Shown: positions 1 through 64,000 of the stretch, piece after piece | Layout of the letters: each line of letters starts with the position of its first letter | How positions within the stretch are numbered: the first letter of the stretch is position 1 | Source of the DNA: Parcubacteria group bacterium Gr01-1014_8 | Lineage (GTDB): Bacteria > Patescibacteriota > Minisyncoccia > Phycocordibacterales > UBA2100 | Direction: 5' to 3' | Assembly: GCA_007376385.1 (NCBI GenBank) | Contig: VMGC01000005.1 | Span: 96,001-160,000, forward strand | Length of the DNA: 64,000 nucleotides | Made by a program: the position numbers and the translations under genes | The notes under the pieces: model-generated | The model's input: only the letters and a program-made list of their open reading frames with translations | Database searches by the model: none | Told to the model about the DNA's origin: nothing

Positions 1-15
1 CCGGCAAATACAAAG

Positions 16-37
16 CCACCGGACCCCAGTCCGGTGG
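16..37. terminator. GC-rich hairpin (CCACCGGAC-ccca-GTCCGGTGG) at the window edge; possible bidirectional terminator
   Basis: 9-bp perfect stem read directly. The minus-strand side is U-rich (UUUGUAUUUG). It lies downstream of the small minus-strand ORF 66..254. Confidence 0.35.
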
Positions 38-65
38 TCGTTTACTAAAAAGAAAATAATCGGCG

Positions 66-254
66 CTACTTCATATTCTGTATCACACTCATCGCCGTGT
101 CGTGTCGCATTTTTGCGACAGTCGTGAGCGTCTGGTACAGCCTGTCTGCTGAAGCTCCTGAATGAGACGGCGTGTCGCATCGCGAAGAAGCACCAGCAAC
201 CGGCGCGACCGAGAGAACACTGATAAATATCATACCGGCAATTAATTTGTTCAT
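66..254 (-). CDS. small hypothetical protein with an N-terminal hydrophobic, signal-like segment (MNKLIAGMIFISVLSVAPVAGA...)
   Basis: ORF-track 66..311, trimmed to the internal Met that precedes a signal-peptide-like stretch. No family recognised. Confidence 0.3.
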   Translation of the reverse strand: MNKLIAGMIFISVLSVAPVAGASSRCDTPSHSGASADRLYQTLTTVAKMRHDTAMSVIQNMK

Positions 255-347
255 ACGGCAACTGTACACCCGCCGCTTGGGCGAATACGCGTGTGCAAGC
301 TTGTACGACACGTATATGTGCGGGCGTCAAATCGTGTTTAGAGCAGG

Positions 348-1415
348 TTGGCGGGTTATACTGCTGCCATGTCGGACCACACGATGGGTGTGTACTTCCT
401 CCTCCTTGTTCTCGCCGGGGCGCTCGTTCTTACCTTCTTTATATTCCAGCCATTCCTCGCTGCGCTCGTTCTCGCGGCGGTTTTTGCCGTTATTTTGCAG
501 CCAGCCTATCGCCGCATCCACAGCGAGATGCCGCGTTGGCCATCTTCTGCCGCATTTCTCACCGTTCTACTCACCGTCGTGTGTATTCTCGTGCCGCTTG
601 GATTTGTCGGGACGCAGATAGGGTATGAAGCCGCAAGTTTGTACACCTCGCTCGTCGAGGGCGATGGAAAGGCGCAAATCGCGCATTCCATCCGTGCCCT
701 CGAAGATATTGTGGGGGTGTACATACCTGGCGCAGACGATTTTTCAGACAGGCTCTCGGAAAATATTTCATCATACGCCAAAATGGGTCTGACCTGGCTC
801 CTTCAGCATCTAGGCTCGGCGTTCTCTGGCGTTGCGTCTATCTTTTTAAGTCTGTTCATTTTCTTCGTCACGCTCTACTATTTGCTCCGTGATGGTCTCA
901 AGCTGAAGCAGGCGCTCATCGAATATAGTCCGCTTCGCGATTCGTACGATGAGTCGGTATTTAACAAACTAGAACTTGCAGTAAATTCCGTCATCAAAGG
1001 AAACTTGATGATTGCGCTCATTCAGGGCGTGCTCTCGGCCATCGGTTTTTCCATTTTCGGCGTACCGAATCCTGTCTTGTGGGGAACCGTGACCGCACTT
1101 GCAGCCTTGATCCCTGCAGTGGGAACCGGGCTCGTCTTTCTGCCGATAGTTTTATTTCTTTTTCTCACAGGCAATATGTTTGGTGGCATCGGACTTTCGA
1201 TCTGGGGCGCGCTTGCAGTCGGGCTCATTGATAACCTCCTCGGGCCGCGTCTCATCGGGAGCGGCATGAAGCTGCATCCGCTTCTCGTTCTCTTGTCTGT
1301 CCTCGGCGGCGTCACGTTCTTCGGTGCGCTTGGCATTTTCCTAGGACCCTTGTCGCTCAGCCTTCTTTTTGCTCTCCTTAGCATTTATCGAGATATTGCG
1401 AAGCAAGCCGTGTGA
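348..1415 (+). CDS. AI-2E family transporter (PerM/UPF0118-like) membrane protein
   Basis: 355 aa with multiple TM helices. Length and hydropathy pattern are typical of AI-2E/UPF0118 permeases. The start may be an internal Met (369). Confidence 0.7.
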   Translation: MAGYTAAMSDHTMGVYFLLLVLAGALVLTFFIFQPFLAALVLAAVFAVILQPAYRRIHSEMPRWPSSAAFLTVLLTVVCILVPLGFVGTQIGYEAASLYTSLVEGDGKAQIAHSIRALEDIVGVYIPGADDFSDRLSENISSYAKMGLTWLLQHLGSAFSGVASIFLSLFIFFVTLYYLLRDGLKLKQALIEYSPLRDSYDESVFNKLELAVNSVIKGNLMIALIQGVLSAIGFSIFGVPNPVLWGTVTALAALIPAVGTGLVFLPIVLFLFLTGNMFGGIGLSIWGALAVGLIDNLLGPRLIGSGMKLHPLLVLLSVLGGVTFFGALGIFLGPLSLSLLFALLSIYRDIAKQAV

Positions 1416-1427
1416 TAGGCTGACACA

Positions 1428-2471
1428 ATGCTTGTTGATGATGTCACCATAAAACTCTCTGGGGGCAACGGCGGTCCGGGCATCGTCGGCTTCAATCGCA
1501 CTAAAGGAAACACGGGTCCGACAGGCGGTAACGGGGGCCCTGGCGGCGATGTCATTCTTGAAGGCATTTCGGATATCAGCGCGCTTCTTCAATTCAGATT
1601 TAACAAAGATTTCAAAGGCGAAGATGGCAAGCAAGGCACAACGCGTCTGCGCGACGGCACGCGCGGTGAGGATTTGATATTGAAAATTCCGACGGGAACG
1701 GTCATCACGAATCTCGACACAGGCTGGACGCATGAACTGACGAAGGAGGGCGAGCACGTTATGGTCGCAAAAGGCGGCTATCGCGGCCGTGGAAATTTCC
1801 ACTTCCGCGCATCGACGAATACGACGCCGATGGAAGCCGAGACGGGCGAACTCGGAGAGAGTTTTACATTCCGCCTTGAACTCAAGATGATCGCCGACGT
1901 GGGTCTTATCGGTATTCCGAACGCAGGCAAATCGTCGCTTCTCAACGAACTGACCGGCGCGCACTCGAAGATAGGGAATTACGCGTTCACGACACTCGAG
2001 CCGCACCTCGGCGCATACTACGGGCTCATTCTTGCAGACGTGCCGGGTCTTATCGAAGGTTCGTCGGAAGGCAGGGGCTTGGGAGACAGATTCTTGCGCC
2101 ACATCGAACGCACGCGCGTCCTCTTTCATTTAGTGTCTGCGGAATCAGACGATGTCGTACGCGATTACAAAATAGTGCGGCAGGAATTGCAGGCCTATAA
2201 TCCTGCGCTCACAAAAAAAGAGGAGTATGTGTTTTTGACGAAGGTTGACCTCGTGGATGGTAAGGACGCGGAAGCAAAATTGAGGTTATTGAAGAAGATG
2301 AACAAGAATGCGCTCGCGCTCTCGGTCATCGAAGATAAGCGGATGAGGGCGGTGAAAGACATTCTCAACACGTTCCTAAAAGAAAAGAAGGTGGCTCCCC
2401 CTGGGACCACACTTGGATTTTCTGAAGCGGGAGTACCCGCTAAGAAAATCTCGGCGGTCGATGACAAATGA
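1428..2471 (+). CDS. obg: GTPase Obg/CgtA
   Basis: N-terminal Gly-rich Obg fold (GGNGGPGIVGF...GGNGGPGGDVIL). G domain with GIPNAGKSSL (G1) and DVPGLIEGS (G3). The C-terminal ~18 codons are encoded by repeat family B (see findings). Confidence 0.92.
   Translation: MLVDDVTIKLSGGNGGPGIVGFNRTKGNTGPTGGNGGPGGDVILEGISDISALLQFRFNKDFKGEDGKQGTTRLRDGTRGEDLILKIPTGTVITNLDTGWTHELTKEGEHVMVAKGGYRGRGNFHFRASTNTTPMEAETGELGESFTFRLELKMIADVGLIGIPNAGKSSLLNELTGAHSKIGNYAFTTLEPHLGAYYGLILADVPGLIEGSSEGRGLGDRFLRHIERTRVLFHLVSAESDDVVRDYKIVRQELQAYNPALTKKEEYVFLTKVDLVDGKDAEAKLRLLKKMNKNALALSVIEDKRMRAVKDILNTFLKEKKVAPPGTTLGFSEAGVPAKKISAVDDK
2404..2457 (+). repeat. Family B hairpin repeat, copy B1, embedded in the 3-prime end of the obg coding sequence
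   Basis: GGACCACACTTGGATTTTCTGAAGCGGGAGTACCCGCTAAGAAAATCTCGGCGG. Near-identical copies sit at 20463..20518 (same orientation) and 20936..20988 (reverse complement). Internal dyad GCGGG-agta-CCCGC. Confidence 0.8.
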
Positions 2472-3159
2472 ACCGACAGTGATTTTTGAGAACGACGATT
2501 TTCTCGTCATCAATAAACCGGCCGGGCTCATCGTGCACTCGGACGGAAGGACGATAGAGCCGTCGCTCGCCGACTGGCTCATCGCGCGCTCCCCCGCGCT
2601 ACAAGAGGTCGGCGAGCCATGGGTGTCGCCGCAAGGAGAAAAAATTGCGTGCCCTGGTCTTGTGCATCGTTTGGATAGAACAACATCGGGTGTGATGGTT
2701 GTGGCGAAAACACAGGCGATGTGGAAATACCTGCGCGCAGAATTTAAAGAGCGGCGTGTCGAAAAGAAATATCACGCATTTGTCTACAGTCATGTGGAGG
2801 GGAGTTCTGGTCGGATTGTTTCTGAAATCATGAGGTCGTCTACGCCTCCTAAAAAATGGTATGCACGGCCATGCGACGAAAGCCACAAGCGAGCAGCCAT
2901 AACGGATTGGACGCTTTTGAAAAAGCTCGAAGATAACGGCGAGCTCATTTCGTATCTCGAAGTTCAGCCTCGTACCGGCCGCACGCATCAGATACGCGTG
3001 CATCTTGCATCTATCGGGTATCCTATAGTCGCGGACCATCTGTACTCCGACAAGAAGCCACTTTTAGGATTCACGCGCCCGGCGCTTCATGCACACAGTA
3101 TTTCATTCATGCTGCCGTCAGTAGAAAACCGGGAATTTATTTGCGAGCGTTGCGAGTGA
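2461..3159 (+). CDS. RluA-family 23S rRNA/tRNA pseudouridine synthase
   Basis: Catalytic motif HRLDRTTSGVMVVAKT and RTGRTHQIRVHLA. The chosen start, MTNEPTVIFENDDFLVINKPAGL, overlaps the obg stop by 11 nt. The last 6 codons (ICERCE*) are encoded by repeat C1. Confidence 0.88.
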   Translation: MTNEPTVIFENDDFLVINKPAGLIVHSDGRTIEPSLADWLIARSPALQEVGEPWVSPQGEKIACPGLVHRLDRTTSGVMVVAKTQAMWKYLRAEFKERRVEKKYHAFVYSHVEGSSGRIVSEIMRSSTPPKKWYARPCDESHKRAAITDWTLLKKLEDNGELISYLEVQPRTGRTHQIRVHLASIGYPIVADHLYSDKKPLLGFTRPALHAHSISFMLPSVENREFICERCE

Positions 3160-3220
3160 AATGCAAAAGAGCACTTTTGTATTTCCGAGTCGAGGAGCAA
3201 ACACAGGTTCAATACCTCGG
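3137..3220 (+). repeat. Family C dyad-symmetric repeat, copy C1
   Basis: TTTGCGAGCGTTGCGAGTGAAATGCAAAAG-agca-CTTTTGTATTTCCGAGTCGAGGAGC...GGTTCAATACCTCGG. Homologous to 27115..27203 and, in reverse complement, to 61726..61813. Confidence 0.75.
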
Positions 3221-3275
3221 AGCTTGCTCCGAAGAACCTTTATAGCGCCACCACCGAAGGATTTTCGCTGATGTT

Positions 3276-3785
3276 TCAGTTTCTCTTTATTGTTTGGTCG
3301 ATCATTTGTTTTGCTGTCCGCAGTGCTGTTTCTGCTTTCAGCGCAAGTCCAGGGTCATCGATAGTGCCGATTGCGGCATTTGCCGCGTCCCGCAAACTAG
3401 AAATATATGGCACTACAGCCTCCCTTTCTTTATCCGCATTTTGCTCCCTGAATGGGACAAGTCCATTCTCGATCAAGAGGGGGATGACGACCGATATTAG
3501 GTGCGCCCGAACCGTGTCAGGTGACACTTCTTTGTCCCACCGGTCGTATATTATCTTTCGCAATTCGTTTTCAGACACATCGTGCACCTCGTCAAAAAAA
3601 TCCCTATCTTTTCCCGTTAGTTCCATCTTGTTGGCCAATTCGGCGCCTATGTCTGAAATGAGCGAGCATATTCCTGTGAGCATGTCTTCGACGTCATCGC
3701 CTTCGGTTATTTCTGCGACGTCGTTCTTTATCTTGTCGTCGAACGGAAACACGCCGACGTTTCTAATTCCTCCTCTGTCCGTCAT
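3276..3785 (-). CDS. hypothetical acidic cytoplasmic protein
   Basis: 169-aa ORF with balanced composition. The overlapping + strand ORF 3271..3897 is Ser-rich low-complexity and was judged an antisense artefact. No family recognised. Confidence 0.5.
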   Translation of the reverse strand: MTDRGGIRNVGVFPFDDKIKNDVAEITEGDDVEDMLTGICSLISDIGAELANKMELTGKDRDFFDEVHDVSENELRKIIYDRWDKEVSPDTVRAHLISVVIPLLIENGLVPFREQNADKEREAVVPYISSLRDAANAAIGTIDDPGLALKAETALRTAKQMIDQTIKRN

Positions 3786-3811
3786 ATTGCAATTCTACAG
3801 TACAATGCGCC

Positions 3812-4264
3812 ATGATGGATCCGGATATCTCACCACAGGCAGAACCGGAAGCGACACCCGAAATCTCTGCAGAGGTCGCACCTGCGCCGGGTTCTGAACA
3901 AGTAATTCAAGAGACACAGTCTGCCCAGTCAGGGCCGGCGGAACCGGCTCCGCCGCCGCCGGCATCTGCATCTCCCGCACCCGAGACTCCTCTATCCGCC
4001 TCACTTCCGCTCATGCTCGGGCCTGCTCTCGCTATCAAAAACCTCGCACAGCAGGCGCTCGAAAAATTGCAATTCCGCAAAAAGGGCCGCCTCGACAAAA
4101 TCATCGAGCTTGCGAGAAGGAAGGGGAGCATCGTCAATAATGATGTGGAGATGCTCCTCAAAGTCTCGGACGCGACAGCCAGCCGCTATCTTGCAGAGCT
4201 CGTCAAACAGGGCACATTACGGCAAAAGGGTGTCCGCGCAGGCACGACCTACGAACCAGCGTGA
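3812..4264 (+). CDS. hypothetical protein with a Pro/Ala/Glu-rich N-terminus and a C-terminal winged-helix-like DNA-binding segment
   Basis: C-terminus ...VSDATASRYLAELVKQGTLRQKG resembles an HTH recognition helix. The N-terminus is low-complexity (PAPGSEQ...APPPPASASPAPETP). Confidence 0.5.
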   Translation: MMDPDISPQAEPEATPEISAEVAPAPGSEQVIQETQSAQSGPAEPAPPPPASASPAPETPLSASLPLMLGPALAIKNLAQQALEKLQFRKKGRLDKIIELARRKGSIVNNDVEMLLKVSDATASRYLAELVKQGTLRQKGVRAGTTYEPA

Positions 4265-4367
4265 GCGACCAATTTCTCTTCGCGATATTCCGCGTTAGAG
4301 AAATGTGAGTGCCCGTGCGGTGCCAAGCCTTGGCTCAAACGGCGCCATTTGAGCCAAACGCCGGAAG

Positions 4368-5012
4368 GTGTATCCTATGGCAACTATGACAAAAATTCTC
4401 ATCGCTGGCGTCGTTGTTGTTCTTGTAGCGATCGCAGGCTTATTTCTTTGGCAGACATACTTGAAAAAGCCAGAAGCCGCGCCAGTTACGCTTCCTGAAG
4501 AAGTGAAGCCAGTCCAAACAACCGATACATATGCATCCTCGACGCTCGGCATTTCAATAACCTATCCCAAGGGCTACACGGTGAACGAAGCATACGCGTA
4601 CGACCAGGTCAGCCCGACGAAGCTCATTCACGGCGTGAAGTTCGTTGTCCCGGAAACTGCGTTTGCCGGCACGAATCTCTCCGTAAGCGATACAGGTGTT
4701 TCAATCGAATGGCTTCCGCGGGCAAAAAAATGCACAGGAGATATCTATCTACCCGGCAACGTTGTCGCGCTCTCATTTGCGGATGGCGGCACAGCGTACT
4801 CGGTTGCAACATCGTCCGGCGCTGCTGCGGGGAATTTCTACGAGGAGAAGGTGTATGCAATCGCTTCAAGCTCGCCCTGCACCGCAGTGCGTTATTTCCT
4901 GCACTCGTCAAACATCGGTAACTACGCGACTGGCACCGCCCACGAATTCGACCGCGCGGCACTCCTCAGCGATTTCGACAAAATCCGCCAGTCACTCAAG
5001 ATCTCGAGGTAG
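4368..5012 (+). CDS. membrane-anchored/secreted hypothetical protein
   Basis: N-terminal TM/signal segment (KILIAGVVVVLVAIAGLFLW) followed by a Cys-containing soluble domain. No family recognised. Confidence 0.5.
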   Translation: MYPMATMTKILIAGVVVVLVAIAGLFLWQTYLKKPEAAPVTLPEEVKPVQTTDTYASSTLGISITYPKGYTVNEAYAYDQVSPTKLIHGVKFVVPETAFAGTNLSVSDTGVSIEWLPRAKKCTGDIYLPGNVVALSFADGGTAYSVATSSGAAAGNFYEEKVYAIASSSPCTAVRYFLHSSNIGNYATGTAHEFDRAALLSDFDKIRQSLKISR

Positions 5013-5053
5013 GGAAGTCAGGCCTGGATTGAACCAAAACGGTAATCGCCTAC

Positions 5054-6136
5054 CTACAGTAATCCGCTCAGCGCATCCTGATACGTCTGCACGCATTGCT
5101 TTTTCAGAGTTTCTTTGAATCTTGGTATCTGCGTCGCGAGTTCCGGGTAGTACACGAGCAGCTTGTCAGCAAATATTTCCAGTGAGTGCAGGGCACTCTC
5201 GTGGTCGAAGAGAAGTATTTCCGGTGGAATTGCGCCCGGTCCGAATTCTTGTGCGGTGTCGTGGTCCACAATACTGCAATCCAACGTGACGTTGTGGGTC
5301 GAGAGAGTCTTGTGCGCAATTCCCGCGCGATGCATTTTCCCGACACCCTGTCCCAGTTCTTCAGCGAACCATTGCGCGTACTCTCGGACATTTGTCACGG
5401 TCTCGTTCTCCATATTGATAAAATCGATCGCATCCTCGATATCTTCCCTGCCTTCAATGTCTTGCACGCGCGTCTTTATGCCATAGGCGCGTATTTCCAG
5501 GGCCGGCTCGAAGTTTTCAGGCAATATCCCATGCTTTCGGATTTGCGTATCGCCCCTTGGTATCTCGTCAACAGGCACAAGCTTCATACTTCCATCTTCC
5601 TGTCGTATTCCCACTTCTTTCAGCTGCAGGACGCCAAGACATCGGTGCGTACGTATGCCCAGCTCAGCAAACTTTTCTGCCATGTTGGCGTCGTACTCTG
5701 CCCACTTTTTATCAAGCAGGCCATCAACATCTTGAACGTCGCTTCCAGCCCGTGCTTCCCAGGGGAGTATGTCGCCGGTGCGGCGCGAAAGATGCACAAG
5801 TCCTTTGATATCGATGTCGCGATAGATGCGTCCCGTGCTGTCGGTGATGTATGCCTCGCCCACATCGCCGCTTCTCCTGTGACGTTCGCGTTTGCCGACG
5901 CGAAGACCAGGCAGCGTTTCGCCGTGCATTGTCTCTGCAAACTTTACGATGATTCCCAGCGGACTTCGCTCGCCCTTTTTGACGGGAAGGGGAGAATTCA
6001 TTTTGCTCGGGTCCGGTTCCCACGTACATTCATTGTCTGCCTGCACTGTCTGCATCTCAATTCGTCGGTCCCTCATGCCGGTGAGAATAAGCGCTCCGCC
6101 TGTGGTTTGTTGTTTATGTGGGTTCGGCTCTGTCAT
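5054..6136 (-). CDS. hypothetical protein with a degenerate protein-kinase-like (APH/Kdo-kinase-like) signature
   Basis: 360 aa. The segment HRAGIAHKTLSTHNVTLDCSIVDHDTA resembles the kinase catalytic loop H-x-D-x4-N followed by a DxD/DFG-like region, but the catalytic Asp position is Lys/Thr. Assignment is weak. Confidence 0.45.
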   Translation of the reverse strand: MTEPNPHKQQTTGGALILTGMRDRRIEMQTVQADNECTWEPDPSKMNSPLPVKKGERSPLGIIVKFAETMHGETLPGLRVGKRERHRRSGDVGEAYITDSTGRIYRDIDIKGLVHLSRRTGDILPWEARAGSDVQDVDGLLDKKWAEYDANMAEKFAELGIRTHRCLGVLQLKEVGIRQEDGSMKLVPVDEIPRGDTQIRKHGILPENFEPALEIRAYGIKTRVQDIEGREDIEDAIDFINMENETVTNVREYAQWFAEELGQGVGKMHRAGIAHKTLSTHNVTLDCSIVDHDTAQEFGPGAIPPEILLFDHESALHSLEIFADKLLVYYPELATQIPRFKETLKKQCVQTYQDALSGLL

Positions 6137-6379
6137 GTGCCTCTAGTATCGCGCTTTTTCATGAGGCATCCAAGGTGTATTCTGTGCAAATGGATCTCGC
6201 CGAAGTACTCCGAACAATACTCGCATTCCTACTTCAACTTGCAGAGTTGATCGTCACGTTCATTATCGCCGCCCTCCGTCTATTCCTCGATTTCTTCGGG
6301 ACGTTAGTCGGGTCGGTGTAGTGGAATTGACTTGCTAGCAGGTACGTCTTGCTCCGTTTTGAGACTGGGCGTAGTCTGA

Positions 6380-7237
6380 ATGGATATGAAAACAGCACTT
6401 ATTGTTAGTATTGCACTATTCACGCTATCAATTGGGGGAATCGCGCAAGCGCAATCGTCCACAGCGTTGGAAGTTAGTGCGCAGGTGTCGGCAACGACGT
6501 CGGACAATGGCAAGGGCAAGGGCGCTGAAATGAGCGCGGGGGCTTCGGCAAACGCATCCGCGACAGGGACGGCTCACAAAGCAGACCCTGAAGAAAAAAA
6601 GGGCGAGGAAGGGCGTGGCGATGAGATGCGCTCGGCGACAGCAACGGCAATGACAGCGGAAAAAGGCGGCAGGGAAGACGACGATGACAGCGGACAGGAA
6701 AAAGATAAAGATGATTCTCCCGATCCCATGAAGGGCGGCGTGCATGTCGCTGCGGGCGATGTTGATGGTCTCACCGAAGACGAGAAGGAGGCATTCCTCG
6801 CACGCGTTAAAACGCACGCACAGGTAAAATCAGGTCAGGACTTGGAGAACTTTGCGAAGGGAATCCTCATTAAAGATGACAACGTCGAAGAACTTTCCTC
6901 GGACGAAGACAGCGTCGAGGTGCGCTACCGCGTGCCGGCGAAATTCCTCGGGCTTTTCGAGACGACGCTTCCTATCGAAGTAGTGGCAGAAAAAGCGCAG
7001 GGCGAGCTTGGCGGTGGCGTAAAAGTGAAATTCCCGTGGTTCCGCTTCCTCTTTGGCATTCCAGACGATGTCTCGCAGTCGTCGCTTGAAACGTCGGTTG
7101 GTGCAGCGGTCATCGGCGATTTGGATCGCGATGGCGTTCTTGATGTCGCCCTCACTGCGCGCCTCTACAACGCGATATCCAACATCCTCAAGACCAAGCA
7201 CGATACTGCAAAGAATTCGATTGGGAACATCCGCTAG
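6380..7237 (+). CDS. secreted hypothetical protein with an acidic low-complexity region
   Basis: Signal peptide MKTALIVSIALFTLSIGGIAQAQ. Asp/Glu/Lys-rich stretch (GREDDDDSGQEKDKDDSPD). Confidence 0.5.
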   Translation: MDMKTALIVSIALFTLSIGGIAQAQSSTALEVSAQVSATTSDNGKGKGAEMSAGASANASATGTAHKADPEEKKGEEGRGDEMRSATATAMTAEKGGREDDDDSGQEKDKDDSPDPMKGGVHVAAGDVDGLTEDEKEAFLARVKTHAQVKSGQDLENFAKGILIKDDNVEELSSDEDSVEVRYRVPAKFLGLFETTLPIEVVAEKAQGELGGGVKVKFPWFRFLFGIPDDVSQSSLETSVGAAVIGDLDRDGVLDVALTARLYNAISNILKTKHDTAKNSIGNIR

Positions 7238-7291
7238 TTCCCCTGCCGAGTCGGTGTAATTGCACGGCTTTCTAGGTGCTATAATCTCGGC

Positions 7292-7804
7292 ATGAGCGGA
7301 CCAGATGACATGCAAGGAGCCGTGACGCGCCGAAATGTGCTGAAAGCGGCTGCAGCGCTTGGCGCGATGGCAGCAGCACCGCTGCTGTTTGCCACAATCG
7401 CCGACGCGCGCGATTGCGAAGGGAAGCGGTGCGGGAATTGGCATATGAAGCCTTCTCCCGAACGTCGCGAAAATCCGGAGGAGGTCAAAAAGTTCAAAGA
7501 GGACATGAATACCGTTGTGAGCGAATACAAGAATATCCAGGAACTGCTAAACGACATACTGACGCATCACAAACTTGACCCAAAGCGCTTCACAATAACG
7601 ATGTCGCCGCCTGGTCGCGCAATTGAGATAGCTATATCGGAAAACGGCAAATCCGTCGGCAGTTTCGGCTTGAGTACCATGCAGCTAAGGAGCGCATACG
7701 GCGTTGATTCCGGTATCCCACCTGAACAACTCATCAACAAGAAAGGATTTCAGACGCTATTTTTCAAGCATTTACAGGAGCTCCGTCTCATGGAGAGTAA
7801 ATAG
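7292..7804 (+). CDS. hypothetical exported protein with a twin-arginine (Tat) signal
   Basis: TRRNVLKAAAALGAMAAAPLLFATIADA matches the S/T-RRxFLK Tat consensus followed by a hydrophobic h-region. Confidence 0.55.
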   Translation: MSGPDDMQGAVTRRNVLKAAAALGAMAAAPLLFATIADARDCEGKRCGNWHMKPSPERRENPEEVKKFKEDMNTVVSEYKNIQELLNDILTHHKLDPKRFTITMSPPGRAIEIAISENGKSVGSFGLSTMQLRSAYGVDSGIPPEQLINKKGFQTLFFKHLQELRLMESK

Positions 7805-7856
7805 AGCACTCAGTCGGACAGTCATTGTGGCGTGGTATTCTAGTCATATTATCGAT

Positions 7857-8960
7857 ATGGATTCAGGCAACCAGACTCCGCCGCACAAGCACATACCCTG
7901 GCTGACGCTTGCGCTCGCCCTGCTCGCGGTCATCTCATACATCTATATGTCGGCGTATCCGCGCGTCATGATGCAGAACTACGCGGTCTCAAGTTCCGAA
8001 GCGGTCATCCCGAAAGGCATTCAAGTTGGCGGCGCTCCGGGTGTCCCCGATGCGCCTGCGATGATGGAATCAGTTGACATGATGCAATCAGGCGGCACAA
8101 GTGCCCAAAACGCCGTGATGCGTGCACCGGATTACTATCCGTATCCCAAGCCGTATTACCCCGGGACGCCGGACATTACCGACACGCGGGAATTTCTAAA
8201 GAAGGACTACGGCGCAGAAATGAAGACGCGTGACGTGTTGGAATTGACCAAGCGCGTGGAAACAACGGTCCGCGGCTATGACGGCCGGGTGGATCAGATA
8301 TCGAGCTCGCCCAAATACGGTTCGGTAAGCTTTGTCATCCCGGCGTCGAAATTTGATGCATTTCGCGACGAGATAGAAACTCTTGTCGGTCCGAAATTTC
8401 TTACCGTAAATATTCACTCTGAAAACCTTCTCTCGCAGAAGCAGGGAATCGAAGGACAGCAGAAACAAGTCGAGACTTCTCTTGCAGACCTGGAGAGCAA
8501 CCGGGCCAAGCTTGTTGCGGCTCACAAGAGTACGCTCGCATTCCTGAACTCCGAACTCGACGATGTCGAGACGGAAATCACCGCGCTCGAAAACATGCCG
8601 CCAATGGGTACCGAACAATGGATGCAAGTTAGTGCGCGTCTGCAGGTGTTACGGGCCGAGCAGAGCTCGTTGAATACTCGTATTGCGAATGAAAACAGTT
8701 CATACAAGTATCAGCTTGATACGGTAGATGCGCAGATAAAATATGCGAAGCAAAATCTGGATTCAGTGAAGGAACAGGACCAGAACTTGCTCGACAACGT
8801 TGCGACGGTCAGCGGGAACATCTCCGTAGTCTGGATAAGCGCGGCGGACATCGTGCAGCTCTTTTTCCCCGGAAACACGATCCCTGGCTTCTTGATCTTC
8901 TTGGCGGCGCTCTCATTCCTCTGGCATCATTTCCGCCCGCGAAAGGCGATACAGCACTAA
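7857..8960 (+). CDS. DUF4349-like membrane protein with a central coiled coil
   Basis: N-terminal TM (PWLTLALALLAVISYIYM), a long Q/E/L-rich coiled-coil region and a C-terminal TM (IPGFLIFLAALSFLW). The start was trimmed to the Met after the upstream ORF stop. The DUF4349 call is from recalled family architecture. Confidence 0.5.
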   Translation: MDSGNQTPPHKHIPWLTLALALLAVISYIYMSAYPRVMMQNYAVSSSEAVIPKGIQVGGAPGVPDAPAMMESVDMMQSGGTSAQNAVMRAPDYYPYPKPYYPGTPDITDTREFLKKDYGAEMKTRDVLELTKRVETTVRGYDGRVDQISSSPKYGSVSFVIPASKFDAFRDEIETLVGPKFLTVNIHSENLLSQKQGIEGQQKQVETSLADLESNRAKLVAAHKSTLAFLNSELDDVETEITALENMPPMGTEQWMQVSARLQVLRAEQSSLNTRIANENSSYKYQLDTVDAQIKYAKQNLDSVKEQDQNLLDNVATVSGNISVVWISAADIVQLFFPGNTIPGFLIFLAALSFLWHHFRPRKAIQH

Positions 8961-9049
8961 GCCGCTTTCTCGAGTTCTTCCCTTCAAAGGGGACCGGGCA
9001 AACACCGAAGCTGAAGGCTAACTCTGCCCGAATTTCCAAAAAGAAGGAT

Positions 9050-10861
9050 TTGTGGGATGATGCGCTGATGGATTTTGGTCGCAAGTCAATAGGGGACATG
9101 CTAAACGGGATGGCTCGGTACCGAGTCCCAAAATACCAGCGCTCCTTTACCTGGGGTACAAACCAAGTCTCAGATTTTTGGAGAGACCTTTGTGAAGCAG
9201 ATGAGAGAGAAGGATTCTTTCTCGGGACCATGATATTGCATAAGGATAGAGAGGGGGTAGAGGTGGAAAATCTCAAGAATATTGTTGATGGACAACAGAG
9301 AATGACCGCCGCAAGTTTATTATTGCTCGCATGCAGGAATCACTCGTCAAGAAGGAACCGAGACAGGGCTGCTGCACTTGATCAAACTCTGATGTTTCGT
9401 GATATCGCTACTGGAAGAGCGGAAACGCTCAGACTTGAGGTCGCTCCAGACATTCTAGATGCTTTTCGTCACATGGTGACTGCTAGGCAGTGGGATGAAC
9501 AAACTTTTCCAGACGAAGTAGATGGCCGAGTCGCCAGACGAATAAAGTCTATTTATAAGTATTTCAAGCAGCAGGTAGACGAACTATCAGATGCAGAGCT
9601 CTCGTCCTTACTTAATAAATTGTTGAATTCATACTTTCTTGTGATAGAAATTGAAGATATCACACAGGCTTTTGAGCTTTTTGAACGAACAAATGCGCGA
9701 GGAACTCCGCTGAATGCAGGAGAGTTGCTCAAGAACAGACTGTTTGCAGAGGCGCAGGAGAAAGAAATTGTAGAAGGCGAATGGGAGGAGATTGTTTCTA
9801 ACTCTAATGGGATGCTACTGCGAATGTTGAAGTATTTTGCAGCTCTTAAGCACGGGCAAGAAACGGGTCGGACGGTTTTGTATCGACATCTGCGTGGTCA
9901 AGTTGAATCGGACACACCGAGCCAGTTCATCCACGATTTGAGCGCTTTCTCTTCATATTTTGGAAAGTTCTTGGACAACAAACTTCAAGCCGCACCATTT
10001 ATTGATCGAAATTCTGATAAGTCATTCGAATTTCTCTTCATTGATGAGATTGCTTTTAAAAAGTTTGGTCGCAGCATGAGTGCGATATCTCTTTTTGGTG
10101 TCTACATTGTCCTTCCCGTTGTTTTCGCTGGCCTAAAAGGGCTATCGAAATTGAAAGACAAAAGCGGATTTAGACCCGCGTTGAAAGATTTTCTAAATCT
10201 TCTAGGTACGATGGAGTGTTTCCATTTTATCAATAATCAGATATGTACACGTCCCTCGAATCGTGCCGAGTCACTATATGCAAGTAAAACAAATGTGTTG
10301 GCGACAGCGGAGACATGCGCACAGTTCAGAGAGGTAATAAAGCAGATATCAAAAGGACTCAAGGAGATAAAGGTCGCTAATAAGGAAGAGTTCCTACTTA
10401 ATTTTACTGGACTTTCATATACGAGTCCTGCAAGCGATAAGCCTCTCTTTGCATACGTCTTTGATAGATTTGAATCCTCTCCATTCGCGTCAGCAGCACC
10501 TGTAACCATATTTGATCCGTCAGCTAATTACAGCCTGAACCGCGTATTCGAAGTTGAACACATTACCCCTCGAGCAATGTGGGGCAATTTATATCCGGAA
10601 GATGATTTGGTCAACAATATCGGTAATTTACTCATCCTAACGCAGGAGACTAATAGGCTTGTAGATACCAAACCATTGCCGGATAAGATTCGAATAATGA
10701 AGGAACGAGGCTACGACAATTTAAGTACCGTTCAACAATTTTCTAAAAAGTTCGAGGATAAGGAACTCAAGTGGTTACGTCCGACAGACATAACAGAGCG
10801 ATCTGTCGCAATGGCAGCTCAAGGCTACAGTGATATTTGGGATCCATGGCCGAATGATTGA
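9050..10861 (+). CDS. GmrSD-family type IV (modification-dependent) restriction endonuclease, DUF262 + DUF1524
   Basis: N-terminal DUF262/ParB-like NTPase motifs (KYQRSFTW ... VDGQQRMTA). C-terminal DUF1524 HNH-like motifs (EVEHITPRA ... GNLLILTQETN). The gene looks AT-rich relative to its flanks by eye. Confidence 0.8.
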   Translation: MWDDALMDFGRKSIGDMLNGMARYRVPKYQRSFTWGTNQVSDFWRDLCEADEREGFFLGTMILHKDREGVEVENLKNIVDGQQRMTAASLLLLACRNHSSRRNRDRAAALDQTLMFRDIATGRAETLRLEVAPDILDAFRHMVTARQWDEQTFPDEVDGRVARRIKSIYKYFKQQVDELSDAELSSLLNKLLNSYFLVIEIEDITQAFELFERTNARGTPLNAGELLKNRLFAEAQEKEIVEGEWEEIVSNSNGMLLRMLKYFAALKHGQETGRTVLYRHLRGQVESDTPSQFIHDLSAFSSYFGKFLDNKLQAAPFIDRNSDKSFEFLFIDEIAFKKFGRSMSAISLFGVYIVLPVVFAGLKGLSKLKDKSGFRPALKDFLNLLGTMECFHFINNQICTRPSNRAESLYASKTNVLATAETCAQFREVIKQISKGLKEIKVANKEEFLLNFTGLSYTSPASDKPLFAYVFDRFESSPFASAAPVTIFDPSANYSLNRVFEVEHITPRAMWGNLYPEDDLVNNIGNLLILTQETNRLVDTKPLPDKIRIMKERGYDNLSTVQQFSKKFEDKELKWLRPTDITERSVAMAAQGYSDIWDPWPND

Positions 10862-11321
10862 TGCAGCATTAATCAAACAGAAGACAAGGTACTTACGGGA
10901 CGGCCGGGCCCCGATTCCGAAAAGTGAAAAAATCTCTCGCACGATGAGTGCGATAAGAGCAAAGAACACGAAGCCCGAGTTACTTGTTCGCAAGGTTTTC
11001 CGAAAAGTAGGAATACGCGGATATCGATTGCATTGGAATAAAGTAGCCGGACGACCGGATATTGTGTTCCCTAAGAAAAAAGTCGCTGTGTTTGTTCACG
11101 GCTGTTACTGGCACGGATGTCCACATTGCAAACTTACACTCCCGAAAACGCATCGAGCATTTTGGCGTGCAAAGTTCAAGAGAAACAAGGAAAGAGACGC
11201 TCATAAGACAAAAGACCTGCGGAAATTAGGATGGCGTGTACTTACCGTGTGGGAGCACCAAATAAAGAAAGATGCGGATCAAATCGCTGCACGCGTCGTG
11301 AAGGCTCTTCGTGACGCTTGA
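10854..11321 (+). CDS. vsr: very-short-patch-repair endonuclease Vsr
   Basis: MSAIRAKNTKPELLVRK...GRPDIVFPKKKVAVFVHGCYWHGCPHC matches the Vsr hallmark (FVDGCFWHGH). The start overlaps the GmrSD stop by 8 nt in another frame. The 3-prime end overlaps the convergent MTase gene by 80 nt. Confidence 0.85.
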   Translation: MIDAALIKQKTRYLRDGRAPIPKSEKISRTMSAIRAKNTKPELLVRKVFRKVGIRGYRLHWNKVAGRPDIVFPKKKVAVFVHGCYWHGCPHCKLTLPKTHRAFWRAKFKRNKERDAHKTKDLRKLGWRVLTVWEHQIKKDADQIAARVVKALRDA

Positions 11322-12648
11322 TGCTCTGCAAAAGTGCACGGCCTATTTCTTCAATGATTCCGACGACAAGTGCGTTACCCATGAAGAACGCTCGTTTTAC
11401 GTCGGAAATGTCGTCATATGCGGTATGGCGAGCAGGGAATTGGCATAATAACTCTAACTCTGTTGGGGTAAGTCGGCGGTATTTTCCGGACTTTGTTTTT
11501 ACAACATGCTTGAATCGCGAGGGTGCGGGCCCTCCCTCTCCTGTAATTATCGTGCGGGAAGGTTTATCCAAAGCATCCGGAAAAGTCATTGGACCCTCTG
11601 CGTAGTGATAAGTGAATCCATCTGTCCCATGGCGCTCTTCCTTTTTAGCACCCTTGAGATATTTCCACTCTTTTAGTGAGCCGTTGATAAAATATTCTTC
11701 GGCGACTTTGTGTTCCGGAAGTAGAATATCACCGAGAGTAATGAAAGGGCCACCGTATTTTGGAGTTACGCGAGCGGTTGTGATCCGACCGTCACTCATG
11801 ACCCCAGCATTCGCAAAATCTATATCGTCCGGGAACAATTGTTCAAAGTCTCTCGTTATTCTGACGGGATCATCAGCGACATCGTGTCTCGCGAATCTTG
11901 AAATTTCATCTTCGACTGCGAGTCGTTGCGCGAAAACTCCTTCTTTTGTCAGCCAATTGATCGCGTCAGTCGAACGTAGCGCATTTGCAATACCGGTTCC
12001 ATTCTTGAACGCGAGAATAAAGATCCGGCGCCTGCGCTGTGGTTTTCCGTAATCAGCTGCATTGATAACGCGCCATTCGACGACATATCCGAGGTTTGCG
12101 AGCGAAGCGAGCATGATCGCAAAATCACGACCGCGGGCAGATGCTGGGGACTTTAATAATCGGTCAACGTTCTCTAGGAACACATAGGGAGCAGAGTCCT
12201 TGTGTCCTTTTTCTTGAAGAATGCGATAGATCTGCCACCAGAGAACGCCTTTCTTTCCCTGGAGTCCCGCAGCTTGGCTCAACGTTCGTGCAACCGAATA
12301 ATCCTGACAAGGAAATCCTCCGACAAGAACATGATGGTCCGGGATGTCACCTGTTGCGACGGTCGCGATATCTTGATTACTGTGTCCTTTGCTGCCAAAA
12401 CGTGCCCGGTACACCTCGGATGCGTGCTGGCGTTTCGTTGATGGCTCCCACTGATTACTCCAGATGGTCTCGAATTTCAGACCTGCTCTCGCCGCTTCCT
12501 TTTTTGATGCTTGGTCGAGTCCGAGACGAAATCCTCCCACCCCTGCGAACAATTCAATGACCTTAAGTGGCACCGCTTGTCGATCGTCTTTTTTGAGCGT
12601 ATGTTTGGCTAGTTTCCCCATAGCTAAATCGTACCAAGGAATATCCAT
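11242..12648 (-). CDS. dcm: DNA (cytosine-5)-methyltransferase (Dcm-like, type II m5C MTase)
   Basis: Motif I ELFAGVGGFRLGL, motif IV GGFPCQDYS, motif VI VFLENVDRLL, motif VIII QRRRRIFILAF. The partner of the adjacent vsr. Confidence 0.9.
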   Translation of the reverse strand: MDIPWYDLAMGKLAKHTLKKDDRQAVPLKVIELFAGVGGFRLGLDQASKKEAARAGLKFETIWSNQWEPSTKRQHASEVYRARFGSKGHSNQDIATVATGDIPDHHVLVGGFPCQDYSVARTLSQAAGLQGKKGVLWWQIYRILQEKGHKDSAPYVFLENVDRLLKSPASARGRDFAIMLASLANLGYVVEWRVINAADYGKPQRRRRIFILAFKNGTGIANALRSTDAINWLTKEGVFAQRLAVEDEISRFARHDVADDPVRITRDFEQLFPDDIDFANAGVMSDGRITTARVTPKYGGPFITLGDILLPEHKVAEEYFINGSLKEWKYLKGAKKEERHGTDGFTYHYAEGPMTFPDALDKPSRTIITGEGGPAPSRFKHVVKTKSGKYRRLTPTELELLCQFPARHTAYDDISDVKRAFFMGNALVVGIIEEIGRALLQSIKRHEEPSRRVQRFDPHLSLFGAPTR

Positions 12649-13452
12649 TTGATCAAGATCGAGTTATCCACTGTCTGCCATATGCATAAAAAGTTCATCG
12701 AACTACTGAATATACCCGATCCAAAGATCCTGGAACCCAAAAAAGTGGGACCTAAACGCCTACAGATGGTCAACTTTGCACGAACGCTTTCTAGAGGAAC
12801 CTTAGAAAGCCCGCATGAACACAAGATTTGGAAAGTCAGGGCTTATTGGATTGGATTCCAAAAACCAGGAATTGAGACTGCTGCGGACGCGGAAACCAAT
12901 TACAAAGATGGTACTGTCGCTCCTAATCCTGACGACATGAAGCCCACTATATGGAAGTCGAATAAGATCATTAAAGCACCAGCGTCATTTGAAGAGATTT
13001 TTCACGTTTTTGAAAGACTTTTACGAAATGATGAAGAAAATGTTTTGGAGCTGCTTGCCGCCATCCTTTATAGAGATGCTTATTTGTTGGATTACGAGAT
13101 CAGTGATCAGCCGAACGCTGTCCCCGAATATAGGTTATCCCAAGATATACTTCAGGAACTTGAGAAACCGCTCTTCAGTGTTACTGGATTACCAGCTGAG
13201 GTTTATTTGAAATATTTGCAAATGATCGCATGGAATGAGGACGTCAAATATAACGCCTTAGGTTATAATATTGCGAAAGAGAAGACGGGCAGGCAGGGAA
13301 ATCTATTAACCTACACCCACTTGATTGCTGTGCTGTTAGGTAGGGCGCGATTAGCAAATTTTTGCTACGCATTTGCTCGAAGTGGAGGAGTAGCACCTAT
13401 AACGGGAATTGCTACCTGGGCAGCATTTCCTTGGCTTAGAAATGAGAAGTAA
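12649..13452 (+). CDS. hypothetical protein divergent from the m5C MTase; candidate cognate restriction endonuclease (inference only)
   Basis: 267 aa with no recognisable motif. It is transcribed divergently, with start codons abutting the MTase start, and lies inside the AT-rich defence island. REase function is inferred from the classic R/M/V arrangement. Confidence 0.45.
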   Translation: MIKIELSTVCHMHKKFIELLNIPDPKILEPKKVGPKRLQMVNFARTLSRGTLESPHEHKIWKVRAYWIGFQKPGIETAADAETNYKDGTVAPNPDDMKPTIWKSNKIIKAPASFEEIFHVFERLLRNDEENVLELLAAILYRDAYLLDYEISDQPNAVPEYRLSQDILQELEKPLFSVTGLPAEVYLKYLQMIAWNEDVKYNALGYNIAKEKTGRQGNLLTYTHLIAVLLGRARLANFCYAFARSGGVAPITGIATWAAFPWLRNEK

Positions 13453-13499
13453 TAATTTCTACCTTGCGAACGGATCCGCATCATTGGTACACTTCTTGA

Positions 13500-13760
13500 A
13501 TGAAAAAACTTCCATCTTCGGCGCATCATTTGGTAATGCCGTTCGTACTCTCGCTCCTAATGACAGCGATAGTGTCCGGAATATCTAGTGTACACGTTGC
13601 AGGATTTGCCGGTGCGCGCGAGGTATGGTTCGGCGCGTGGCTGTGGTCGTGGGCAGTAGCGTTTCCGGCGCTTCTCCTTGTGATGCCGATCGTCCGGAGG
13701 ATAGTTGCCTATATCGTGGAAGCGCCAGGTCAGCAGGAGTCGGACAAGAAGATGCAATAG
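13500..13760 (+). CDS. small two-TM membrane protein (DUF2798-like)
   Basis: 86 aa with two hydrophobic helices separated by a short loop. Family assignment is from memory of the DUF2798 architecture. Confidence 0.45.
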   Translation: MKKLPSSAHHLVMPFVLSLLMTAIVSGISSVHVAGFAGAREVWFGAWLWSWAVAFPALLLVMPIVRRIVAYIVEAPGQQESDKKMQ

Positions 13761-13769
13761 AGAACTCCG

Positions 13770-14072
13770 ATGAATGCGCAGCAGCTTAAAGAAAAAATGC
13801 AAAAGGGAGATGAGATGCTCCTTTTCGATATCCGAGAGAGTGAAGAGCTGGTGGATGTGCCGCCGATCGCGGGCTCGATCCATATGCCGATGGGCAGAAT
13901 GTTAGAGGAGGCGAATAGCGGGACGCTCCCCAATGATAAAAAGATGATCGCTATCTGCAGAACAGGCCGACGGAGCGATATCGTAGCTCGAGAACTTACC
14001 GAGAAGAGCTACGATATCGAGTCGCTGGAAGGGGGTGTAGTCGCGTGGCTGGAGGAAAAGAAAGCGGTATAA
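13770..14072 (+). CDS. single-domain rhodanese-like sulfurtransferase
   Basis: Active-site loop CRTGRRS (Cys-x-x-Gly-x-Arg) in a ~100-aa rhodanese fold. Confidence 0.8.
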   Translation: MNAQQLKEKMQKGDEMLLFDIRESEELVDVPPIAGSIHMPMGRMLEEANSGTLPNDKKMIAICRTGRRSDIVARELTEKSYDIESLEGGVVAWLEEKKAV

Positions 14073-14083
14073 TCCCACAGGAT

Positions 14084-14509
14084 ATGAAAACACAGTACAA
14101 ATTTGCATTCGTAGCGGTGCCGCTCGCGATCATCGCGTTTGCGCTGAGCCGTGTCATCTGGCCGGACCCAGCGGGCATGGCGGGGCCCAGCTCTTCGCTT
14201 ATTCCGCACTTCATTTTCCTCGGAGCTCTTGAGTCTCTTTCCTTCGGTCTCGGCGTCGCGTTTCTCATTTTCGGCTGGTCACGCGTGGTCGCCGCACTTC
14301 CTGAGAACAACGCGCTTGCGACAGCGTCGTTTGTAGCTATAGCGTGGATGCTCATTTCGTGGTGGCCGCACGACAACATGCACCGTGTAAACGGCATGGA
14401 GGATTTTGCAGGCCTCTTGCGCATCGAATACATTTTTCATTTCACGCTCATGATCTCTGCCTTTATCGTCGTGCTGTACCTGTGGAAATCCCTCGGCAAC
14501 CGCTCGTAA
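14084..14509 (+). CDS. hypothetical polytopic membrane protein
   Basis: Four predicted TM helices. The start was trimmed to the Met downstream of the rhodanese stop. No family recognised. Confidence 0.5.
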   Translation: MKTQYKFAFVAVPLAIIAFALSRVIWPDPAGMAGPSSSLIPHFIFLGALESLSFGLGVAFLIFGWSRVVAALPENNALATASFVAIAWMLISWWPHDNMHRVNGMEDFAGLLRIEYIFHFTLMISAFIVVLYLWKSLGNRS

Positions 14510-14561
14510 TCATCTGAAATTTGCAGTTGTGCCTCCCGCGGGTGGGGTATAGAGTTCTCGC

Positions 14562-15449
14562 ATGAGGACCATCGTCAGCGTCCTGATCTCTATCATCGTC
14601 TTTTCTCCATTTGTTGTAAGTGCGAATTGGATAGATCCTGTGCGCGACGACCAGCTTTTGTACGAGGATTGCAAGACTTACCTGCCTACGGTTGGCAGTC
14701 TTCTTGGAGGAGCTGCGGGGGCGGCGTTTGCCGCCGGGACGGGTGGTCTTGGATCAGTTGCCGCGTTGTCGTTCGGGGTGGCAGGGACCGCTGCCGGCGT
14801 CGTGTTTTGCGACGCGTTCCATAAAAAGTCAGACTCATCGACCATCGGCGATGCAGGCATCCGCATTTTGTCGAACCCGACCTACTACATTCGCGCGCTT
14901 GATACTGATCAGTCAATAAATCCCGGTTACCTTCTTCCGTATACCGGATTCAAAATGTTGCTGGGAGCGGCCGATGTCTTTACGCGCGAGATTCCACCGA
15001 CGAAGCCGAAAGTGGAGGAAAGTCCGGTAGAGGTCGTGGTGGTGGTCGAAGAGAAAACGAGCGACGCCATCCCCGTGTCTCAACAAATCCAGGAGGAGAG
15101 TGCGCCGCCGGAGCAGGCGACGAAAAAAAACGGCGATCTGCATGGGAAATGGAGTGCGGCGTGGCGCGCATATGATGGGCAGTCGGGAACATCGGAAATG
15201 GAAATACAGCATCATGCGGACTCGGCTCAATTTTCCGGCACGGGGACGCAATTGTTCAAGGGAGTGACAACCGCATTTACCATTGAGGGCACAGTGCAGA
15301 GCAGCCATGTGACGGTGACCATGGAATTTCCGACGATACCGGACACGGTGATATACGAGGGAGCCCTCAACCGCAACTATGGAAGCGGGAAATGGACGAA
15401 CACACTTCAGAATTCTGGCACATGGTCGATGACCAGAGACAGTAGGTAG
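14562..15449 (+). CDS. secreted hypothetical protein
   Basis: Signal peptide MRTIVSVLISIIVFSPFVVSA. Gly/Ala-rich segment, then an acidic linker and a globular C-terminus. Confidence 0.5.
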   Translation: MRTIVSVLISIIVFSPFVVSANWIDPVRDDQLLYEDCKTYLPTVGSLLGGAAGAAFAAGTGGLGSVAALSFGVAGTAAGVVFCDAFHKKSDSSTIGDAGIRILSNPTYYIRALDTDQSINPGYLLPYTGFKMLLGAADVFTREIPPTKPKVEESPVEVVVVVEEKTSDAIPVSQQIQEESAPPEQATKKNGDLHGKWSAAWRAYDGQSGTSEMEIQHHADSAQFSGTGTQLFKGVTTAFTIEGTVQSSHVTVTMEFPTIPDTVIYEGALNRNYGSGKWTNTLQNSGTWSMTRDSR

Positions 15450-15483
15450 CTCTTTATTTACTATTCATGACGAACATAACAGT

Positions 15484-15816
15484 ATGATGAGCAAAGCATT
15501 GATAGGAATTACAGTGTTGGTGGTTGCAGTGTTGGCAGTTTTCTATGTAGGTAATCAGGTCGTCCAGACGACACCTCTTAGCAGTGCGGACGGTCCGTTT
15601 CAGTACGAAATAATGGATCCGCCGCTTGAGTGTTTACAACAGGCAATGGAAGCATCAAAAAGCATTACTGATCTGGGGCAGAGGTTGATAGCGGAGCAAC
15701 GTGCGCAAAGTGACTGCGTCGTTCAAAAACTGAACGAAAAAGGCGCCCTCGGCTGGGAGCTTGTTCTCGTTCGAGAAACCCAACCCATCCCGACATACAT
15801 CTTCAAGAAGAGATAA
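15484..15816 (+). CDS. small membrane-anchored hypothetical protein
   Basis: N-terminal TM segment (ALIGITVLVVAVLAVFYV) followed by a ~80-aa soluble domain. Confidence 0.45.
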   Translation: MMSKALIGITVLVVAVLAVFYVGNQVVQTTPLSSADGPFQYEIMDPPLECLQQAMEASKSITDLGQRLIAEQRAQSDCVVQKLNEKGALGWELVLVRETQPIPTYIFKKR

Positions 15817-15829
15817 TATTTGCATCAAG

Positions 15830-16033
15830 TCATCGCTTTTGACGCATAAGATAGAGTATGAGTGCAACGAGAAAACAGGCGCCTGCGAGAATAACAGCAA
15901 ATCCGATATAGATGGGAAACACAATGACCTCCACGACCCTAGGCGGGTCAGTTATTACCTGCAAAAACAAATAGCTCGCACCGCCGAGCGCAAGAATTCC
16001 AAAGATGAAGAAGGTTTTGCTCGCTGCAATCAT
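15830..16033 (-). CDS. small two-TM membrane protein
   Basis: 67 aa containing two hydrophobic helices. Confidence 0.4.
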   Translation of the reverse strand: MIAASKTFFIFGILALGGASYLFLQVITDPPRVVEVIVFPIYIGFAVILAGACFLVALILYLMRQKR

Positions 16034-16265
16034 GCCTTCAATACTACAATGTTTTGCGGAGTCGAGAACAAGCCAGCCTAGCCGCTTCGTCTTTGAGAAG
16101 AGCCGCCTCGGTTCTTGTTGACTCGATACTGTGGAATGGGCGGCCGCCTCCCTTTACCCGCCTGGTCGTTTTGACGTTTCCACTTTTCTTCTTTCATGCA
16201 CGCCAGTGTATCATGGCCTCCTTCAAACGTTGGTATACTTCACAGATAGCAGCTAACTTTTTTAT

Positions 16266-16529
16266 ATGCATACAAATGCTTCAAAAGCAGGGCAAGTGGG
16301 CGCGATATTTTTAGGAGGAGTGCACGTATTGTGGTCGGCTCTCGTCCTTCTCGGATGGGCGCAGCCGCTGGTGAACTTCTCGATGTGGGCACACATGGTA
16401 GAGAAGGGTATTACCATCAAGCCGTTTGAATTTGGCGCAGCGATCACCGTCATCATTGTTGCAAGCTGTGTTGGATATTGCGTCGGATACGCACTCTCCA
16501 CGATCTGGAACAAAGTGCACCGCGCATAG
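16266..16529 (+). CDS. small membrane protein
   Basis: 87 aa containing two hydrophobic helices. Confidence 0.4.
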   Translation: MHTNASKAGQVGAIFLGGVHVLWSALVLLGWAQPLVNFSMWAHMVEKGITIKPFEFGAAITVIIVASCVGYCVGYALSTIWNKVHRA

Positions 16530-16721
16530 ATCTTCTAGGTGCGGCCTCCCAAAATACCAAACTGACCGAGGGACCTGCATGCGCGTGTCCTTTGTTTTGT
16601 TACTTGCGCAGAATACCCCGTAGCTCTGCTGCGGGGATAAATGCGCAAGAGCGGAGGGGGTCGGGGAACCGCGTTCGGTTCCCCGTGGAGGAGAGCAGAG
16701 CCGCACCTAACATTTTTTGAT

Positions 16722-17231
16722 ATGGCGACGACAAAACAACGACGAGCAGCAAAGAGGAATATCAAGCGCGCGCAGAAGGCGTGGAAGGGAATGACGAAGC
16801 GACAGCACACGCTCGCGCAACCGCAGGGACGCATCAGAAAAAAGCCGGGTTCGACAGGAAGGGGGCGTTTCTATCGCGTCATGGTGCGGCCTAAGGGCGA
16901 GTTCGTTTCATTCCGCGTGCAGGATGTGGGAAAGAAGGGCGGGCTGGAACGTCTGGCGGGAAGGCGCTCGAGCGGGAGCTGGGACACGGTGTCGTGGCTC
17001 GTTGGCAAGAATGCGGCGCGTGTTACATCAAATGGTCAGCTGAAGATCACGGGAAAGAAAGAGAAAACCGCACTCAAACAGATACGCGGTCCCATCGTGC
17101 ATGTGAAGGGTGACATTTTCCGCGCGCATCCGGCGCGCAATGTGCCGGAGGGCGAGAAGCCCACGGCCGCGATGCGCCGTGCACAGAGAAAAAATATCAA
17201 AAAGGCGCAGAGAGCGAGGAGGCGAGGATAG
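16722..17231 (+). CDS. highly basic hypothetical protein with a repeated KRNIK(R/K)AQ(K/R)A motif at both termini
   Basis: Starts MATTKQRRAAKRNIKRAQKA and ends AAMRRAQRKNIKKAQRARRRG. Lys/Arg-rich, so a nucleic-acid-binding role is plausible. No family recognised. Confidence 0.5.
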   Translation: MATTKQRRAAKRNIKRAQKAWKGMTKRQHTLAQPQGRIRKKPGSTGRGRFYRVMVRPKGEFVSFRVQDVGKKGGLERLAGRRSSGSWDTVSWLVGKNAARVTSNGQLKITGKKEKTALKQIRGPIVHVKGDIFRAHPARNVPEGEKPTAAMRRAQRKNIKKAQRARRRG

Positions 17232-17249
17232 CCTGTTACAATACGCCCT

Positions 17250-18566
17250 GTGGAATCGGTTGTCGTACTCGTTGACGCGCTCACGGAACTCTTTCACAGG
17301 GCGATAGAGACTGCGCTGCTCGTCGTCAGTATTTCTCCTTTGATCGCGGTAGCGGGAGTGCTGCTTTTTCTACTGGTGATCGCTGCGTACTTAGCGCTGA
17401 GCGCTCGGTGGACTGCAGAGCAGCATGTTGCAGATCTTGTGCATAAGATAGATGCCGTATCTGAAAAACTGAGCGAAGCCGAAAAGATAGGAAAGTTTGG
17501 GAGTTTTACCTGGGACATTGAAGATCCCTCTGAATCGTTCTGGTCGGAGGAAATGTACGCGCTCACGGGACTTTTTCAGAGAGATAAACCTCCCGCTATT
17601 GAGGCGATGGTAGAGGTGGCGCATAAAGCAGATAAAGAAGCAGTACGAACGGCATGGAAAAGCGCAATGATGCGAGCTGGTCCATTCACATTTACTTATC
17701 GTATCGTTCTCGGATCAGAACAGATACGGCACGTGCGCGTACATGGAGTGACCAGCGTGACCAGTGTGGGCAGCGAGAAGCGCCTGCTTCGTATTACCGG
17801 CGTCATGCACGACATCACGAAAGAAATGGAGATAGATAAAGCGAAATCAGAATTCGTTTCGCTTGCGTCGCATCAATTAAAGACGCCGCTCACGTCTATT
17901 CGATGGCTTTCCGAGGCTCTCCTCGGGGGAAAAGCCGGGGAACTTGTCGAAAAGGAGAAGGAATATGTGAGCCAAATACTCGACGCGAACCGGCGGATGG
18001 TGGAAATGGTGAACGAACTTCTGAATGTATCCAAGATCGAGCTCGGAACGTTCGCAACGGATCTTGAAGAGTTTGATGTGTGTGACCTTCTTGCGCGTGT
18101 GGTTGAAGAGCAAAAGCACATGGTTGATGCGAAGAGCATCGCGCTTCGATGTATCTGTGCGTCGGATGTGCCGCATCTTCAGGGGGACAAGGCGATGGTG
18201 AGGATGATCCTCCAAAATCTTGTTTCCAACGCTATTAAATACACCCTGGCCAAGGGTTCTGTTGAATGCGAGATAACGACGGGCGGCGCAAGGCAAGACA
18301 TGCTTTTTATTCGCGTCTCCGACACCGGTATCGGCATTCCGAAAGCGGAGCAGGGCAGAGTGTTCGAGAAATTGCACCGTGCATCGAACGCGGCAGAACT
18401 CGTGCCGGATGGTACCGGTCTTGGATTGTACGTCGTCAAATCTATTGCTGAGAAGACAGGCGGAAATGCAACGTTTGATTCCATCGAAGGCAAGGGCACG
18501 ACGTTTCGTGTTTCGGTGCCGCTTGTATGGAAGGAAAATTATGAGAAGAAATCGGTCGAAATGTAG
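17250..18566 (+). CDS. sensor histidine kinase (TM + PAS-like + HisKA + HATPase_c)
   Basis: H-box FVSLASHQLKTPLTSIRWLSE. N box LQNLVSNAIKYT. G1 DTGIGIP. G2 GTGLGLYVVKSIAEKTGG. N-terminal TM helix. Confidence 0.88.
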   Translation: MESVVVLVDALTELFHRAIETALLVVSISPLIAVAGVLLFLLVIAAYLALSARWTAEQHVADLVHKIDAVSEKLSEAEKIGKFGSFTWDIEDPSESFWSEEMYALTGLFQRDKPPAIEAMVEVAHKADKEAVRTAWKSAMMRAGPFTFTYRIVLGSEQIRHVRVHGVTSVTSVGSEKRLLRITGVMHDITKEMEIDKAKSEFVSLASHQLKTPLTSIRWLSEALLGGKAGELVEKEKEYVSQILDANRRMVEMVNELLNVSKIELGTFATDLEEFDVCDLLARVVEEQKHMVDAKSIALRCICASDVPHLQGDKAMVRMILQNLVSNAIKYTLAKGSVECEITTGGARQDMLFIRVSDTGIGIPKAEQGRVFEKLHRASNAAELVPDGTGLGLYVVKSIAEKTGGNATFDSIEGKGTTFRVSVPLVWKENYEKKSVEM

Positions 18567-18587
18567 AGTGCTACACTAAAGAGAAAT

Positions 18588-18974
18588 ATGAGCGAAAAGA
18601 AACAGACCGTTCTTCTCGTCGAAGATGAGGCGCCAGCTGCACTTGTCCTTTTCGCCGCGCTCGAAAGTGAAGGATATATGGTTCTGAAGGCGACAGACGG
18701 CAAAGAGGGCCTCGCGCTAGCGCTCGCTAACCATCCGGATGTCATTCTTGCAGACCTAAAAATGCCGAAGATGGGCGGCATGGAGATGATCCACGAGATA
18801 CGGCAGGACTCCTGGGGGAAGAAAGCAGAAATAATCATTCTGACGAATGTGACGGATGAAAAGAGCCTGGAAGAAGCGATGAGCGAGGGGACGTTCCACT
18901 ACATGGTGAAGGGGGATTCGAGCGTAGCCGATATCGTCGCAAAGGTTCGCTCGCGGCTCTCTCCGACACAGTAG
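18588..18974 (+). CDS. single-domain response regulator (CheY-like receiver)
   Basis: LLVEDE ... DVILADLKMPKMGG (phospho-acceptor Asp) ... K at the expected position. 128 aa with no output domain. Confidence 0.85.
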   Translation: MSEKKQTVLLVEDEAPAALVLFAALESEGYMVLKATDGKEGLALALANHPDVILADLKMPKMGGMEMIHEIRQDSWGKKAEIIILTNVTDEKSLEEAMSEGTFHYMVKGDSSVADIVAKVRSRLSPTQ

Positions 18975-19026
18975 CGTTTTCCACTCTTGGATACCTTTCA
19001 TATCAAAGAATGTGTAGAATAGCCGC

Positions 19027-19554
19027 ATGGAATACACCATCAAGCGTTCGCGGCGCGCAAAGTATATGCGCCTTCGCGTGCATCCCGGCGGCGTTGTGAT
19101 CTTGACGGTGCCATACGCGAGCGAGGCAACTGCAATTCAGCAATTTGTATCGAGGCAGGCCGAGTGGCTGAAGTGGGCCGTGCGCAAAATGATGCAGTAT
19201 AAGGCCTTGCCGGTCTCCGGGAGGAGGGATTATTTGAAATTCAAGGAAGATGCGAGGAGTTTTCTGCACGAGCGCGTTGCGTATTGGAATGCACACTACA
19301 ACTTTTCATTCCGGCGCATCGCAATAAAGAATACTAGCCGCACATGGGGAAGTTGTTCGAAGAAGGGGAATTTGAACTTCTCTTTTTCACTTCTTTTTCT
19401 TCCGAAAGAACTTGCCGACTACGTTGTTGTGCATGAACTCAGTCACTTGGCGCATCCGAACCATTCCCGCTCGTTTTGGGCGGAGATAGCAAAGACCATC
19501 CCAGATTTTCAGGCGCGCCGACAAGAATTGAAGCGGTACATGCCGCGCAGTTAG
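19027..19554 (+). CDS. YgjP-like metal-dependent hydrolase (DUF45, M48-like HExxH)
   Basis: VVVHELSHLAHPNHSRSFW contains the HExxH motif in the characteristic DUF45 context. Length 175 aa. Confidence 0.78.
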   Translation: MEYTIKRSRRAKYMRLRVHPGGVVILTVPYASEATAIQQFVSRQAEWLKWAVRKMMQYKALPVSGRRDYLKFKEDARSFLHERVAYWNAHYNFSFRRIAIKNTSRTWGSCSKKGNLNFSFSLLFLPKELADYVVVHELSHLAHPNHSRSFWAEIAKTIPDFQARRQELKRYMPRS

Positions 19555-19569
19555 AACACAGAAAGCAAA

Positions 19570-19599
19570 AAGCGCCCCGCCTAAAGAGGCGGGGCGCTT
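19570..19599. terminator. bidirectional rho-independent terminator hairpin (AAGCGCCCCGCC-taaaga-GGCGGGGCGCTT)
   Basis: 12-bp perfect GC-rich stem. The minus-strand side has a U-tract (UUUUGCUUUCU). It sits between the convergent genes 19027..19554 (+) and 19612..20283 (-). Confidence 0.8.
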
Positions 19600-19611
19600 C
19601 GTTTGAGATGA

Positions 19612-20283
19612 TTAAAGACCGATCTCTACTTCTGTCGAACCTTCCATCTTCGTTTTACTTCCTGCTTCTGCACTCGAACCTCCTTCTGCATGCGCCGATG
19701 TCTCGCTTTTGACGGTGGCCGGACCGACGTGAATGTCAGCTGTTCCGTCGCCGTTCACGTCGCCCGCTGTGACATTGATGTCAGCGGTACCATCGCCGCT
19801 GACGTCCCCTGCGGCGACACCTGCGCGAGCCCGGATGTTCTGGATGATGTTCTTGAGGCTTGTGTGGGCTTCTGCTGAAGCACTGCCTTTCACGTTCGTT
19901 TCGACATTGCTGAATGCGTTGATAGCAGTGTTGATGCGCGTAAGGACCGATACCGCAGCTTCCGTCTTGCCGGACGTGCTAAGTTCGTTGGCTGCTTGAA
20001 GCGCGGCTTCTGCATGCGACGAAAATTCTGCTCCCAATTCTGCAGCAACGTCAGCATCCAATTCGCCGCGGGCGCTAAGTTCTGCGGCTTCTTGCAAGCG
20101 GCGTTCGGTAACGCGTGCTTGCCAGTTCGCTTCTGCTTCGCTCGAAACCGTAAGTGCAGCACGGACGTTTTCGTTCACCGACGTTTTCATGCCGTAGAGG
20201 ACGTCTCCCGGGACAGCATTTTCGGCGGCAAAAGAGGCTCCGCCTCCAAGTGCCAAGATCACTACTAGAATGATTGCAATCAT
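19612..20283 (-). CDS. secreted/membrane-anchored Ala/Glu-rich protein (DUF5667-like)
   Basis: N-terminal TM helix followed by AVPGDVLYGMK, typical of DUF5667 N-termini as I recall them. The rest is Ala/Glu/Ser-rich repetitive sequence (GDVSGDGTADINVTAGDVNGDGTADIHV). Confidence 0.5.
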   Translation of the reverse strand: MIAIILVVILALGGGASFAAENAVPGDVLYGMKTSVNENVRAALTVSSEAEANWQARVTERRLQEAAELSARGELDADVAAELGAEFSSHAEAALQAANELSTSGKTEAAVSVLTRINTAINAFSNVETNVKGSASAEAHTSLKNIIQNIRARAGVAAGDVSGDGTADINVTAGDVNGDGTADIHVGPATVKSETSAHAEGGSSAEAGSKTKMEGSTEVEIGL

Positions 20284-20401
20284 ATTGACTAATTAACTTG
20301 TGTTACGTGTAATGACCGCCACGCGGGCGGACGAATATTGAGACGATATACGTCATTAAGTCTTACACGGTCTGTCAAGCCTATTCGGAGGGGCAAAAAG
20401 A

Positions 20402-20431
20402 AAGCGCCCCGCCTCTTTAGGCGGGGCGCTT
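20402..20431. terminator. rho-independent terminator hairpin; inverted copy of the 19570 hairpin
   Basis: AAGCGCCCCGCC-tcttta-GGCGGGGCGCTT followed by CUUUCUU on + and UUUCUUUUUG on -. Downstream of the minus-strand csp. Confidence 0.8.
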
Positions 20432-20462
20432 CTTTCTTGACCGGCACGTGGCTCGCTTACGC

Positions 20463-20518
20463 GGCCACACTTGGATTTTCTAAAGCCGGCATACGCCCGC
20501 TTTAGAAGATCTCGGCGT
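20463..20518 (+). repeat. Family B hairpin repeat, copy B2 (abuts the csp stop codon)
   Basis: GGCCACACTTGGATTTTCTAAAGCCGGCATACGCCCGCTTTAGAAGATCTCGGCG. Inner dyad TCTAAAGC...GCTTTAGA. Confidence 0.8.
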
Positions 20519-20736
20519 TATGCCATCGGCTGAGCAACTGCTCGGCTGACCTGAGTCGCGTTCGGACCTTTCGGAGAGTCCACGACTTCAAACGTCAATT
20601 TGTCACCTTCTCGAAGCTCGTCGAATGTAACGCCGACAAGCTCTTTGGAGTGGAAGAAGACATCCTTCTCCTGCCCCTCGATCTTGATGAACCCAAATCC
20701 TTTATCAGTGATTCGGGCGATTGTTCCTGTTTGCAT
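20518..20736 (-). CDS. cspA: cold-shock protein (CspA family)
   Basis: MQTGTIARITDKGFGFIKIEGQEKDVFFHSKEL carries the RNP1 (KGFGFI) and RNP2 (VFFHS) motifs. The ORF-track N-terminal extension (MRACFYQFYFHFI) was rejected as non-coding. Confidence 0.9.
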   Translation of the reverse strand: MQTGTIARITDKGFGFIKIEGQEKDVFFHSKELVGVTFDELREGDKLTFEVVDSPKGPNATQVSRAVAQPMA

Positions 20737-20935
20737 AATGAAATGAAAATAGAATTGGTAAAAACATGCTCGCAACGCGCTATAGAGTTTAATCCAAGTG
20801 GTCGCAGGTAAGTATCAAAAGCAGTGTGCTGGGAGTTGTAGGTCGATCCCTCTTCTCTGGATCAGCCCTGAAATTGATGCCCGAAGGGTATCACACGCTT
20901 TCTCGCTTGTCCAGTCCTAAAAGAGGGGTATACTG

Positions 20936-20988
20936 CGCCGAGATTTTCTTAGCGGGTACGCCCGCTTTAGAAAATCCAAGTGTGGTCG
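20936..20988 (-). repeat. Family B hairpin repeat, copy B3 (reverse complement), ~200 nt upstream of the csp start
   Basis: The reverse complement reads CGCGACCACACTTGGATTTTCTAAAGCGGGCGTACCCGCTAAGAAAATCTCGGCG, near-identical to B1. Confidence 0.8.
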
Positions 20989-21010
20989 CGAAGCGAGCCA
21001 CCGCCCTGTT

Positions 21011-21484
21011 ATGAAGATAAAGATGAACAAGACAGTACTCATTGCGGGCTCCCTCGCCATTCTGGCTATTGTTGCGCTCTCCGCCTACTTTTTACTATCC
21101 GGCGGGCGCACAGGAGAAGGAGTCCTAGGCGGTTTTGTTTCGGGGCCAGGCCCCGATGAGAGACCGAGATCTATGTTGCTGACCATATGGAGGAGCACGG
21201 GCAGCATCAAGTACACCCGAGAATTCAAGGCAAACGGCAGTCTTATTGATTCATACGACAGCGCTCCGGCTGCTCCGCTCGGAGGCAGATGGATGATAGT
21301 CAATCCACTCCTCGAAACAGCGCTTCCCGTACCAGCAGAGAGCCTCGACTCGACCGTAATAAAGATAATGTTTGATACAGGTGACGTGTTTTATTTTGGT
21401 GTTGATGCTCTATCTGAAACAGAACTGAGGCTAAAGAACTTAAGCGGCAATGGGAACACATTGCGCTACAGCAAGATGAAGTAA
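21011..21484 (+). CDS. membrane-anchored hypothetical protein
   Basis: N-terminal TM helix (VLIAGSLAILAIVALSAYFLL) followed by a soluble domain. No family recognised. Confidence 0.45.
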   Translation: MKIKMNKTVLIAGSLAILAIVALSAYFLLSGGRTGEGVLGGFVSGPGPDERPRSMLLTIWRSTGSIKYTREFKANGSLIDSYDSAPAAPLGGRWMIVNPLLETALPVPAESLDSTVIKIMFDTGDVFYFGVDALSETELRLKNLSGNGNTLRYSKMK

Positions 21485-21508
21485 GAGATTCTGTGCAAGA
21501 TCACAAGA

Positions 21509-21787
21509 TCAGATGCCGAGCAGTTTGCCGAACGTAACGATAGCAGTTCCGACGAAACGTATAGGGTCAACTTTTGCGCGAGACGTGCGAGAGCTCGTGT
21601 TCGCGTACGTACCCGGATAGAGGTACATCTCTACATATGAATCTCTTGCAGCCATTCTGTTCGTTATCTGTGTCGTATCGGGGCTGGCGACGGGACCGAA
21701 TGCCAGATAGTACCCGCCGGCGATAATGACAACGACGCTGACCACAATTGTCGCAAGAGGGGAGACAGGACTCATATTTTGTTGCAT
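21509..21787 (-). CDS. small membrane-anchored hypothetical protein
   Basis: 92 aa with an N-terminal TM helix (LATIVVSVVVIIAGGYYLAF). Confidence 0.4.
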   Translation of the reverse strand: MQQNMSPVSPLATIVVSVVVIIAGGYYLAFGPVASPDTTQITNRMAARDSYVEMYLYPGTYANTSSRTSRAKVDPIRFVGTAIVTFGKLLGI

Positions 21788-21925
21788 AAAATGTTCAGCA
21801 CTTACGTTAGATACTGTAATTATACGAGTTATTTGGATACTTTAGGTACCTCCTGTGAATAGCATCACAACACCAGATTTTCTCCATGTGTGCAAGTGTG
21901 AGGGCATGATATAACGCGAGCCCAT

Positions 21926-22450
21926 ATGAATAGGGCTTCTATACAGCTTTCCTGCCTCGCATCCATGATGGCAGCCGTGTTTATGATCGTACCCGTAACT
22001 GCGGATGCGCAATATTATGACGACTATGGCTCCCAAATAGCGTATGAGGAAGTGTACGACTTTGGTTATGGATACGATTACAGTGATTTCTACGATACCT
22101 ACGATTATTACGATTACGGATATGACGACTACTCGCAGTACCAGTGGGTGAGTTACGGGGGAAACTATGGAGGCGGATACAATTCTCCCTACCAGTCTGC
22201 GTATCCATATCAAGCAGCGTTTCCGGTCTCATACGGCCAGCAGCAATATGGCCAACCGTACGCGCAGTACACTTTTTCCGCATACCAATTCAATTCTCCG
22301 TATCAATACACGTACAATGCATCGCCTACCGGCGATTACATTCCATACGTGAACGAGCCGCTGTGCGACTACCCGGGCTATGGCCGCTATTCGTGCAGTT
22401 ATCATCCAAGCCAGCCGATATACGACTACTGGACAGGTACCTGGTACTAG
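21926..22450 (+). CDS. secreted Tyr/Asp/Gly-rich low-complexity protein
   Basis: Signal peptide, then repetitive Tyr-rich sequence (YDYSDFYDTYDYYDYGYDDYSQYQW...GGNYGGGYNSPYQSAYPYQ). Roughly one residue in five is Tyr. Confidence 0.55.
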   Translation: MNRASIQLSCLASMMAAVFMIVPVTADAQYYDDYGSQIAYEEVYDFGYGYDYSDFYDTYDYYDYGYDDYSQYQWVSYGGNYGGGYNSPYQSAYPYQAAFPVSYGQQQYGQPYAQYTFSAYQFNSPYQYTYNASPTGDYIPYVNEPLCDYPGYGRYSCSYHPSQPIYDYWTGTWY

Positions 22451-22597
22451 AGAGGTGTTTGCTCGGCATGTGTTTGCAGCCGCTGGTGTCCGGCGCTGCA
22501 CATTCGGTCTGTTGCTCTTAGTACTTCCTACATTCAGCCTACTGGCTTCAGTATTTCCTCGTTCTTCACTTGGTCATCGCTCTGCGCTCGGCAGGCT

Positions 22598-22637
22598 GCA
22601 TACCTTAGTGGTGCCGACCGGCACCACTAAGGTATGC
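22598..22637. repeat. Family A palindromic element, copy A1
   Basis: GCATACCTTAGTGGTGCCGACCGGCACCACTAAGGTATGC is a perfect 40-nt palindrome. It lies just upstream of the Rpf-like gene. Confidence 0.8.
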
Positions 22638-22696
22638 GTTCTTTGCGGGGATATCTTTCTTGTTTGGGGCATCGTACGCCTGCTACTGTTACTGGG

Positions 22697-23677
22697 ATGA
22701 TGTTAAGAATTAAGAGTGCAGCAGGCTTCGTTCTACTCTTGCTGCTTTTGCCGCCTCTCGTAGGCGCACAAGGGCTGCCTGAGTCGCCAGCGTCCCCCAA
22801 TAAAGACGTTGAGGCGCTCGTTCGCGCGGAATTTGCAGACATACCGCTCATGATATCCATCGCACAGTGCGAATCAGAAATGAGGCAGTATGGCCCGCCC
22901 GGCAAGGGCGCAAACGGGGCCCTGCACGGAGGCGCAGGCGGCGCGATGGTAGGAGTCTTTCAGATCCATGAAGGAGTTCACCGCGCGGCAGCCAAAGCAA
23001 AGGGCATGGATATTGATACGCTCGAAGGAAATATCGCCTACGCGCGCTACCTATTTCAAACAGAAGGTACGAATCCGTGGCTCTCATCAGCGTCGTGTTG
23101 GCAGAGTACAGCGATGACGATTTCCTCCGTTGTTGATCCTGGTTCGATTGTTGTACCCGGCGATGTTGCGGAGCATAAGATATACACGTTTAATTCGCGC
23201 ACGCTCACCGCCGCATTGAAAATCGGCGACACGAAGCCAGAGGTCATCACGCTGCAAAAGATGCTGAACGGATCAGGTTTTGTGCTTGCTGAGTCCGGCC
23301 CAGGCTCGCCGGGCAATGAGACATCTACCTTCGGCCCCTTAACACGCGCGGCAGTGCGAACCCTGCAGTGTCATTCAAAGATAATTTGCTCCGGCGACGA
23401 AAAAACGACTGGCTTTGGATTCGTCGGTCCGCGCACGCGTGCAGCCCTCATGCAATTTGCAAAGGATAACGTGTACGTTCAGCCAGAGCCGATAATTGTG
23501 ACTGTGCCCCTGGACGGGCAGGCCGGCAGCTCTTCAACGTCTACAGCGTCGACTACACCACCAGGTTCTTCCGGCTCACCGACTTCCATGACGCCAGAAA
23601 AAGCTGCTCAAATAGATCTCTTGCAAGCACAGATACATGAGTTGCAACATCGAATTGCCGAACTAATGGATACGTGA
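22697..23677 (+). CDS. secreted lysozyme-like/Rpf-like transglycosylase domain protein with two peptidoglycan-binding (PG_binding_1) repeats and a C-terminal coiled coil
   Basis: Signal peptide (MMLRIKSAAGFVLLLLLLPPLVGA). IAQCES...GVFQIHEG...NIAYARYL...W resembles the transglycosylase-like/SLT lysozyme fold. TLQKMLNGSGF...FGPLTRAAVRTLQ and GFVGPRTRAALMQF are PG_binding_1-like. Confidence 0.65.
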   Translation: MMLRIKSAAGFVLLLLLLPPLVGAQGLPESPASPNKDVEALVRAEFADIPLMISIAQCESEMRQYGPPGKGANGALHGGAGGAMVGVFQIHEGVHRAAAKAKGMDIDTLEGNIAYARYLFQTEGTNPWLSSASCWQSTAMTISSVVDPGSIVVPGDVAEHKIYTFNSRTLTAALKIGDTKPEVITLQKMLNGSGFVLAESGPGSPGNETSTFGPLTRAAVRTLQCHSKIICSGDEKTTGFGFVGPRTRAALMQFAKDNVYVQPEPIIVTVPLDGQAGSSSTSTASTTPPGSSGSPTSMTPEKAAQIDLLQAQIHELQHRIAELMDT

Positions 23678-23895
23678 GCACAAGAACCTGATATCGACCG
23701 GATATGGTGCCGTAGACCCCCGAACTCGCGCGGCGATAGCGGCTGTGTGCAGCTTTTGAATAGAATGTTAGTCAGCAGAATTGCCGAAGCTGTAGATACG
23801 TGAGCTAATATTTTGGGGTCAGTTTTCCACTGGCACATTGCCGGACGGCCTGCTATTCTGCAGCCAATGACTCACCCCGGAACGGCCGTCATGAT

Positions 23896-26421
23896 GTGTA
23901 TATGAAAAAACACATCCGACCGAGCGGCGTGCGACAACCGAGTGGCGAACGAGGACGTGGTGAGGACAGCAGTCCGAATCCAGGAAGTGCTGAGGCCAGC
24001 AGAGCGAACGTGGTCTGGATGGAGGAGGTCGGGATGAACGATGTCGCGAGCGTGGGGGGAAAGAACGCCTCGCTGGGCGAGCTTCTCGGTTCTGTCGGAA
24101 AAAAAGGAGTTCGAGTGCCGAGCGGTTTCATCGTCACTGCAGCAGCGTACGAGTACATATTGAAGAAAAATAATCTGAATGCATTTATTAAAGAGACTCT
24201 TAGTGGCATCCAGGTCCGCAACATCAAGGAACTTGCACGCCGCGCAAAGAAGATACGCGACAAGATAATCGCCTCAAAACTCCCGCCAGACCTGGCGGGA
24301 GAAATCGTTAAAGGGTATCGGGAGATGGAAAGGCAATACGGTAAAAATGTGGATGTTGCGGTCCGCTCCAGCGCGACTGCAGAAGACTTGCCGGATGCGA
24401 GTTTTGCAGGGCAACAGGAGACATACCTCGGCATCCGCGGAGAAGCAGCAGTCCTGAAAGCGGTGATGTGGACCATAGCGTCGCTCTTCAACGATAGAGC
24501 AATCGTATATCGCGCCGAAAAAGGATATTCCCATACACACATCGCACTTTCCGTCGGTGTTCAGAAAATGGTGCGGGCAGGGGAGGGCTCATCGGGCGTC
24601 ATGTTTACGCTCGACACCGAATCCGGATTCAAAGATGTGGTGCTGATCACCGCCTCGCTGGGGCTAGGCGAGCTTATCGTCCAAGGCCGCGTTTCTCCCG
24701 ATGAGTACATCGTATTCAAGCCGACGCTCGGCAAGTTTCCGAAACCAATCATCTCAAAGGCAATGGGCCAGAAGGAAGGCAAGATGGTGTACTCCAAGCA
24801 AAACGAATCAGTGGATATTTCGCGCGTAAAAGAAATTAAGACAAGTGAAAAAGAACGAAGCACGTTCTGTCTCTCGGACAAAGATATTCTTACGCTCGCA
24901 AAATGGGCGACGATGATAGAGGACCACTATACGAGGCGCCGCGGTTCATGGTCGCCGATGGACATCGAGTGGGCGAAAGATGGCGACGGGAAACTGTATA
25001 TCTTGCAGGCGCGGCCGGAGACCGTGCAAGTGAAGCGTGACGTCACGGTCTTTCGAGAATATTTGCTTCGCGGCAAACCGCGCAAACTTCTTGCGAAGGG
25101 TATATCAGTGGGGCACAGCATCGTCTCTGGACGTGCACGCGTTATCCATCACCCCAAGGAAGCAGAACAATTCAAGAAAGGCGAAATTCTCATCACGAAA
25201 ATGACAGACCCTGACTGGGGCCCGATCATGAAAATGGCAACCGCCATCGTAACGGATAGTGGCGGCAGGACCTCGCACGCGGCAATCGTCTCTCGCGAAC
25301 TTGGCATTCCGGCCATCGTCGGCGCTCATGACGCGACAAAAAAGATAAGGACGGGAGACATCATCACCATAGATGTCGCAGGCTCGGAAGGCAGGATTTA
25401 TCCGGGCAAGGTCTCCTTCACGATGACCGAACAGAACATCAAGGCGCTCCCGAAAACAAAAACGAAGCTCATGCTGAACCTCGCGTCGCCCGACATGGCA
25501 TTCGGCTATTCGCACTTGCCGGTGCAGGGCGTGGGCCTCGCGCGCGAAGAATTCATCATCGCGTCCTACATCGGCATCCATCCATCGGCGGTTCTCAATT
25601 TCAAAACGTTGCCCCCGGACATAAAGAAAAAAGTCGCGAACCGTACGCGCGGTTGGAGCGACCCGAGACAATTCTACATAGACAAGCTTGCCTTCGGTAT
25701 CGCCAAGATCGCGGCCGCATTCTATCCGAAGCAGGTCATCGTCCGTTTTTCTGATTTCAAGTCGAACGAGTATGCAGGCCTCATAGGCGGTGACTTGTAC
25801 GAGCCTAAAGAAGAAAACCCGATGATAGGGTGGCGTGGTGCGTCCCGCTACTACGCGCCGGCATTCCGCAAAGCGTTCGAGCTGGAAATAAAGGCGTTCT
25901 TGAAAGTGCGCAACGATATGGGGCTTAAGAACGTGATACCCATGGTGCCGTTCTGCCGCACTATTGAAGAGGCGAAAAAGGTTCTTGCGTTGATGGCGGA
26001 GGACGGACTTGTCCCGCGCTCGCTCGCGAAGAAGAAGAGCGAAGGAGTCGAAACCATCATGATGTGCGAGATACCGTCAAACGTCGTCCTTGCTGATGAA
26101 TTTCTCAACTACTTCGACGGTTTTTCCATCGGCTCGAACGACTTAACCCAGCTTGCGCTCGGACTCGACAGAGATTCTGGCACTATCGCCAAGGTGGGCA
26201 ACGAGAACGACCCGGCTATCCGAAAACTCATCAGTGGCGCAATAGATGCCTGCAAGAGGCGAAAGAAATATTCAGGCATCTGCGGCCAGGGTCCGTCGGA
26301 TCTTCCTGATTTTGGCGACTTTCTGGTGCGGAAGGGAATTGGGAGCATGTCGCTGAACCCCGACACGGTCGTCAAAACGCTGGTGCGGATCGCGAAGCTG
26401 GAGAAAAAGTTGAAGTTCTAA
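23896..26421 (+). CDS. ppsA: phosphoenolpyruvate synthase (pyruvate, water dikinase)
   Basis: N-terminus VVWMEEVGMNDVASVGGKNASLGELL aligns with E. coli PpsA (LWYNQLGMNDVDRVGGKNASLGEM). The central phosphohistidine domain (GGRTSHAAIVSRELGIPAIVG) and C-terminal PEP-utilising TIM barrel are present. 841 aa. Confidence 0.92.
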   Translation: MYMKKHIRPSGVRQPSGERGRGEDSSPNPGSAEASRANVVWMEEVGMNDVASVGGKNASLGELLGSVGKKGVRVPSGFIVTAAAYEYILKKNNLNAFIKETLSGIQVRNIKELARRAKKIRDKIIASKLPPDLAGEIVKGYREMERQYGKNVDVAVRSSATAEDLPDASFAGQQETYLGIRGEAAVLKAVMWTIASLFNDRAIVYRAEKGYSHTHIALSVGVQKMVRAGEGSSGVMFTLDTESGFKDVVLITASLGLGELIVQGRVSPDEYIVFKPTLGKFPKPIISKAMGQKEGKMVYSKQNESVDISRVKEIKTSEKERSTFCLSDKDILTLAKWATMIEDHYTRRRGSWSPMDIEWAKDGDGKLYILQARPETVQVKRDVTVFREYLLRGKPRKLLAKGISVGHSIVSGRARVIHHPKEAEQFKKGEILITKMTDPDWGPIMKMATAIVTDSGGRTSHAAIVSRELGIPAIVGAHDATKKIRTGDIITIDVAGSEGRIYPGKVSFTMTEQNIKALPKTKTKLMLNLASPDMAFGYSHLPVQGVGLAREEFIIASYIGIHPSAVLNFKTLPPDIKKKVANRTRGWSDPRQFYIDKLAFGIAKIAAAFYPKQVIVRFSDFKSNEYAGLIGGDLYEPKEENPMIGWRGASRYYAPAFRKAFELEIKAFLKVRNDMGLKNVIPMVPFCRTIEEAKKVLALMAEDGLVPRSLAKKKSEGVETIMMCEIPSNVVLADEFLNYFDGFSIGSNDLTQLALGLDRDSGTIAKVGNENDPAIRKLISGAIDACKRRKKYSGICGQGPSDLPDFGDFLVRKGIGSMSLNPDTVVKTLVRIAKLEKKLKF

Positions 26422-26451
26422 TCAAGAGTCTCTGCATAGAGCTCAAATCCA

Positions 26452-26491
26452 AAATACCATAATGGTGCCGGTCGGCACCATTATGGTATTT
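26452..26491. repeat. Family A palindromic element, copy A2; likely bidirectional terminator after ppsA
   Basis: AAATACCATAATGGTGCCGGTCGGCACCATTATGGTATTT is a perfect 40-nt palindrome, followed by CGTTTTTC. Confidence 0.8.
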
Positions 26492-26512
26492 CGTTTTTCA
26501 TGGTGAGAAGCG

Positions 26513-27043
26513 TCAACCTGCGCTCTCTCGCTCGATAACGTCCTGTATCTCGCGAATATCTTTTACGTTCTCCATCCATCTGAGTTCTCTGTCTGTTTTC
26601 GAAATACCGAGGTGATGGTGCAAGGCATCATGCATACGCAATATTTTCGTTATTTCTGCTTCCGCACGCACGTCTATTTCGAAATCCATCTGTTGGCGTA
26701 GGTCCGCAATTTTGCTCTGTCTGTTCTGGCTGATGAGGACGACGATGGCGAGACCGATTGCTTCAAGCGAGACTACCATCGTAAGGAGCCCGAATGGGAA
26801 CGGGTCAAATATAGGGAGTCCTAGCCATCCCAGATTCCACTCTATCCAGCCGATGAAGAACCCCGCATGCCAGATCAGGAACCAGACAGTGCCGAACTGT
26901 ACGGTCATGAAATCGGCGACTTTATCGGTCCAGTGCCGCTCAAACTTGAGCTGGGACTTGAACATTTCAGCCTTATGCTTCGCCTTCTTTTTGTGCTCCT
27001 CTTTTACTTCAAGGGTATGTTTTATTGGCTCCATCTCCGGCAT
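26513..27043 (-). CDS. DUF1003-like membrane protein
   Basis: Architecture of Lys-rich N-terminus, two TM helices (FGTVWFLIWHAGFFIGW..., LLTMVVSLEAIGLAIVVLISQ) and a C-terminal coiled coil matches the DUF1003 layout as I recall it. Confidence 0.55.
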   Translation of the reverse strand: MPEMEPIKHTLEVKEEHKKKAKHKAEMFKSQLKFERHWTDKVADFMTVQFGTVWFLIWHAGFFIGWIEWNLGWLGLPIFDPFPFGLLTMVVSLEAIGLAIVVLISQNRQSKIADLRQQMDFEIDVRAEAEITKILRMHDALHHHLGISKTDRELRWMENVKDIREIQDVIERESAG

Positions 27044-27114
27044 CCTACCCCCGGCTCGACTTCTCCTCAACTGGCGTCTCGCGTTGGGCTCTCAAGCATG
27101 CCGATTGCGGAGGC

Positions 27115-27203
27115 CTTTATTGGCGAGCGTTGCGAGCGAAGCGAAAATGTATTCATTTTCATTTTCGAGCCGAGGAGCCAACATAGGGTCGAATACCCCG
27201 CGG
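27115..27203 (+). repeat. Family C dyad-symmetric repeat, copy C2
   Basis: CTTTATTGGCGAGCGTTGCGAGCGAAGCGAAAATG-tattc-ATTTTCATTTTCGAGCCGAGGAGCCAACATAGGGTCGAATACCCCGCGG. Intergenic, between two minus-strand genes. Confidence 0.8.
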
Positions 27204-27215
27204 TATGAATACCCT

Positions 27216-27581
27216 TTATTTTAAGAGCCTGTCGATAGCATCAATGATGCCTTGTGCTGATTCATCTGATTTCACTACGTAGCCGCGGATACCGAGCGCC
27301 ATTCCTTCCGCGATGTTATCCATTGAAGACACGTTGGAGGTAATGAGTACAGGCGTTTTACCCTCGCCGTATTTTTTGTTCAGTTCCTTCAGGAATTGGA
27401 GGCCGTCCATTCCAGGCATCTTGATATCAAGAAGGATGCCGTCGGGCTGTGATTCGCTCATTTTTTGCAGCCCCTCGCTTCCGTCACTCGCACATACCAC
27501 TTCGTACTCTGCGCTGTCCAGCTCTCCTTTCATGAGACTCTTGAAAGTCTCGTCATCATCGATAATAAGTATTTTCTTCAT
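27216..27581 (-). CDS. single-domain response regulator (CheY-like receiver)
   Basis: ILIIDDDE ... GILLDIKMPGMDG ... receiver fold. 121 aa. No cognate kinase is adjacent. Confidence 0.82.
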   Translation of the reverse strand: MKKILIIDDDETFKSLMKGELDSAEYEVVCASDGSEGLQKMSESQPDGILLDIKMPGMDGLQFLKELNKKYGEGKTPVLITSNVSSMDNIAEGMALGIRGYVVKSDESAQGIIDAIDRLLK

Positions 27582-27801
27582 GGACTAGTTGTTTCTTTTT
27601 GCGCCACCGGGAGGGTGAAATAAAATGTACTTCCGACCCCAACTTTGGTCACAACGCCGGTAATACCTCCGTGCCCCTATTATACCCTTGGCGATGGCGA
27701 GCCCAAGGCCTGATCCTCGCATTCTCGGGATTGCCTTGTTATCGAAAACCAAAACGCCCAGCGATAGCGCGGGGCGTTCTCCACTCCTTTGTTAGAAGAA
27801 G

Positions 27802-29136
27802 TTACGGTTGGACGAATGACTGGGTCGAACTCGTTGCCGTGTTGTTCGCTGCGTCCGTCGTCTCTATAGCGTAGTAGTACGTTGTACTTGCCGTAAGCCC
27901 AGAGAGTCCGAGCAGGTGGTTTGTTACGAGCGTGCTATTAAACGCGTTCAAGGTCGGACTCGCCAGCGTGACAGGCGTTGTTGTGCCGTACCATACTTTA
28001 CTCGAGGCGTTTTCGTTCGTCGCCCATATCACGTTTGCTGCCGTTGCAGAGGTAGACGATGCGTTTAGACCCGAGATAATTGGTGCGGTTGTGTCAGGCG
28101 TTCCTGTCGTGAACGTCGAATCTCCCGAAGTTGCACTGTTGCCCGCAGCATCTTTCGAGATAACGCGGAAGTGGTACAGCGTTCCGTTGGTGAGACCCGT
28201 AATCGCGACGCTGTGACTTGTCACAAGCGTTGCATTAAGCGTTGTCGTTGCCCCGTAGGAAGTTGTTGTTCCGTATTCGACTTGGGATGTTGCGCCTTCG
28301 TTGGTGTTCCACTGGATCGTTGCTCCTGCAGTTGTGATGCTTGTCGCAGCAATGTTGCTGAACGTCGGAGCAGTTGTGTCGGTTGGTGTCCCGCCCCCTG
28401 CACATACGCCGACAGAGTCGCCGTGAGCGAGGTGGGCTCCGAGAGCCGGAATTGCGATGACGAGTGTTTGCGGAGACGCACCGGCTGGCTTGTGGCACAG
28501 AGTCACAAATCCTTGTCCCGGCGTCGTCGAGCTGATCTCAAGTCCAAGTCTCTTGATGATGCCGAACGGAAGTTCTCGGCCGATGAAGAGCGAAAGGATT
28601 TTAGCCTGCGTCTTTGGGCCAAAGATACCGATGGAATCAATGCCGTGCTTTTTCTGGAACAGGCGCAGCGCTGCTTCGGTTCTCGGGCCAAAGAATCCAG
28701 TTATGAATTCCGGCGAGAAGAGCGAAGGATCCTGTGCAAGAAGTTCCTGCAAGTCGCGCACGTCATCGCCTGACATGCCGCGTGAGAGCGAGCGAAGGAA
28801 TTTCAGGTCCTTTCTCACATCCTTTATATCGGATTTTGTTTCTTTTATCTCGACTTTGAGCGCTGCTCGCGCTGCGTCGTTCGAATCGTCGTTGCTCAAG
28901 GCCTTCTTGTCCGCCTTCAGCTTTGCGAGCTCTTCTTGCAGAATCTTAATCTGCTGCATGAGCGCATCGGTGGTTGTGCCAAGTGCTCCGAAGTTGAACA
29001 CCCACGACTTGTTGCCGTTGTTACTCTTTCCCGACTTTCCATGTTCGCCGTCATTATCGTTGTCTGCATATGCGAGCGGTGCCATAGCGAGGCCCATGAA
29101 CATTGCAGAGATTATTCCTACTCGTAATAGATACAT
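27802..29136 (-). CDS. secreted protein with a coiled coil, a PG_binding_1 domain and two fibronectin type III-like domains
   Basis: Signal peptide MYLLRVGIISAMFMGLAMAPLAYA. SGDDVRDLQELLAQD...FGPRTEAALRLFQKKHG is PG_binding_1-like. The two Thr/Ser-rich ~90-aa repeats (...VEYGTT...LTNGTLYHFRV...; ...VWYGTT...LTASTTYYYAI...) are Fn3-like. Confidence 0.7.
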   Translation of the reverse strand: MYLLRVGIISAMFMGLAMAPLAYADNDNDGEHGKSGKSNNGNKSWVFNFGALGTTTDALMQQIKILQEELAKLKADKKALSNDDSNDAARAALKVEIKETKSDIKDVRKDLKFLRSLSRGMSGDDVRDLQELLAQDPSLFSPEFITGFFGPRTEAALRLFQKKHGIDSIGIFGPKTQAKILSLFIGRELPFGIIKRLGLEISSTTPGQGFVTLCHKPAGASPQTLVIAIPALGAHLAHGDSVGVCAGGGTPTDTTAPTFSNIAATSITTAGATIQWNTNEGATSQVEYGTTTSYGATTTLNATLVTSHSVAITGLTNGTLYHFRVISKDAAGNSATSGDSTFTTGTPDTTAPIISGLNASSTSATAANVIWATNENASSKVWYGTTTPVTLASPTLNAFNSTLVTNHLLGLSGLTASTTYYYAIETTDAANNTATSSTQSFVQP

Positions 29137-29433
29137 ATTTGCTATTGCTTTATTACTAAGTTTATAAGCCGCACGAATGTGGATTATACACCCGTACTTG
29201 TAGGTAGGACGGTGGGGGAGTGCGCTTCTTGCGGTTGCCCAGATTAGCACACGTTTACAGCGTACTTGTCAATTTTCGGCAGTCCCAACCAATCATCAAG
29301 CACTGACGATAGTCTTGAATCCACCGTACGCCATCTTTTTCGTTCTTCCCGGCCAGCAAATAGGGCAGGGACCGCTTCCGCGAAACTTGTGACCGCGGTT
29401 GCAAGTTCTCCATGGAGATTTCTTTTTCATTGT

Positions 29434-29700
29434 TCAATCTTCGTTGTCGTGAATGTTATCGATTGGGACCCACCATTTTGTTGGCACCCCGTTAACAGCA
29501 ATCATAACCTCTCCTTCAGGCTGACCCTGAAAGTTTTCTCTGACGCGTGTTAATTTATATTCTCCATGAGGACCGGGTTCCTTTACTCCCGTCCAATCAA
29601 CACTTACACGAAGTCCTATTTTGCCGCGAAGTTTTGGGTACTTCCAAAGCAGTCTCGCGTCGTTTTCTTCTTGAGGTGGAGTAATATTTTCCGGACTCAT
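29434..29700 (-). CDS. small hypothetical protein
   Basis: 88 aa with balanced composition. A 4-nt overlap with a further 60-aa ORF (29255..29437) suggests a small operon. No family recognised. Confidence 0.35.
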   Translation of the reverse strand: MSPENITPPQEENDARLLWKYPKLRGKIGLRVSVDWTGVKEPGPHGEYKLTRVRENFQGQPEGEVMIAVNGVPTKWWVPIDNIHDNED

Positions 29701-30101
29701 ACCACTGGAATTGCAGGTTGTGTATTACGCATGCGCAATTTTCCGCCGAGCCACACGAGAGGGAATGCAGTGACCGCAAGCAGGGTGGGGTACCAATGTT
29801 GAGAGAGATTCCATCCTGCAACCACGCCGGCTATCCCGCCGATGACTCCCAAAACCGCGAGAATTTTTACATGTCGCATTTGTTCGTCCGGTGCGAGCAT
29901 AGCGGTCACATATCCGCCTACGATTGCGTACAGACTGCGGTACAGAAAGGCCACAACGAGCATCCATGTGACAAATAATCCTTGGTCAGACACGGGAGGG
30001 AAAATGCCCACTTGTTCGAGCACCCAATCAGTGCCCATTGATAAAACAACAACGGTGATAAGACCTGCAAGAACTGCACCAATGCTTTTAAGGATTGTCA
30101 T
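29697..30101 (-). CDS. hypothetical four-TM membrane protein
   Basis: Hydropathy only. The start was trimmed to MTILKSIGAVLAGL. Confidence 0.45.
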   Translation of the reverse strand: MTILKSIGAVLAGLITVVVLSMGTDWVLEQVGIFPPVSDQGLFVTWMLVVAFLYRSLYAIVGGYVTAMLAPDEQMRHVKILAVLGVIGGIAGVVAGWNLSQHWYPTLLAVTAFPLVWLGGKLRMRNTQPAIPVV

Positions 30102-30223
30102 GCGGTAATTATTTACCCTCAAATGCTTTCTGCAAAGTCGCGATGTACGATGAATGAGATGGCCTCGCTGACTTTTGTGAGGGCACGGGGGAGATCATAT
30201 CAAATCGAGGCTGGATTGAGTGT

Positions 30224-30796
30224 CTACTGCACAAGACAGTATGAGGGGTAGTATCCGCACATGAAGCCCCGAAGTTGTATCCTGTTGGCTTCTGTCTGCC
30301 TTTCGGTAAATTCATTGAACTGTCGCCACGCCTCTTGTTCGTCGATACTTCCGCTACGCAGTCTTCTTTCAATAGCGCCAAGCCCTTCAGCGATGAGGAG
30401 ACCGGGATATGAGCGAGTCCCGTTTGCTTCGTATGCGCGTAATGCCATGCCGTATTCACGGGAGAACCGGGTAAGATTTTCCACCAACTTTCCTAACGCT
30501 GGCTGTCCCGTTTTGTTATACACGGCGGAGTCGTAATTCATGCGCGCGATTTGCATACGCTCTTGGGCGTCATCGACTGCTTCATCGAACGGTCCGAACG
30601 GAGGATCTCCCGGGCGCCATCTCGGTACAGGCCGCAATTCGGCAGGAAGTTCATCAGGATTTTCCTGTGCGAATGCCGGTCCGAACATCATCACTCCGGC
30701 CGCTACTCCTGCCGCTTCTCCTGTCATTCGCAGAAAGTCTCTTCTGCTTGGAAGATTATTTGGAAGCGGTAGTTTTTCCTTGCCGTCCATTGTCAC
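30224..30796 (-). CDS. hypothetical Tat-exported protein
   Basis: SRRDFLRMTGEAAGVAAGVMMFGPAFA is a twin-arginine signal with an AxA cleavage site. No family recognised. Confidence 0.55.
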   Translation of the reverse strand: MTMDGKEKLPLPNNLPSRRDFLRMTGEAAGVAAGVMMFGPAFAQENPDELPAELRPVPRWRPGDPPFGPFDEAVDDAQERMQIARMNYDSAVYNKTGQPALGKLVENLTRFSREYGMALRAYEANGTRSYPGLLIAEGLGAIERRLRSGSIDEQEAWRQFNEFTERQTEANRIQLRGFMCGYYPSYCLVQ

Positions 30797-30867
30797 ACGT
30801 TAACTATACTCTCCTCGACAACCTTTCAAAATGGCGGGGATGCCACCGTCCTGCGAAAAACCGTGTT

Positions 30868-31269
30868 TTACATTTCTTTTGGCTGTATCACGCCAACACG
30901 GTTGCCTTCGGTGTCGAGAATGCTCACGTAGAGTCCAATGCCCGGAATGTCGTCGGGAACGCCGGGCTTTTGTCCGCCCAAGACCGTGCCTCCCGCGTCG
31001 GCCACTTTCTTCATCGCCTCTCGAATATCTTTGACCGCTATGACGACATTCGGGTATTGGTCGGATTTTGTTCTCTTAAATATTCCGCCGTTTATTCTGC
31101 CTGGCTTTGTCGGCATTCTGTCTTTATCCATTTCCGTTGTGTGAATGACAGTATAATTTGCCATTTCCGGTCCGAGGTGCTGTGCGTGCCAGCCGAACGC
31201 CTTTCCATAAAAATCTGCGGCGCGCTTCTGGTCGTCCGCAGGCATCTCAAAGTGAACTACAGGGTCCAT
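30868..31269 (-). CDS. VOC (glyoxalase/bleomycin-resistance) family protein
   Basis: 133 aa. VVHFEMPADD...FYGKAFGW...GG...LDTEGNRVGV is the typical paired beta-alpha-beta-beta-beta VOC fold signature. Confidence 0.7.
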   Translation of the reverse strand: MDPVVHFEMPADDQKRAADFYGKAFGWHAQHLGPEMANYTVIHTTEMDKDRMPTKPGRINGGIFKRTKSDQYPNVVIAVKDIREAMKKVADAGGTVLGGQKPGVPDDIPGIGLYVSILDTEGNRVGVIQPKEM

Positions 31270-31442
31270 AGTGTGTGCTCATTATGATGATAATTATTAG
31301 GAACCCAGTATAGCAAAATCACCTTTTCAGAAGACTTGAAACAAATTGCCTGTCCGCAGCGTACTAGGGGCAATGCGGGGTAGGTTTATCCGTGCATTAA
31401 GCGCTGTAAGACGCCAGCAATCGTTTGCGTCTGTATACACAT

Positions 31443-32174
31443 ATGAATCAGATCTTATTTGGGGTTATTGCATTATTTATGTTCACAATTACCGGTATAG
31501 GTATTGCGGAAGTAAAGACGCAAATGTTTACCAACGCAAACGGCGAGACTAACTCGGAGGTCATCTCTGACGACTCAGGGGCTGCGCGCGTCACATCTCA
31601 ATCGCAAGTTTCAGCAGCGGCCGCTGCCTCTCCTAAGAATAGCGGCGGGGTTTCGGCGAGTGTAGGCGTAAACGCGAAGGCCGCCACCACTGTTCCGGAA
31701 GTTTTGGCGGCGGTTGCCCGCGAGGTTGAGGGCGCACTATTTAGCGGCTGGAGCGATGACGGTGAGGACGAAAATGAGCACGAATATGGGGACGACGATG
31801 AGGACGATGAGGATAATCGCTCGTCGAATCGCACGTCTCAAACGAACACGGCTCCCGCGCCAACGCCAGCTCCTGCTCCAGCACCGACAGCATCATCGAA
31901 CACAAGTACAAACACAAGCACTTCCGTGAGCACCGTTGCGACATTTACAATGTCCGATGTTGCAGCGCACAATTCATCAGCAAGTTGCTATTCGGCAATT
32001 GGCGGGTCAGTCTACGATCTCTCCTCGTTCGTGACAAAACATCCGGGCGGACAGGCGGCGATAAAATCCCTGTGCGGGGTAGACGGAACTGCGGCATATA
32101 ACGGCCAGCATGGCGGGCAAGGCACTCCCGCATCGGTACTCGCACAATACAAAATCGGCGTCGTTGCCAACTAG
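31443..32174 (+). CDS. membrane-anchored protein with a C-terminal cytochrome b5-like heme-binding domain
   Basis: N-terminal TM helix, then an acidic/Ala/Pro/Thr low-complexity linker. C-terminal ~75 aa with FVTKHPGG (the HPGG motif of cyt-b5 domains) plus a second His. Confidence 0.6.
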   Translation: MNQILFGVIALFMFTITGIGIAEVKTQMFTNANGETNSEVISDDSGAARVTSQSQVSAAAAASPKNSGGVSASVGVNAKAATTVPEVLAAVAREVEGALFSGWSDDGEDENEHEYGDDDEDDEDNRSSNRTSQTNTAPAPTPAPAPAPTASSNTSTNTSTSVSTVATFTMSDVAAHNSSASCYSAIGGSVYDLSSFVTKHPGGQAAIKSLCGVDGTAAYNGQHGGQGTPASVLAQYKIGVVAN

Positions 32175-32180
32175 ACGCAT

Positions 32181-32591
32181 ATGTTAGTGCTTCACATCCT
32201 TTCATTTGGGTTTGTTCTCGGTATAACCGCGATAGCCGATAAAGATGCGTTTCTGTGGCTCCGCGGAAAAAAGAGGGTGCTTGAGCGAAAAACGCTGCGG
32301 AACTACCATCTGATGATCTGGCTCGGTCTTATCTCGCTGACAATATCTGGATTCTATCTCTTCTATCCGATGCGGTTATTCTTGCTCTCGAATCTTCTCT
32401 TCGACGTGAAGTTGTTATTCGTCGCAATACTATTCGCGAACGCGATTCTCATCGGGCGTCTCATGAACCTTGCGCTTACGAGACCTTTTGCCGCCTTGAC
32501 GCGAAACGAGAAACTCTCGCTCGTATTGAGCGGTGCAATTTCCGCATTCAGCTGGTTCTGCGCCTCAGCGATTGCTCTTTGGATTTTTTAG
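32181..32591 (+). CDS. hypothetical four-TM membrane protein
   Basis: Hydropathy only. Immediately downstream of the cyt-b5-like gene (7-nt gap). Confidence 0.45.
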   Translation: MLVLHILSFGFVLGITAIADKDAFLWLRGKKRVLERKTLRNYHLMIWLGLISLTISGFYLFYPMRLFLLSNLLFDVKLLFVAILFANAILIGRLMNLALTRPFAALTRNEKLSLVLSGAISAFSWFCASAIALWIF

Positions 32592-34457
32592 AGATTCTGT
32601 TGTTAGGCCGAAGCCGCGCGGGAAAAGAGGCCGCGCACTAGCACTCGAATCTGTCCAGTCGAATGGAAGTTGCTTGATTGAGCGCGGCCAGTACATGGGA
32701 AGTTTTCCGCCAAAAGGGACGTTGCCGAAGAGCGCGTCAGCGACACCTTCTCCTTCGCTGCCGGGAAGCCATGAAGCAACGAGAGCGTCCCAGTTGGAAA
32801 TATCGTCGGTGATGATGAGCGGTCGCCCGGAGATAAGTATAACTATAAGATGCCGCGTCGAAGCGCGGAGCCGTTTGATTGCGGCCATGTCATCCGCACT
32901 CAGCGTCGGATTCGCCGCATCTCCCCATCCTTCAGCATATGGCTTTTCGCCGACGATCGCGATGCCGATGTCCGCGATATCTTTTTCAGCAAATGTGCCG
33001 TCTTTGTCATATTGCACGATCGCGTCTGGACCAGTTGCCTGGCGGATGCCGGCAAGGATCGATGTCGCGCCGGGAAGCCAATTGCCGTCAACGCCTTGCC
33101 ATTCCACGGTCCACGCACCTGATTGCATACCGATATTGTCCGCTGCGCTGCCCGCAATGCGTATCTTTTTTGAATGTATGGAAAGAGGGAGGATACTATC
33201 GTCATTTTTTAGAAGAACGAGAGATTTCCCAACGGCTTCGCGCGCGAGCGCTCGATGCAGCTCCGAGCCGATGACAGAAAGGTCCACAGCAGCATCATCT
33301 GCATCAAAGAGCCCGAGAGCAAATTTCGCTCGGAGGATCCGTCTCGCCGCATCATCGATGCGACTCTCGGAGATTGCGCCTCGCCCTACTGCTTTTTTAA
33401 CGTCGGAAATGAATTGCACATAGTCATAGGGGAGCATCACCATATCAACACCGGCGTTGATGGCAGTAACGGTCGAATCATACGTACCAGGAGCTATCTC
33501 ATATATCCCGTACCAATCGGAAACGACGAACCCATTGAAATGAAGTTCATTTTTCAAGACGTCGGTCAGTAAGTAGCGGCTTGCCGACACTTTCGTATCG
33601 CCCCATGCATTGAGGCCCGTCATGATGCTGAGCGCATTTGCTTCGATTGCGCGCTGGAATGGAGGAAGATATGCGTCTCTCAGCGTTTTTTCGTCAGGCG
33701 GAGTGATTCCTTGATCGATAAAAAAATCTTTGTTGCTGGAAGTCTGCCATGCCATGCTCCCCGCGCCGATATAATGTTTCGCAGCTGCCGCAACCGCAGG
33801 CGTAAATTCTTGAAGACCGCGGATATACGCGGCGCCAAGCTCTCCAGCAAGTTCTGGGTCATCTGAAAAGGCTTCGTAGATGCGACCCCATCGTATATCT
33901 GTTGGCAGATCAAGAGAAGGTGAGAAATTCCACTGTGCGCCTGTTGCAAGCGATTCTTCCGCAGTTGCGCGCGCTATATGTTCAACAAGTTCAGGATCTC
34001 GCGTTGCGCCGAGTCCCAGTGCGTGCGGAAAAATAGTTGCGTCCGGTACGTTTCCGTTTCCGTGGTTTGCATCGACTCCGTAGAGAATCGGAATGCCGAT
34101 GCGTGACGAGCGGGATGCGTTCGTGAATTGTCCTATCATCGCGCGCCAGCCTTCGGGGGTATTGTTCTCCGGCTTGCCGCCAGCGCCGCTGAGAATCGCA
34201 CCGAGGCCGTATGTTGCAACGTCATCAAGTTCGTGCACGCTGTTTTTTTCGACGAGCGCCATCTGACCTATTTTCTCTTCGAGCGTCATATGAACGAGCA
34301 GGTCGTTGACGCGCGCATCGATGGGGAGCGTTTCATCCCCATATATCGCACCATTCAGTGAGGGTGGCATGTTCCGCGGCGATGCCACCAATACGAGGGC
34401 GACGATGCCTGCGGCAATGAAGAGTAGATGTATTACATGAGAAGGAGAAATCTGCAT
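32565..34457 (-). CDS. glycoside hydrolase family 3 (beta-glucosidase/beta-hexosaminidase-like, BglX-type)
   Basis: GH3 N-terminal domain with the catalytic nucleophile context GFVVSDW and KHYIGAG. C-terminal alpha/beta sandwich. N-terminal signal/TM segment. 630 aa. Confidence 0.85.
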   Translation of the reverse strand: MQISPSHVIHLLFIAAGIVALVLVASPRNMPPSLNGAIYGDETLPIDARVNDLLVHMTLEEKIGQMALVEKNSVHELDDVATYGLGAILSGAGGKPENNTPEGWRAMIGQFTNASRSSRIGIPILYGVDANHGNGNVPDATIFPHALGLGATRDPELVEHIARATAEESLATGAQWNFSPSLDLPTDIRWGRIYEAFSDDPELAGELGAAYIRGLQEFTPAVAAAAKHYIGAGSMAWQTSSNKDFFIDQGITPPDEKTLRDAYLPPFQRAIEANALSIMTGLNAWGDTKVSASRYLLTDVLKNELHFNGFVVSDWYGIYEIAPGTYDSTVTAINAGVDMVMLPYDYVQFISDVKKAVGRGAISESRIDDAARRILRAKFALGLFDADDAAVDLSVIGSELHRALAREAVGKSLVLLKNDDSILPLSIHSKKIRIAGSAADNIGMQSGAWTVEWQGVDGNWLPGATSILAGIRQATGPDAIVQYDKDGTFAEKDIADIGIAIVGEKPYAEGWGDAANPTLSADDMAAIKRLRASTRHLIVILISGRPLIITDDISNWDALVASWLPGSEGEGVADALFGNVPFGGKLPMYWPRSIKQLPFDWTDSSASARPLFPRGFGLTTESLKNPKSNR

Positions 34458-34526
34458 TGCGTAAGTATACCGTTTCCAGAAACAGCTGCTCAGAATACAG
34501 AGTGGTCGCGCTATTCTTCTTGAATT

Positions 34527-35249
34527 CTATATTCCTGCGACTCCGAACAATTTTCCTATCCCGAATGTTACGGCCATCGCAAGCGCGCCGCCGAGGACGA
34601 CTCGCATTGTGGCTTGCGTCTTGTTTGCCTCGCCTGCATACGCGCTCAACGTTCCCGTTATAGCGAGCGCGAAAACGACAGAAATAAACGTCACGGGTAT
34701 GCGCATGGATGGTGTGGGAAGAGTAATGGCAAGCATCGGAATAACAGCACCCGCAAAGAATGATGCAGCGGATGCATATGCCGCATGCCACGGATTCGTG
34801 AGTGCATTAGGGTCAATGTGAAGCTCTGCGTCCAGGTGAGCGGCAAATGCGTCGCGCGCGGTCAATTCATTCGCAACAGTGCGCGCGGTGTCGCGAGAGA
34901 GTCCCTTTGCCTCGTACAGCGTTACGAGTTCTTCTAATTCGTGTTCGGGTTCTTCTTCAAGTTCACGTTTCTCTTTTCCGATGAGAGCTCGTTCAGTATC
35001 GCGTTGGGCGCTGACCGATACATATTCTCCGACTGCCATGGAGAGCGCTCCGGAAAGAACGCCGGCGATACCGGCGGTAAGAATAAAACTTGCGGAATCT
35101 GTCGCTCCCGCAACGCCGACGACAAGTGCGGCAACGGATACGATGCCGTCGTTAGCTCCAAGAACGGAAGCCCGCAGCCAATTCAACATGGAGCCCGACC
35201 CGCCTGAATGCGGTTCTCTGTGTACTGCTGCGCTCGGAAGCGCGTTCAT
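34527..35249 (-). CDS. VIT1/CCC1-family iron/manganese transporter
   Basis: WLRASVLGANDGIVSVAALVVGVAGA matches the VIT-family signature (LRAAVLGANDGLVS). Five TM helices. Confidence 0.8.
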   Translation of the reverse strand: MNALPSAAVHREPHSGGSGSMLNWLRASVLGANDGIVSVAALVVGVAGATDSASFILTAGIAGVLSGALSMAVGEYVSVSAQRDTERALIGKEKRELEEEPEHELEELVTLYEAKGLSRDTARTVANELTARDAFAAHLDAELHIDPNALTNPWHAAYASAASFFAGAVIPMLAITLPTPSMRIPVTFISVVFALAITGTLSAYAGEANKTQATMRVVLGGALAMAVTFGIGKLFGVAGI

Positions 35250-35371
35250 GTGCGGAGTATACCAAACGGTCCTCATGTTCCGGATTGAAACAAACCGCAT
35301 TTGTGCTGTGTAGTACGGGAAGGAGCAGGAGGACGCTCATGTTCCGAATTAAAAAGTTAGAAGAATATAGT

Positions 35372-35782
35372 ATGACAAAATTGCAGAAAGTAACCTCGAT
35401 ACCCTTGCTTGCGGCGTTGCTGTTCGCAGGAGGCGGAATTGCAGGATATGCGGGAATGGCCGCAGCGCAGGGGGCCGACACGGGCTCTGACGTAGAGCAG
35501 AGCGAATCTGCGGGGAGCTTCGACCGCACGAAGGGCGGGCATGTCGGCAAGAACGGTTCGAAAGAAGAACTGCTTACCGGCGAGACGGCAGCGAAAGTAA
35601 CTGCAGCCGCAGAGGCAGCTGTTCCTGGCGCTACTATCGACCGCGTCGAGACCGACGCCGAAGGCGCGGCCTACGAAGCACACATCACGAAAGCGGACGG
35701 CTCGCACGCTACGGTGAAGTTTGATACCGACTTCAACGTGACAATGACCGAAGATGGTCCACGCGGCCGCATGGGTCGCTAA
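35372..35782 (+). CDS. secreted PepSY-like domain protein
   Basis: Signal peptide, then IDRVETDAEGAAYEAHITKADGSHATVKFDTDFNV resembles a PepSY beta-hairpin module. Confidence 0.55.
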   Translation: MTKLQKVTSIPLLAALLFAGGGIAGYAGMAAAQGADTGSDVEQSESAGSFDRTKGGHVGKNGSKEELLTGETAAKVTAAAEAAVPGATIDRVETDAEGAAYEAHITKADGSHATVKFDTDFNVTMTEDGPRGRMGR

Positions 35783-35850
35783 GTCTTTCCGCTCGCGCAC
35801 GCAAGCCCGCATAAAGCGGGCTTGCGTCGTGAAAGAAAAATACGAAAACT

Positions 35851-36417
35851 GTGTACTATATGCATGTGGAGCAGACTGAATCAGATGAAGAGATCGCATG
35901 TCGCGTGCAGGGCGGCGACATTGACGCTTTCGGAATACTGGTTGATAGGTACGAGCAGAAACTTGCTCGCTACGGACGCCGATTCGTTGCCCGCGACGAA
36001 GATATTCAGGACATTGTTCAAGACGTATTCGTCAGTGCATACCAGAATATCCAAGGTTTTGACGCGACGCTTCGTTTTAGCCCGTGGATATATCGCATCG
36101 CGCATAATGCATGTGTCAACGCTCTTCGAAAGAGCGGACGAACTGCTTTTAGTTACGATTTTGATGCACTTGTGTCTCACCATGTATATGAGGACCCTGC
36201 AGAAAGCGAGCGTGATGTAAAAGACATGCGCCTGTTACTAGACAGGGGGCTCGACAAGATGCAGGCAAAATACCGCGAAATCCTCATTCTCCATTACTAT
36301 GAGGACATGCAATACAGGGATATTGCCGACATCCTTCAAATTCCTATCGGCACGGTGAGCATACGAATGAAGCGGGCAAAGGAAGCGCTTCGCGAGAACA
36401 TCAAAAACGAACTATGA
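35851..36417 (+). CDS. ECF (sigma-70 family, group 4) RNA polymerase sigma factor
   Basis: Region 2 (DIVQDVFVSAYQNIQGFD ... FSPWIYRIAHNACVNALRK) and region 4 HTH (YREILILHYYEDMQYRDIADILQIPIGTVSIRMKRAKEALRE). Confidence 0.88.
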   Translation: MYYMHVEQTESDEEIACRVQGGDIDAFGILVDRYEQKLARYGRRFVARDEDIQDIVQDVFVSAYQNIQGFDATLRFSPWIYRIAHNACVNALRKSGRTAFSYDFDALVSHHVYEDPAESERDVKDMRLLLDRGLDKMQAKYREILILHYYEDMQYRDIADILQIPIGTVSIRMKRAKEALRENIKNEL

Positions 36418-37157
36418 ATAATTTAAGGGACAAATTGCTTGGGGATATCCGCTCGGGAAAAGTGGCAATGACGCCGCGCGCCTATTTTGTTGCAAAGATA
36501 GTGGCGCTTCTTGCTGTGTCGCTCGGCATCGTGTTCGTAACGATATTCATATTCAACTTCATATTCTTCAGCTTGCGTATCAATGGACACGAAACGCTGC
36601 TCGGCTTCGGACCTCGCGGCATGCAAGCATTCGTGTATTTCTTTCCATGGTATCTCTTGGTTCTGGATGTCGCACTTGTCGGGCTCCTCCAGTGGCTGCT
36701 TAGAAACTTCCGGCTTGGGTATCAGATACCGGTTCTCTATCTAGTCGCGGGTCTCCTCCTCGGGGCATTTGCCTTTGGTTTTGCCTTGGACCGCGGCACT
36801 CCTTTGAACGATGTTTTGCATGAGGGAAGGGAACATCTGCCCCGGCCGATTGGCGGGTTTTACGAAGGAGCCCAAAGATCGCCGACTGCGGGAAGCGGCA
36901 TGTGTCATTGCGTTATCCTTGCGATTGATGGCAGCACGCTCACTGTTCGGGACACACGGGACTCCGGAGGGGAAGGGGGGGATGTTTCTACATTGCGTAT
37001 CACGCTCCCGCCAAATGACCGTCACGCAACGACGAGCGGTCTGAAGGTTGGAGACGTCATATTCATCGCCGGCGATGAGAGCGAGGGCGTGATTGAAGCC
37101 TTCGGGATCCGCAGGGAAGATGATTCGCATTCTTTTTTCAAGCCTGCGCGGCAGTAA
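36414..37157 (+). CDS. membrane protein co-transcribed with the ECF sigma factor; putative anti-sigma factor
   Basis: ATGA start/stop overlap with the sigma gene. Short cytoplasmic N-terminus, several TM helices, extracytoplasmic C-terminus. The anti-sigma role is inferred from position only. Confidence 0.5.
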   Translation: MNNLRDKLLGDIRSGKVAMTPRAYFVAKIVALLAVSLGIVFVTIFIFNFIFFSLRINGHETLLGFGPRGMQAFVYFFPWYLLVLDVALVGLLQWLLRNFRLGYQIPVLYLVAGLLLGAFAFGFALDRGTPLNDVLHEGREHLPRPIGGFYEGAQRSPTAGSGMCHCVILAIDGSTLTVRDTRDSGGEGGDVSTLRITLPPNDRHATTSGLKVGDVIFIAGDESEGVIEAFGIRREDDSHSFFKPARQ

Positions 37158-37235
37158 CAGACGTGCTCTATATTGTCTTGAAGCGATGTCCAGCATAGCT
37201 TGTCGAAAAAACACAAACGGGTATAGTAGCGAGAT

Positions 37236-37517
37236 ATGAAAATCAAAAGAATCACGCCTAAGTCGCTCGCAAAAATGTCAGGGCTTCTGTACGCCATATT
37301 TGGTTTTATTGCAGGATTGTTTTTTCTCGCCGCGTCGCTTATTGCCGGTGTGCAGTCGCAAACAGCTGGTGTCGGTGCAATTATGTTTGGCATCGGTGCG
37401 CCGATACTTTTGCCGCTTTTTTATGGCGCCATGGGCGTCGTGTTCGGTGCTGTTACGGCCTGGCTATATAATTTTGTTGCAAAACGAGTAGGGGGAATTG
37501 AGTTCGAGACGGAATAG
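37236..37517 (+). CDS. small Gly/Ala-rich two-TM membrane protein
   Basis: 93 aa with two long hydrophobic helices. Confidence 0.45.
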   Translation: MKIKRITPKSLAKMSGLLYAIFGFIAGLFFLAASLIAGVQSQTAGVGAIMFGIGAPILLPLFYGAMGVVFGAVTAWLYNFVAKRVGGIEFETE

Positions 37518-37518
37518 T

Positions 37519-37529
37519 GGGGGGGGGGG
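37519..37529. repeat. homopolymeric G(11) tract
   Basis: agtGGGGGGGGGGGacaatg read directly. It sits 1 nt after the stop of 37236..37517. Confidence 0.9.
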
Positions 37530-37741
37530 ACAATGCTGGCTATTTGTCTTTCTTTTCTGTCCCATGTTTTCCGTCAGTGCAATTGCATTCGGTGAGAGGA
37601 TGCTTGTGTTTTGGACAGCCTTCCGCTTGGCATACACCCGGTCTATCCGACACGCCCTTGCATCCTCCTGTACAAATATAGTGTGTCATATCGTTTGATA
37701 GTAGCACTCGAGAACGGTGTTAACGAGCGAATGTCGATTGC

Positions 37742-38383
37742 CTATGAAGAGAAGTGGGGAAGTATCTCCCGCACATTCGTAAGTATCGTATCCGCCGCTG
37801 AAAAATCATTTGTGTGGGAGAATTCTGTGGGGCATGCAAAGCAGGTGAGGCCAGCCGCTTTTGCCGCAGTGAGTCCATGCTCAGTATCTTCAATAGCAAG
37901 ACAGTCCTCTTTTTCAAACCCGCTTTGCTCCCATGCTCGTAGATACGCTTCAGGGTTTGGCTTGATGTTCGTTACGTCGTCGGCGCAAATTGAGAAATCA
38001 AAATATTTTCCTAGTCCGGTGGTTTTCATTATCTGCTCAAAATGCATACGTAAGGCGGCTGTCACGATTCCCATAGGTACTTTTTTATGCAACCTGTCGA
38101 GAGTTTGAATGACGCCATCATTAACAGGTACGTATTTTTTCAGCAGCTCTAAATAGTCGCCATTACGAATAGTCCGCAAGCGTTGAACTTCTGCTTCTGG
38201 AATACCCTGTGATAGTGCGTATGCCATCGAACTTGCGCCTTTTTTGAGCATTTCGTTCACATACCACTCCCTGGTGATGTGTACTCCCGCAGACGCAAGA
38301 ACCGACTTCGTGCTCTCGAAGTATAGATATTCGGTATTAACGAGCGTCCCGTCGCAGTCCCAAAATATGGTCTTAAACTGCAT
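37742..38383 (-). CDS. HAD-superfamily hydrolase, subfamily IA (beta-phosphoglucomutase-like)
   Basis: Motif I FWDCDGTLVNTE (DxDGT). Later conserved K and DD motifs. 213 aa. Confidence 0.8.
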   Translation of the reverse strand: MQFKTIFWDCDGTLVNTEYLYFESTKSVLASAGVHITREWYVNEMLKKGASSMAYALSQGIPEAEVQRLRTIRNGDYLELLKKYVPVNDGVIQTLDRLHKKVPMGIVTAALRMHFEQIMKTTGLGKYFDFSICADDVTNIKPNPEAYLRAWEQSGFEKEDCLAIEDTEHGLTAAKAAGLTCFACPTEFSHTNDFSAADTILTNVREILPHFSS

Positions 38384-39210
38384 TATTGTTGCGGGTACCA
38401 ATTTGCGAGGATGACTTCAATGCTTGGGTCGCCAGCATTCACCAGTTCCTTAAAACGGCCTACGTCGCTTAAGCCTCCCTGGCCTCGGTAGTGGTACGGG
38501 TACACTTGTTTTGGTTTGAACTCGAGCACAGCATTAGCCGCCTCGTCCACATCCATCGTGTAGGGAAGATTCATCGGTACGAGAGCAATATCAATGTCAG
38601 TGAGCGCACGCATTTCTGGAATGCCCGCGGTGTCACCTGCAATGTAAACGCGGAACCCATCTATTTCAATTAAATAGCCATTGCCTCGGCCTTTCGTATG
38701 ATATTTCTCGTTTGATGAACCGGGAAGGTTGTACATTGGTATCGCAGTGATGGAGAGGCCGGGAGAGTCCAATGATTCTCCGTTCTTGAGTACTGTTGCA
38801 TGTGCTGCAAGCTTCGGAGGAAGTTGATCTTTGACCGCTTGAGGAACGATAAGCCCGGTAACAGGCATTACGACCACTGATTCGAGTGTCGAGGGACTGA
38901 AATGGTCGTCGTGGATGTCGGTTACCAAAACTTCATCGGCTGCGGGCAAACCCGCAAACGCCGACGGATCACCGACAGGGTCAAGGTAAAAGGTCGTATT
39001 GTGTGTTTGTGCCTGCCAATGTATGACAGCTGTCGCATGCTCGATCGGAAATATTTCAACGGGTGAGTCTGATGAATTTTGCATAGGTGTATTTTGAGCT
39101 TCTCCTCCTGACCGGACAGGTTGCTTCTCATTATATATGTAGCTATTAAGGGCATAAAACCCACCCGCCAAGATGATGACGATTCCGACAAGCCAGTGGA
39201 GTGTTTTCAT
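38383..39210 (-). CDS. MBL-fold metallo-hydrolase with an N-terminal membrane anchor/signal
   Basis: TDIHDDH is a metallo-beta-lactamase-type His motif. YIAGDTAG and later His/Asp ligands are present. The start was trimmed to MKTLHWLVGIVIILAGG. Confidence 0.6.
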   Translation of the reverse strand: MKTLHWLVGIVIILAGGFYALNSYIYNEKQPVRSGGEAQNTPMQNSSDSPVEIFPIEHATAVIHWQAQTHNTTFYLDPVGDPSAFAGLPAADEVLVTDIHDDHFSPSTLESVVVMPVTGLIVPQAVKDQLPPKLAAHATVLKNGESLDSPGLSITAIPMYNLPGSSNEKYHTKGRGNGYLIEIDGFRVYIAGDTAGIPEMRALTDIDIALVPMNLPYTMDVDEAANAVLEFKPKQVYPYHYRGQGGLSDVGRFKELVNAGDPSIEVILANWYPQQ

Positions 39211-39251
39211 ATGTCTGTATTTTACCGCATGTTTTGTTATACACTTAGACA

Positions 39252-41273
39252 ATGGATCATTCTGCCCACCACGGACACTATCAACACGAAGACAAGGCAC
39301 ATGTTTCAGGCGGCGTTGCAGCGGACAGGCATGAAGGTCATCACGCTGAAGATTTTCTAAAGAAATTCTGGGTAACACTTGCCCTAACAATACCCATCGT
39401 TCTTTATTCCGATCTGCCGGACACGTTCTTTTCCTTGACAGCGCCGGTATTCCCCGGCTCGGCATATCTTCCGCTTTTCTTAGGTTCGATTATTTTTTTT
39501 TACGGCGGATGGGTTTTCATCAAGGGTGCACTGCGCGAACTTCAGGCTCGACTGCCTGGCATGATGACGCTCATCGCGCTTGCTATCACCGCTGCGTATC
39601 TTTACAGCGCAGGAGCAGTTCTCTTTGGGAACGGCATGACCTTGTTTTGGGAACTCTCAACGCTTATCGCTGTCATGCTCATTGGGCACTGGATAGAAAT
39701 GAAGGCTGTGCAAAGTGCAAAGGGAGCCTTGCGCGAATTGGCAAAACTTCTGCCAGATACGGCAGAGGTCATGCGGGATGGCAAACTGGCGACTGTTGCT
39801 CTCTCTGAATTGCGTGAAGGTGATAACGTACTCGTCCGCCCCGGCGGCAAAGTGCCTGCAGACGGAATTGTCATTGAAGGGGAGTCCGAAGTGGATGAGT
39901 CACTCATAACCGGCGAATCAAGACCTGTTCTCAAAAAAAAGGGTGCAGAAGTCATCGCGGGAGCAACAAACGGAGATGGAAGTTTGCAGATACGTCTTCT
40001 GAAGCTCGGTGAACACACATTCTTGGCGGGTGTTATGCGGCTTGTTGCTGAAGCCGAACGCTCGAAATCCCGTCTTCAGTTGCTCTCTGACAAAGCTGCC
40101 TTTTATCTTACTGTTCTCGCGGTGGTTGCTGGCGCCATCACGTTCGTCGCATGGCTTGCAGTCGGGGAAAGCTTCGGATTTTCCGTTGAGCGGCTTGTCG
40201 CAGTGCTTGTTATCGCATGTCCGCATGCGCTTGGGCTTGCGATCCCGCTTGTCGCATCCATTTCGACGACGATGGCGTCAAAAAATGGTTTTTTTGTAAA
40301 ACGGCGTCTCGCGCTTGAGGCAGCTCGGAACATTACAACCGTATTGTTCGACAAGACAGGGACACTCACCAAAGGTTCTTTCGGAGTAGTGTCTGTTGTT
40401 GGTGCGGAAGAGACTCTCCAACTTGCCGCAGCAGCTGATCTAAAGTCGGAGCATCCGCTCGCGCGGGCAATTGTAGCGCATGCACAGGAACACAACATCA
40501 AAATTCCGGCAGTTTCTTCGTTCAAGAATACACGTGGAATGGGTGTTGCCGTTGAAGTGAACGGGAGGCGAGTTTTTGTCGGGTCTTCACGATTGTTGGA
40601 GGAGCAAGGGGCAACAATATCTGCTGAGATCGAAAAACTCATTCGCGCGCACGAACGTGATGGGAAGACGGTCATTCATGTTGTGCGCGAAAAAGAGTGG
40701 GTCGGTGCGGTGGCTCTTGCGGATGTTATCCGTGAAGAATCGCGTGAAGCTGTTCGCGCGCTCCGCGCTATGGGTATCAAGGTGGCGATGATAACAGGGG
40801 ACGCTGAAGATGTTGCTGCGTGGGTTTCGAAAGAACTATCAATAGACGAGTATTTTGCGCACGTCCTGCCGGGGCAAAAAGCTGACGCTGTTAAAGATCT
40901 TCAAGCACGTGGCGAACGAGTCGCGATGGTGGGCGACGGCGTAAATGATGCCCCGGCGCTTACGCAGGCGGACCTTGGTATCGCGATCGGGGCGGGTACA
41001 AATGTCGCGATAGAATCTGCGGGTATCATCCTCGTAAAAAATGACCCCGGCGACATTCCTAAAATAATCAAACTCTCTCGGCTCACGTACTCGAAAATGA
41101 TCCAAAATCTTTTCTGGGCGAGCGGGTACAACATCATCGCGCTCCCGATCGCAGCAGGAGCTCTTGCGGTCTACGGCATTATGCTTCAGCCCGCAGTTGC
41201 CGCCGTATTTATGTCGCTCTCTACGGTTATCGTAGCGGTGAATGCGTCGCTTCTTCGAAGCACGAACATATAG
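39252..41273 (+). CDS. copB: heavy-metal (copper) translocating P1B-type ATPase, CPH-motif, His-rich N-terminus (CopB-like)
   Basis: N-terminus MDHSAHHGHYQHEDKAHVSGG...HEGHHAED. TM6 motif ACPHALGLAIP (CPH). DKTGTLT phosphorylation site. GDGVNDAPAL hinge. The metal specificity itself cannot be read from the sequence. Confidence 0.88.
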   Translation: MDHSAHHGHYQHEDKAHVSGGVAADRHEGHHAEDFLKKFWVTLALTIPIVLYSDLPDTFFSLTAPVFPGSAYLPLFLGSIIFFYGGWVFIKGALRELQARLPGMMTLIALAITAAYLYSAGAVLFGNGMTLFWELSTLIAVMLIGHWIEMKAVQSAKGALRELAKLLPDTAEVMRDGKLATVALSELREGDNVLVRPGGKVPADGIVIEGESEVDESLITGESRPVLKKKGAEVIAGATNGDGSLQIRLLKLGEHTFLAGVMRLVAEAERSKSRLQLLSDKAAFYLTVLAVVAGAITFVAWLAVGESFGFSVERLVAVLVIACPHALGLAIPLVASISTTMASKNGFFVKRRLALEAARNITTVLFDKTGTLTKGSFGVVSVVGAEETLQLAAAADLKSEHPLARAIVAHAQEHNIKIPAVSSFKNTRGMGVAVEVNGRRVFVGSSRLLEEQGATISAEIEKLIRAHERDGKTVIHVVREKEWVGAVALADVIREESREAVRALRAMGIKVAMITGDAEDVAAWVSKELSIDEYFAHVLPGQKADAVKDLQARGERVAMVGDGVNDAPALTQADLGIAIGAGTNVAIESAGIILVKNDPGDIPKIIKLSRLTYSKMIQNLFWASGYNIIALPIAAGALAVYGIMLQPAVAAVFMSLSTVIVAVNASLLRSTNI

Positions 41274-41312
41274 AACCAGCTCTCAACCTGGTTGGGCATC
41301 GCCGGTACGATC

Positions 41313-41615
41313 TTATGCGTAGAGAAAATGCCAGACAAAAAACGCAAAGATAACGATGCCTGCCGCAATCGCACTCAGCGAGAGAAGTATCGCGCTCGAG
41401 AGCACGGACGTTGATTTTCCTATGCGACTGAACAGCGTATAGAAGATAACAAATGCGGCAAAAGAAAGAATGCTTTTTGCTGTCCAGTGCTGGCCTGCGA
41501 GCGACGTGAGGAACGATTTGAGAGGGGCGGAAAGTTCCGTGCCGATGGCGAGTGCTGCGATGAGCCAGATCGTCAGCGCTCCTGCTCTTAACGTTGCAAC
41601 GGTGTTGAGGTTCAT
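41313..41615 (-). CDS. hypothetical three-TM membrane protein
   Basis: Hydropathy only. 4-nt overlap with the upstream membrane-protein gene. Confidence 0.45.
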   Translation of the reverse strand: MNLNTVATLRAGALTIWLIAALAIGTELSAPLKSFLTSLAGQHWTAKSILSFAAFVIFYTLFSRIGKSTSVLSSAILLSLSAIAAGIVIFAFFVWHFLYA

Positions 41616-42082
41616 AGTGCTTTCGACTCAAGTGCGCTTCTGAATCCGCTGGAGATCATGAATCCCATACCCGCTATGGAGAACGCCATAAGGACGATGA
41701 GGGCCGATACGATGATAGCGGCAGCCGCAGTCCTGCGATTTTGCATCATTTCGCTGCCGTGCCGTTTGAGGATGCTCCATGCTCCGAGGGCGAGAAATGG
41801 CAGGAAAAGGAATACATGCTCCTTTGTTTCAGTGATGACCGAATGTGTCCAAGGAAGCGGTCCTGCTTTTATCACCGGCTTTACGATGCTTTGGTATTCT
41901 GTGAGGTAATAATACCCCCCGACGATCCAAGCGAGAAAAAGAAAAAGGACGCCGATGCCAGCGATGCGAGTCGCCCGACGCACGCGCGATTCTGATGGAG
42001 ACAAAAGTTCAACGAGCACCCACAAAAAAGCGAGTGCGCCGGCTTCTCCGAGAAAGGCGTGAATGCCGATAAGGGCGTGCAT
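41612..42082 (-). CDS. hypothetical four-TM membrane protein
   Basis: Hydropathy only. Confidence 0.45.
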   Translation of the reverse strand: MHALIGIHAFLGEAGALAFLWVLVELLSPSESRVRRATRIAGIGVLFLFLAWIVGGYYYLTEYQSIVKPVIKAGPLPWTHSVITETKEHVFLFLPFLALGAWSILKRHGSEMMQNRRTAAAAIIVSALIVLMAFSIAGMGFMISSGFRSALESKAL

Positions 42083-42419
42083 ACCTGGTTAACTTTACCA
42101 CAAATTTTCTCACGCAATCAAATATCCGCGCGTACATATGAGCGGCCAAAAACATGCATACACGTACACCTTACGCACCGATCAACGTTGCGAACGACAA
42201 ACCGGTGCTACGATTAACGTGATTGAAGCACGGTACCATTAAAGCGAGTCGAATCGAAGTTAACATTATGAATACCAAACTGAAGCACTATGAAAAGACG
42301 GCTCTCATTCCTGCATCCGCTGAGGAGTTCTTCGCGTATGTAGACGATCACACGCGTTTTTCTTCTCATATGAGCAGTTCATGGATGATAGGAGGTGCTC
42401 AGAATCAATCCAAATAACC

Positions 42420-43049
42420 ATGTGTTTTTCCGCTGCAGCAAGTTTTGTCGCGGGAGGAGCCTTGAGTGCAGTCGGAGTCATTACCGTTTCGCAAGCAAAG
42501 ACAAAGAGGGAATTGCCGTTCGCAATGGTGCCGATTCTGTTCGGCGTTCAGCAACTGACAGAGGGATTTGTATGGTTTTCGCTCAGCTCCCACGCGGCGA
42601 CCCTCAATCTGGTCGCAACATATATCTTTTCATTGTTTGCCTTTGTGGTGTGGCCGATCTATGTGCCATTCGTTGTAGGATTGTTGGAGACAGTGCAGTG
42701 GCGGAAGAAAGCACTCTATATTTTTCAGGCTGCGGGTCTCGCTGTTGGAGTGTACCTGCTCTACTCGCATACGCTAAGTTATGTCACTTCGGAAATTGTA
42801 ACTAGGCATGTTGTCTACAATAATTCGCATTTTTACGGGCTTACGGTAATGCTGCTGTATTTTGGAGCGACGATCGTTAGCTGCCTTTTTTCAAGCAAGA
42901 GAGTGATCAATACGTTCGGGATCCTGACTTTTCTGTTCGCGATGATCGCATATTTGTTTTACACAAATGCCTTTGTGTCGGTCTGGTGCTTCTTCGCGGC
43001 GATATTAAGTGTGCTTGTATACGTGCATTTCGCGCACCGGGCGGCATAG
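42420..43049 (+). CDS. hypothetical six-TM membrane protein
   Basis: Start trimmed to MCFSAAASFVAGGAL. Hydropathy only. Confidence 0.5.
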   Translation: MCFSAAASFVAGGALSAVGVITVSQAKTKRELPFAMVPILFGVQQLTEGFVWFSLSSHAATLNLVATYIFSLFAFVVWPIYVPFVVGLLETVQWRKKALYIFQAAGLAVGVYLLYSHTLSYVTSEIVTRHVVYNNSHFYGLTVMLLYFGATIVSCLFSSKRVINTFGILTFLFAMIAYLFYTNAFVSVWCFFAAILSVLVYVHFAHRAA

Positions 43050-43123
43050 GGTGTCGGAATGGAGTGCTACGATTGAGGAGGTCGATGCATATTAACAGCC
43101 TCATTCATGGCAAAACTAAAACT

Positions 43124-43324
43124 ATGACTCAAAATCTCGGACGTCTTGATAGGATACTGCGTTTCGCGCTCGCATTCTGGTGGCTTGGTCCATGGGCGCC
43201 ATCGTACGGCATCCCCTTCGTTGACTGGGCAATTTTCCTTGTGGCGTGGATAGCGCTTATCGAGAGTTTCTCGGCGTGGTGTCTGTTGCATACGTGGTTT
43301 GGCATTGATAACAAGGATCAGTGA
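43124..43324 (+). CDS. small inner-membrane protein, DUF2892 (YgaP C-terminal-like)
   Basis: LGRLDRILRFALAFWWLG matches the DUF2892 G-x-x-DR-x-x-R core followed by two short TM helices. Confidence 0.5.
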   Translation: MTQNLGRLDRILRFALAFWWLGPWAPSYGIPFVDWAIFLVAWIALIESFSAWCLLHTWFGIDNKDQ

Positions 43325-43351
43325 GTTTTAACAGGTTAGAAAAAAGTTCCT

Positions 43352-43618
43352 GTGGAAAACACATCTCGTATTTCGGGAGTTGCTGCCGGGGCAGGGGTTG
43401 CAGCGGCACTTGTTGTTGCTTTCGTACTGTGTGCGATAGTGCAGGCCGTTGCACCGAGTATTCAGGCAACACATATGTGGGTAAGCCTTTTCACTTCGTC
43501 GCCGATCGGGTCCGCAGGTGCGTGGATAAGCGGTATCGCGAGCAGCGCTGTCGCGGGGTTTGTTTCTGGATGGATATTTGCGAGGGTTTATAATCTCATA
43601 TCTTCACGCAAGGCGTGA
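43352..43618 (+). CDS. small Ala/Gly-rich membrane protein
   Basis: 88 aa with two to three hydrophobic segments. 4-nt overlap with the downstream ATPase gene. Confidence 0.4.
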   Translation: MENTSRISGVAAGAGVAAALVVAFVLCAIVQAVAPSIQATHMWVSLFTSSPIGSAGAWISGIASSAVAGFVSGWIFARVYNLISSRKA

Positions 43619-44157
43619 ACGGGGCAATGCGGGCGAATACACAGTGGTACGTTGTCACCGGAGGTCCCAGCTCCGGCAAAACGACGACGGTAAATATATT
43701 GAAAGAGCGCGGATACAAGACGACCATTGAGCACGCGCGCCATTACATAGACACGAAGCGCGTCACAGGGAAGACCACGGATGAGATACGCGCGAATCAG
43801 GTAGCATTTCAACAAGGCGTTCTCGATATGCAAATACGAGAGGAGAAGGCCCTCTCAAGGGACGAGGTAGTTTTTCTTGACCGGGCAGTTCCCGATGCGC
43901 TCGCATATTACCGTTTTCAATCTCTGCCAGAAGATGAGAAGCTGCAAAACGCTCTCCGGAGTGCGTCGTATAAAAAGGTATTCATTCTGGATCCACTCCC
44001 GCTTGCTCCTGATTATGCCCGCACTGAAGATGAGACAGCGCAGAAACGATTACACGAGTTGCTCACCGAAGTATATGAGTCTCTCGGTTTTCCGGTTGTT
44101 CATGTTTCTGTTCTTCCACCGAAAGAGCGTGTGGATTTTATTTTGAAGAATCTATAG
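43615..44157 (+). CDS. P-loop NTPase (AAA_28/NadR-C-like small ATPase)
   Basis: Walker A VVTGGPSSGKTT and Walker B VVFLDR in a 180-aa protein. Confidence 0.65.
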   Translation: MNGAMRANTQWYVVTGGPSSGKTTTVNILKERGYKTTIEHARHYIDTKRVTGKTTDEIRANQVAFQQGVLDMQIREEKALSRDEVVFLDRAVPDALAYYRFQSLPEDEKLQNALRSASYKKVFILDPLPLAPDYARTEDETAQKRLHELLTEVYESLGFPVVHVSVLPPKERVDFILKNL

Positions 44158-44211
44158 CAAAAGTCCGTCCGCCAAATTGGCGAGCGGGCTTTGCAGTGAA
44201 GAGCTAAAATT

Positions 44212-44334
44212 CTATTTTTTCGATATCTGTTGCCACAACCAGATGCCAACGAGAACCAGGTCCACAAGCACTATGATCACAAAGAGAGAGCCAAAAATGC
44301 CTGCTCCGCCCATCATTCCGTATCCACCCATCAT
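44212..44334 (-). CDS. 40-aa Gly/Met-rich single-TM peptide (MMGGYGMMGGAGIFGSLFVIIVLVDLVLVGIWLWQQISKK)
   Basis: Translated by hand from the minus strand; it is below the ORF-track size cut-off. Similar MGG-repeat micro-proteins often precede metal-resistance genes, but that link is inference. Confidence 0.3.
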   Translation of the reverse strand: MMGGYGMMGGAGIFGSLFVIIVLVDLVLVGIWLWQQISKK

Positions 44335-44527
44335 ATGAGAAATAGTTTTACTGCTAGTAAGGCGACCTCCGGCTAGTATACCCCATGAGATGAATCATTC
44401 ATCGTAAATTGGAGACATAATTTTAGGGTAAAAAGTCCCATTTGATGTCTGAAACTGTACGTTTTTCTATCTCACGGGGTATACCCTGGTATCTTGCGTT
44501 CATTTTGTCTAGGTATAGAGTGGGGAT

Positions 44528-44905
44528 GTGGACATGCGAGCATATACACCTTTGTTTCTCGCTATCGTCGTTATGGCGGCGGTTTTCGGGATGCCATTAT
44601 TGCTCTCCGGCCCGATGCACCATGAAATGGGCTGTCCGTTTGATCAAGGAGAGGCAGCAATGTGCGCGATGAGCGTACTTGAACACATGAAGTATTGGCA
44701 GCTCGCGTTTGCAAGCATCGTTCTTGAATTGCTTGCAGTTGCTGCGCTGACGTTTATTGCATATGGAAAGTGGAAAGGCATTGCACCTCGAACGCCGGGC
44801 TTCGGGAGAATACTCGCACACAGTCATGTACCAGCGAGACCGACCTTGTTCCAGGAACTTTTTTCGCGAGGAATACTTAATCGTAAAGAATCCTACATTT
44901 TCTAG
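44528..44905 (+). CDS. hypothetical membrane protein with a Met/His/Cys-rich loop
   Basis: Two TM helices flanking GPMHHEMGCPFDQGEAAMCAMSVLEHM, a possible metal-binding loop. Confidence 0.45.
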   Translation: MDMRAYTPLFLAIVVMAAVFGMPLLLSGPMHHEMGCPFDQGEAAMCAMSVLEHMKYWQLAFASIVLELLAVAALTFIAYGKWKGIAPRTPGFGRILAHSHVPARPTLFQELFSRGILNRKESYIF

Positions 44906-45192
44906 TTTTTGCTTTAGCAGTTAACTAGAAAATGTATGGAACATACAAGCGCAATTTTTGTAACAGTACTTACGATCGGTCTCTTTGGGCTTATCATAGG
45001 TTTAGCTTCTGGCTACAACTTGGGTCTGCACAGGCTTGGCGCGCCGTCTATCGGCAACCACATCATGTCTAATGGTTACATCATGAAAGATGGTTCTATG
45101 GGCATGTAAAAGTGCGAGCCGCTTGCTTGGCATCCGCCAAGCAAGCGGCCTCCCGCACCTCTCAAACAATTAAACGGATAAATAGTACACTC

Positions 45193-45606
45193 ATGAAAAC
45201 AATACTTATCGGCGGCATCGTCATATTGCTTCTCATCGGCGGGGCATGGTGGACGAAGAGCCTTCAAAAGAGCGATCCGGATGTCGTATCAAGAAACGGC
45301 CTACACTGGCATCCGACGCTTGCCATATATGTGAAGGGTGAAAAACAGGACATACCGAAGGGTATAGGACTTGGGGCAACGCATCTTCCGATGCACACGC
45401 ACGATGACCTTCCTATTATTCACCTCGAATTCGGCAGCGTTGTCAGAAAGGAAGACTTGATGCTCGGACAATTCTTCAAGAATTGGGGAAAAGACATGCA
45501 CTCGTTCGGAACAAATGTACACATGACGGTCAACGGGGAAACGAATACTGAGTTCGAGAACTACAGCATGCACGATAAAGACGTAATAGAATTGCACTAT
45601 GACTAA
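45193..45606 (+). CDS. membrane-anchored periplasmic protein with His/Met-rich motifs
   Basis: N-terminal TM, then LHWHP...HLPMHTHDD...MHSFGTNVHMT. Overlaps the MCO start by 8 nt, so an operon is likely. Confidence 0.5.
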   Translation: MKTILIGGIVILLLIGGAWWTKSLQKSDPDVVSRNGLHWHPTLAIYVKGEKQDIPKGIGLGATHLPMHTHDDLPIIHLEFGSVVRKEDLMLGQFFKNWGKDMHSFGTNVHMTVNGETNTEFENYSMHDKDVIELHYD

Positions 45607-47140
45607 GGCACAACTATTCAGTATTTTTCTCGCCATAGCGGTTCTAGGGATCGCTATGTATACGACTCAAGGGTATCTCTGGCCCGCGTCTCCTGTTGTG
45701 GCGAGTCAGGTGGTAGAGCTTGCGGACGGCGCCACATACGAGCTCACTGCGAGCGCAGTTGAAAAGGAAATAGGCGGTAGGACGTATCGCATGCTCGCGT
45801 ACAACGGTTCCATACCCGGTCCGCTCATTAAAGTTGCACAAGGTTCAGAAGTGACCATTAACTTTACGAACGATACCGGCATGAAGACGCTGCTCCATTC
45901 GCACGGAGTCCGCATGGACAACGCGTTCGACGGCTCGCAGACATCGCAAAAAGAAATGGAGCCTGGCGAGACATTCTCGTATACGCTTACGTTTCCCGAT
46001 GCGGGCATGTACTGGTACCACCCGCATGTACGGGAGGATTATCAGCAGGAGCTTGGGCTCTATGGTAACTTCCTTGTCGTTTCAGTAGACGCGAACTATT
46101 GGTCGCCGGTAAACCGCGAAATACCGCTCTTCCTCGATGACCTTCTCATCGAAGGCGGGAATATCGAGTTAAGCACGCGCGGCGCAGATAGAACGCTCAT
46201 GGGCCGATTCGGCAACGTCATGTTGATAAACGGCGACGACAATTACACGCTTTTAGCTAAGAAAGGGGAAGTCATCCGATTCTACGTAACGAATTCAGCC
46301 AATGTACGACCGTTCAACTTTGCGATCGACGGCGCGCGGCTCAAGCTGGTTGGCGCGGACAACGGCGCGTACGAACACGATGCGTGGAAGGATTCGGTTC
46401 TTATCGGACCGTCGGAACGAGCGATAGTAGAAGTCTTGTTCGACAAAAGCGGTTCTTTCTCCCCGCAGAACCGAACGCCTAATAGAACGTACACATTGGG
46501 GCGCATAGATGTGTCAGCCGAAACCATTGGGGTCTCGTACGCTAATGAATTTGCAGAGTTGCGGACACACGAGGCGACGGTGCGAAGCATTGATGCGCTC
46601 CGTCCGTTATTCGCAAAGGTCCCGGACAAGCGCATTTCGCTTTCTATCGACATGATGGGGGGAATGATGGGTGGAGGCGGTCAGCACAGGATGTCGGACG
46701 GCTCGATGATGGACAACGGCATGACGATGGGAATTCCTGAAGGTGGCATAGAGTGGGAGGACGATATGCAGATGATGAATGCGATGTCGGATGCAGATTC
46801 AGCAAAATGGAAAATAGTCGACGAGGATACTCGAAAAGAGAATATGGATATTGATTGGTCGTTCAAGCACGGCGAGCCTGTGAAGATCCGCATATTCAAC
46901 GACCCGAGATCCATGCATCCCATGCAGCATCCGATACACTTTCACGGTCAGCGATTTCTCGTCGTGGCGCGTGACGGCGTCCCACAGACAAATCTCGTAT
47001 GGAAAGATACGGTACTCGTAAAAGCCGGTGAGACGGTTGATATTGTGCTCGACACATCAAATCCAGGGAAATGGATGGCCCACTGCCATATCGCGGAACA
47101 CCTTGAAGCGGGGATGATGTTCACCTTCAAGGTCGAATAG
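45599..47140 (+). CDS. multicopper oxidase (three-cupredoxin-domain, CueO/laccase-like)
   Basis: Copper ligand motifs HSHG, WYHPHV, HPIHFHG and C-terminal HCHIAEHLEAGMM (type-1 Cu Cys plus type-3 His). Met-rich insert (MMGGMMGGGG...MMDNGMTMG) as in CueO. Confidence 0.9.
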   Translation: MTKAQLFSIFLAIAVLGIAMYTTQGYLWPASPVVASQVVELADGATYELTASAVEKEIGGRTYRMLAYNGSIPGPLIKVAQGSEVTINFTNDTGMKTLLHSHGVRMDNAFDGSQTSQKEMEPGETFSYTLTFPDAGMYWYHPHVREDYQQELGLYGNFLVVSVDANYWSPVNREIPLFLDDLLIEGGNIELSTRGADRTLMGRFGNVMLINGDDNYTLLAKKGEVIRFYVTNSANVRPFNFAIDGARLKLVGADNGAYEHDAWKDSVLIGPSERAIVEVLFDKSGSFSPQNRTPNRTYTLGRIDVSAETIGVSYANEFAELRTHEATVRSIDALRPLFAKVPDKRISLSIDMMGGMMGGGGQHRMSDGSMMDNGMTMGIPEGGIEWEDDMQMMNAMSDADSAKWKIVDEDTRKENMDIDWSFKHGEPVKIRIFNDPRSMHPMQHPIHFHGQRFLVVARDGVPQTNLVWKDTVLVKAGETVDIVLDTSNPGKWMAHCHIAEHLEAGMMFTFKVE

Positions 47141-47190
47141 CCGGAGTGATGGTGTACTATTCAGAGACTAGCAGTAATGTATCAAGACAT

Positions 47191-47364
47191 ATGTCATGTA
47201 AAACATGCGGCGGCGCAACAGAAGGTTATAAGTGCGATGTCTGTGGCACCGAGGCGAAAGAGCACGATGACAAGCATTCGTGCGGAGGGCAGCACTGCAT
47301 GCAGAAGTGCGCGATGTGCAATGAGGCGGAAACGAAATGCAGCTGCAGTTCAGTCGAGAGGTAA
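47191..47364 (+). CDS. 57-aa Cys-rich metal-binding protein (metallothionein-like)
   Basis: MSCKTCGGATEGYKCDVCGTEAKEHDDKHSCGGQHCMQKCAMCNEAETKCSCSSVER has 10 Cys arranged as CxxC/CxC pairs. It lies immediately downstream of the MCO. Confidence 0.5.
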   Translation: MSCKTCGGATEGYKCDVCGTEAKEHDDKHSCGGQHCMQKCAMCNEAETKCSCSSVER

Positions 47365-47471
47365 CATGCTGCCTAGGCGCGAGACTGGCGCGGACAATGG
47401 GCGGGAGGGCAGATAGAGAAAAAAGGACGGCTCTGCCGTCCTTTTCTTGCGGCTTTCGAGCTGCTCAAAGC

Positions 47472-47711
47472 TCAAATTTTAATGAGACTCAATTTCTTTT
47501 TTCGGGACCATTGTTTTATCTCAAACTCGCGCTTAAGTGCTGAACTTCTATTCCTCTTTTTTTCCGAATACAATACTCTTACAACGCCTCTGCTTCGTGT
47601 GTAATTACCACCGAGTCCTTTCTGGTGTTCCTTGAAACGACGTCGTATATCCATCGTGATGCCCGTATATATAGAGCTATCTTTGCACTCTATGATGTAT
47701 ACCCAGTACAT
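47472..47711 (-). CDS. small GIY-YIG nuclease-domain protein
   Basis: MYWVYIIECKDSSIYTGITMDIRRRFKEH matches the GIY-x10-YIG motif plus the conserved Arg and Glu. Confidence 0.8.
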   Translation of the reverse strand: MYWVYIIECKDSSIYTGITMDIRRRFKEHQKGLGGNYTRSRGVVRVLYSEKKRNRSSALKREFEIKQWSRKKKLSLIKI

Positions 47712-47881
47712 TATGTCCGTCGCTTCTTGCGTGTCTCAATTTTACTTTCTATAAGTTTCGTCCAACCTAAGATCTCTATCGCGCTTAATACAGCCTCCTT
47801 TTCTTCTTCATTCAAGATATTTTTGTGCAGCAACACAGTCAAAATATCTATTGCTTTCTTGTCTTCCATAGGTTTCTTCAT
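47711..47881 (-). CDS. 56-aa small protein translationally coupled to the GIY-YIG gene
   Basis: Hand-translated: MKKPMEDKKAIDILTVLLHKNILNEEEKEAVLSAIEILGWTKLIESKIETRKKRRT. Its stop overlaps the GIY-YIG start (TAATG). Confidence 0.3.
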   Translation of the reverse strand: MKKPMEDKKAIDILTVLLHKNILNEEEKEAVLSAIEILGWTKLIESKIETRKKRRT

Positions 47882-47954
47882 AGTATCGCATTACAGCGTG
47901 GAAGATCTGTCTCTCTGCCGGGCAGATCCAGAGCGATCGATGAGAGGAAAATCG

Positions 47955-48332
47955 CTAAAGAGCTGGAGGCGGCAAAGTCTGTTTTCGCAGTTTCCACCAC
48001 CCGACGACAATCGGGAGGAAAAACGTGAGGGCGTAGTATAAATACACATCTAATTTGTAGTAGCCGTCCGCCGGTTGGAAGGCTTTGTACAGGAAGAAGT
48101 AATCGCAGACGATGGCGATCAGCACCCAGGCAGCGCCGACGAGTGCGTAGTATTGCACCGTACTCCCGTTAATTTTCTTCAAGAGCACCCACGTCGTGAT
48201 GACAATCCCGATTGGTGTGATGATCCATCCAATTGCCGCAGAGGACACAAGCGTAAACAGGATGATGCCAAGCGCATACCCGATAAGCCAGAGCAGGAGT
48301 CCCCACCCGATTGTGTCTTTCAGAAGCTGCAT
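47955..48332 (-). CDS. four-TM membrane protein, paralog of 55064..55444
   Basis: Shares ...IGWI(I/L)TPIGV(V/L)IT(T/L)WVL(L/F)KKI...FKPADGYYKLDVYLYYALT...VGWW/YK... with the second copy. Confidence 0.55.
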   Translation of the reverse strand: MQLLKDTIGWGLLLWLIGYALGIILFTLVSSAAIGWIITPIGIVITTWVLLKKINGSTVQYYALVGAAWVLIAIVCDYFFLYKAFQPADGYYKLDVYLYYALTFFLPIVVGWWKLRKQTLPPPAL

Positions 48333-48358
48333 GTTCACGCGTTGATTATATCTCATTT

Positions 48359-48904
48359 TTAAAACAGCCTTATTTTCGCGTACGAAGATCCGTCTCCTAT
48401 TCGTCCCTTGCCAATGTTTGTAAGACGTACCTGGCCTTGCGGATTAAATGCGCAAAATGTTGTCTTTCTCCCTTCCGGTCCGACAAGCATCCGGACGCGG
48501 CGTTCGTACAGCGGCAGCTTGTGAAGTTCCGCACGAAGGATGTCCATAGTATTCGTATCTCGTACTATCCATCCTACGTGCCAAGTATCGATATCGGGCT
48601 CCACTTCGAGTACCACATAATTTCTCCATCCGCCAATAAGCGGAATATGAAATAGGGGACCTGCACCGCTCTTTATTGATGATGCATCATCACCCTCGAT
48701 CACCACGCATTTTTTTAAGTCTATAGATGCTATTTCATCGTCATTGAATTTCTGAGCGTGCCATGCATGCGACTCTTGCGGCCGCTCGAATAGAGCCATC
48801 GACATAAGCCGCATGAATGGAGACATCGCGTAATCAATCAACTGCCACGACATGTGCAGGGACCTCGGCTTCATGGTTCTAGTGTAGCAAGTACCCAACT
48901 TCAA
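48359..48904 (-). CDS. hypothetical cytoplasmic protein
   Basis: 181-aa ORF with balanced composition. No family recognised. Confidence 0.45.
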   Translation of the reverse strand: MKLGTCYTRTMKPRSLHMSWQLIDYAMSPFMRLMSMALFERPQESHAWHAQKFNDDEIASIDLKKCVVIEGDDASSIKSGAGPLFHIPLIGGWRNYVVLEVEPDIDTWHVGWIVRDTNTMDILRAELHKLPLYERRVRMLVGPEGRKTTFCAFNPQGQVRLTNIGKGRIGDGSSYAKIRLF

Positions 48905-48917
48905 ATCATTCCCCCTG

Positions 48918-49616
48918 CTATGAAATCGCTGGTGGTGGCCACGTATGCGAGATCATCACAAGCGCCACATAAAACGTTAGGTGGATCATGTAGTTGTATA
49001 CGAAACCGCTCGGAACACGCAGGATCAAGTAGGGAAATATGAATGCGGAAGCAACGGCGCCGAGTGTCATGACCATCGTATATGGCGTGGGCGCGCCGCC
49101 GATTGCAAAGAGCAGAATGTGCACGCCGCCGAAACATACTGCGTATACAATGGATGTTTTTTTAACCGAACGAAATGTTGTAGCGAGTGCCAAGATGAGT
49201 GCAGCTATCAATACTTGCTGGATCAAAATATCAAGCGCTTTCGGGAGAAAGTACCACGGTGTTGCGAATATAATATCGGTATATTGCGCGATGCGAGGTA
49301 CCTGCGGAATCGGAAGCTGTGAAAGGACGAAGAGCATAAAGAAAATGAATGCGCCATACGCTCCACAGAGTAGTCCATATACCCAGACACGATTTTCGGT
49401 CGGGAGCCATTTGGAGAAAATATCCCAAAAAACATACACGCTGATCAAAAGCCACACCACATAGTAGAGCGTGATCGCAACCGGGGTATTGTTGTAACTG
49501 AGATCAACTCCGAGAATGGGGAGGAACGTGTAGAAGCCGATGTTTACGGCGGCCCATAACGCCGCTATCTTACCAAGCGTTTTGTAGAGGGGGACGCGTA
49601 AATGTTCGATGGCCAT
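48918..49616 (-). CDS. hypothetical seven-TM membrane protein
   Basis: Hydropathy. Its C-terminal ~75 aa are duplicated, inverted, at 49774..50004. Confidence 0.55.
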   Translation of the reverse strand: MAIEHLRVPLYKTLGKIAALWAAVNIGFYTFLPILGVDLSYNNTPVAITLYYVVWLLISVYVFWDIFSKWLPTENRVWVYGLLCGAYGAFIFFMLFVLSQLPIPQVPRIAQYTDIIFATPWYFLPKALDILIQQVLIAALILALATTFRSVKKTSIVYAVCFGGVHILLFAIGGAPTPYTMVMTLGAVASAFIFPYLILRVPSGFVYNYMIHLTFYVALVMISHTWPPPAIS

Positions 49617-49773
49617 GATTGTGCGAGTGCGCGTAATTGTACACGAATATGGCTACGAAGGTCGTAGCCACGCTGAATTGTATGTCGTTATTTTTTGATG
49701 AGCCCTAAGCACATCACCGAATATATGCGGTCGGATTTTCAAATGACCAGTTTCCTCCCTGGCATATGCCATC

Positions 49774-50004
49774 TTGGTGCTCTACCTTGAGTTCGGTGCC
49801 GCACATGTGCTTTTACTGCTGGCGGTGTCTCCGACTCAATATGCCGCAATCATGACAATCGGCGCGCTGGTCTCAACACTCATATTTCCGTACTTGATGT
49901 TGCGTATACGCGGAGGTTTTGTTATTTCGTATACCATCCATCTTGTCTTTTACATCATTTTGGCGACACTGTTGCACACGTGGCCGCCGGATCACACGGG
50001 ATAA
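49774..50004 (+). pseudogene. inverted partial duplicate (C-terminal fragment) of the 48918..49616 membrane protein
   Basis: MVLYLEFGAAHVLLLLAVSPTQYAAIMTIGALVSTLIFPYLMLRIRGGFVISYTIHLVFYIILATLLHTWPP aligns with VCFGGVHILLFAIGGAPTPYTMVMTLGAVASAFIFPYLILRVPSGFVYNYMIHLTFYVALVMISHTWPP. Confidence 0.45.
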
Positions 50005-50058
50005 AAACTTTCAGACGAACAGTCCCGAAATCTGCGCAGGACGTGGTGATGACCCCGC

Positions 50059-50475
50059 TTACTTTGTCTCTAGTCGGATGCTTGTTCCTGCTTTATTGGT
50101 GCGGTAAATATATGTTTCTCCTTTCGCGAGCATTTCGACGGTAAATCCTGGTACTAATGCCTGAAGGCAGCTCTCCGCTGGTCCACCAAGTCCGAGACAG
50201 CCGTCGGTCCACGTGGTCTCCGTTATCTGCATAATTACTATGCTTTTCTCCTCAACAGAAAGCTTTGAGGCAAGGTCTTTGCGAGCTACGGCTGCCGCGG
50301 GCTCTACGGGGAGGTCGTGAACTATGCTGCCTTGTTGAGGATTCTCGCCAGAGGTAACAGTCATCTGGTTCGTGACAGATGATTCTGTCGTTGGTTGATC
50401 CGCAAAAATCAAATACGCACCTGCTCCAAGAATTAGGACGCCAATAATTGCGAACAATGTTGTGTTGGTGTTCAT
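50059..50475 (-). CDS. secreted hypothetical protein
   Basis: Signal/TM segment (LFAIIGVLILGAGAYLIFA) then a soluble domain containing two Cys. Confidence 0.5.
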   Translation of the reverse strand: MNTNTTLFAIIGVLILGAGAYLIFADQPTTESSVTNQMTVTSGENPQQGSIVHDLPVEPAAAVARKDLASKLSVEEKSIVIMQITETTWTDGCLGLGGPAESCLQALVPGFTVEMLAKGETYIYRTNKAGTSIRLETK

Positions 50476-50617
50476 ATGAATAGTATAGACGATGATTCCA
50501 AAATAATCTTACGCACTAGCGTGATGCGATAATCGTACTCCGAACATCACAAAAAGACTGACTGTGTGGGTTGGCGTTGTCGCGCTCATACTGCTGGATC
50601 GTCACTTTATCTTGCGA

Positions 50618-50692
50618 GGATAGCGAGAGAAATGCGAGTGCTTGCACTCGCATTTCCGAGCGACGCAGCAAGCAAAGGTTTGAAACCTTTCA
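50618..50692 (-). repeat. Family C-prime dyad-symmetric repeat, copy 1 (overlaps the stop codon of 50690..51226)
   Basis: CTTGCGAGGATAGCGAGAGAAATGCGAGTGC-ttg-CACTCGCATTTCCGAGCGACGCAGCAAGCAAAGGTTTGAAACCTTTCA. Perfect 13-bp inner hairpin. Confidence 0.8.
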
Positions 50693-51226
50693 TAGTTCCA
50701 CCAAAACGCTCGTTTTTATGCTGCCGTCTTTTGAAGACTCGTCATAGCGCTCGATGCGGAATCCACCTTTCTGGATAAATGCGGCGAATCTGGTTCCAGT
50801 GAGTGCATCGTTGCAGTCCACTTTGCCGAGCATTATCTTGTGATCCTCGATCTCATTCATTTCTTTGCCGGTGCAGCCCATCGCGGTACCAAGATCGTAG
50901 CGCTTCGTTGTGCCGTCCAAAGTGGACACGTCGGCCGCAATCGTCTGTTCGTTGATGCGGTAATCGTCCTCACTCTTGATCTGGGGATTCGCCTTCTCGA
51001 TGCTCCAGGTTACTTTCATGACTGTCGTTGCGTCAAGATTCCACAGTGGGAGGAGTGAACCGCCGGTGAGGAAGAAGCCGAGGTCTCCGACTATGCGGAT
51101 TGGAGGCGGTGCATCCTCCGCCGGTTGGACAGCGTTGTAATGGATGACCGAGCCAATGTAGCGGACGCCAAGAAAGAGCCCGACGATAATAATAACGATT
51201 GAAAACATTGTTAGATATCGATTCAT
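50690..51226 (-). CDS. membrane-anchored hypothetical protein
   Basis: Start trimmed to MNRYLTMFSIVIIIVGLFLGV, because the ORF-track N-terminal extension is just the translated C-prime repeat. The soluble domain contains two Cys. Confidence 0.5.
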   Translation of the reverse strand: MNRYLTMFSIVIIIVGLFLGVRYIGSVIHYNAVQPAEDAPPPIRIVGDLGFFLTGGSLLPLWNLDATTVMKVTWSIEKANPQIKSEDDYRINEQTIAADVSTLDGTTKRYDLGTAMGCTGKEMNEIEDHKIMLGKVDCNDALTGTRFAAFIQKGGFRIERYDESSKDGSIKTSVLVEL

Positions 51227-51237
51227 ATACTTATTTT

Positions 51238-51316
51238 TTGTCTTGCGAGGATAGCGAGTGAAGCGAAAGCACGCTTTCGCTTTCGAGCGTCGCAGCAAGT
51301 AAAGGTTTACCTTTCA
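51238..51316 (-). repeat. Family C-prime dyad-symmetric repeat, copy 2 (overlaps the stop codon of the XRE HTH gene)
   Basis: CTTGCGAGGATAGCGAGTGAAGCGAAAGC-acg-CTTTCGCTTTCGAGCGTCGCAGCAAGTAAAGGTTTACCTTTCA. Confidence 0.8.
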
Positions 51317-51507
51317 TATTCTAATAATTCTCCCGGCTGACAATCCAGCGCTTTGCAGATCGCCTCGAGGGTTGAAAACCGGATTGCCCGTGCTTTTCCG
51401 TTTTTTAATATAGAAATATTGGCCATCGTGATGCCTACCTTTTCCGTAAGCTCGGTAACGCTCATCTTCCGCTTGGCGAGCATGACATCTAAATTGACGA
51501 TTATCAT
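51307..51507 (-). CDS. XRE-family (Cro/C1-type, YozG-like) HTH transcriptional regulator
   Basis: 66 aa. MSVTELTEKVGITMANISILKNGKARAIRFSTLEAICKALDCQPGELLEY is a canonical HTH_XRE. Confidence 0.8.
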   Translation of the reverse strand: MIIVNLDVMLAKRKMSVTELTEKVGITMANISILKNGKARAIRFSTLEAICKALDCQPGELLEYER

Positions 51508-51965
51508 ACCGTTAGGTCGTTCTCTGATTTAATGTCGATAGCATTCTGCAGGAGCTTCTCCAGGACCGCCGCAAAAACGCCGGTGATGAGCGGAGCCATG
51601 ATAAAGACGAGTCCGATGGGTACGGCACCCGGCGCGTCGTCTTTGTCTGCGATATAGATGATGACTGGCATGCCGGCTGCATACAATGTGCTGATAGCAA
51701 ACGCACAATATTTAATAGTCTTGATGGCCTTCACTGATTCCTCCGAGAAAGCGGTGTTCTTGTCTATGTAGCGAAGCAAGAGCAAGCCCTGATAGAGCGC
51801 ATAGAAGAAGGGAATAGCCGCTGCACCCATAATGAGCAACAGGGGGAGATACATTCCCGCATTTCCCGAGAGACTCACCCCGGCGATGATGATGCATAGT
51901 CCGAGCACCGCGAGTCCTAGACAGTAGATAACTACTTTCAGAAATAGAGTCGAGCCCTTTTTCAT
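51504..51965 (-). CDS. DUF2975-family membrane protein (common partner of YozG-like HTH regulators)
   Basis: Four TM helices. 4-nt overlap with the downstream HTH gene, reproducing the DUF2975 + HTH_XRE pair that is widely conserved in Firmicutes and others. Confidence 0.65.
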   Translation of the reverse strand: MKKGSTLFLKVVIYCLGLAVLGLCIIIAGVSLSGNAGMYLPLLLIMGAAAIPFFYALYQGLLLLRYIDKNTAFSEESVKAIKTIKYCAFAISTLYAAGMPVIIYIADKDDAPGAVPIGLVFIMAPLITGVFAAVLEKLLQNAIDIKSENDLTV

Positions 51966-52092
51966 ACAATCAAGTCTATCCTGTCATTTATCGTTTGTCA
52001 ATATATTGTTATCGTTTATATGCTGTTGCCAGGATCTTTAGCAGACGTATAGTTTCGAAGGTGGAAGTAGTCTTGTTTTTGAAAAAGTCGAA

Positions 52093-52704
52093 TTGGTAGC
52101 TCTGTTGCCCATAATTGACGCTCTTAAGTTAAATTTGATGCTTGAATTTCTTAGTAATTACTCCGGCGCTCTAACTGGAGTCGCTGCGCTGATAGGTGCC
52201 TGCGTTGCTATCTACGGTATCAGTGAGTGGAAGCGCCAATTTAAATGGCGGATTGAATATGAAACCGCTCGGCGATATATCAGGGCTCTTTATGACGTGC
52301 GTGAAGCGATAAATCGGGACGTCAGAAACCCAACTATTTCTCATGCAGAAATGAAAGCTGCCGAGGAGGCAGCACAGTTTAAAGGCCTAGATGTTACTAG
52401 AGCAGATACACAATGGATTATTTACAATCGCCGATGGGAAAAAGTCTCAGTTGCAAGAACGAATTTGAGGGAAGCGCTGCTCGAAACGGAGGTACTCTGG
52501 GGAAACGAAATAAAAAATGCGCAATCTGCTTTAGACGCACTGATTGGGATTTTATATGGAAAAATATGGGCAATTTTTCACAATGTTCCGACGCCGGATG
52601 CTGACATATATTTGTATCATACGGACGGCAAAGATAGTTTTACTGCAGAAATAGACAATGTTATTGAGGGCGTCGCAAAACCACTCCGCTCCCACTTACG
52701 CTAG
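52093..52704 (+). CDS. hypothetical single-TM protein; AT-rich, and flanked by gene remnants
   Basis: 203 aa with an N-terminal TM helix (GALTGVAALIGACVAIYGI) and a Glu/Arg-rich cytoplasmic domain. No family recognised. Confidence 0.45.
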   Translation: MVALLPIIDALKLNLMLEFLSNYSGALTGVAALIGACVAIYGISEWKRQFKWRIEYETARRYIRALYDVREAINRDVRNPTISHAEMKAAEEAAQFKGLDVTRADTQWIIYNRRWEKVSVARTNLREALLETEVLWGNEIKNAQSALDALIGILYGKIWAIFHNVPTPDADIYLYHTDGKDSFTAEIDNVIEGVAKPLRSHLR

Positions 52705-52740
52705 CTTCACGATTGTTTAAGACTTTTGAAAATGCTAGGT

Positions 52741-52870
52741 TCTTGCGGTGATGTTGACCATCCATTCGATACCAAATTTTTCGGTGAGCATGCCGAACGT
52801 GTCACCCCGCGGTAGTTGAGGATGGGAGCCTGACTTCACCAATCCCGTCACCGACGCACAATCGGCTCAA
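52741..52870 (-). pseudogene. 3-prime remnant of a VOC/PhnB-like gene (paralog of 55595..56023)
   Basis: Minus-strand translation gives ...GDTFGMLTEKFGIEWMVNITAR*, aligning with the C-terminus ...GSYFGMFRDKYGIEWMVEFPAAK* of the intact gene. Upstream similarity decays quickly. Confidence 0.5.
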
Positions 52871-52933
52871 GCGCTAAAAGTACCTTTTCAAAAAGGCAAA
52901 TCGGTATCCAAAATATAGATTTGTAATTTAGAC

Positions 52934-53719
52934 TTATTTTCGAGTCGCATACAGAACCGCTACTGTACCGAATACTAAAAATGGCCATAACAGCCACGTT
53001 GCAAGAGGAATCCCAAGAAAAAGCGAATCTAAGATTGTGCTAGTCTGCCATGTATAGGCCCACTGCTTTGCCGCGATGTTTGGAAGTTCTTGGATAAGCA
53101 TGAAAACGTATGTCGCAGAGAGCGCCGCCACAAGTGTCGCGCGCCAATTCTGTAAAAAGTCTCGGACAAACGAACTGTGGGAACGTCGTTCTGAGATGAT
53201 AGAAAGCATTGCGCAGACAACAAGCAGAAACGAATATGAACCGAGCACAATAGAAAATCTTGAATGAAGGTTAGCAAAGAAATACAGCGTAAGAATTGTT
53301 GAGGCGATGCAAATGACTTTTGCGATGCGTACAGGATTTTGGCGCACTTCGGTCGCAGGAGTTTCCTTTGCGCCGAAAACTTTTCTCCCATACAAATATG
53401 ACAGCACTATTATGAATCCGCCTGCAGGGTATGCCCATGCAAACAAAAGAATATATTCAACAAGCGAATCGTAATTATAGTGCCATGCGTGCGCGAGACG
53501 CAGACCACTAAATTCAACCGCGAGCCCGCCCATAAGAAATACAACGTACAGAAGAATAATTTTCCCACGCGAGCGCAATTCTGCGGAGATCGTTGGAATG
53601 AGTAAAAGGAGAAGCCCCAACAGAAGAAATTCAAAGAAATGATTGTAATGAAAGGAATACGCAAGGCTGAGAGAGAGGAGTGTAATGAACCCCCCTGCCG
53701 CGACAAGAACCTTGGTCAT
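52934..53719 (-). CDS. hypothetical polytopic membrane protein (~8 TM)
   Basis: Start trimmed to MTKVLVAAGGFITLLSL. The ORF-track N-terminal extension runs through the second VOC remnant. Confidence 0.5.
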   Translation of the reverse strand: MTKVLVAAGGFITLLSLSLAYSFHYNHFFEFLLLGLLLLLIPTISAELRSRGKIILLYVVFLMGGLAVEFSGLRLAHAWHYNYDSLVEYILLFAWAYPAGGFIIVLSYLYGRKVFGAKETPATEVRQNPVRIAKVICIASTILTLYFFANLHSRFSIVLGSYSFLLVVCAMLSIISERRSHSSFVRDFLQNWRATLVAALSATYVFMLIQELPNIAAKQWAYTWQTSTILDSLFLGIPLATWLLWPFLVFGTVAVLYATRK

Positions 53720-53789
53720 GAAGAAAAGTATATCACCCCTACCGCCACACGAACGGCTGGCGTTTTCCTGCGCGACGAGCTCTAAATTA

Positions 53790-53860
53790 CGACTTTTTTG
53801 CGGTGATGTTGACCATCCGTTTCGTTCCGAATTTGTCGGTGAGCATGCCGAACGTGTCAC
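53790..53860 (-). pseudogene. second 3-prime remnant of a VOC/PhnB-like gene
   Basis: Minus-strand translation gives GDTFGMLTDKFGTKRMVNITAK, about 80% nucleotide identity to the 52741 remnant. Confidence 0.45.
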
Positions 53861-53932
53861 CCGCCGCGACTTATCCAAAGGGACGACAGGTGCGATGCCT
53901 GACGAGAGCTTGTGCTATAGTGTGGCCATCAT

Positions 53933-54148
53933 ATGTTGACAACGATATACAAGAAAGTTCGCTCCGGGTACGTTGCATGGGTTGAGGAAATCCCGGGTGT
54001 TAATACACAGGGGGCCACTAAAGCGGAGGCCAAGGCTAATCTTGCAGATGCGCTACGGGAGTTTGTGGCCGCTCGCCGAATGCTCACGAAGCGGGAATCT
54101 GCTCGTGGCGAGTCGCTTGTGCGCGAAAGCATCCCTGCCTTCCGCTAA
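53933..54148 (+). CDS. hicB: HicB-family antitoxin (UPF0150)
   Basis: 71 aa. YVAWVEEIPGVNTQGATKAEAKANLADALREF matches the HicB N-terminal RNase-H-like fold signature. The stop overlaps the hicA start (TAATG). Confidence 0.65.
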   Translation: MLTTIYKKVRSGYVAWVEEIPGVNTQGATKAEAKANLADALREFVAARRMLTKRESARGESLVRESIPAFR

Positions 54149-54342
54149 TGAAGCGAACAGAACTTGAACGGTATTTGCGTGCGCATTCGTGTTACCTGCT
54201 CCGAGAGGGCAGCAAACATTCGGTATTTCACAATACGAAGAATGGCTAGACCTCAACAGTTCCAAGGCATACTGAAATCTTTCCAACACTTGCGCGGAAA
54301 ATCTGCAACGACCTTGGAATTCCACCCATCAGGAAGAAATAG
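54148..54342 (+). pseudogene. hicA: HicA-family toxin gene interrupted by an in-frame TAG (amber) codon
   Basis: MKRTELERYLRAHSCYLLREGSKHSVFHNTKNG-*(TAG, 54247..54249)-TSTVPRHTEIFPTLARKICNDLGIPPIRKK*. Both halves are HicA-like (dsRBD-like fold, conserved GSH and K..L...I). Confidence 0.6.
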
Positions 54343-54355
54343 AAAAGTGTTCTTT

Positions 54356-54601
54356 TTACCGATGAATACAGCCGGCCCAGCAGCAGGGGCGGCGCATGCC
54401 GCTTTTCATCTTTGAAAGCGCCTTCTCGATACGGATATTTCTCGTTTCCGCTTTCTTACCGGAGATTACCCAGCAAATCCATTCATTGCGCGCGAGCGGC
54501 GTAATATCCTCCCACAATGCCCGTACCTTAGGCGTCTGGCTTATGGCATTTCGTAAATCCTCAGGTAGTTTATGTACCGTACCGTTGGCGAGCTTGGTCA
54601 T
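54356..54601 (-). CDS. YdeI/OmpD-associated (DUF1905-like) family protein
   Basis: 81 aa. ...LPEDLRNAISQTPKVRALWEDITPLARNEWICWV... resembles the YdeI C-terminal bacteriocin-protection domain as I recall it. Confidence 0.5.
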   Translation of the reverse strand: MTKLANGTVHKLPEDLRNAISQTPKVRALWEDITPLARNEWICWVISGKKAETRNIRIEKALSKMKSGMRRPCCWAGCIHR

Positions 54602-54646
54602 GGGATCATTCTATCAAATCTCTTACGCTGGGCTCGCAAAGTATAG

Positions 54647-54976
54647 TTATCTTTTGTCGTGCATGGTCACGGCTCTTGGCAAATGTGGTTTTATTTTTTC
54701 GTATTCTCTGTGGCGAGAAATAAGGTCGAAGAACGATTTGCCTGCGTTAGCCAAAATTACGTCATTGTTATAGGGCAACCCGGAGCCCGACAATTGATGC
54801 GTAATTCTTCCCCATACGCCCTGTACCCAGAGTTTTATTTCTTCGGGATTATTGAAATGCTTGACCGCGAGATTGCTATTCTCAATGTAATACTTATCGA
54901 TCCAGTCTATCACGACACTCTCGATCACGTCTCGTGTCGTTGCGTTGAGCTGACGAAATCCTTTGTCTTCTTTCAT
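54647..54976 (-). CDS. hypothetical protein
   Basis: 109-aa ORF, AT-rich. No family recognised. Confidence 0.4.
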   Translation of the reverse strand: MKEDKGFRQLNATTRDVIESVVIDWIDKYYIENSNLAVKHFNNPEEIKLWVQGVWGRITHQLSGSGLPYNNDVILANAGKSFFDLISRHREYEKIKPHLPRAVTMHDKR

Positions 54977-55063
54977 ATAGAAATAGGAAAAAGGCGAGGA
55001 AAAAGAAAAAGATGTCCGACACTTTTTTCTCTTTTTCCAACGACCGCATTCATAGTGTTTTAT

Positions 55064-55444
55064 TTATGTGCCCGAATCGATCATATTTTGAGTTCTGTTC
55101 TTATACCAACCGACTGCGAGGGGGAGAATGAGCGTCAAAGCGTAGTAGAGATATACATCTAACTTGTAGTATCCATCTGCCGGCTTGAATATCATCACGA
55201 GAAATATGTAGTCGAGAACTATCGCAATAAGTGTCCATGCGACCGCGAGGAGAGCATAGTGTTCAAATGATGCGCTTATTTTCTTGAACAGCACCCAAAG
55301 CGTGATCAGTACACCGATCGGCGTAAGGATCCACCCGATCATGGAGGGCGATACTACAAAGAAGAGTACGATGCCAAGCACATAGCCGATGAACCAAAGC
55401 GCAAAACCCCACAAAATCGCATTTTTGTAGAACGCCTTATTCAC
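55064..55444 (-). CDS. four-TM membrane protein, paralog of 47955..48332
   Basis: MNKAFYKNAILWGFALWFIGYVLGIVLF...FKPADGYYKLDVYLYYALTLILPLAVGWYKNR. Confidence 0.55.
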   Translation of the reverse strand: MNKAFYKNAILWGFALWFIGYVLGIVLFFVVSPSMIGWILTPIGVLITLWVLFKKISASFEHYALLAVAWTLIAIVLDYIFLVMIFKPADGYYKLDVYLYYALTLILPLAVGWYKNRTQNMIDSGT

Positions 55445-55594
55445 GCTCTGATTGTATCAGAAGTTCGAACGTCAACTGCCATCCAAAAAAGAATGGTTTT
55501 GTTAAGAGACAAAATCACGTGCTCCTCTGTGTCTCCAATCTTCGAACCTTCTTTACTGCCAATAGAGTGTTTGTACCTCTATAAGCCTATTAAG

Positions 55595-56023
55595 TTATTT
55601 AGCGGCTGGAAACTCAACCATCCACTCGATACCATATTTGTCTCGAAACATGCCGAAATAGGAACCCCAAGGGCTATTAGCCATAGGCATCTCTACAGTG
55701 CCACCTGCCGAAAGCCCGTTGAATATTAGTTCTGCTTCTTCCTTACTCTCTGTACTGACCAAAATTTTACTTCGATTTTCGTTTTCATTCACTTTACCCA
55801 TAAACGCAGGTACGTCATTGGCCATCAACACGTTACTTTTACCGATGGGTAAAGTGATGAGCATAATTTTCTCTGCCTCGGTGTCTGACACTGGAAATTC
55901 TGGACTCGCTAGATCTTTGAAACGAGTAATCTTTGTAAAATCACCCCCAAATATTGATTTATAAAATGTAAACGCTTCTTCAGCATTGCCGTTGAAGTTA
56001 ATCCAAGGATTTATCGTTGTCAC
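55595..56023 (-). CDS. VOC-family PhnB-like protein
   Basis: INPWINFNGNAEEAFTFYKSIFGG...ITLPIGKS...GTVEMPMANSPWGSYFGMFRDKYGIEWMV is the canonical PhnB/3-demethylubiquinone-methyltransferase-like VOC fold. Confidence 0.75.
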   Translation of the reverse strand: MTTINPWINFNGNAEEAFTFYKSIFGGDFTKITRFKDLASPEFPVSDTEAEKIMLITLPIGKSNVLMANDVPAFMGKVNENENRSKILVSTESKEEAELIFNGLSAGGTVEMPMANSPWGSYFGMFRDKYGIEWMVEFPAAK

Positions 56024-56046
56024 ATGATGAGTATATCAGAAGGGTC

Positions 56047-56118
56047 GAACTAATTTGCTCCCCGGGTAGGACTCGAACCTACAACCAACTCCTTAACAGG
56101 GAGCTGCGCTACCATTGC
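56047..56118 (-). tRNA. tRNA-Asn (anticodon GTT)
   Basis: Folded by hand. Acceptor TCCCCGG/CCGGGGA, D-arm GCGC-AATGGTA-GCGC, anticodon arm GCTCC-CTGTTAA-GGAGT (anticodon GTT), T-arm GTAGG-TTCGAGT-CCTAC, discriminator G. CCA is not encoded. Confidence 0.85.
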
Positions 56119-56191
56119 GCTACCGGGGAATGTCCGGCCCAGTATAGACGAATGTGTTAGAATTTCCAGCATAGTCAGTAACCGCATTTTT

Positions 56192-56518
56192 ATGATTGGA
56201 AAAGGCAGCGGATTTGGGATGAGGAATATACGACCACAATCGCAGGTTGAACGCGAACCGAGAGCATTGGTGGCCGATGAGTTAACGGCAGAGGGCGGCC
56301 TCTATCATACGAACGGTAAGATAAAGGAACTAGTTAATCGATGGGTAGAGATGCGGGATATGCGAGGTCAAGGAGCGGAACATGAAGACTCAAAGCAACG
56401 TGATCTTGTTTTCGCACAGATCAGTCAAGAGCTGGACGGCTTGTCCGCCAAGACTTCAATCTTTCGGCTGTTGAAGTTGTCGATAAGTCGAGAAGAATTG
56501 AACAAAGTACAGATATAA
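56192..56518 (+). CDS. hypothetical protein
   Basis: 108-aa ORF followed by a strong terminator. No family recognised. Confidence 0.4.
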   Translation: MIGKGSGFGMRNIRPQSQVEREPRALVADELTAEGGLYHTNGKIKELVNRWVEMRDMRGQGAEHEDSKQRDLVFAQISQELDGLSAKTSIFRLLKLSISREELNKVQI

Positions 56519-56521
56519 CAC

Positions 56522-56548
56522 AAAACCACCTCGCGAGAGGTGGTTTTG
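56522..56548. terminator. rho-independent terminator hairpin (AAAACCACCTC-gcga-GAGGTGGTTTT)
   Basis: 11-bp perfect stem whose A/U-rich arms give U-tracts on both strands. Confidence 0.8.
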
Positions 56549-56563
56549 ATTCAGTCTGCAGCG

Positions 56564-56695
56564 TTAGGCAAGAATTCCGATGGGGAAATGGGCGCCGGCC
56601 ATCACGAGAATCGTGATGAAGCTCCAGAGCGACACTTTTTTCTTGCCGGTACTCCGGCTTAGAAAAATGGAAGTACTCTTGTGGTGCTTCGACAT
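56564..56695 (-). CDS. 43-aa small membrane peptide
   Basis: Hand-translated: MSKHHKSTSIFLSRSTGKKKVSLWSFITILVMAGAHFPIGILA. One TM helix. Below the ORF-track cut-off. Confidence 0.25.
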   Translation of the reverse strand: MSKHHKSTSIFLSRSTGKKKVSLWSFITILVMAGAHFPIGILA

Positions 56696-56829
56696 CATAA
56701 ATGTTTTTGTTTGCGATCGTTAAATTAAGGTAGCAGACCAAGGTCTAACTTTCACAGAGGGTGAAAAACTCCTGGAGTACAGCCCTAACGCAGGCATGGT
56801 ACCACATAAGCAGTAACTAGTCAAGGTAC

Positions 56830-56856
56830 CAAAAAGCCGCCTTCAAGGCGGCTTTT
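56830..56856. terminator. rho-independent terminator hairpin (AAAAAGCCGCC-ttcaa-GGCGGCTTTTT), bidirectional
   Basis: 11-bp perfect stem with A/U arms. 20 nt downstream of the stop of the large minus-strand surface-protein gene. Confidence 0.85.
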
Positions 56857-56875
56857 TGACCCGTACGAAGGCGAA

Positions 56876-58978
56876 TTAAGGAAGCTCTGGCATCGGGATT
56901 TCTGTTCCCGGACACATAAGCATATTTATCATACGCTGTGTTGTCTTATAGACGTAGCCGGTCGGCATGTTTTGCTTGAGGCCGAACGGTATCCATGGAG
57001 CAAGAATTTCATCCGCATACTTTAATTGGAATGCTTTGACAGCACCCCTGGTAGCCGCGTCAAATTCTCCGTTCACTTCAAGAGCAAGCCCCATTTCCTT
57101 GTTTAGGAATTCCTGAAGAATCTTAACGTCATCAGCTGTTTCTTTTCCTTTACCAATGTAAGACGTGAGGAGAATGGCCGAGCACGATGCGCTCGCGACT
57201 TCGCCTGCCACCTCTTCAACAACCGCTTCGCCGATGTCAGACGTAGCAGGTTCTGCCGGCGTTTCAGGTGCGGACGGAGGACACGGAACGCCCCAGCAGA
57301 ATATGACCCCCTCATAAGGAGACGGATCTGTCGTGCCACCGTTGTCCGGTGTAGAAGTGCCCTGCGGCGTTTCTACAGTTTCTGCGCACGGAAGTTCCGT
57401 CTGTATTCCGTCTTCTGGGCAGAGATCGGTCTCTTCTTCCGATACTTCACTGCAATCCTCTTCGCTCAACTGAATGCCATCAGTATCAGGGCAGACATCA
57501 TCGCTTGAGCAGGGACCGATCAACTGGAAGTCAGGATCTTCAGGGCATGCATCCGGAAGGGGAATTTCTATGCACACCGGAGGAATGCCGATATATCCGG
57601 GCGGGCACGACTCGGGAGTTACTTCGTCGCAATCGTTGGTTTCAGAATTGTATACCTGACCTTCCGAGCATGTCGGAATTTCCTCGCAGGTGCTTCCGTT
57701 CCAGGATCCGGCGGGATCGAGTGCGAGGCACTCTTCTTCTGTATCAACAGGGTTTGGCGGGAACGGAGTGTCATCACATACATCACCAATACCGTCGCCA
57801 TCGCTGTCGAGTTGGTCTGCATTTGCGTCAACAGGACAATTGTCTTCCTCGTTTACGACTTCGTCGCCGTCTACATCATCGTCGCAGACATCTCCTATGC
57901 CGTCGCCGTCGCTATCAGCCTGATCGGCGTTCGCGGTAACAGGACAGTTATCCTCTTCATCAGTAATGCCGTCGCCATCCGCGTCAGTATCCGGTGCGGG
58001 AATTTCCACTTCAAATGAGAATACTGCGTCGCCGGACGATTCAGCGCCCGGAGGATTCTGGTGGTACAGCTTCACCGTCACCGTGTATGTGTCCGGTGTC
58101 GAGTAGGCGTGAGAGTTGGTCCAAGGGCCGGAGAATGTTTTGTTGCCGCTCGTCGAACCGTCCGGATCGACAAAATTGAGCGTCGAGAAATCGTCAACAT
58201 TTCCGTCGCCCCAATTTACCTGCACATCGTGCTGGCTGAACTGGCCTACGTAGGGGTCGGCCGAACCGGTACCCGTAAGAGTCAACATGAGGAGCTCAAT
58301 GTCTACAGGCTGGTCGACGGTGACTTGGTAGCCTCCTGTGTCCCCGACAACGTCACCCGTTATGGCAACGCCGTCGATGCGGAAATTCTCTGCGCTATGG
58401 TTTGCACTGTTTCGGAAGCGGATAAGGAAATCGCTATCAGATGATGCGGGCACAGCGACACTTTGCTGTGAGCTCCAGCTCGCAGAGTTTGCGTCCGTAT
58501 CATCGAGCTCGTGGGTCGCGAGCGTGTTCCAATCGGTGTCGCCGTCGCCACACTCATTTTCGTTGCCACTTTCGCTGTATTCTACAACGCCTTTTTCGCC
58601 GTCTTCGGCATCGATATCGCCTCTCCAGTAATAGTTGATGTTGAAGTTTGTGAAGCCGTTAACTCCAGCGTCGCCATCTATTTCGCGGCAAATCCACTCG
58701 CCGTTTGCTATCTTTGCAAAACGTGCGCCGTTTGGGCTCGCCACGTCTTCACCTGAAACCTGCGCGGCGCGTGCGAGCGTTGTGGAATCGTTATCGTTTC
58801 CTTCCTCATCCCAGTTGGAAATGTTGCTAGAATCTGTCACCCCAGTACCGAATGACTCCACGGAAAGAACCGTAGCGGCCATGACGCCCGTGGGGTAGAA
58901 GACCCCTGTGGTGACGAGAATAGTAATAAAGCTCAATACCTTGACCGAAATTGACCCTCTGATGTCGTGCTTAAACAT
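56876..58978 (-). CDS. large secreted surface protein with thrombospondin-type-3-like Ca-binding repeats, a PKD-like domain and a C-terminal PG_binding_1 domain
   Basis: Signal/TM SVKVLSFITILVTTGVFYPTGVMA. Tandem DTDADGDGITDEEDNCPVTANADQADSDGDGIGDVCDDDVDGDEVVNEEDNCPVDANADQLDSDGDGIGDVCDD (DxDxDG TSP3-type repeats). QVNWGDGNVDDF is PKD-like. C-terminus DDVKILQEFLNKEMGLALEVNGEFDAATRGAVKAFQLKY is PG_binding_1-like. Confidence 0.75.
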   Translation of the reverse strand: MFKHDIRGSISVKVLSFITILVTTGVFYPTGVMAATVLSVESFGTGVTDSSNISNWDEEGNDNDSTTLARAAQVSGEDVASPNGARFAKIANGEWICREIDGDAGVNGFTNFNINYYWRGDIDAEDGEKGVVEYSESGNENECGDGDTDWNTLATHELDDTDANSASWSSQQSVAVPASSDSDFLIRFRNSANHSAENFRIDGVAITGDVVGDTGGYQVTVDQPVDIELLMLTLTGTGSADPYVGQFSQHDVQVNWGDGNVDDFSTLNFVDPDGSTSGNKTFSGPWTNSHAYSTPDTYTVTVKLYHQNPPGAESSGDAVFSFEVEIPAPDTDADGDGITDEEDNCPVTANADQADSDGDGIGDVCDDDVDGDEVVNEEDNCPVDANADQLDSDGDGIGDVCDDTPFPPNPVDTEEECLALDPAGSWNGSTCEEIPTCSEGQVYNSETNDCDEVTPESCPPGYIGIPPVCIEIPLPDACPEDPDFQLIGPCSSDDVCPDTDGIQLSEEDCSEVSEEETDLCPEDGIQTELPCAETVETPQGTSTPDNGGTTDPSPYEGVIFCWGVPCPPSAPETPAEPATSDIGEAVVEEVAGEVASASCSAILLTSYIGKGKETADDVKILQEFLNKEMGLALEVNGEFDAATRGAVKAFQLKYADEILAPWIPFGLKQNMPTGYVYKTTQRMINMLMCPGTEIPMPELP

Positions 58979-59160
58979 ATAAAGGTGGCTAATTACTTGA
59001 TTAATTTAGGTCTTCAAATCAAAAACGCTTCTTGCTATGGAGCAAGAAACGCTTAACCTAGCGAACTTCGGACGGCGCATCTGTACCACAGGGACAAGGA
59101 CTGCGCAAGGGTCGGCCGTTTTTCCGCACATGTGGGGCAATTGGCGGTTATACTGGTCGT

Positions 59161-59391
59161 ATGCGCGTAAAAGTGCGTGTTACCGCAAAAGCACGAAGAG
59201 AACTCTTCGAGCAGACCGGCGAATTCGCTTTTTCAGTGTCAGTGAAGGAACCGCGAGAGAGAAATGAAGCAAACACGCGAGTACAACAGCTAATTGCAGA
59301 ACATTTCAATCTTCCAGTGACGTCCATTCGATTTATCACCGGCATGCGTTCTAAAAATAAGGTTTTTGAGGTGGTCCGCCCCGTGAGATAG
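59161..59391 (+). CDS. DUF167 (YggU/UPF0235) family protein
   Basis: MRVKVRVTAKARRE...SVKEPRERNEANTRVQQLIAEHFNLPVTSIRFITGMRSKNKVFEV matches the YggU fold signature. Confidence 0.65.
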   Translation: MRVKVRVTAKARRELFEQTGEFAFSVSVKEPRERNEANTRVQQLIAEHFNLPVTSIRFITGMRSKNKVFEVVRPVR

Positions 59392-59516
59392 CACGACGGC
59401 ACTTCCTGCAAAAATAGGATAGTGTTTGAAGTCTGAATTTCGCAATTATTTCGAATGCATTATCTCATGGGGTACAATAGCTCCATATGGATACACGAAT
59501 AAAGTCGGACTTTACG

Positions 59517-59852
59517 ATGACGAGTGAGATAGCGAACTATCTCGACAGCAGGCTTAGTTCGCTGGAGAAGCAGATGGGCTCAGATACGAGTGGCGCGCGG
59601 TGTGAAGTAGAAATATCTCGCGCTGCAGGGAAGAAGCACAGCAGCGATTATATGTGGACTGCCGAAGTGAGAATAATCATTCTTGGTAAAAAAGCAGCGT
59701 ACGCGAAGAATTCCGCAGCAAGCGTGAATGCGGCCATCGATGATGTTAAGGAAGAGATAGAGCGGCAGCTGCGAAAAAGCAAAGGAAAGAGCACGAAAGA
59801 GTCGAGGCGAAAAGGAAAAAGATTCAAGGACGCAATTCGGGGTGGCAAATAA
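59517..59852 (+). CDS. hpf: ribosome hibernation-promoting factor (HPF/RaiA family, short form)
   Basis: ...YLDSRLSSLEKQMGSDTSGARCEVEISRAAG...MWTAEVRIIILGKKAAYAKNSAASVNAAIDDVKEEIERQLRKSKGK follows the HPF beta-alpha-beta-beta-beta-alpha pattern (cf. E. coli ...[37 protein letters not shown]). Start trimmed. Confidence 0.6.
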   Translation: MTSEIANYLDSRLSSLEKQMGSDTSGARCEVEISRAAGKKHSSDYMWTAEVRIIILGKKAAYAKNSAASVNAAIDDVKEEIERQLRKSKGKSTKESRRKGKRFKDAIRGGK

Positions 59853-59862
59853 TCCGTATACC

Positions 59863-59900
59863 GTATACCTTAATGGTGCCGGTCGGCACCCTTAAGGTAC
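59863..59900. repeat. Family A palindromic element, copy A3 (imperfect), after hpf
   Basis: GTATACCTTAATGGTGCCGGTCGGCACCCTTAAGGTAC. Confidence 0.75.
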
Positions 59901-60037
59901 GCGCGTTCCATTGATGCTTTGATGCTATCGATAGGGAAAGAGTTTCTCATTTTAATTGGCAGCAATGCCTGAGAAGCTCCCCTTACCGGAAATCGGCTCC
60001 GGTATGCGATTGACTATACATCCGTGTTAGAAAAGAA

Positions 60038-60940
60038 TTAGGCAGGTGTGTTGATATCAGGCCCTGAAGGAGCGATGATTGATGTACCTGGCACAGCAAA
60101 ATCGGCATATTTCATCTCCCTTTTGCCCTCGGGTTTAACCGTATCAATGACGATCTTCTTGTTTTCCATATGTGCATCCAATATTTTTACGCGCATCTTT
60201 TCCCCGTCCTTTTCAAAAAAAGTATACGTACCAGGCCAGCCGTCAAAGGCGCGGATTTTTAGCAGATTCGTATAGGGGTCGCCATTCACGAGGTCAAGTA
60301 AGCCGTCTTCTTTTTTGAACAGCGTTGAAATCGTTGCAACGTCGTGGTTCTGCTCGTGAGATTCAACATCTCCGGAAACCCAGTGAGGCAGGATTTCGGC
60401 AAGTAATTTCCCGCCCTGATGAGAGAGAAGGGCGTCAAGGTCGCGCCCGCGCGACGGCCAATCGGGAATAGAAACGGGCCGGCTCGCGATGATGGGCCCA
60501 TGGTCCATCTTAGAATCGACACGCATGATAGAGACGCCAGTTTTCTTTTCGTCGGTCAATATCGCGGAGCGTATCGGCGATGGGCCGCGAAGGCGCGGTA
60601 GCAGCGAGGGGTGCATGTTGATGACACCGCGCGCCGGTATGTCGAGCAGCGCTTTGGGAAGGAATTTTCCGTAGTCGACTACGACGTATACATCTGCTTT
60701 TGTCTTCGCTAGTTCATAAAAAAAATCTTGGTCTAATTTCTCTGGCTGTACTGTTTTGATCCCGTGCGCAACAGCCCAAACTTTTGCCGGCGGGGGAGTC
60801 ATAGTTCGACCCCGACCTGCAGGCCTATCAGGCACTGTTACCAAAAGGGATGGCATGAGGAGTGCTTTCTCGAGTTCTTCAAGCGCGCCCACTGCAATTT
60901 CGCCGGTTCCGAAGAAAACATACGGAATCATAGGCATCAT
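60038..60940 (-). CDS. fmt: methionyl-tRNA formyltransferase
   Basis: INMHPSLLPRLRGPSPI (the Fmt SLLP motif), an N-terminal Rossmann fold and a C-terminal Fmt domain. The start overlaps the def stop by 4 nt. Confidence 0.9.
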   Translation of the reverse strand: MMPMIPYVFFGTGEIAVGALEELEKALLMPSLLVTVPDRPAGRGRTMTPPPAKVWAVAHGIKTVQPEKLDQDFFYELAKTKADVYVVVDYGKFLPKALLDIPARGVINMHPSLLPRLRGPSPIRSAILTDEKKTGVSIMRVDSKMDHGPIIASRPVSIPDWPSRGRDLDALLSHQGGKLLAEILPHWVSGDVESHEQNHDVATISTLFKKEDGLLDLVNGDPYTNLLKIRAFDGWPGTYTFFEKDGEKMRVKILDAHMENKKIVIDTVKPEGKREMKYADFAVPGTSIIAPSGPDINTPA

Positions 60941-61512
60941 GCAGGCGCTCCGTTCACGTCTTTTTCCTCATCGTAGAGCTCTGTCGCCTTATCTATATAG
61001 AGGACGCCTTCTAGATGGTCGAGTTCATGCTGAAAGATGTGTGCTAGAAATCCGGATGCACCTCGTGTGAACCTTTCTCCCTTCTCGTTGTATGCGCGTA
61101 CGCTTGCCTTTTCCGCGCGCGGCACGATGCCCCATTTCCCGCGTACGGAGAGACAGCCTTCGTGCTTGCCGGTCTTTCCGCGCGACATCTTAACGAGTTC
61201 CGGGTTTATGTAGACAGCATCCTCAGGGGACAATCCGGAGAAGTCAGTATCGTCGGGCTCGCCTTCAGGTTTGTGAGCCTTTCGCTTTTTTTCAATAAGC
61301 GCTTTGCCGGCGACGACAAACAGACGAAGTGATTCGCCGACCTGCGGCGCTGCTATGGCGACTCCGTATTCTTCTTTAGAAAGGAGTGCTTTCATGTCAG
61401 CGATGAGAGATTGGATTTTTGTGCTTCGTATCTCATCAATAGGAATTATCTGCGCAGTCTCGCGCAGGATGGGGTCTCCTTTTTGCACAATAGTTCGCAT
61501 CGTAGCCATCAT
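60937..61512 (-). CDS. def: peptide deformylase
   Basis: Motif 1 GVAIAAPQVG, motif 2 HEGCLSVRG (EGCLS), motif 3 HIFQHELDHLEG (HExxH). Confidence 0.92.
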   Translation of the reverse strand: MMATMRTIVQKGDPILRETAQIIPIDEIRSTKIQSLIADMKALLSKEEYGVAIAAPQVGESLRLFVVAGKALIEKKRKAHKPEGEPDDTDFSGLSPEDAVYINPELVKMSRGKTGKHEGCLSVRGKWGIVPRAEKASVRAYNEKGERFTRGASGFLAHIFQHELDHLEGVLYIDKATELYDEEKDVNGAPA

Positions 61513-61725
61513 ACCGTGAGGCTATATTTATTCGAAGGCCGGTCTGGAGCGCGCGAAGCAATGCTGTGCGCTTGCACTCCGACCGGCCTTGCGCTCGCAA
61601 ACACCCTCCCAGGGTTTGCGCGCGATCCACTATGAGAAAGTATATAGCCAATAAAGGGTATACATACCGGCGGGGCAAACCCCGCCATGAGGAACGCGCT
61701 TCGCGCATCCTCCCTAGCCGGCAAG

Positions 61726-61813
61726 CCGCGGGGTATTCGACCCTATGTTGGTTCCTCGGCTCGGAAATGAACATGAGTACACGTTCATTTCACTCGCAAC
61801 GCTCGCCAATAAA
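61726..61813 (-). repeat. Family C dyad-symmetric repeat, copy C3 (reverse complement)
   Basis: The reverse complement reads TTTATTGGCGAGCGTTGCGAGTGAAATGAAC-gtgtactcat-GTTCATTTCCGAGCCGAGGAACCAACATAGGGTCGAATACCCCGCGG. It lies in the large intergenic region upstream of def. Confidence 0.8.
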
Positions 61814-61977
61814 CAGAGAACCATCGCAGAGCAGCAAGCGATGGTCCTCCCAGAGTCGCCCGTGGGGGCGCCACTGATCCGCTTGTCCCGGCGCGGGGGG
61901 CCGGGTGCGGAGTTCAATGTTCAAGACAGCCGGCATTCTACAATACATATGATTTTTGCGCACGTTATACTGCGGGT

Positions 61978-62253
61978 ATGAAGCACATTGGGGCACATTT
62001 AAAGACGCGCAAGCATATTCTTCGCGAGACGGAGCGGGGGGAATTGATGAAATTCTTTTGCGAGCGCCTGAATTCGACGCGCCGGTTTGACGGTCTGCCT
62101 CGTATAACGATGGCCCGCATGGGGAAAATACTTGAAGGCATTCCGACAAAGGACCTCTATTATCTAAAGCGGGTTTGTAATGATGCTGGCAATTTCTCCA
62201 AAAAATTCTGGTGGGAGGTAAATCCAAAAAAGCATCCTGACGCTAAGATCTGA
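61978..62253 (+). CDS. hypothetical basic protein
   Basis: 91-aa ORF followed by palindrome A4. No family recognised. Confidence 0.4.
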   Translation: MKHIGAHLKTRKHILRETERGELMKFFCERLNSTRRFDGLPRITMARMGKILEGIPTKDLYYLKRVCNDAGNFSKKFWWEVNPKKHPDAKI

Positions 62254-62262
62254 CCTCGATGC

Positions 62263-62306
62263 CTAAATACCTTAGTAGTGCCGGTCGGCACTACTAAGGT
62301 ATTTAG
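62263..62306. repeat. Family A palindromic element, copy A4
   Basis: CTAAATACCTTAGTAGTGCCGGTCGGCACTACTAAGGTATTTAG is a perfect 44-nt palindrome. Confidence 0.8.
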
Positions 62307-62537
62307 TGATGCGGGGAGGGGGATGCACGAAAGTAGCCGGGAGCAAAGAGCAGGGAGGAAAAGCGCTCTTCACGTCACCGGCTACCAGCCTGCGCAGCCT
62401 TCTTAGGGCGCGCAGTAACGTTGCTCGAACCTGGAGCTCAAGCAACGCGTTATCCATAGGCACAATACGTTTGTGTCCAAAGCGAGTCAACCATTTGCGG
62501 GAATGCCTTTCAAAGATACAATGCCACTCCAACCTCT

Positions 62538-63554
62538 ATGGCCTTTTCTTTCAGTCCAAAGCTCGGCATTGACCTCGGCACGACGACCGTTCTCGTCTTT
62601 GTGCCGGGTAAGGGCATCGTATTGAACGAGCCGTCGGTCGTGGCTGTCTCCCAAGAAGAAAACCGCATTCTCGCGGTAGGAAACGACGCGAAGGAAATGA
62701 TAGGCCGAACCCCCGAATCTATCGTCGCGTATCGTCCTATGAAGGACGGCGTGATCGCCAACTACCGCGTAACCGAAGCAATGCTTCGCTATTTCATACG
62801 GAAGGCCCTCGGACGGTGGAATTTGTTCCGTCCCGAAGTAATGGTCAGCGTGCCAGCCGGGGTTTCTTCAACAGAGAGGCGCGCCGTCGTCGAGGCGGCG
62901 ACAAAGGCGGGAGCGCGCCACGCATATGTGGTCAAAGAACCTATTCTTGCCGCGATAGGCGCTGGTATTCCTATCCACGAAGCGCGCGGACACATGATAG
63001 TGGACATCGGCGGAGGCACGACCGACGTTGCGGTTATCTCGCTCGGCGGTATCGTTGCGTCCACATCGGTAAAATGTGCGGGCAATCGTATTGACCATGC
63101 GATAGCGGACTACGTGAAAAAAACATTCAATCTTTCAATTGGCGACAAAATGGCGGAGGAAATAAAAATTCACATCGGCTCTGCCGTTCCCGTTGATGAG
63201 GAATTGACGATGACGGTTAAAGGGCGGGACCATCTTACGGGACTTCCGCGTTCGATAGAACTCGGAACGAACGAAGTCGTACGTGCGGTGAGCCGTGAGC
63301 TTCGCATGATGGTTGGAGCAATTCGCGATGTGTTGCAGGAGACACCGCCAGAGCTCGCATCTGACATCATAGATAACGGCATTACGATGACGGGAGGCTC
63401 TTCACAGCTTCGTAATCTGACGGAACTTGTATTTCGGCGCACAGGAGTGAAAGCGCGCGTAGCAAAAGATGCCCCATACTGCGTTGCAAAAGGCACTGGC
63501 GAAGCACTCAAACACTTGGACGTCTACAAAAAAGCGATTATCAGTAAACGATAA
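62538..63554 (+). CDS. mreB: rod-shape-determining protein MreB (actin homolog)
   Basis: Phosphate-1 LGIDLGTTTVLVF, phosphate-2 DIGGGTTDVAVISLGGIV and adenosine motif MTGGSSQL. 338 aa. Confidence 0.92.
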   Translation: MAFSFSPKLGIDLGTTTVLVFVPGKGIVLNEPSVVAVSQEENRILAVGNDAKEMIGRTPESIVAYRPMKDGVIANYRVTEAMLRYFIRKALGRWNLFRPEVMVSVPAGVSSTERRAVVEAATKAGARHAYVVKEPILAAIGAGIPIHEARGHMIVDIGGGTTDVAVISLGGIVASTSVKCAGNRIDHAIADYVKKTFNLSIGDKMAEEIKIHIGSAVPVDEELTMTVKGRDHLTGLPRSIELGTNEVVRAVSRELRMMVGAIRDVLQETPPELASDIIDNGITMTGGSSQLRNLTELVFRRTGVKARVAKDAPYCVAKGTGEALKHLDVYKKAIISKR

Positions 63555-63694
63555 CGTTGTTGGAGTTTGATGTGGCTCGCCCAGTTAGAGGCGAAGCTCT
63601 CTGATGGGGACAAGAAAGCCATCATTAGCAAACGATAGGGTATCCTACAGGTAGCATCGTGCCCTTTTAGCGAGGGCTATTTGCGGTGTTGCCG

Positions 63695-64000
63695 ATGGTC
63701 ATAGATACAAAACCTTTGGAGGGAAGCCAGGAAGCGCAACTTCAGGCCGCGAAGGCCGTCTTCGACGTACTCGTCGCCAAATTCGAGCAGCCCGATCCGG
63801 AGGATCCGAATGCGGATCATTCGTTGCGCGACTTAGCCGTGCTGAATCCTTCCGACGAGAAGGAAAAATCTCCCGTCGAGAAGCGCCTATCGACAGAGTA
63901 TGGTTACATGCCAGCAGAGATACAGTATGTCATTCGTAAGTTGTCCGAGATACGTGCGTTCGTCGATAATAATAAGAACTTCAGAACAAAACAAAATCCT
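63695..64000 (+). CDS. hypothetical protein, 3-prime partial (runs off the window)
   Basis: ORF opens at ATG 63695 (MVIDTKPLEGSQEAQLQAAKAV...) and has no stop before the window end. Not MreC-like. Confidence 0.3.
   Translation, partial: MVIDTKPLEGSQEAQLQAAKAVFDVLVAKFEQPDPEDPNADHSLRDLAVLNPSDEKEKSPVEKRLSTEYGYMPAEIQYVIRKLSEIRAFVDNNKNFRTKQNP

Follow-up and report, generated by a model that had tools for sequence, protein, structure and literature searches.

A probable mobile double-hairpin DNA repeat of Patescibacteria, with copies in obg and around csp

Short hairpin-forming repeats have been described from several quite different genetic systems. Insertion sequences of the IS200/IS605 group target a short specific sequence and enter on its 3' side, with no classical duplication. 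Rickettsia palindromic elements (RPEs) form in-frame insertions in many unrelated genes (PMC10969869). Repeats of the Correia/nemis and ERIC types are co-transcribed with their neighbours, and their stems can serve as RNase targets and change the stability of the mRNA (PMC10969869). Mitochondrial double-hairpin and repetitive hairpin elements (DHE/RHE) occupy intergenic DNA, introns and variable parts of rRNA genes, occasionally also protein genes, and stay in transcripts (PMC2800124). Here we establish, starting from a stretch of 64,000 nucleotides of a Parcubacteria genome (the window), a repeat family (family B), its structure, its contexts, its filled and empty sites and its target motif, and we argue that B, which measures 63-70 nt and is widespread in Patescibacteria, is probably a mobile but non-autonomous DNA repeat built of two hairpins.

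By comparison of descriptions, the closest analogues of B appear to be the RPEs, the mitochondrial DHE/RHE and the REP/REPIN repeats. RPEs, as described, are likewise small palindromic repeats of reduced-genome bacteria that lie in frame in unrelated, often essential genes and encode a conserved peptide; they are present in non-coding DNA too, and no transposase is known for them (PMC10969869); the in-frame insertion encoding a conserved peptide, by which RPEs are recognised, was found for B as well. However, B is approximately half their size (63-70 nt against about 100-150 nt) and differs in its two-hairpin covarying architecture, its CTCGGCG target identical to its own 3' end, its tandem arrays, its presence in a group I intron and beside tRNA genes, and its distribution over many divergent Patescibacteria rather than one genus. 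The DHE/RHE of fungi and sponges are mobile-looking double hairpins in similar settings, although they are organellar, whereas B is bacterial, and their sequences are specific to each lineage; no defined target motif is reported for them in the text consulted (PMC2800124).

With REP/REPIN-RAYT and IS200/IS605 systems B shares a hairpin-based, strand-defined constitution without terminal inverted repeats, and Y1_Tnp genes are present in B-bearing genomes. As in IS200/IS605, insertion appears to take place 3' of a short specific target without arbitrary duplication, judging from the murD sites and the flank enrichment presented below. Conversely, B is not restricted to extragenic DNA and the Y1 genes are flanked by other hairpins. 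We therefore rejected an assignment to REP/REPIN-RAYT, the RAYT gene not being B-flanked and B not being extragenic only, and likewise an assignment to MITEs, given the lack of terminal inverted repeats, of an arbitrary fixed-length duplication and of shared IS ends in approximately 1 Mb searched. Correia and ERIC repeats, unlike B, possess terminal inverted repeats and duplicate TA or a similar target. B thus belongs with neither MITEs nor REP-RAYT repeats, and displays target behaviour of the IS200/IS605 type, with no cognate enzyme found in the loci examined.

Copies of the repeat in the window and the Obg tail

The window contains three intact copies of B, 67-70 nt in length and 87-90% identical (blastn, extension without gaps). 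Matches of a 22-mer core, blastn and covariance model scores agree on these copies, whose existence the earlier note had reported: the core has three matches at three or fewer mismatches in the window against none in 100 shuffles, far above chance expectation, and cmsearch with filters off recovered exactly three intact and two decayed copies. Copy B1 (2390..2456, forward strand; 75.3 bits) lies inside obg and comprises a P1 hairpin at 2391-2410, a P2 hairpin at 2412-2454 and a 3' CG at 2455-2456. Copy B2 (20448..20517, forward strand; 57.5 bits) is located between the csp stop codon and a terminator, with P1 at 20448-20468 and P2, whose stem is unusually perfect, at 20470-20515. Copy B3 (20936..21002, reverse strand; 80.9 bits) is located between csp and a divergently oriented gene, with P1 at 21001-20982 and P2 at 20980-20938.

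Folding reproduced the internal dyads already remarked upon in these copies, and gave an RNA fold of -32.5 kcal/mol (z -3.8) for B1, of -38.5 kcal/mol (z -6.7) for B2, whose hairpin is more stable than that of B1 or B3, and a z of -3.8 for B3; both strands of each window copy fold as a double hairpin (z -3.3 to -6.7). The unit is, however, larger than the 55 nt with one hairpin originally proposed, measuring 67-70 nt and including a 5' hairpin, P1 (GTGGCTC...ACCAC), that precedes the hairpin first noted. The GTGGCTC..ACCAC of P1 and a 6-bp P2b are common to B1, B2 and B3, and compensatory changes are already apparent between P1 of B1 (TCGC..GCGA) and P1 of B3 (TCCC..GGGA). Of the decayed copies, one (56628..56696, reverse strand; 29.4 bits, E 6e-5, filters off) has lost P1 and retained the P2 hairpin (TTTTTCT..AGAAAAA), and overlaps the start of a small ORF. 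The other is an intergenic partial relative (4274..4302, reverse strand; 24.6 bits, E 8e-4) consisting of a P2-type hairpin with an AATA-type loop and a compensatory P2a (ATTTCTCT/AGAGAAAT).

The obg gene (1428..2471, forward strand) encodes a GTPase Obg of 347 aa, 100% identical to the Obg of the MAG. B1 does code for the C-terminus of this protein, as had been proposed, although its extent was misjudged: it encodes approximately 22 of the last 26 residues (VAPPGTTLGFSEAGVPAKKISA), the final VDDK* being flank. The result is a unique C-terminal tail of 24 residues (PPGTTLGFSEAGVPAKKISAVDDK), most of it encoded by B1. The nearest homologues (84-70% identity) are 318-323 aa long and end in ..KEK*, ..KKVA* or similar; the tail was missing from every one of the 18 homologues with an inspected C-terminus and, to judge from protein length and a query coverage of 90-93%, from nearly all of the 119 homologues listed. 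An alignment of Obg C-termini, which the earlier note had suggested as a check, accordingly confines the extension to this genome. AlphaFold assigns a pLDDT below 50 to Obg residues 322-347 (27-35 in the tail) and no secondary structure, the last helix ending at residue 321, and the tail is thus predicted to be disordered. Insertion of B1 at the 3' end of obg probably removed the former stop codon and added a disordered tail of 24 residues. The following gene, for an RluA-family pseudouridine synthase (2461..3159, forward strand; gene call in L178; PF00849, 108.9 bits), had been placed with its start inside B1. The start chosen by gene callers, ATG at 2461, instead lies 4 nt past B1 and overlaps the obg stop, and the only start inside B1 is an alternative TTG at 2413.

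Architecture, distribution and insertion sites of the family

Alignment of 47 copies with MAFFT, followed by RNAalifold, yielded a consensus of two adjacent hairpins, with the order G, P1, A, P2a, P2b, CG and a length across the family of 63-70 nt. P1 comprises 8 bp whose sequence is free, closed by a loop that varies from 2 to 8 nt; seven of its eight pairs show compensatory changes. P2a, in which CUUGGAUUUUCU is paired with AGAAAAUCUCGG, is conserved in sequence, and P2b comprises 5-6 bp, all of them covarying, beneath an RNUA loop (AGUA in 33 of 84 copies). Compensatory changes were observed in 12 of 24 pairs among the 47 copies. A covariance model built from this set was then applied to independent metagenome loci and yielded an alignment of 96 copies, of which 84 are distinct. 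Within the 84 independent copies, 98.6% of cells were paired, as opposed to 39-47% when the partner was slid by 1-3 columns, and double changes were present in 13 of 24 pairs (228 cells). All three helices therefore covary strongly. Compensatory changes also occur in P2a, in copies found by the model only (GGACUUUCU/AGAAAGUC and GGAUUUACU/AGUAAAUC), including the partial relative at 4274-4302 of the window (AUUUCUCU/AGAGAAAU). P1 and P2 are dissimilar to each other, and the alignment reveals no terminal inverted repeats, the 5' end (G)GCAGCTCGC not being the reverse complement of the 3' end AAAATCTCGGCG. G-U pairs (14) and A-C pairs (13) are equally rare in the variable stems, such that these counts single out no RNA strand.

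A scan of one genome per species for the pattern CACTTGGATTTTCT-N12-36-ATCTCGG identified 50 loci, approximately 42 of which were genuine, and every genuine locus originated from Patescibacteria MAGs (Kaiserbacteria, Wolfebacteria, Paceibacterota and MAGs labelled Saccharibacteria). The same pattern retrieved at least 120 further loci from metagenome contigs, mostly from groundwater, and a single chance match, with no B element, from viral contigs. B is present in well over 150 public Patescibacteria contigs. Because these scans demanded 21 exact bases, invariance at those positions is imposed by the search and decayed copies are under-sampled. In their variable parts, copies within a genome are more alike (0.70) than copies from different genomes (0.59). 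A profile of doubled 24-residue B peptides searched against 5.8 billion proteins returned 13 weak hits, all to short spurious ORFs, and makes for a weak protein-level census because the query is too short for a database of this size. Examples of B-encoded peptides are TTLGFSEAGVPAK and ATALGFSK. The literature searched contained no paper with the B core sequence and none linking Patescibacteria to REP-, MITE- or RPE-type repeats, and a 2026 paper on Patescibacterial tRNA introns mentions neither repeats nor hairpins. The family, widespread in these ultra-small bacteria, is apparently undescribed.

Comparison of filled and empty sites revealed where B is inserted. Among 120 MurD homologues, 118 read ..NVTFHLGGH.. 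without an insert and two possess an insert of 21-22 residues. At the DNA level the empty murD sites read TTTCAC-CTCGGCG-GCCAC, or have CTCGGTG, and the filled sites read CAC-CTCGGCG-[GCAGC...AAGAAAAT-CTCGGCG]-G/A. In murD, B sits exactly 3' of a pre-existing CTCGGCG, and its own 3' end is the same heptamer. Each of two occupied sites in a formyltransferase is also empty in other genomes. The 7 nt located 5' of P1 were also compared in 94 non-intron, non-tandem copies: at least four of the seven positions of CTCGGCG were matched in 34% of flanks, against a background of 8%, and all seven were matched in four copies, against 0.02% expected. The position preceding B (-1) is a G in 74% of the 94 copies, and eleven further copies have at least 10 of the 12 bases of AAAATCTCGGCG directly before B. 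At B1 and B2, the left flank is a poor match to CTCGGCG (2/7). The repeat flanking B is a fixed sequence (CTCGGCG) identical to its own end, varies in length from 4 to 15 nt, and is not an arbitrary target-site duplication. We propose that B would insert immediately 3' of a (CTC)GGCG-like site identical to its own 3' end; a target of this kind explains the head-to-tail arrays, which have a period of 63-69 nt.

Candidates for a mobilising enzyme were sought in the neighbourhood of B. Just outside the window, 27 nt before its start, is an IS200-like Y1_Tnp gene (119 bits) with no counterpart at that position in relatives. No link between this gene and B was found, its flanking hairpins being different and the ends of the IS200-like element being unlike B, and tblastn with its TnpA product detected no copy in 175 other loci. 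Clustering of approximately 1000 ORFs near B copies recovered context genes (a neighbour of the rRNA operon, RodA/FtsW and LAGLIDADG) together with a RAYT-like protein. The latter, present at three independent loci, was rejected as the enzyme of B since it carries palindromes of its own; at L123, where the gene is 375 nt from a triple B array, it is flanked by TGTGCAAGCCAGGCCTGCACA palindromes, not by B. A search of 180 loci (approximately 1 Mb) for split, autonomous or cargo-carrying forms of B was negative, with a crude pattern that missed a nested case in L037, and no transposase or recombinase tied to B was found among the loci examined. From the absence of terminal inverted repeats, the two subterminal hairpins, the identity of target and 3' end, and the tandem growth, we infer that a folded single strand or a short recombination core is recognised, as in IS200/IS605, REP-RAYT or core-site recombination. 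Spread might then proceed through transposition or site-specific recombination of the folded single strand, carried out by an HUH/Y1-type transposase or by a recombinase acting on the 7-bp core.

Settings of B: mobile DNA or RNA module

The settings occupied by B are diverse. At L038, the match to the 23S rRNA model is broken by 355 nt in the loop ..GACCGU[ ]GUGAGACAG.., which we take to be the region used by the I-CreI intron. The 355-nt insert is a group I intron with a score of 40 bits, under the Rfam cutoff of 50, and its P8 is filled by B, such that this element comprises 68 nt where the model has 34. The recurrent B flanks CCGAGGGAAG and CCCGUAGAGACU correspond to the intron core, and at least 23 distinct copies reside in intron P8. 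B is also located on the same strand directly before the 5' end of tRNA genes (tRNA-Ala at L003 and tRNA-Leu at L012), and on the opposite strand against the 3' end of tRNA-Ser at several loci.

In-frame copies are present in at least nine unrelated protein families, with host proteins confirmed by Pfam. These include MurD (two genomes, at an identical site), SecA (immediately before the DEAD-type motif), ComEC, an HI0933-like flavoprotein and a formyltransferase (copies at two different sites). Tandem copies occur in two further hosts: an RNase_T/ExoX-like exonuclease holds three, and a beta-CASP metallo-beta-lactamase RNase, with a single copy in four contigs, has two in a fifth. The C-terminus of RodA/FtsW extends into P1 in approximately 11 loci. 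All coding copies are sense and all are read in the ..T-x-LGFS.. frame. This frame is open in only 21 of the 47 aligned copies, fewer than for two alternative frames (34 and 42 copies); the choice of frame is therefore not random, and likely reflects selection for a polar, Gly/Ser/Thr-rich peptide.

Although Patescibacteria are among the bacteria with the smallest and most streamlined genomes, they have been widely colonised by B, which has entered essential genes (murD, secA, obg, comEC and an RNase J-like gene), an rRNA intron and tRNA flanks. To our knowledge, the routine translation of selfish DNA as part of bacterial proteins has a well-known precedent in Rickettsia alone. B would add an independent second example, in which both structure and target motif are defined, and would offer a tractable system in which to investigate element movement and protein tolerance.

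Outside coding sequence, copies in co-directional contexts are divided between sense (11) and antisense (9), and intergenic copies prefer convergent over divergent gaps (15 vs 5), both counts being derived from crude ORF calls. The lack of a strand bias, the DNA target, the insertions in coding sequence and the lack of a G-U excess together favour selfish DNA. Copies would survive where they do little harm, namely in the peripheral P8 loop of the intron, beside tRNA genes, in convergent gaps and in one frame of proteins. Nevertheless, lineages that have diverged widely share a conserved core sequence, and copies at orthologous positions (intron P8 and the 3' end of RodA) have retained the structure; either observation could reflect function, or selection on transposition-competent copies.

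A further reading places a master copy in P8 of a homing 23S group I intron, which would ferry B between Patescibacteria, while a conserved protein would recognise the folded RNA or single-stranded DNA. We regard this scenario as improbable. If true, it would imply either a new transposition or recombination system targeting CTCGGCG, or a functional RNA domain reused in rRNA introns, tRNA and mRNA.

In an alternative without a primary role for mobility, B would function as a structured RNA module, bound or processed for example by a conserved Patescibacterial protein or by RNase III; it would form an extension of P8 and have been reused in tRNA precursors and UTRs, its spread being secondary. 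Consistent with such a role, the helices covary strongly while the unpaired, P2a and RNUA loop sequences stay invariant, compensatory changes persist at orthologous sites (at least 23 intron P8 copies and the RodA 3' end), and the ends of B abut tRNA ends exactly; furthermore, transcribed MITEs such as Correia are RNase III substrates (PMC10969869). A module acting in RNA would, however, sit uneasily with the balanced orientation of copies relative to transcription outside coding sequence, with the antisense placement of B2 in the csp mRNA and with G-U pairs that are not in excess over A-C pairs. In-frame copies in nine or more unrelated proteins and a sequence-specific DNA target are also hard to explain by RNA function, and no Rfam match was found. 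On balance we consider it unlikely that B is primarily an RNA module.

The csp gene between B2 and B3

The gene csp (20518..20736, reverse strand) encodes a cold-shock domain protein of 72 aa, identified by translation and by PF00313 in the called genes. Its placement relative to B is as the earlier note described: the last base of B2 (20517) is immediately next to the csp stop codon, and 199 nt separate B3 from the csp ATG on its upstream side, where approximately 200 nt had been given. Downstream of csp and B2 is an intrinsic terminator-like hairpin (20401..20432, reverse strand) of 14 pairs followed by a T run, so that B2 falls within the 3' UTR of csp and is predicted to be transcribed with the gene, in the family's antisense orientation. 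B3 is also 8 nt upstream of the ATG of a forward-strand ORF (21011-21484), just downstream of a promoter-like TTGTCC-16-TATACT at 20907-20934 (forward strand) that faces this ORF.

This arrangement had led to the suggestion of a cis-regulatory RNA structure. In a csp-specific role of this kind, B2 and B3 would act as a UTR thermosensor or as stability elements. In its favour, B2 lies in the 3' UTR between stop codon and terminator and has the most stable hairpin of the three, and the stability of the mRNA could be affected locally. Against it, csp is not a recurrent neighbour of B: among approximately 130 independent B loci the two are adjacent in this genome only, and in the other case of co-occurrence, L116, csp is 2.5 kb from the nearest copy. 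The same element is found in obg, murD, secA and rRNA introns, B2 is antisense, the family has no orientation bias, and B3 stands 199 nt from csp behind a promoter-like site facing the other way. Known csp leaders were likewise unmatched; in Rfam searches of the window only a tRNA passed its gathering score, and at E values up to 10 all matches within 20380-21060 were terminator-driven, with no cold-shock leader among them. We consequently judge a csp-specific regulatory role very improbable and discard the regulator idea for the window.

The companion suggestion of a small composite mobile unit was right in seeing a mobile-type repeat, but transport of csp between its copies is extremely improbable: the inverted copies do stand 418 nt apart, one on each side of csp, yet the segment between them is unrepeated in the window and in every locus compared, B lacks terminal inverted repeats and enters as one unit of 63-70 nt, and the only other contig with this csp belongs to the same strain and is broken at B3. 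With neither a transcription bias nor a recurrent csp, the evidence points to selfish mobile DNA rather than to a csp regulator or a composite transposon, and the bracketing of csp is coincidental. B2 and B3 look independently inserted; under the mobile DNA reading, one would have entered directly behind the csp stop codon and the other between csp and the divergent gene. A side effect of B2 on the stability of the csp mRNA is possible by analogy with Correia and ERIC elements (PMC10969869).

The assembly break at B3 also illustrates a practical aspect of the family. Recognition of B explains odd tails and inserts in annotated MAG proteins as well as assembly breaks, such as that of the contig ending at B3, and the covariance model can be used by annotators for masking.

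The obg-rluA junction and a second repeat family

Comparison of window positions 2461-3785 with three related loci (L053, L052 and L054) revealed a break in synteny exactly at B1, the copy of the double-hairpin repeat B located within the 3' end of obg (2390-2456, plus strand). In these relatives obg is followed by an HTH gene or by other genes; in the window, obg is separated from the HTH gene (3812-4264) by an insertion of rluA and a 169-aa minus-strand ORF. We also identified a second structured repeat family in the window, designated family A, of approximately 85 nt (TTTATTKGCGAGCGTTGCGAG...CCGAGCCGAGGAGC), comprising copies at 3136-3210(+), 27116-27203(+), 50607-50681(+) and 61726-61813(-), together with partial copies at 12090-12115 and 51237-51262. 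Compensatory changes between family A copies were found in an internal hairpin. rluA takes its final codons and its stop from the family A copy at 3136, and the gene is thus bracketed by B1 on one side and by family A on the other.

B copies at further loci

Copies of B were also identified within a 23S rRNA group I intron (L038:6405-6760, with equivalent positions in L001, L007, L034 and others), where the repeat forms a 68-nt insert in helix P8. This intron scores 40 bits against an Rfam gathering threshold of 50, apparently because of the insert, and B-carrying 23S introns may therefore be overlooked by standard annotation. LAGLIDADG ORFs were found in rRNA introns at 8 loci.

Another B copy (L037:1140-1290, minus strand) is split between CACTTG and GGATTTTCT by a different 57-nt perfect hairpin (CCAATTTCACTTAGGCGG..CTGCCTTAGTGAAATGG); here a further small palindromic element has inserted into the B copy. 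In two spacers between convergent tRNA genes (L020:120-330 and L025:150-260, both minus strand), B copies are accompanied by extra repeated structured units (..TTTTTGGTGTGTACGGGGAG-loop-CGAGACCGTGCACC..), possibly representing another repeat family. Within window positions 56560-56700 (minus strand), a 44-codon ORF with a hydrophobic tail (MMSKHHKSTSIFLSRSTGKKKVSLWSFITILVMAGAHFPIGILA) overlaps at its start with a decayed B copy; this ORF may encode a small membrane protein with a B-derived N-terminus, or may be a chance ORF.

Transposase genes and their own palindromes

An ammonium transporter gene and an AI-2E transporter gene are separated by a transposase gene of the IS200-like Y1_Tnp type (PF01797, 119 bits; L178:1047-1547), whose end lies 27 nt short of the first window position. 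This transposase gene is flanked by perfect hairpins of its own, e.g. TGCTAAAGCCGTCC-GGCA-GGACGGCTTTAGCA, and is absent from the corresponding position in relatives L054 and L055. A RAYT-like Y1_Tnp gene was also identified in a Kaiserbacteria MAG (L123:6770-7474), with the palindrome TGTGCAAGCCAGGCCTGCACA occurring as doublets on both sides (6696-6751 and 7501-7555), which is a classic REPIN-RAYT arrangement.

Other repeats and hairpins of the window

A third repeat family, REP-like in appearance, comprises near-perfect palindromes of 36-41 nt (ATACCTTAGTGGTGCC-GNCC-GGCACCACTAAGGTAT) at 22598-22638, 26439-26498, 59850-59905 and 62252-62307. Two bidirectional terminator-like hairpins (AAAGCGCCCCGCC-loop-GGCGGGGCGCTTT; 19563-19604 and 20397-20438), 90% identical to each other, enclose a minus-strand ORF (19612-20283). 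Finally, three 79-nt direct repeats sharing 62-84% identity (52729-52807, 53784-53862 and 55589-55667) resemble a conserved 3' end shared by paralogous genes on the minus strand more than they do a mobile repeat.

Follow-up and report, generated by a model that had tools for sequence, protein, structure and literature searches.

Gene-less folded repeats in a Parcubacteria contig are probably non-autonomous transposons of the IS200/IS605 kind

Five copies of a dyad-symmetric repeat lie in the window, that is, in the whole 64,000-nucleotide stretch of Parcubacteria DNA analysed here. What kind of element is this, and why do its copies stand at the ends of genes? An earlier note, made from the sequence alone, had implied a stationary intergenic regulatory element. 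All five repeats are present at the sites listed there, although its coordinates span just part of each copy (true extents in Table 1). The pattern GCGAGSRTWGCGAGNGAAN{10,40}TTYCGAGY has five matches in the window, exactly the five copies, and none in 100 dinucleotide-preserving shuffles; a covariance model, run on the window and on 20 kb of the contig next to it, found no further copy. The layout consists of a T-rich pentanucleotide in the left flank, a composite hairpin, a second hairpin (P3) and a fixed 3' end. In the composite hairpin, P1 and an internal loop rich in purines come first; a GCGAG/CGAGC helix containing tandem G·A is next, followed by a single bulged base and P2. P3 and the true ends of the copies were absent from the earlier description. 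Each copy is probably a gene-less, non-autonomous unit of the IS200/IS605 kind (PATE-like), in which a left-end and a right-end hairpin take up almost the whole length.

Table 1. Features of the five copies and of the neighbouring insertion sequence in the window (a caret marks a cut or junction)
Feature	Position	Strand	Remarks
Right end of IS200-family insertion sequence (...CCACCGGAC-CCCA-GTCCGGTGG-TCG-TTTAC^)	1..45	+	Y1 transposase gene stops 27 nt short of window base 1
Copy 1	3141..3243	+	subtype A, 103 nt; in 3' end of rluA; boundary ambiguous within repeated TTTAT
Copy 1, TAM-like target motif TTTAT, left flank	3136..3140	+	part of rluA codons ...GAA TTT AT
Copy 1, core composite hairpin	3140..3201	+	P1 3140-3144 with 3197-3201
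Copy 1, purine-rich internal loop	3145-3151 and 3191-3196	+	
Copy 1, GCGAG/CGAGC helix with tandem G·A	3152-3156 with 3186-3190	+	
Copy 1, bulge	3157	+	
Copy 1, P2	3158-3185	+	
Copy 1, right-end hairpin P3 (AGGTTC...GAACCT)	3205..3239	+	encloses hairpin CGGAGC-TT-GCTCCG
Copy 1, TEM-like 3' terminal motif TTTAT, element-encoded	3239..3243	+	right-end motif constant per subtype
Displaced original rluA 3' end, (I)APPPKDFR and TGA stop	3244..3271	+	now beyond reach of translation
Copy 2	27121..27219	+	subtype A, 99 nt; TAM TTTAT 27116-27120
Copy 2, TEM TTTAT	27215-27219	+	supplies TAA stop of minus-strand response-regulator gene
Copy 3	61651..61808	-	subtype A, 158 nt; TAM 61809-61813
Copy 4	50611..50693	+	subtype B, 83 nt; TAM TTTAT 50606-50610
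Copy 4, TEM TTCAT	50689-50693	+	supplies TGA stop of minus-strand gene 50690-51226
Copy 5	51242..51317	+	subtype B, 76 nt; TAM TTTGT 51237-51241; TEM TTCAT 51313-51317

The product of rluA now ends ...REFICERCE* within copy 1, and its homologues (65-67% identical) end ...F(I/V/T)APLPxDF. When 3141-3243 is removed, the rluA product ends ...EFIAPPPKDFR (REFIAPPPKDFR*), which fits the nearly invariant A, P, P, D and F columns of the homologues. A second case is provided by loci L050, L039 and L013, where removal of the element restores an ATGA stop/start overlap and the homology of a dehydratase to EvaA stops where the element starts; in L050/L039 the element provides the AAAGG and ATG context of the downstream gene. 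These comparisons show that the copies are insertions of a mobile element, contrary to the stationary one implied before: one interrupts rluA, and its removal restores the conserved protein end. In copy 3, which is situated between the divergent genes def and a 91-aa ORF, P3 and the terminal hairpin are separated by three additional hairpins rich in GC. Contigs assembled from short reads break within copies.

The claim that the copies stand at gene ends was borne out. Besides rluA, three minus-strand genes have their stop codons within a copy: 27216-27581 in copy 2, 50690-51226 in copy 4 and 51307-51507 in copy 5. The last of them, an HTH gene, now terminates inside P3. The target motif accounts for this position, because TTTAT reads ATAAA, containing a stop codon, on the opposite strand. 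Since every end variant reads xTAAx or xTGAx on that strand, insertion at the stop of a converging gene would regenerate a stop, so that surviving copies are found at gene ends. Relative to flanking genes the orientation is mixed; relative to GC skew the copies split 13:7, not a significant bias. A single small gene lies between copies 4 and 5.

The ends and flanks were compared over 25 copies. The left flank is TTTAT in 11 of them, the other variants being TCTAT, CTTAT, GCTAT, TTTGT, TTCGT and YTAC; about 21 of the 25 have (T/C)(T/C)TAT or YTAC at the left junction, the exceptions being L002, L016, L031 and two copies with TTTGT or TTCGT. The right end is constant per subtype (CCTTTAT, GGTTTAC, CTTTCAT or TTCAC). 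The putative right-end cut site is 2-3 nt from the P3 stem or inside it, and the left cut is at the foot of P1. The earlier note had held that its reading would fail if the copies were fragments of a known IS or MITE with terminal inverted repeats and target-site duplications. Terminal inverted repeats are absent: the left end (TTGGCGAG or CTTGCGAG) and the right end (...CCTTTAT or ...CTTTCAT) are not complementary, and the right end complemented reads ATAAAGGG, unlike the left end TTGGCGAG. Two of the three subtypes are clearly without target-site duplication, since their left and right motifs differ (TCTAT vs TTCAT in B, CCTAC vs TTTAC in A'); subtype A, with TTTAT on both sides, is uninformative in this respect. 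The absence of inverted repeats, the absence of duplication in two of three subtypes and the presence of hairpins are hallmarks of the single-strand transposons of the IS200/IS605 kind.

A conserved single-strand secondary structure with compensatory changes, as proposed from the five copies, was confirmed in an alignment of 19 copies, where pairing extends to 96% of cells and both sides have changed in 10 of 18 pairs. This pairing level was matched by none of 500 shuffles and drops to 30-47% in slid registers, and RNAalifold independently predicted the same structure. The inner hairpin does vary in sequence between copies with pairing kept, but the pairing is not always perfect as had been stated: one C·A and several G·T occur in copy 2 (27115), and a single G·T in each of copies 1 (3137) and 3 (61813). 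The outer 5-bp helix P1, which the earlier note lacked, covaries too (TTTGC/GCAAA, TTGGC/GCCAA, CTTGC/GCAAG), as do the P3 stems in 25 copies (GGT/ACC, GTC/GAC, GGC/GCC, GAT/ATC, GAG/CTC). Wobble pairs favour the top strand (16 G·T vs 6 A·C). The internal loops are invariant across phyla while the helices covary. Subtypes A and B share a TAM and have different internal loops; GATAG within the subtype B loop can pair with CTATC at the junction, and subtype A has the same TAM with another loop. By inspection, the GCGAG/CGAGC motif is a plain helix with tandem G·A. Consensus sequences of the k-turn, box C/D, hammerhead and other small ribozymes and loop E are absent, and these candidates were rejected. 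The element, which the earlier note did not recognise as a described REP, MITE or riboswitch class, has no match in Rfam: an Rfam scan of the window at gathering thresholds returned only tRNA-Asn, and E-value scans of copies 1, 4 and 5 returned chance-level matches only, none of them to IS605-associated motifs.

About 25 distinct copies of 76-158 nt were found, all of them in CPR/Patescibacteria, and the element is a new family, restricted to CPR bacteria among the copies found. The core is spread over Saccharibacteria, Paceibacteria, Kaiserbacteria and Berkelbacteria, and near-identical subfamilies are common to different phyla. An orthologous copy in two species is 96% identical (72/75), against 47-56% identity at flanking third-codon positions. 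A scan of viral contigs and a blastn search of plasmids gave no matches, and core sequence strings had no match in a literature search. All-against-all BLASTP of 25 loci revealed no recurrent neighbour gene or cargo beyond orthologous loci.

The only candidate for a trans-acting transposase that was seen is a resident Y1 enzyme. Its gene (L062:8092-8547) is situated 3.6 kb from copy 1 on the same contig and encodes a protein of 152 aa, in which HVHF is the HUH motif and RRYIKHQ contains a Y of the catalytic type. Four independent insertions of this IS family have the flank and left end CTAT^AAACC-hairpin, with the left hairpin abutting the cut site, and the right end ...hairpin-TCG-TTTAC^. In the 84 kb of genome examined, the ends of the repeat match those of this element in motif class and geometry but not in hairpin sequence. 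By blastn against all the sequences analysed, the resident ends showed no similarity to the repeats and no mini-copies; in four other genomes no repeat was found within 20 kb of this IS family. With the patterns used, no autonomous element with the left end of the repeat was found in 185,579 species genomes or in JGI metagenomes. A tblastn search with the TnpA of IS608 and IS200 and with CPR TnpA found just one gene, that of L062/L063, and none of the 8-kb loci holds a transposase gene. Neither the 84 kb of source contig examined nor any of the loci contained a TnpB or IscB gene, and no integrase was found among the proteins scanned.

From the insertions, the end anatomy, the folded structure, the strand asymmetry and the nearby Y1 transposase gene, we infer a single-strand mechanism and a candidate class of enzyme. 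When the top strand becomes single-stranded, for example during replication, it would fold into the composite hairpin (P1...P2) and P3. A Y1 (HUH) transposase acting in trans would then cut just 3' of the flanking TTTAT-like pentanucleotide and just 3' of the terminal TTTAT, TTCAT, TTCAC or TTTAC of the element. A single-stranded circle would be released, the donor would be resealed without a scar, and the circle would be pasted 3' of another TTTAT-like site. We propose that the transposase recognises the surface formed by the unpaired conserved purines, the tandem G·A helix and the bulged base, and that the DNA-guide region lies in these same parts. The donor joints expected are GAATTTAT^AGCGCC, GGGAATTTAT^AGCGCCACC and GGCCTTTAT^TTTAAGAGCC, and the circle junctions CCTTTAT^TTGCGAG, GAACCTTTAT^TTGCGAGCG and ACCTTTCAT^CTTGCGAGG. 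Three of the motifs, TTTAT (TAM), TTCAC (TEM) and TTCAT (TAM), are experimentally validated in Geobacillus IS605-family elements, and in the same Geobacillus genome gene-less PATE-like and omega-RNA-only relatives are moved in trans by one TnpA (PMC10055086). Several observations count against an IS200/IS605 origin. The left and right hairpins are unlike each other and unlike those of the resident IS200 family, no autonomous partner was seen, and the distances from cut to hairpin are unlike those of IS608. Comparison of the loops with the TAM and TEM gave no clear covariation of a guide, subtypes A and B having the same TAM but different internal loops, and the orientation relative to GC skew lacks significance. 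The conservation, with invariant loops, covarying helices and an ortholog 96% identical, also resembles that of a functional RNA.

This last feature leads to a different account, in which the element is mobile but its core is conserved by an encoded RNA, either a compact omega-RNA-like scaffold, transcribed across the right end for a TnpB-type nuclease acting in trans, or another small RNA that serves the host or the element; we consider this unlikely. The loops and helices would then be kept, with a similarly low probability, by purifying selection on an RNA hitch-hiking on, or exapted from, a CPR-wide mini-transposon. The invariant purine-rich loops, the tandem G·A, the helices covarying across four CPR groups, the wobble pairs favouring the top strand and the orthologous copy (96% identical vs ~50% at synonymous sites) agree with it. 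PATEs are reported to "often encode omega RNAs" used in trans (PMC10055086). The position of the core relative to the right end is compatible with an omega RNA. However, a TnpB or IscB gene was seen neither in the 84 kb examined of the source contig nor in any of the loci, no conserved promoter is evident, and Rfam gave no match, IS605-associated motifs included. Known TnpB scaffolds are roughly 100 nt or more, and the smallest copies, at 76 nt, fall below that size. Gene conversion among copies, combined with constraint by the transposase, could also account for the conservation.

The strand-specific fold would also agree with a site for a site-specific recombinase similar to the integron attC, the copies being gene-less cassettes at secondary sites. 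P1, the unpaired loop, the short helix with a one-base bulge and the variable hairpin parallel the R box, spacer, L box with extrahelical base and variable tip of attC, and copies 4 and 5 enclose a single small gene. Yet the boxes RYYYAAC/GTTRRRY are absent, the copies are dispersed and not arrayed by an integrase, and loop sequence is conserved rather than structure alone. Moreover, the subtype B junctions share at most 2 nt (TCTAT vs TTCAT), which excludes the identical 6-8-bp crossover of tyrosine recombinases, and we consider this origin quite improbable. We give still less weight to the view that the copies are host cis-acting elements (terminators, mRNA 3'-end stabilisers or translational-coupling modules) spread by duplication and not transposons. 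The sites at gene ends and operon junctions, the strongly conserved orthologous copy and the AAAGG and ATG context at L050/L039 would suit such a role; the truncation of rluA by one copy, the mixed orientation relative to flanking genes and the near-identical subfamilies in different phyla would not. There is no T-run after the hairpins on either strand, and specific motifs at the flank and the end would serve no purpose in a terminator. A classical MITE would have arisen by deletion from an insertion sequence with a DDE transposase, and would have inverted repeats and target-site duplication. It too would be small, gene-less and multi-copy, and TTTAT on both sides of subtype A can be read as a 5-bp duplication. 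The lack of terminal inverted repeats (TTGGCGAG on the left, ATAAAGGG on the right complemented) and the differing flanking pentamers of subtypes B and A', which already contradict it, make this origin extremely improbable.

CPR/Patescibacteria genomes are ~1 Mb in size and usually described as repeat-poor, and here a gene-less transposon, probably of the single-strand type, occurs five times within 64 kb. The element has truncated a housekeeping gene and altered the ends of several others, and is common, almost unchanged, to different CPR phyla. The family may serve as a marker of horizontal exchange among uncultured symbionts and as a compact natural substrate for work on the reading of folded DNA by Y1 transposases; in metagenome-assembled genomes it also gives rise to assembly breaks and mis-called gene ends. 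The orthologous copy evolves very slowly, a hint that a function may have been gained by some copies. If selection on an RNA proved to be the cause, the repeats would be more than transposon ends: they would represent a new class of RNA, in organisms whose genomes are very small, namely an unusually small guide-RNA scaffold (for a TnpB-like or other effector) or a structured RNA useful to the host.

Among known systems, TIGR stem-loop arrays and IS110 bridge RNAs (PMC12045711) share with the repeat hairpins with internal loops and occurrence in CPR; they have variable guide loops and are arrayed beside a gene for a Nop-domain or DEDD protein, whereas the repeat has invariant loops and solitary, dispersed copies and no such adjacent gene, and they were rejected as an identity. 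The integron attC is likewise a strand-specific folded site with a paired base, an unpaired spacer, a bulged base and a variable tip at the 3' ends of genes; the repeat differs in having no R''/R' consensus, array, integrase or identical crossover core, and in its sequence-conserved loops. REP/REPIN-RAYT systems are also short intergenic hairpin repeats tied to a Y1-family enzyme. In contrast to them, the repeat has no GTAG, and its arms are not inverted REP copies, both CGAG being on the same strand and pairing via G·A. Its flank and end pentamers are defined, and a coding region is among its insertion sites. Whereas RAYT is a single-copy gene, the Y1 gene near the repeat is part of an IS that is present in several copies and has ends of its own.

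IS608 and ISDra2 are autonomous and move by single-strand peel-and-paste with a Y1 HUH TnpA. Like the repeat, they insert at specific targets without duplicating them and have strand-specific subterminal hairpins with an extrahelical base. In IS608, whose two hairpins are nearly identical, the cuts are 19 nt away on the 5' side and 10 nt away on the 3' side, and 4-nt DNA guides are used. The putative cuts of the repeat are at the feet of the hairpins or at most 3 nt from them, guides could not be placed in it, and it has no transposase gene. The two ends of IS608-type elements are alike and have a matching autonomous partner, unlike those of the repeat. The resident IS200-family element of the same genome has a flank (CTAT^) and an end (TTTAC^) of the motif class of the repeat, and its left hairpin is 3 nt from the cut. 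Its right-hairpin stem ACCGG/CCGGT recurs in P3 of subtype A' copies, but its hairpins (CCYCCRGC... and CCACCRGNC...) are unlike both the core (GCGAG) and the P3 (AAAGG/CCTTT) of the copies in the window. The PATE-like or omega-RNA-only ISGst elements of Geobacillus stearothermophilus (Meers et al., 2023, PMC10055086) are likewise gene-less and multi-copy, without inverted terminal repeats or target duplication. They too are inserted 3' of a T-rich pentamer and have a related pentamer as their last bases, the motifs TTTAT, TTCAC and TTCAT being identical, and they have one-strand hairpins at both ends and a presumed mobilisation in trans. The repeat differs from them in that no autonomous partner of matching ends was found for it, in its two dissimilar end hairpins and in a left end that is a long composite hairpin closed by P1, which begins at the cut site. 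Unlike the ISGst elements, it is limited to CPR bacteria and conserved across several CPR phyla.

Five copies of a repeat with a common frame had been described in the earlier note, and reading and aligning all five sites bore this out. The pattern GCGAGSRTWGCGAGNGAAN{10,40}TTYCGAGY matches exactly these five sites in the window and nothing in 100 dinucleotide-preserving shuffles. The families C and C-prime of the note correspond to subtypes A and B of the window copies. Its coordinates mark the right sites but end inside P3, the second hairpin of the repeat, so that the copies were only partly covered. A search with a covariance model of the repeat, as the note had proposed, returned no further copy in the window or in the 20 kb of source contig that flank it on both sides. 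Contigs assembled from short reads of this organism terminate within copies 1 and 3, as expected because the copies are repeats.

Coordinates of the repeat copies and other features (window positions unless a locus is named)
Feature	Subtype	Position in earlier note	Extent	Strand
Copy 1	A	3137	3141-3243	+
Copy 2	A	27115	27121-27219	+
Copy 3	A	61813 (reverse complement)	61651-61808	minus
Copy 4	B	50618	50611-50693	+
Copy 5	B	51238	51242-51317	+
Extra hairpins of copy 3			61672-61727	
Degenerate core relative			L002:6422-6454	minus
IS200-family insertion sequence (right end = window 1-45)			L062:8000-8618 + window 1-45	
Y1_Tnp gene			L062:8092-8547	
GGTC palindromes			26450-26489, 59861-59900, 62263-62302	
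Paired GC-rich hairpins			19569-19603, 20401-20435	
Gene between the paired hairpins			19612-20283	minus
79-nt stretches			52729-52807, 53784-53862, 55589-55667	
Defence-type cluster			~9050-12650	

On the strand read in the earlier note, the element runs from a flank pentamer through P1, an internal loop, the GCGAG/CGAGC helix, a bulge, P2 and P3 to (C)AT. P1 has 5 bp (TTTGC/GCAAA, TTGGC/GCCAA or CTTGC/GCAAG), and in the purine-rich internal loop GAGCGTT faces CGAGGA (subtype A) or GAGGATA faces GACGCA (subtype B). The next helix, GCGAG with CGAGC, has the pairing G-C, C-G, G·A, A·G, G-C, and one bulged base of any identity separates this helix from P2, which is 10-13 bp long and closed by an invariant GAA/TTC. 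P3 lies 2-3 nt beyond this core; its base is conserved (AAAGG/CCTTT-like) and its content variable. Covariation, reported in the note for the inner hairpin, holds for the whole core structure among 19 copies: 96% of cells are standard pairs and 10 of the 18 pairs have changed on both sides, values reached by none of 500 shuffles, and displacing the 3' partners 1-3 columns lowers pairing to 29-47%. RNAalifold, also suggested in the note, gives the same structure from the alignment alone. P3 covaries as well (GGT/ACC, GTC/GAC, GGC/GCC, GAT/ATC, GTT/AAC, GAG/CTC). Stem wobbles in 25 distinct copies comprise 16 G·T/T·G versus 6 A·C/C·A, implying that the folding strand is the one shown. Beyond its P3 and before its terminal hairpin, copy 3 has three additional GC-rich hairpins (CGGC-TT-GCCG; GAGGATGCGCG-AA-GCGCGTTCCTC; GGCGGGG-TTT-GCCCCGCC), and similar ones occur at two ~8-kb loci with repeat matches (L007 and L044), so that the element can carry short cargo or nested inserts.

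The product of rluA, the RluA-family gene bearing copy 1, ends in ...REFICERCE*, and its closest homologues (65-67% identity) terminate in ...F(I/V/T)APLPxDFxx. The sequence immediately 3' of copy 1 is A GCG CCA CCA CCG AAG GAT TTT CGC TGA; deletion of 3141-3243 in silico yields the end ...REFIAPPPKDFR*, which fits the family alignment at its nearly invariant A, P, P, D and F positions. Three Kaiserbacteria loci, two from one genome (L013 and L050) and one diverged (L039), provide another example: here the element separates a 2,3-dehydratase-like gene from a Gfo/Idh/MocA gene. The ORF of the dehydratase spans the whole element, with ~25 extra residues past the end of EvaA homology, and removal of the element restores a CTATGA stop/start overlap. 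These sequence comparisons show the repeat copies to be insertions.

IS200/IS605 single-strand transposons are defined by features that the repeat shares: they insert target-specifically 3' of a T-rich pentamer, carry a related pentamer at the element end and one-strand hairpins at both ends, and make no target duplication. The left-flank pentamer of the repeat is TTTAT in 11 cases, with TCTAT, CTTAT, GCTAT, TTTGT and TTCGT also found. A third subtype, A', combines the core of subtype A with the flank YTAC (TTTAC, CTTAC, CCTAC or ATTAC) and the end GGTTTAC. Right-end bases are constant within each subtype (CCTTTAT; GGTTTAC; CTTTCAT or TTCAC), and the first T's of the motif belong to the P3 stem. 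Left and right pentamers are unequal in subtypes B and A', implying that the right one is encoded by the element and that no target is duplicated. This inequality and the lack of terminal inverted repeats led to rejection of a classical MITE. REP/REPIN, an attC site, and a TIGR or bridge RNA were also rejected as the identity of the repeat.

A single scan of 185,579 species genomes returned 19 loci, 15 of them true copies, all 15 in CPR/Patescibacteria metagenome-assembled genomes (Saccharibacteria, Paceibacterota/Parcubacteria, Kaiserbacteria, Berkelbacteria and one unclassified Patescibacteria-group genome). A JGI metagenome scan added about ten copies, and the viral contigs scanned contained none. 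The window itself belongs to contig k139_616945 of ERZ27284378, from a Parcubacteria-group genome. One locus (L002) has a degenerate relative of the core's inner part, CCGAG-T-GAAAAGAAAAC...GTTTTCTTTT-TTGAGG, without P1 and scoring 25 bits. P2 variants are common to different phyla, and copy 4 and a Kaiserbacteria copy have identical cores outside the P2 tip. The element is conserved far above a neutral insertion: the orthologous copies of L050 and L039 are identical at 72 of 75 positions, and their flanking genes are ~75% identical overall and 47-56% at third codon positions. One possible cause of such conservation is transposase constraint combined with gene conversion or horizontal transfer; another is a role that the folded strand plays as RNA, such as that of an omega-RNA-like scaffold. 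We consider it improbable that the conserved core is a functional RNA.

The position at gene ends has a possible explanation in the motifs. On the opposite strand, the end variants TTTAT, TTTAC, TTCAT and TTCAC read ATAAA, GTAAA, ATGAA and GTGAA, all with TAA or TGA at matching positions, so that insertion at the stop of a converging gene remakes the stop in place, as seen in copies 2 and 4. Insertion at an ATGA overlap would retain both signals, for example in L050, and most insertions at other positions within genes would be lost; we infer this account from sequence.

The window contains other hairpins. Three near-perfect palindromes of ~36 nt, ATACCWTARTRGTGCC-GGTC-GGCACYAYTAWGGTAT, have covarying stems and an invariant GGTC loop, each directly 3' of a plus-strand gene; they could represent a family of terminators or a further mobile hairpin. 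One gene has a GC-rich hairpin, AAAGCGCCCCGCC-loop-GGCGGGGCGCTT, on either side, the two loops being mutually reverse-complementary. Three 79-nt stretches that resemble one another (62-84% identity) lie where neighbouring minus-strand ORFs end, and are probably paralogous gene ends, not a repeat element. The defence-type cluster encodes a GmrSD-family restriction endonuclease, a Vsr-like endonuclease and a C-5 cytosine methylase.

Extension of the contig before the window (L062) revealed a Y1_Tnp (PF01797) gene of the HUH transposase class, ending 27 nt before window base 1, within an IS200-family insertion sequence. Its 152-aa protein has HVHF as its HUH motif and, in the C-terminal part, a tyrosine within RRYIKHQ; it is 34% identical to IS200 TnpA. 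The family is very common, with 876 homologues in metagenomes, mostly on contigs < 2 kb; the best 120 share 77-92% identity. Four independent insertions define the ends: flank CTAT followed by AAACC-[CCYCCRGC...GCYGGRG] on the left, and [CCACCRGNC...GNCYGGTGG]-TCG-TTTAC, or the variant GGTTAT, on the right. This resident IS resembles the repeat in the class of its flank and end motifs and in a hairpin adjoining the left cut site, but the hairpin sequences differ. No repeat lies within 20 kb of the IS in four other genomes with this family, and no transposase gene was found in the 8-kb loci bearing repeats. The resident transposase is a candidate mobilising enzyme.

Five of the six testable features of a PATE, a gene-less IS200/IS605 derivative, are present; the sixth, an autonomous partner with matching ends in the same genome, was not found in the 84 kb examined. 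No Rfam family matched, and no prior description was found in the literature searched. We file the repeat as a new, CPR-specific, non-autonomous transposon of the IS200/IS605 kind, which, by likeness, would be mobilised as a PATE is. Four points fit this comparison poorly: the end hairpins do not resemble one another, P1 shuts the left hairpin exactly at the cut site, no DNA guides could be assigned from covariation with the flank and end motifs, and the conservation described above exceeds that expected of a neutral insertion. In Geobacillus stearothermophilus, the flank pentamer at the insertion site (TAM) has been demonstrated as TTTAT for ISGst2, with TTCAC as the closing pentamer (TEM), and as TTCAT for ISGst5, and the same genome holds gene-less PATE-like and omega-RNA-only elements, with a single TnpA acting in trans (PMC10055086). 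The motifs of the repeat are identical to TTTAT, TTCAC and TTCAT of these IS605-family elements.

Follow-up and report, generated by a model that had tools for sequence, protein, structure and literature searches.

A methyltransferase-linked protein family in a horizontally acquired Parcubacteria island is a candidate restriction enzyme with an undescribed fold

To our knowledge, restriction enzymes (REases) use only a handful of catalytic folds, the last new one being that of PabI, which brought new chemistry with it. PabI itself recognises GTAC and is a glycosylase. The half-pipe PabI family was found only through its linkage to a DNA methyltransferase (MTase) and its mobility; it matched no known nuclease fold at discovery, and its distribution across domains is patchy (PMC10273834). 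In M. capsulatus, Zheng, Roberts et al. showed that an open reading frame (ORF) without homologs, lying beside a C5-MTase and a Vsr protein (MCA1616-1618), encodes a restriction enzyme (PMC2615612). The Sau3AI restriction-modification (R-M) system pairs R.Sau3AI with the m5C methyltransferase M.Sau3AI at GATC, and the C-terminal domain of the endonuclease is a non-catalytic, GATC-binding effector of the N-terminal nuclease (bioRxiv 10.64898/2026.04.21.719898). Modification-dependent enzymes can also stand next to systems that methylate the host: BrxU, of the GmrSD family, is located inside the BREX island of plasmid pEFER, where the two complement each other against modified and unmodified invaders (PMC8565348).

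Here we describe a four-gene island that shares features with each of these systems. It lies in a 64,000-nucleotide stretch of the Parcubacteria bacterium Gr01-1014_8 genome, referred to as the window, and its features are as follows.

9000..13480, no strand: low-GC, low-GC3 island enclosing all four genes (500-bp GC profile)
9050-10861, + strand: GmrSD-family (DUF262 + DUF1524) putative type IV modification-dependent endonuclease, 603 aa (Pfam, PADLOC, PHROGs)
10854..11321, + strand: vsr, very-short-patch T:G mismatch endonuclease (TIGR00632; motifs)
11242..11321, no strand: 80 bp shared by the convergent vsr and MTase genes at their 3' ends (ORF coordinates)
11242-12648, − strand: C5 cytosine DNA methyltransferase, 468 aa (PF00145, TIGR00675, PADLOC)
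12649..12681, no strand: very short gap between the divergent MTase and ORF4 genes, 33 bp from M start to R start (sequence)
12682..13452, + strand: ORF4, 256 aa, a candidate type II restriction enzyme whose family and fold are undescribed (MTase linkage)

All four ORFs of a first-pass annotation were confirmed where it had placed them. It had judged the block AT-richer by eye, and the difference proved stronger than the eye could judge: GC is 0.454 in the island and 0.507 ± 0.020 in other 4.4-kb windows, just 0.4% of which are equally low. GC3 deviates as well, at 0.41–0.46 in the four island genes and 0.58–0.66 in nine flanking genes. The edges are sharp in the 500-bp profile, with GC falling at ~9000 and recovering at ~13450–13500. 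This foreign composition with sharp edges backs the earlier suggestion of horizontal acquisition, and we conclude that the island was acquired horizontally. A boundary search for flanking direct or inverted repeats, a tRNA or an integrase near the island gave nothing convincing, nor did a search for sigma-70 promoters and terminators at the island. Further low-GC patches in the window lie at 44–45 kb and 52–56 kb.

The vsr and MTase genes are readily assigned. Vsr scores 120.2 bits against the NCBIfam model TIGR00632 (cutoff 97.85), in agreement with its earlier naming, and its catalytic motifs are intact, with RPDI and FVHGCYWHGC conserved in the alignment. The mechanical ORF (10830-11321, +) begins at GTG 10830, and the likely start is ATG 10854. 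The MTase matches PF00145 (E 3.3e-56), TIGR00675 (213 bits, cutoff 100.65) and the PADLOC model MTase_II PDLC03329 (3e-158); motifs I (FxGxG), IV (PCQ), VI (ENV), VIII (QxRxR) and X (GN) were found, and FAGVGG, GFPCQDYS, ENV, QRRRR and GNAL are intact by inspection. It had been described as a Dcm-class m5C MTase, of which the C5 assignment stands and the Dcm subfamily does not, as the model for E. coli Dcm orthologues (CCWGG), NF007772 (PRK10458), gave a score of 66.4 bits (cutoff 710). ATG 12621 is another possible start. The convergent overlap of vsr and MTase recurs at a related locus, L001 (113 bp), and at other Patescibacteria loci. In the divergent region at 12649..12681 there is no sigma-70-like match.

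ORF4 had been listed as a divergent, unknown 267-aa ORF in the place of a cognate restriction enzyme. The divergent ORF is there (12649-13452, +, 267 aa from TTG), but its annotated and conserved start is ATG 12682, which makes 256 aa; it is 100% identical to a 256-aa NCBI ‘hypothetical protein’ of the same organism. ORF4 has no match in Pfam, NCBIfam, PADLOC, PHROGs or the PDB sequences, nor in a tblastn search of PLSDB plasmids and INPHARED phages, and the literature searched held no earlier description of an ORF4-like family. The family nonetheless comprises 467 clusters, spread patchily across Patescibacteria, Bacteroidota, DPANN, Asgard and methanogen archaea and other groups, often near other defence or mobility genes.

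What characterizes these loci is an MTase. Among 57 distinct ORF4 loci, five are truncated and one lacks an MTase, so that an MTase lies within 1.5 kb of the ORF4 homolog in 51 of the 52 informative loci, at a median gap of 15 bp. The partner belongs to the window's C5-MTase family at 35 loci, is another C5-MTase at 6 and an N6/N4 MTase (PF01555) at 10. ORF4 thus shows, with three MTase classes, the adjacency to a cognate MTase across independent genomes that serves as the operational mark of a type II restriction enzyme, which bears out its reading as a gene in that position. At L001, Vsr, MTase and ORF4 keep the window's arrangement with an RNase H-like gene upstream in place of the GmrSD-like gene. 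The MTase, Vsr and ORF4 genes form a conserved mobile unit. The three-gene logic of C5-MTase, Vsr and a unique ORF is that of M. capsulatus MCA1616-1618 (PMC2615612); the ORF and the gene order are different there, and ORF4 is no singleton but one member of a large family. A 257-aa divergent MTase partner on Exiguobacterium plasmids was considered as an ORF4 relative and rejected.

We next turn to the predicted structure. The AF2 model of ORF4 has a pLDDT of 91.7 and a pTM of 0.90, and shows a small beta-sheet with a helical bundle, the C-terminal half being an all-helical bundle. A structure search with this model returned no match to a known nuclease fold or to any other known fold. A clear non-nuclease fold had been named beforehand as grounds against a restriction enzyme; the confident model matches neither a nuclease nor anything else known. 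ORF4 lacks the features that define the PD-(D/E)XK superfamily, namely an alpha-beta-beta-beta-alpha-beta core in which beta2 begins with Asp and beta3 bears (D/E)xK, together with structural similarity to members, and it has no structural similarity to the HNH, GIY-YIG, PLD or half-pipe restriction enzyme folds. We also considered ORF4 as a diverged MutH-like domain, as in the internal duplication of Sau3AI, and rejected this: there was no Pfam match to the MutH/Sau3AI endonuclease family, and the hhalign probability was 0.3%. Near-invariant positions in the family are K61-P-G-K64-E65, N82, D85, R131, D137, N185-E-D-V-K-Y190, G203 and R204. The (D/E)-x-K triplet at 187-189 is predicted to lie on a helix and not on a beta-strand, so it is not a canonical PD-(D/E)XK site. 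From residue conservation, E65, D85, D137, E186, D187 and K189 may form the active site.

Some members of the family point to Sau3AI. About ten, of 458–476 aa, carry a C-terminal domain matching the Sau3AI C-terminal domain. The profile of these fusions matches 4PXG with E 5e-21, residues 251-433 contributing 69 bits and the N-terminal domain 2.8 bits, and matches MutH at 1e-7; the ORF4 half of the profile has no match in the PDB. One fusion adjoins Vsr and an MTase of the window's family. The window's MTase is, as in the Sau3AI system, a C5 enzyme, and its family adjoins or lies near MutH/Sau3AI-family endonucleases on plasmids. Its target-recognition domain (residues 215-389) aligns end to end with those of two MTases that neighbour such endonucleases on Haladaptatus and Priestia plasmids, at 34–39% identity, a level that is no proof of identical specificity.

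Like Sau3AI's target, the probable site of the ORF4 family is GATC, which is depleted where ORF4 is carried. The observed/expected ratio of GATC is 0.44, 0.53 and 0.17 in ORF4-carrying loci of the three partner classes and 0.73 in 75 control loci (Mann-Whitney p = 1.4e-5), and GATC is more often the most avoided palindrome in ORF4 loci than in controls (Fisher p = 1.5e-4); a taxon-matched comparison was marginal (p = 0.04). The window's own ratio of 0.68 is level with the baseline of its lineage (0.73). We rejected GATC depletion in the window as evidence of specificity, since control loci of related organisms are equally depleted; among the depletion results, weight attaches to the family-wide comparison alone. 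For the N6/N4 MTase of the distant branch, PDB relatives gave generic beta-class matches only and were no guide to specificity. Judged from these sequences, the MTase probably makes GAT(m5C), and ORF4 would probably recognize GATC.

Together, these results make it reasonably probable that the MTase, Vsr and ORF4 constitute a type II R-M unit with a repair accessory and a candidate new-fold restriction enzyme, next to an independent GmrSD-like gene. The C5-MTase would methylate the host's own sites, most probably the cytosine of GATC; Vsr would nick the T:G mismatches left when those 5-methylcytosines deaminate; and ORF4 would act as the cognate restriction enzyme, attacking unmethylated copies of the MTase site. 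The wider proposal, for which we see the case as evenly balanced, is that type II restriction enzymes include a catalytic superfamily not recognised until now, founded by ORF4, whose fold and active site resemble none of the PD-(D/E)XK, HNH, GIY-YIG, PLD and half-pipe types; it would be specific for GATC, spread horizontally through bacteria and archaea and naturally recombined with the allosteric effector domain of Sau3AI.

The family may be a restriction enzyme and yet the window's copy attenuated or dead, so that a functional MTase and Vsr accompany a relic R gene. In the course of evolution, R-M systems commonly lose R and keep M. The window's ORF4 has isoleucine at position 64 (codon ATT), where 97% of 134 family members have lysine, and Lys64 is kept in the other 14 aligned relatives, the five closest (P0002-P0006) included; the baseline level of GATC depletion in the window points the same way. 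Against this, ORF4 is full length, its remaining near-invariant residues are intact save two lineage-wide substitutions, and composition suggests recent acquisition of the island. We regard a relic as unlikely, and the K64I copy may still be active.

It is also unlikely that ORF4 is a non-catalytic DNA-binding partner, for instance one that regulates specific sites, reads methylation or serves as a specificity subunit, which would leave the MTase and Vsr here effectively orphan. No nuclease fold was matched, the modelled C-terminal half is an all-helical bundle, and in one family member the protein is joined to a LexA-like S24 peptidase domain, the kind of architecture that DNA-binding repressors typically have. 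An extra protein of ~210 aa (p210), its PD-(D/E)XK motif a textbook one, is moreover encoded at L004-L008, L040 and L052 and might be the catalyst at those loci. Most ORF4 loci, however, hold just an MTase and ORF4, in some cases accompanied by Vsr or a C-protein, and offer no further nuclease candidate. Linkage that persists across three unrelated MTase types is better explained by a toxin in need of an antidote than by the regulation of a single promoter, and the near-invariant acidic cluster with lysine is typical of metal-dependent hydrolases. C-protein control, which is characteristic of toxic restriction enzyme genes, is seen in relatives: at L010 an HTH_3 C-protein-like gene lies directly upstream of the ORF4 homolog and overlaps it (E 3.5e-15), with homologs of this gene at L004, L019, L022, L040 and L062. 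The window's own unit has no C-protein gene, that is, no small HTH gene upstream of R. In the Sau3AI-like fusions, finally, ORF4 takes the place of the catalytic domain and not that of the DNA-binding effector. We had considered the ~460-aa members as fusions of ORF4 with p210, which hhalign rejected, the extension being Sau3AI-C-like.

If ORF4 is a restriction enzyme, it might excise bases as a glycosylase/AP-lyase, in the manner of the PabI family, instead of acting as a phosphodiesterase, although we consider this improbable. PabI is the precedent for an MTase-linked restriction enzyme that combines a novel fold with non-hydrolytic chemistry (PMC10273834), no phosphodiesterase fold was matched by ORF4, and the Asp, Glu, Lys, Asn and Tyr residues conserved in ORF4 are compatible with glycosylase chemistry too. 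ORF4 has no structural or sequence similarity to PabI; its model shows a small beta-sheet and a helical bundle, the PabI fold a curved beta-sheet.

With hundreds of clusters, a confident unmatched model, near-obligate MTase linkage and a predicted GATC target, the ORF4 family is a concrete candidate for another restriction enzyme fold. If this is correct, the chimeras with the Sau3AI effector would mean that unrelated nucleases can exchange allosteric control modules, which is of interest for enzyme engineering. In many genomes of CPR, DPANN, Bacteroidota and other groups, ORF4 proteins carry the label ‘hypothetical protein’, and because Pfam, NCBIfam, PADLOC and PHROGs miss the family, R-M systems are likely under-counted in these groups. 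The remainder of the island (GmrSD-like gene, Vsr, C5-MTase and low GC) is ordinary.

The first gene is of the GmrSD family, as its earlier DUF262/DUF1524 assignment held: a DUF262/ParB-like NTPase N-terminal domain (PF03235 GmrSD_N, E 4.5e-34, 118.8 bits, cutoff 33.2) and a DUF1524 His-Me nuclease C-terminal domain (PF07510 GmrSD_C, E 1.3e-08, 35.2 bits, cutoff 23) are both above Pfam thresholds. The top PADLOC model is HEC-06 (3.6e-52), phrog_21165 also matches (3.6e-37), and inspection shows both signature motifs intact, DGQQR and, towards the C-terminus, the His-Me motif EVEH...N..GNL...N. From its family membership, it would act as a single-gene type IV enzyme, presumably cutting DNA that bears phage-type base modifications. 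The first-pass annotation had taken the four genes as one unit. Such an integrated system, with the GmrSD-like enzyme dependent on MTase, Vsr and ORF4, is very improbable: the low GC3 common to all four genes and the 8-bp overlap of the vsr ATG (10854) with the GmrSD stop codon (10859-10861), implying that the two genes are transcribed together and coupled in translation, favour it, but at the 56 other ORF4 loci there is no GmrSD homolog alongside, L001 keeps the arrangement under its RNase H-like gene, and enzymes of this family work as single-gene systems (PADLOC HEC-06; BrxU, PMC8565348). The GmrSD-like gene is an independent module and an unrelated neighbour stacked on the M/V/R unit, and a stacked defence locus of two independent modules is the best explanation of the island.

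It had also been thought unusual for a type IV enzyme to sit beside a methylating system. The E. coli K-12 immigration control region holds hsd, mcrBC and mrr together. BrxU likewise sits in a BREX island (PMC8565348), so the arrangement is not exceptional. The partner of BrxU is BREX with an N6A methylase, whereas here it is a type II m5C R-M unit. In vitro, BrxU cuts DNA in which 5mC fully replaces cytosine (PMC12409352), which makes compatibility of the type IV enzyme with its methylating neighbour a reasonable question here, one that the BREX case does not raise. The GmrSD-like gene has another possible start at ATG 9068.

ORF calls in the window recovered all four genes that the first-pass annotation had grouped as one defence island, and domain and model matches confirmed the GmrSD-like, Vsr and C5-methyltransferase (MTase) identities proposed for three of them:

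9050-10861, + strand: ORF1, GmrSD-like, matching both PF03235 and PF07510
ATG at 10854: ORF2, vsr, a Vsr endonuclease scoring above the TIGR00632 cutoff
11242-12648, - strand: ORF3, C5 cytosine MTase with the full set of canonical motifs
12649-13452, + strand: ORF4, mechanical ORF in its longest form

The top defence-model match of ORF1 in PADLOC was HEC-06, a single-gene candidate system. ORF3 had been called Dcm-class, which holds for C5-MTase but not for orthology to E. coli Dcm (66 bits against NF007772, cutoff 710). The true start of ORF4 is almost certainly the ATG at 12682, giving 256 aa, since this agrees with homolog N-termini and with the NCBI protein, a 100%-identical entry of Parcubacteria group bacterium Gr01-1014_8, which belongs to the candidate phyla radiation. 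Its sequence had zero matches across Pfam, NCBIfam, PADLOC, PHROGs and PDB sequences.

The AT-richness noted by eye is borne out by computed windows: GC is 0.454 in the island vs 0.507 ± 0.020 in other 4.4-kb windows (0.4% of which are equally low), and GC3 is 0.41–0.46 across all four genes vs 0.58–0.66 across nine flanking genes. Composition shifts abruptly near 9000 and near 13500, and the proposed horizontal acquisition is well supported. Traces of its mode of arrival (flanking repeats, tRNA, integrase) were all absent around the island. Other low-GC patches (0.42–0.45) at 44001-45000 and 52001-56000, the latter just before a tRNA-Asn (56057-56129), might be further acquired segments. At 5054-6250, a 360-aa minus-strand ORF, with no Pfam match, overlaps a 354-aa plus-strand ORF almost completely in antisense.

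We compared 56 other distinct loci encoding an ORF4 relative, 57 counting the window. ORF4 was paired with the same C5-MTase family in 35, a different C5-MTase in 6 and an N6/N4 amino-methyltransferase in 10; five loci end at a contig edge, and one (L043) is methylase-free with both flanks present. The median distance between ORF4 and the methylase ORF was 15 bp. Vsr joins the pair in 17 loci, chiefly Patescibacteria, and in one of these (L001) vsr and the MTase gene show the convergent 3′ overlap seen in the window. This near-universal pairing places ORF4 in the cognate restriction enzyme position, as had been suggested. A GmrSD homolog was found near the ORF4 relative in 0/56 other loci, so the four genes do not form one unit as first described; what is conserved is the MTase/ORF4 pair, sometimes joined by Vsr, and the GmrSD-like gene next to it is a separate module. 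The pair also stands in a stacked defence setting in L009 (863-3425), where genes for a MORC-like HATPase and a ThsB-like TIR protein, together with a 135-aa ORF, lie upstream of it. In L043 (358-6657), ORF4 follows a MORC-like HATPase_c_3 protein and a DUF5677 protein; the element carries a large serine recombinase and is apparently inserted in a Mg-chelatase/ComM gene (comM), with a 198-aa C-terminal fragment behind.

In E. coli K-12, hsd is clustered with mcrBC and mrr. The adjacency of a type IV enzyme and a methylating system, initially thought unusual, has a direct precedent in BrxU, a GmrSD-family enzyme that acts as a complement to the BREX island housing it (PMC8565348). BrxU degrades fully 5mC-substituted DNA in vitro (PMC12409352), so the question of compatibility is a reasonable one, although the neighbouring MTase would give sparse, site-specific methylation, a very different substrate. 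In the window, the GmrSD-like gene ends in a stop codon (10859-10861) overlapping the vsr ATG at 10854, and vsr has no alternative downstream start, which implies that the two genes are co-transcribed and translationally coupled; this predicted coupling argues that the two modules coexist harmlessly. The alternative already raised, a stacked immunity locus, is the one we adopt: the island is an ordinary, horizontally acquired, stacked defence locus.

The island's valuable gene is ORF4, a candidate restriction enzyme with good support, whose family has an undescribed fold, is probably GATC-specific and currently escapes annotation pipelines. A literature search, with REBASE outside its scope, found no characterised member. 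We consider it likely that ORF4 is the restriction enzyme of an R-M system, on five lines of evidence. First, except in L043 its partner is always a DNA methyltransferase, with C5 or N6/N4 chemistry by lineage, which suggests a toxic nuclease needing site protection by any means, not the cofactor of one methylase. Second, six loci (L004, L010, L019, L022, L040, L062) carry a small HTH_3 gene ahead of the restriction gene, in the classic controller-protein layout; it overlaps the ORF4 homolog in L010, and in L040 the gene for p210, a ~210-aa protein, intervenes. Third, the family (467 clusters in an exhaustive profile search) has a patchy distribution that takes in Patescibacteria, Bacteroidota, DPANN, Asgard and methanogen archaea, Melainabacteria, Margulisbacteria and other groups, and its members frequently lie near other defence or mobility genes. 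Fourth, many positions near-invariant among 134 members are carboxylates and basic residues (K61-P-G-K64-E65, N82, D85, R131, D137-H138, N185-E-D-V-K-Y190, G203-R204). Two members, P0124 (377 aa) and P0127 (341 aa), have N-terminal extensions of 80–150 residues and variant motifs (NHND for NPNDM; NEDAK/NEDSK for NEDVK).

The fifth and most telling line is fusion to a Sau3AI effector domain. About ten clusters are 458–476 aa long, with an extra C-terminal ~210 residues that match the Sau3AI C-terminal domain (E 1.6e-8 for a single sequence, 5e-21 for a ten-sequence profile). With that profile, Sau3AI residues 251-433 contributed 69 bits and the N-terminal domain only 2.8; MutH was matched too (E 1e-7). 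At the position of the MutH catalytic Glu, which we take to be Glu77, the extensions carry N, V, T or M, consistent with a non-catalytic function. Because nuclease activity in Sau3AI belongs to the N-terminal domain, the C-terminal one being a non-catalytic GATC-binding effector (bioRxiv 10.64898/2026.04.21.719898), the ORF4 domain occupies the nuclease place in these chimeras. One chimera adjoins Vsr and the window's MTase family.

A confident AlphaFold2 model of ORF4 (15 homologs; mean pLDDT 91.7, pTM 0.90) has N-terminal helices, a small β-sheet (strands 45-52, 55-61, 87-92, 95-97) and, towards the C-terminus, a bundle of helices. Foldseek gave no match for it, the best E values being 2.4 in PDB and 0.47 among viral models. 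A hidden MutH-like domain was ruled out (hhalign probability 0.3%), and we kept ORF4 out of PD-(D/E)XK because its (D/E)xK-like E-D-V-K sits in a predicted helix. The chance that ORF4 represents a new catalytic fold is about even.

Several variants bear on this assignment. In L004-L008, L040 and L052, a gene immediately next to the ORF4 homolog, on one side or the other, encodes p210 (~203–216 aa), for example at:

L004:6807-7418, p210
L007:1760-2398, p210
L008:703-1341, p210
L052:5757-6392, p210
L040:4312-4959, p210

p210 shows the PD-(D/E)XK signature in textbook form (E-x-E, G-S-D and, ~15 residues on, V-D-E-K(A)), and searches of Pfam, PADLOC, PHROGs and PDB sequences gave no match for it. 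Where present, this protein might act as a second subunit or be the nuclease proper; it is missing from the window and most ORF4 loci. One family member, P0040 (393 aa), ends in a LexA-like Peptidase_S24 autoprotease domain (E 5e-22), an architecture that is characteristic of cleavable repressors and does not sit easily with a simple nuclease. The window's copy may itself be attenuated: codon 64 (12871-12873) is ATT, Ile, where 97% of the 134 members have Lys (KPGKE motif), and Ile64 occurs in 0 of the other 14 aligned relatives, the five closest included.

With moderate confidence, we propose GATC, or a site containing it, as the target, from the Sau3AI effector fusions, the neighbours of the MTase family and GATC depletion. 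The window's MTase family (PADLOC PDLC03329, E 3e-158) also occurs with a MutH/Sau3AI-family endonuclease, adjacent and divergent on a Haladaptatus plasmid and ~2 kb away on a Priestia megaterium plasmid. The window's target-recognition domain shares 34–39% identity with these two MTases in end-to-end alignment, 39–46% with other ORF4-partnered MTases and, over far fewer aligned positions, at most 23–24% with other C5-MTases. The Haladaptatus endonuclease lies beside a tandem pair of C5-MTase genes (L014:4037-7206). Exiguobacterium plasmids (L012:1910-3792, L067:2537-3313) pair the same MTase family and Vsr with a divergent ~257-aa hypothetical protein that is not ORF4, followed in L012 by an HNH protein matching PADLOC 'methyl-directed REase' models; the MTase family thus has at least three unrelated partner types.

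GATC observed/expected was 0.44 in 34 ORF4 loci with the same-family C5-MTase, 0.53 in 5 with another C5-MTase and 0.17 in 10 with an N6/N4 partner, a group compared without taxon matching; GATC was usually the most avoided of 16 four-base palindromes. In 75 control loci, chosen by a housekeeping P-type ATPase in related metagenomic organisms, the value was 0.73 and GATC ranked first in 25%. Family-wide depletion exceeds the controls (Mann-Whitney p = 1.4e-5; Fisher p = 1.5e-4), marginally so in the taxon-matched Patescibacteria subset (0.57, p = 0.04), and the window, at 0.68, is at mere baseline given the control value. Sau3AI is blocked by m5C as well as N4mC within its site (PMC2615612), a precedent for a GATC enzyme with a C5 or N4-type methylase. 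Among the controls (L071-L150), GATC and GGCC were both depleted, at 0.73 each, and this baseline suggests that R-M systems of GATC/GGCC specificity are common in the lineage.
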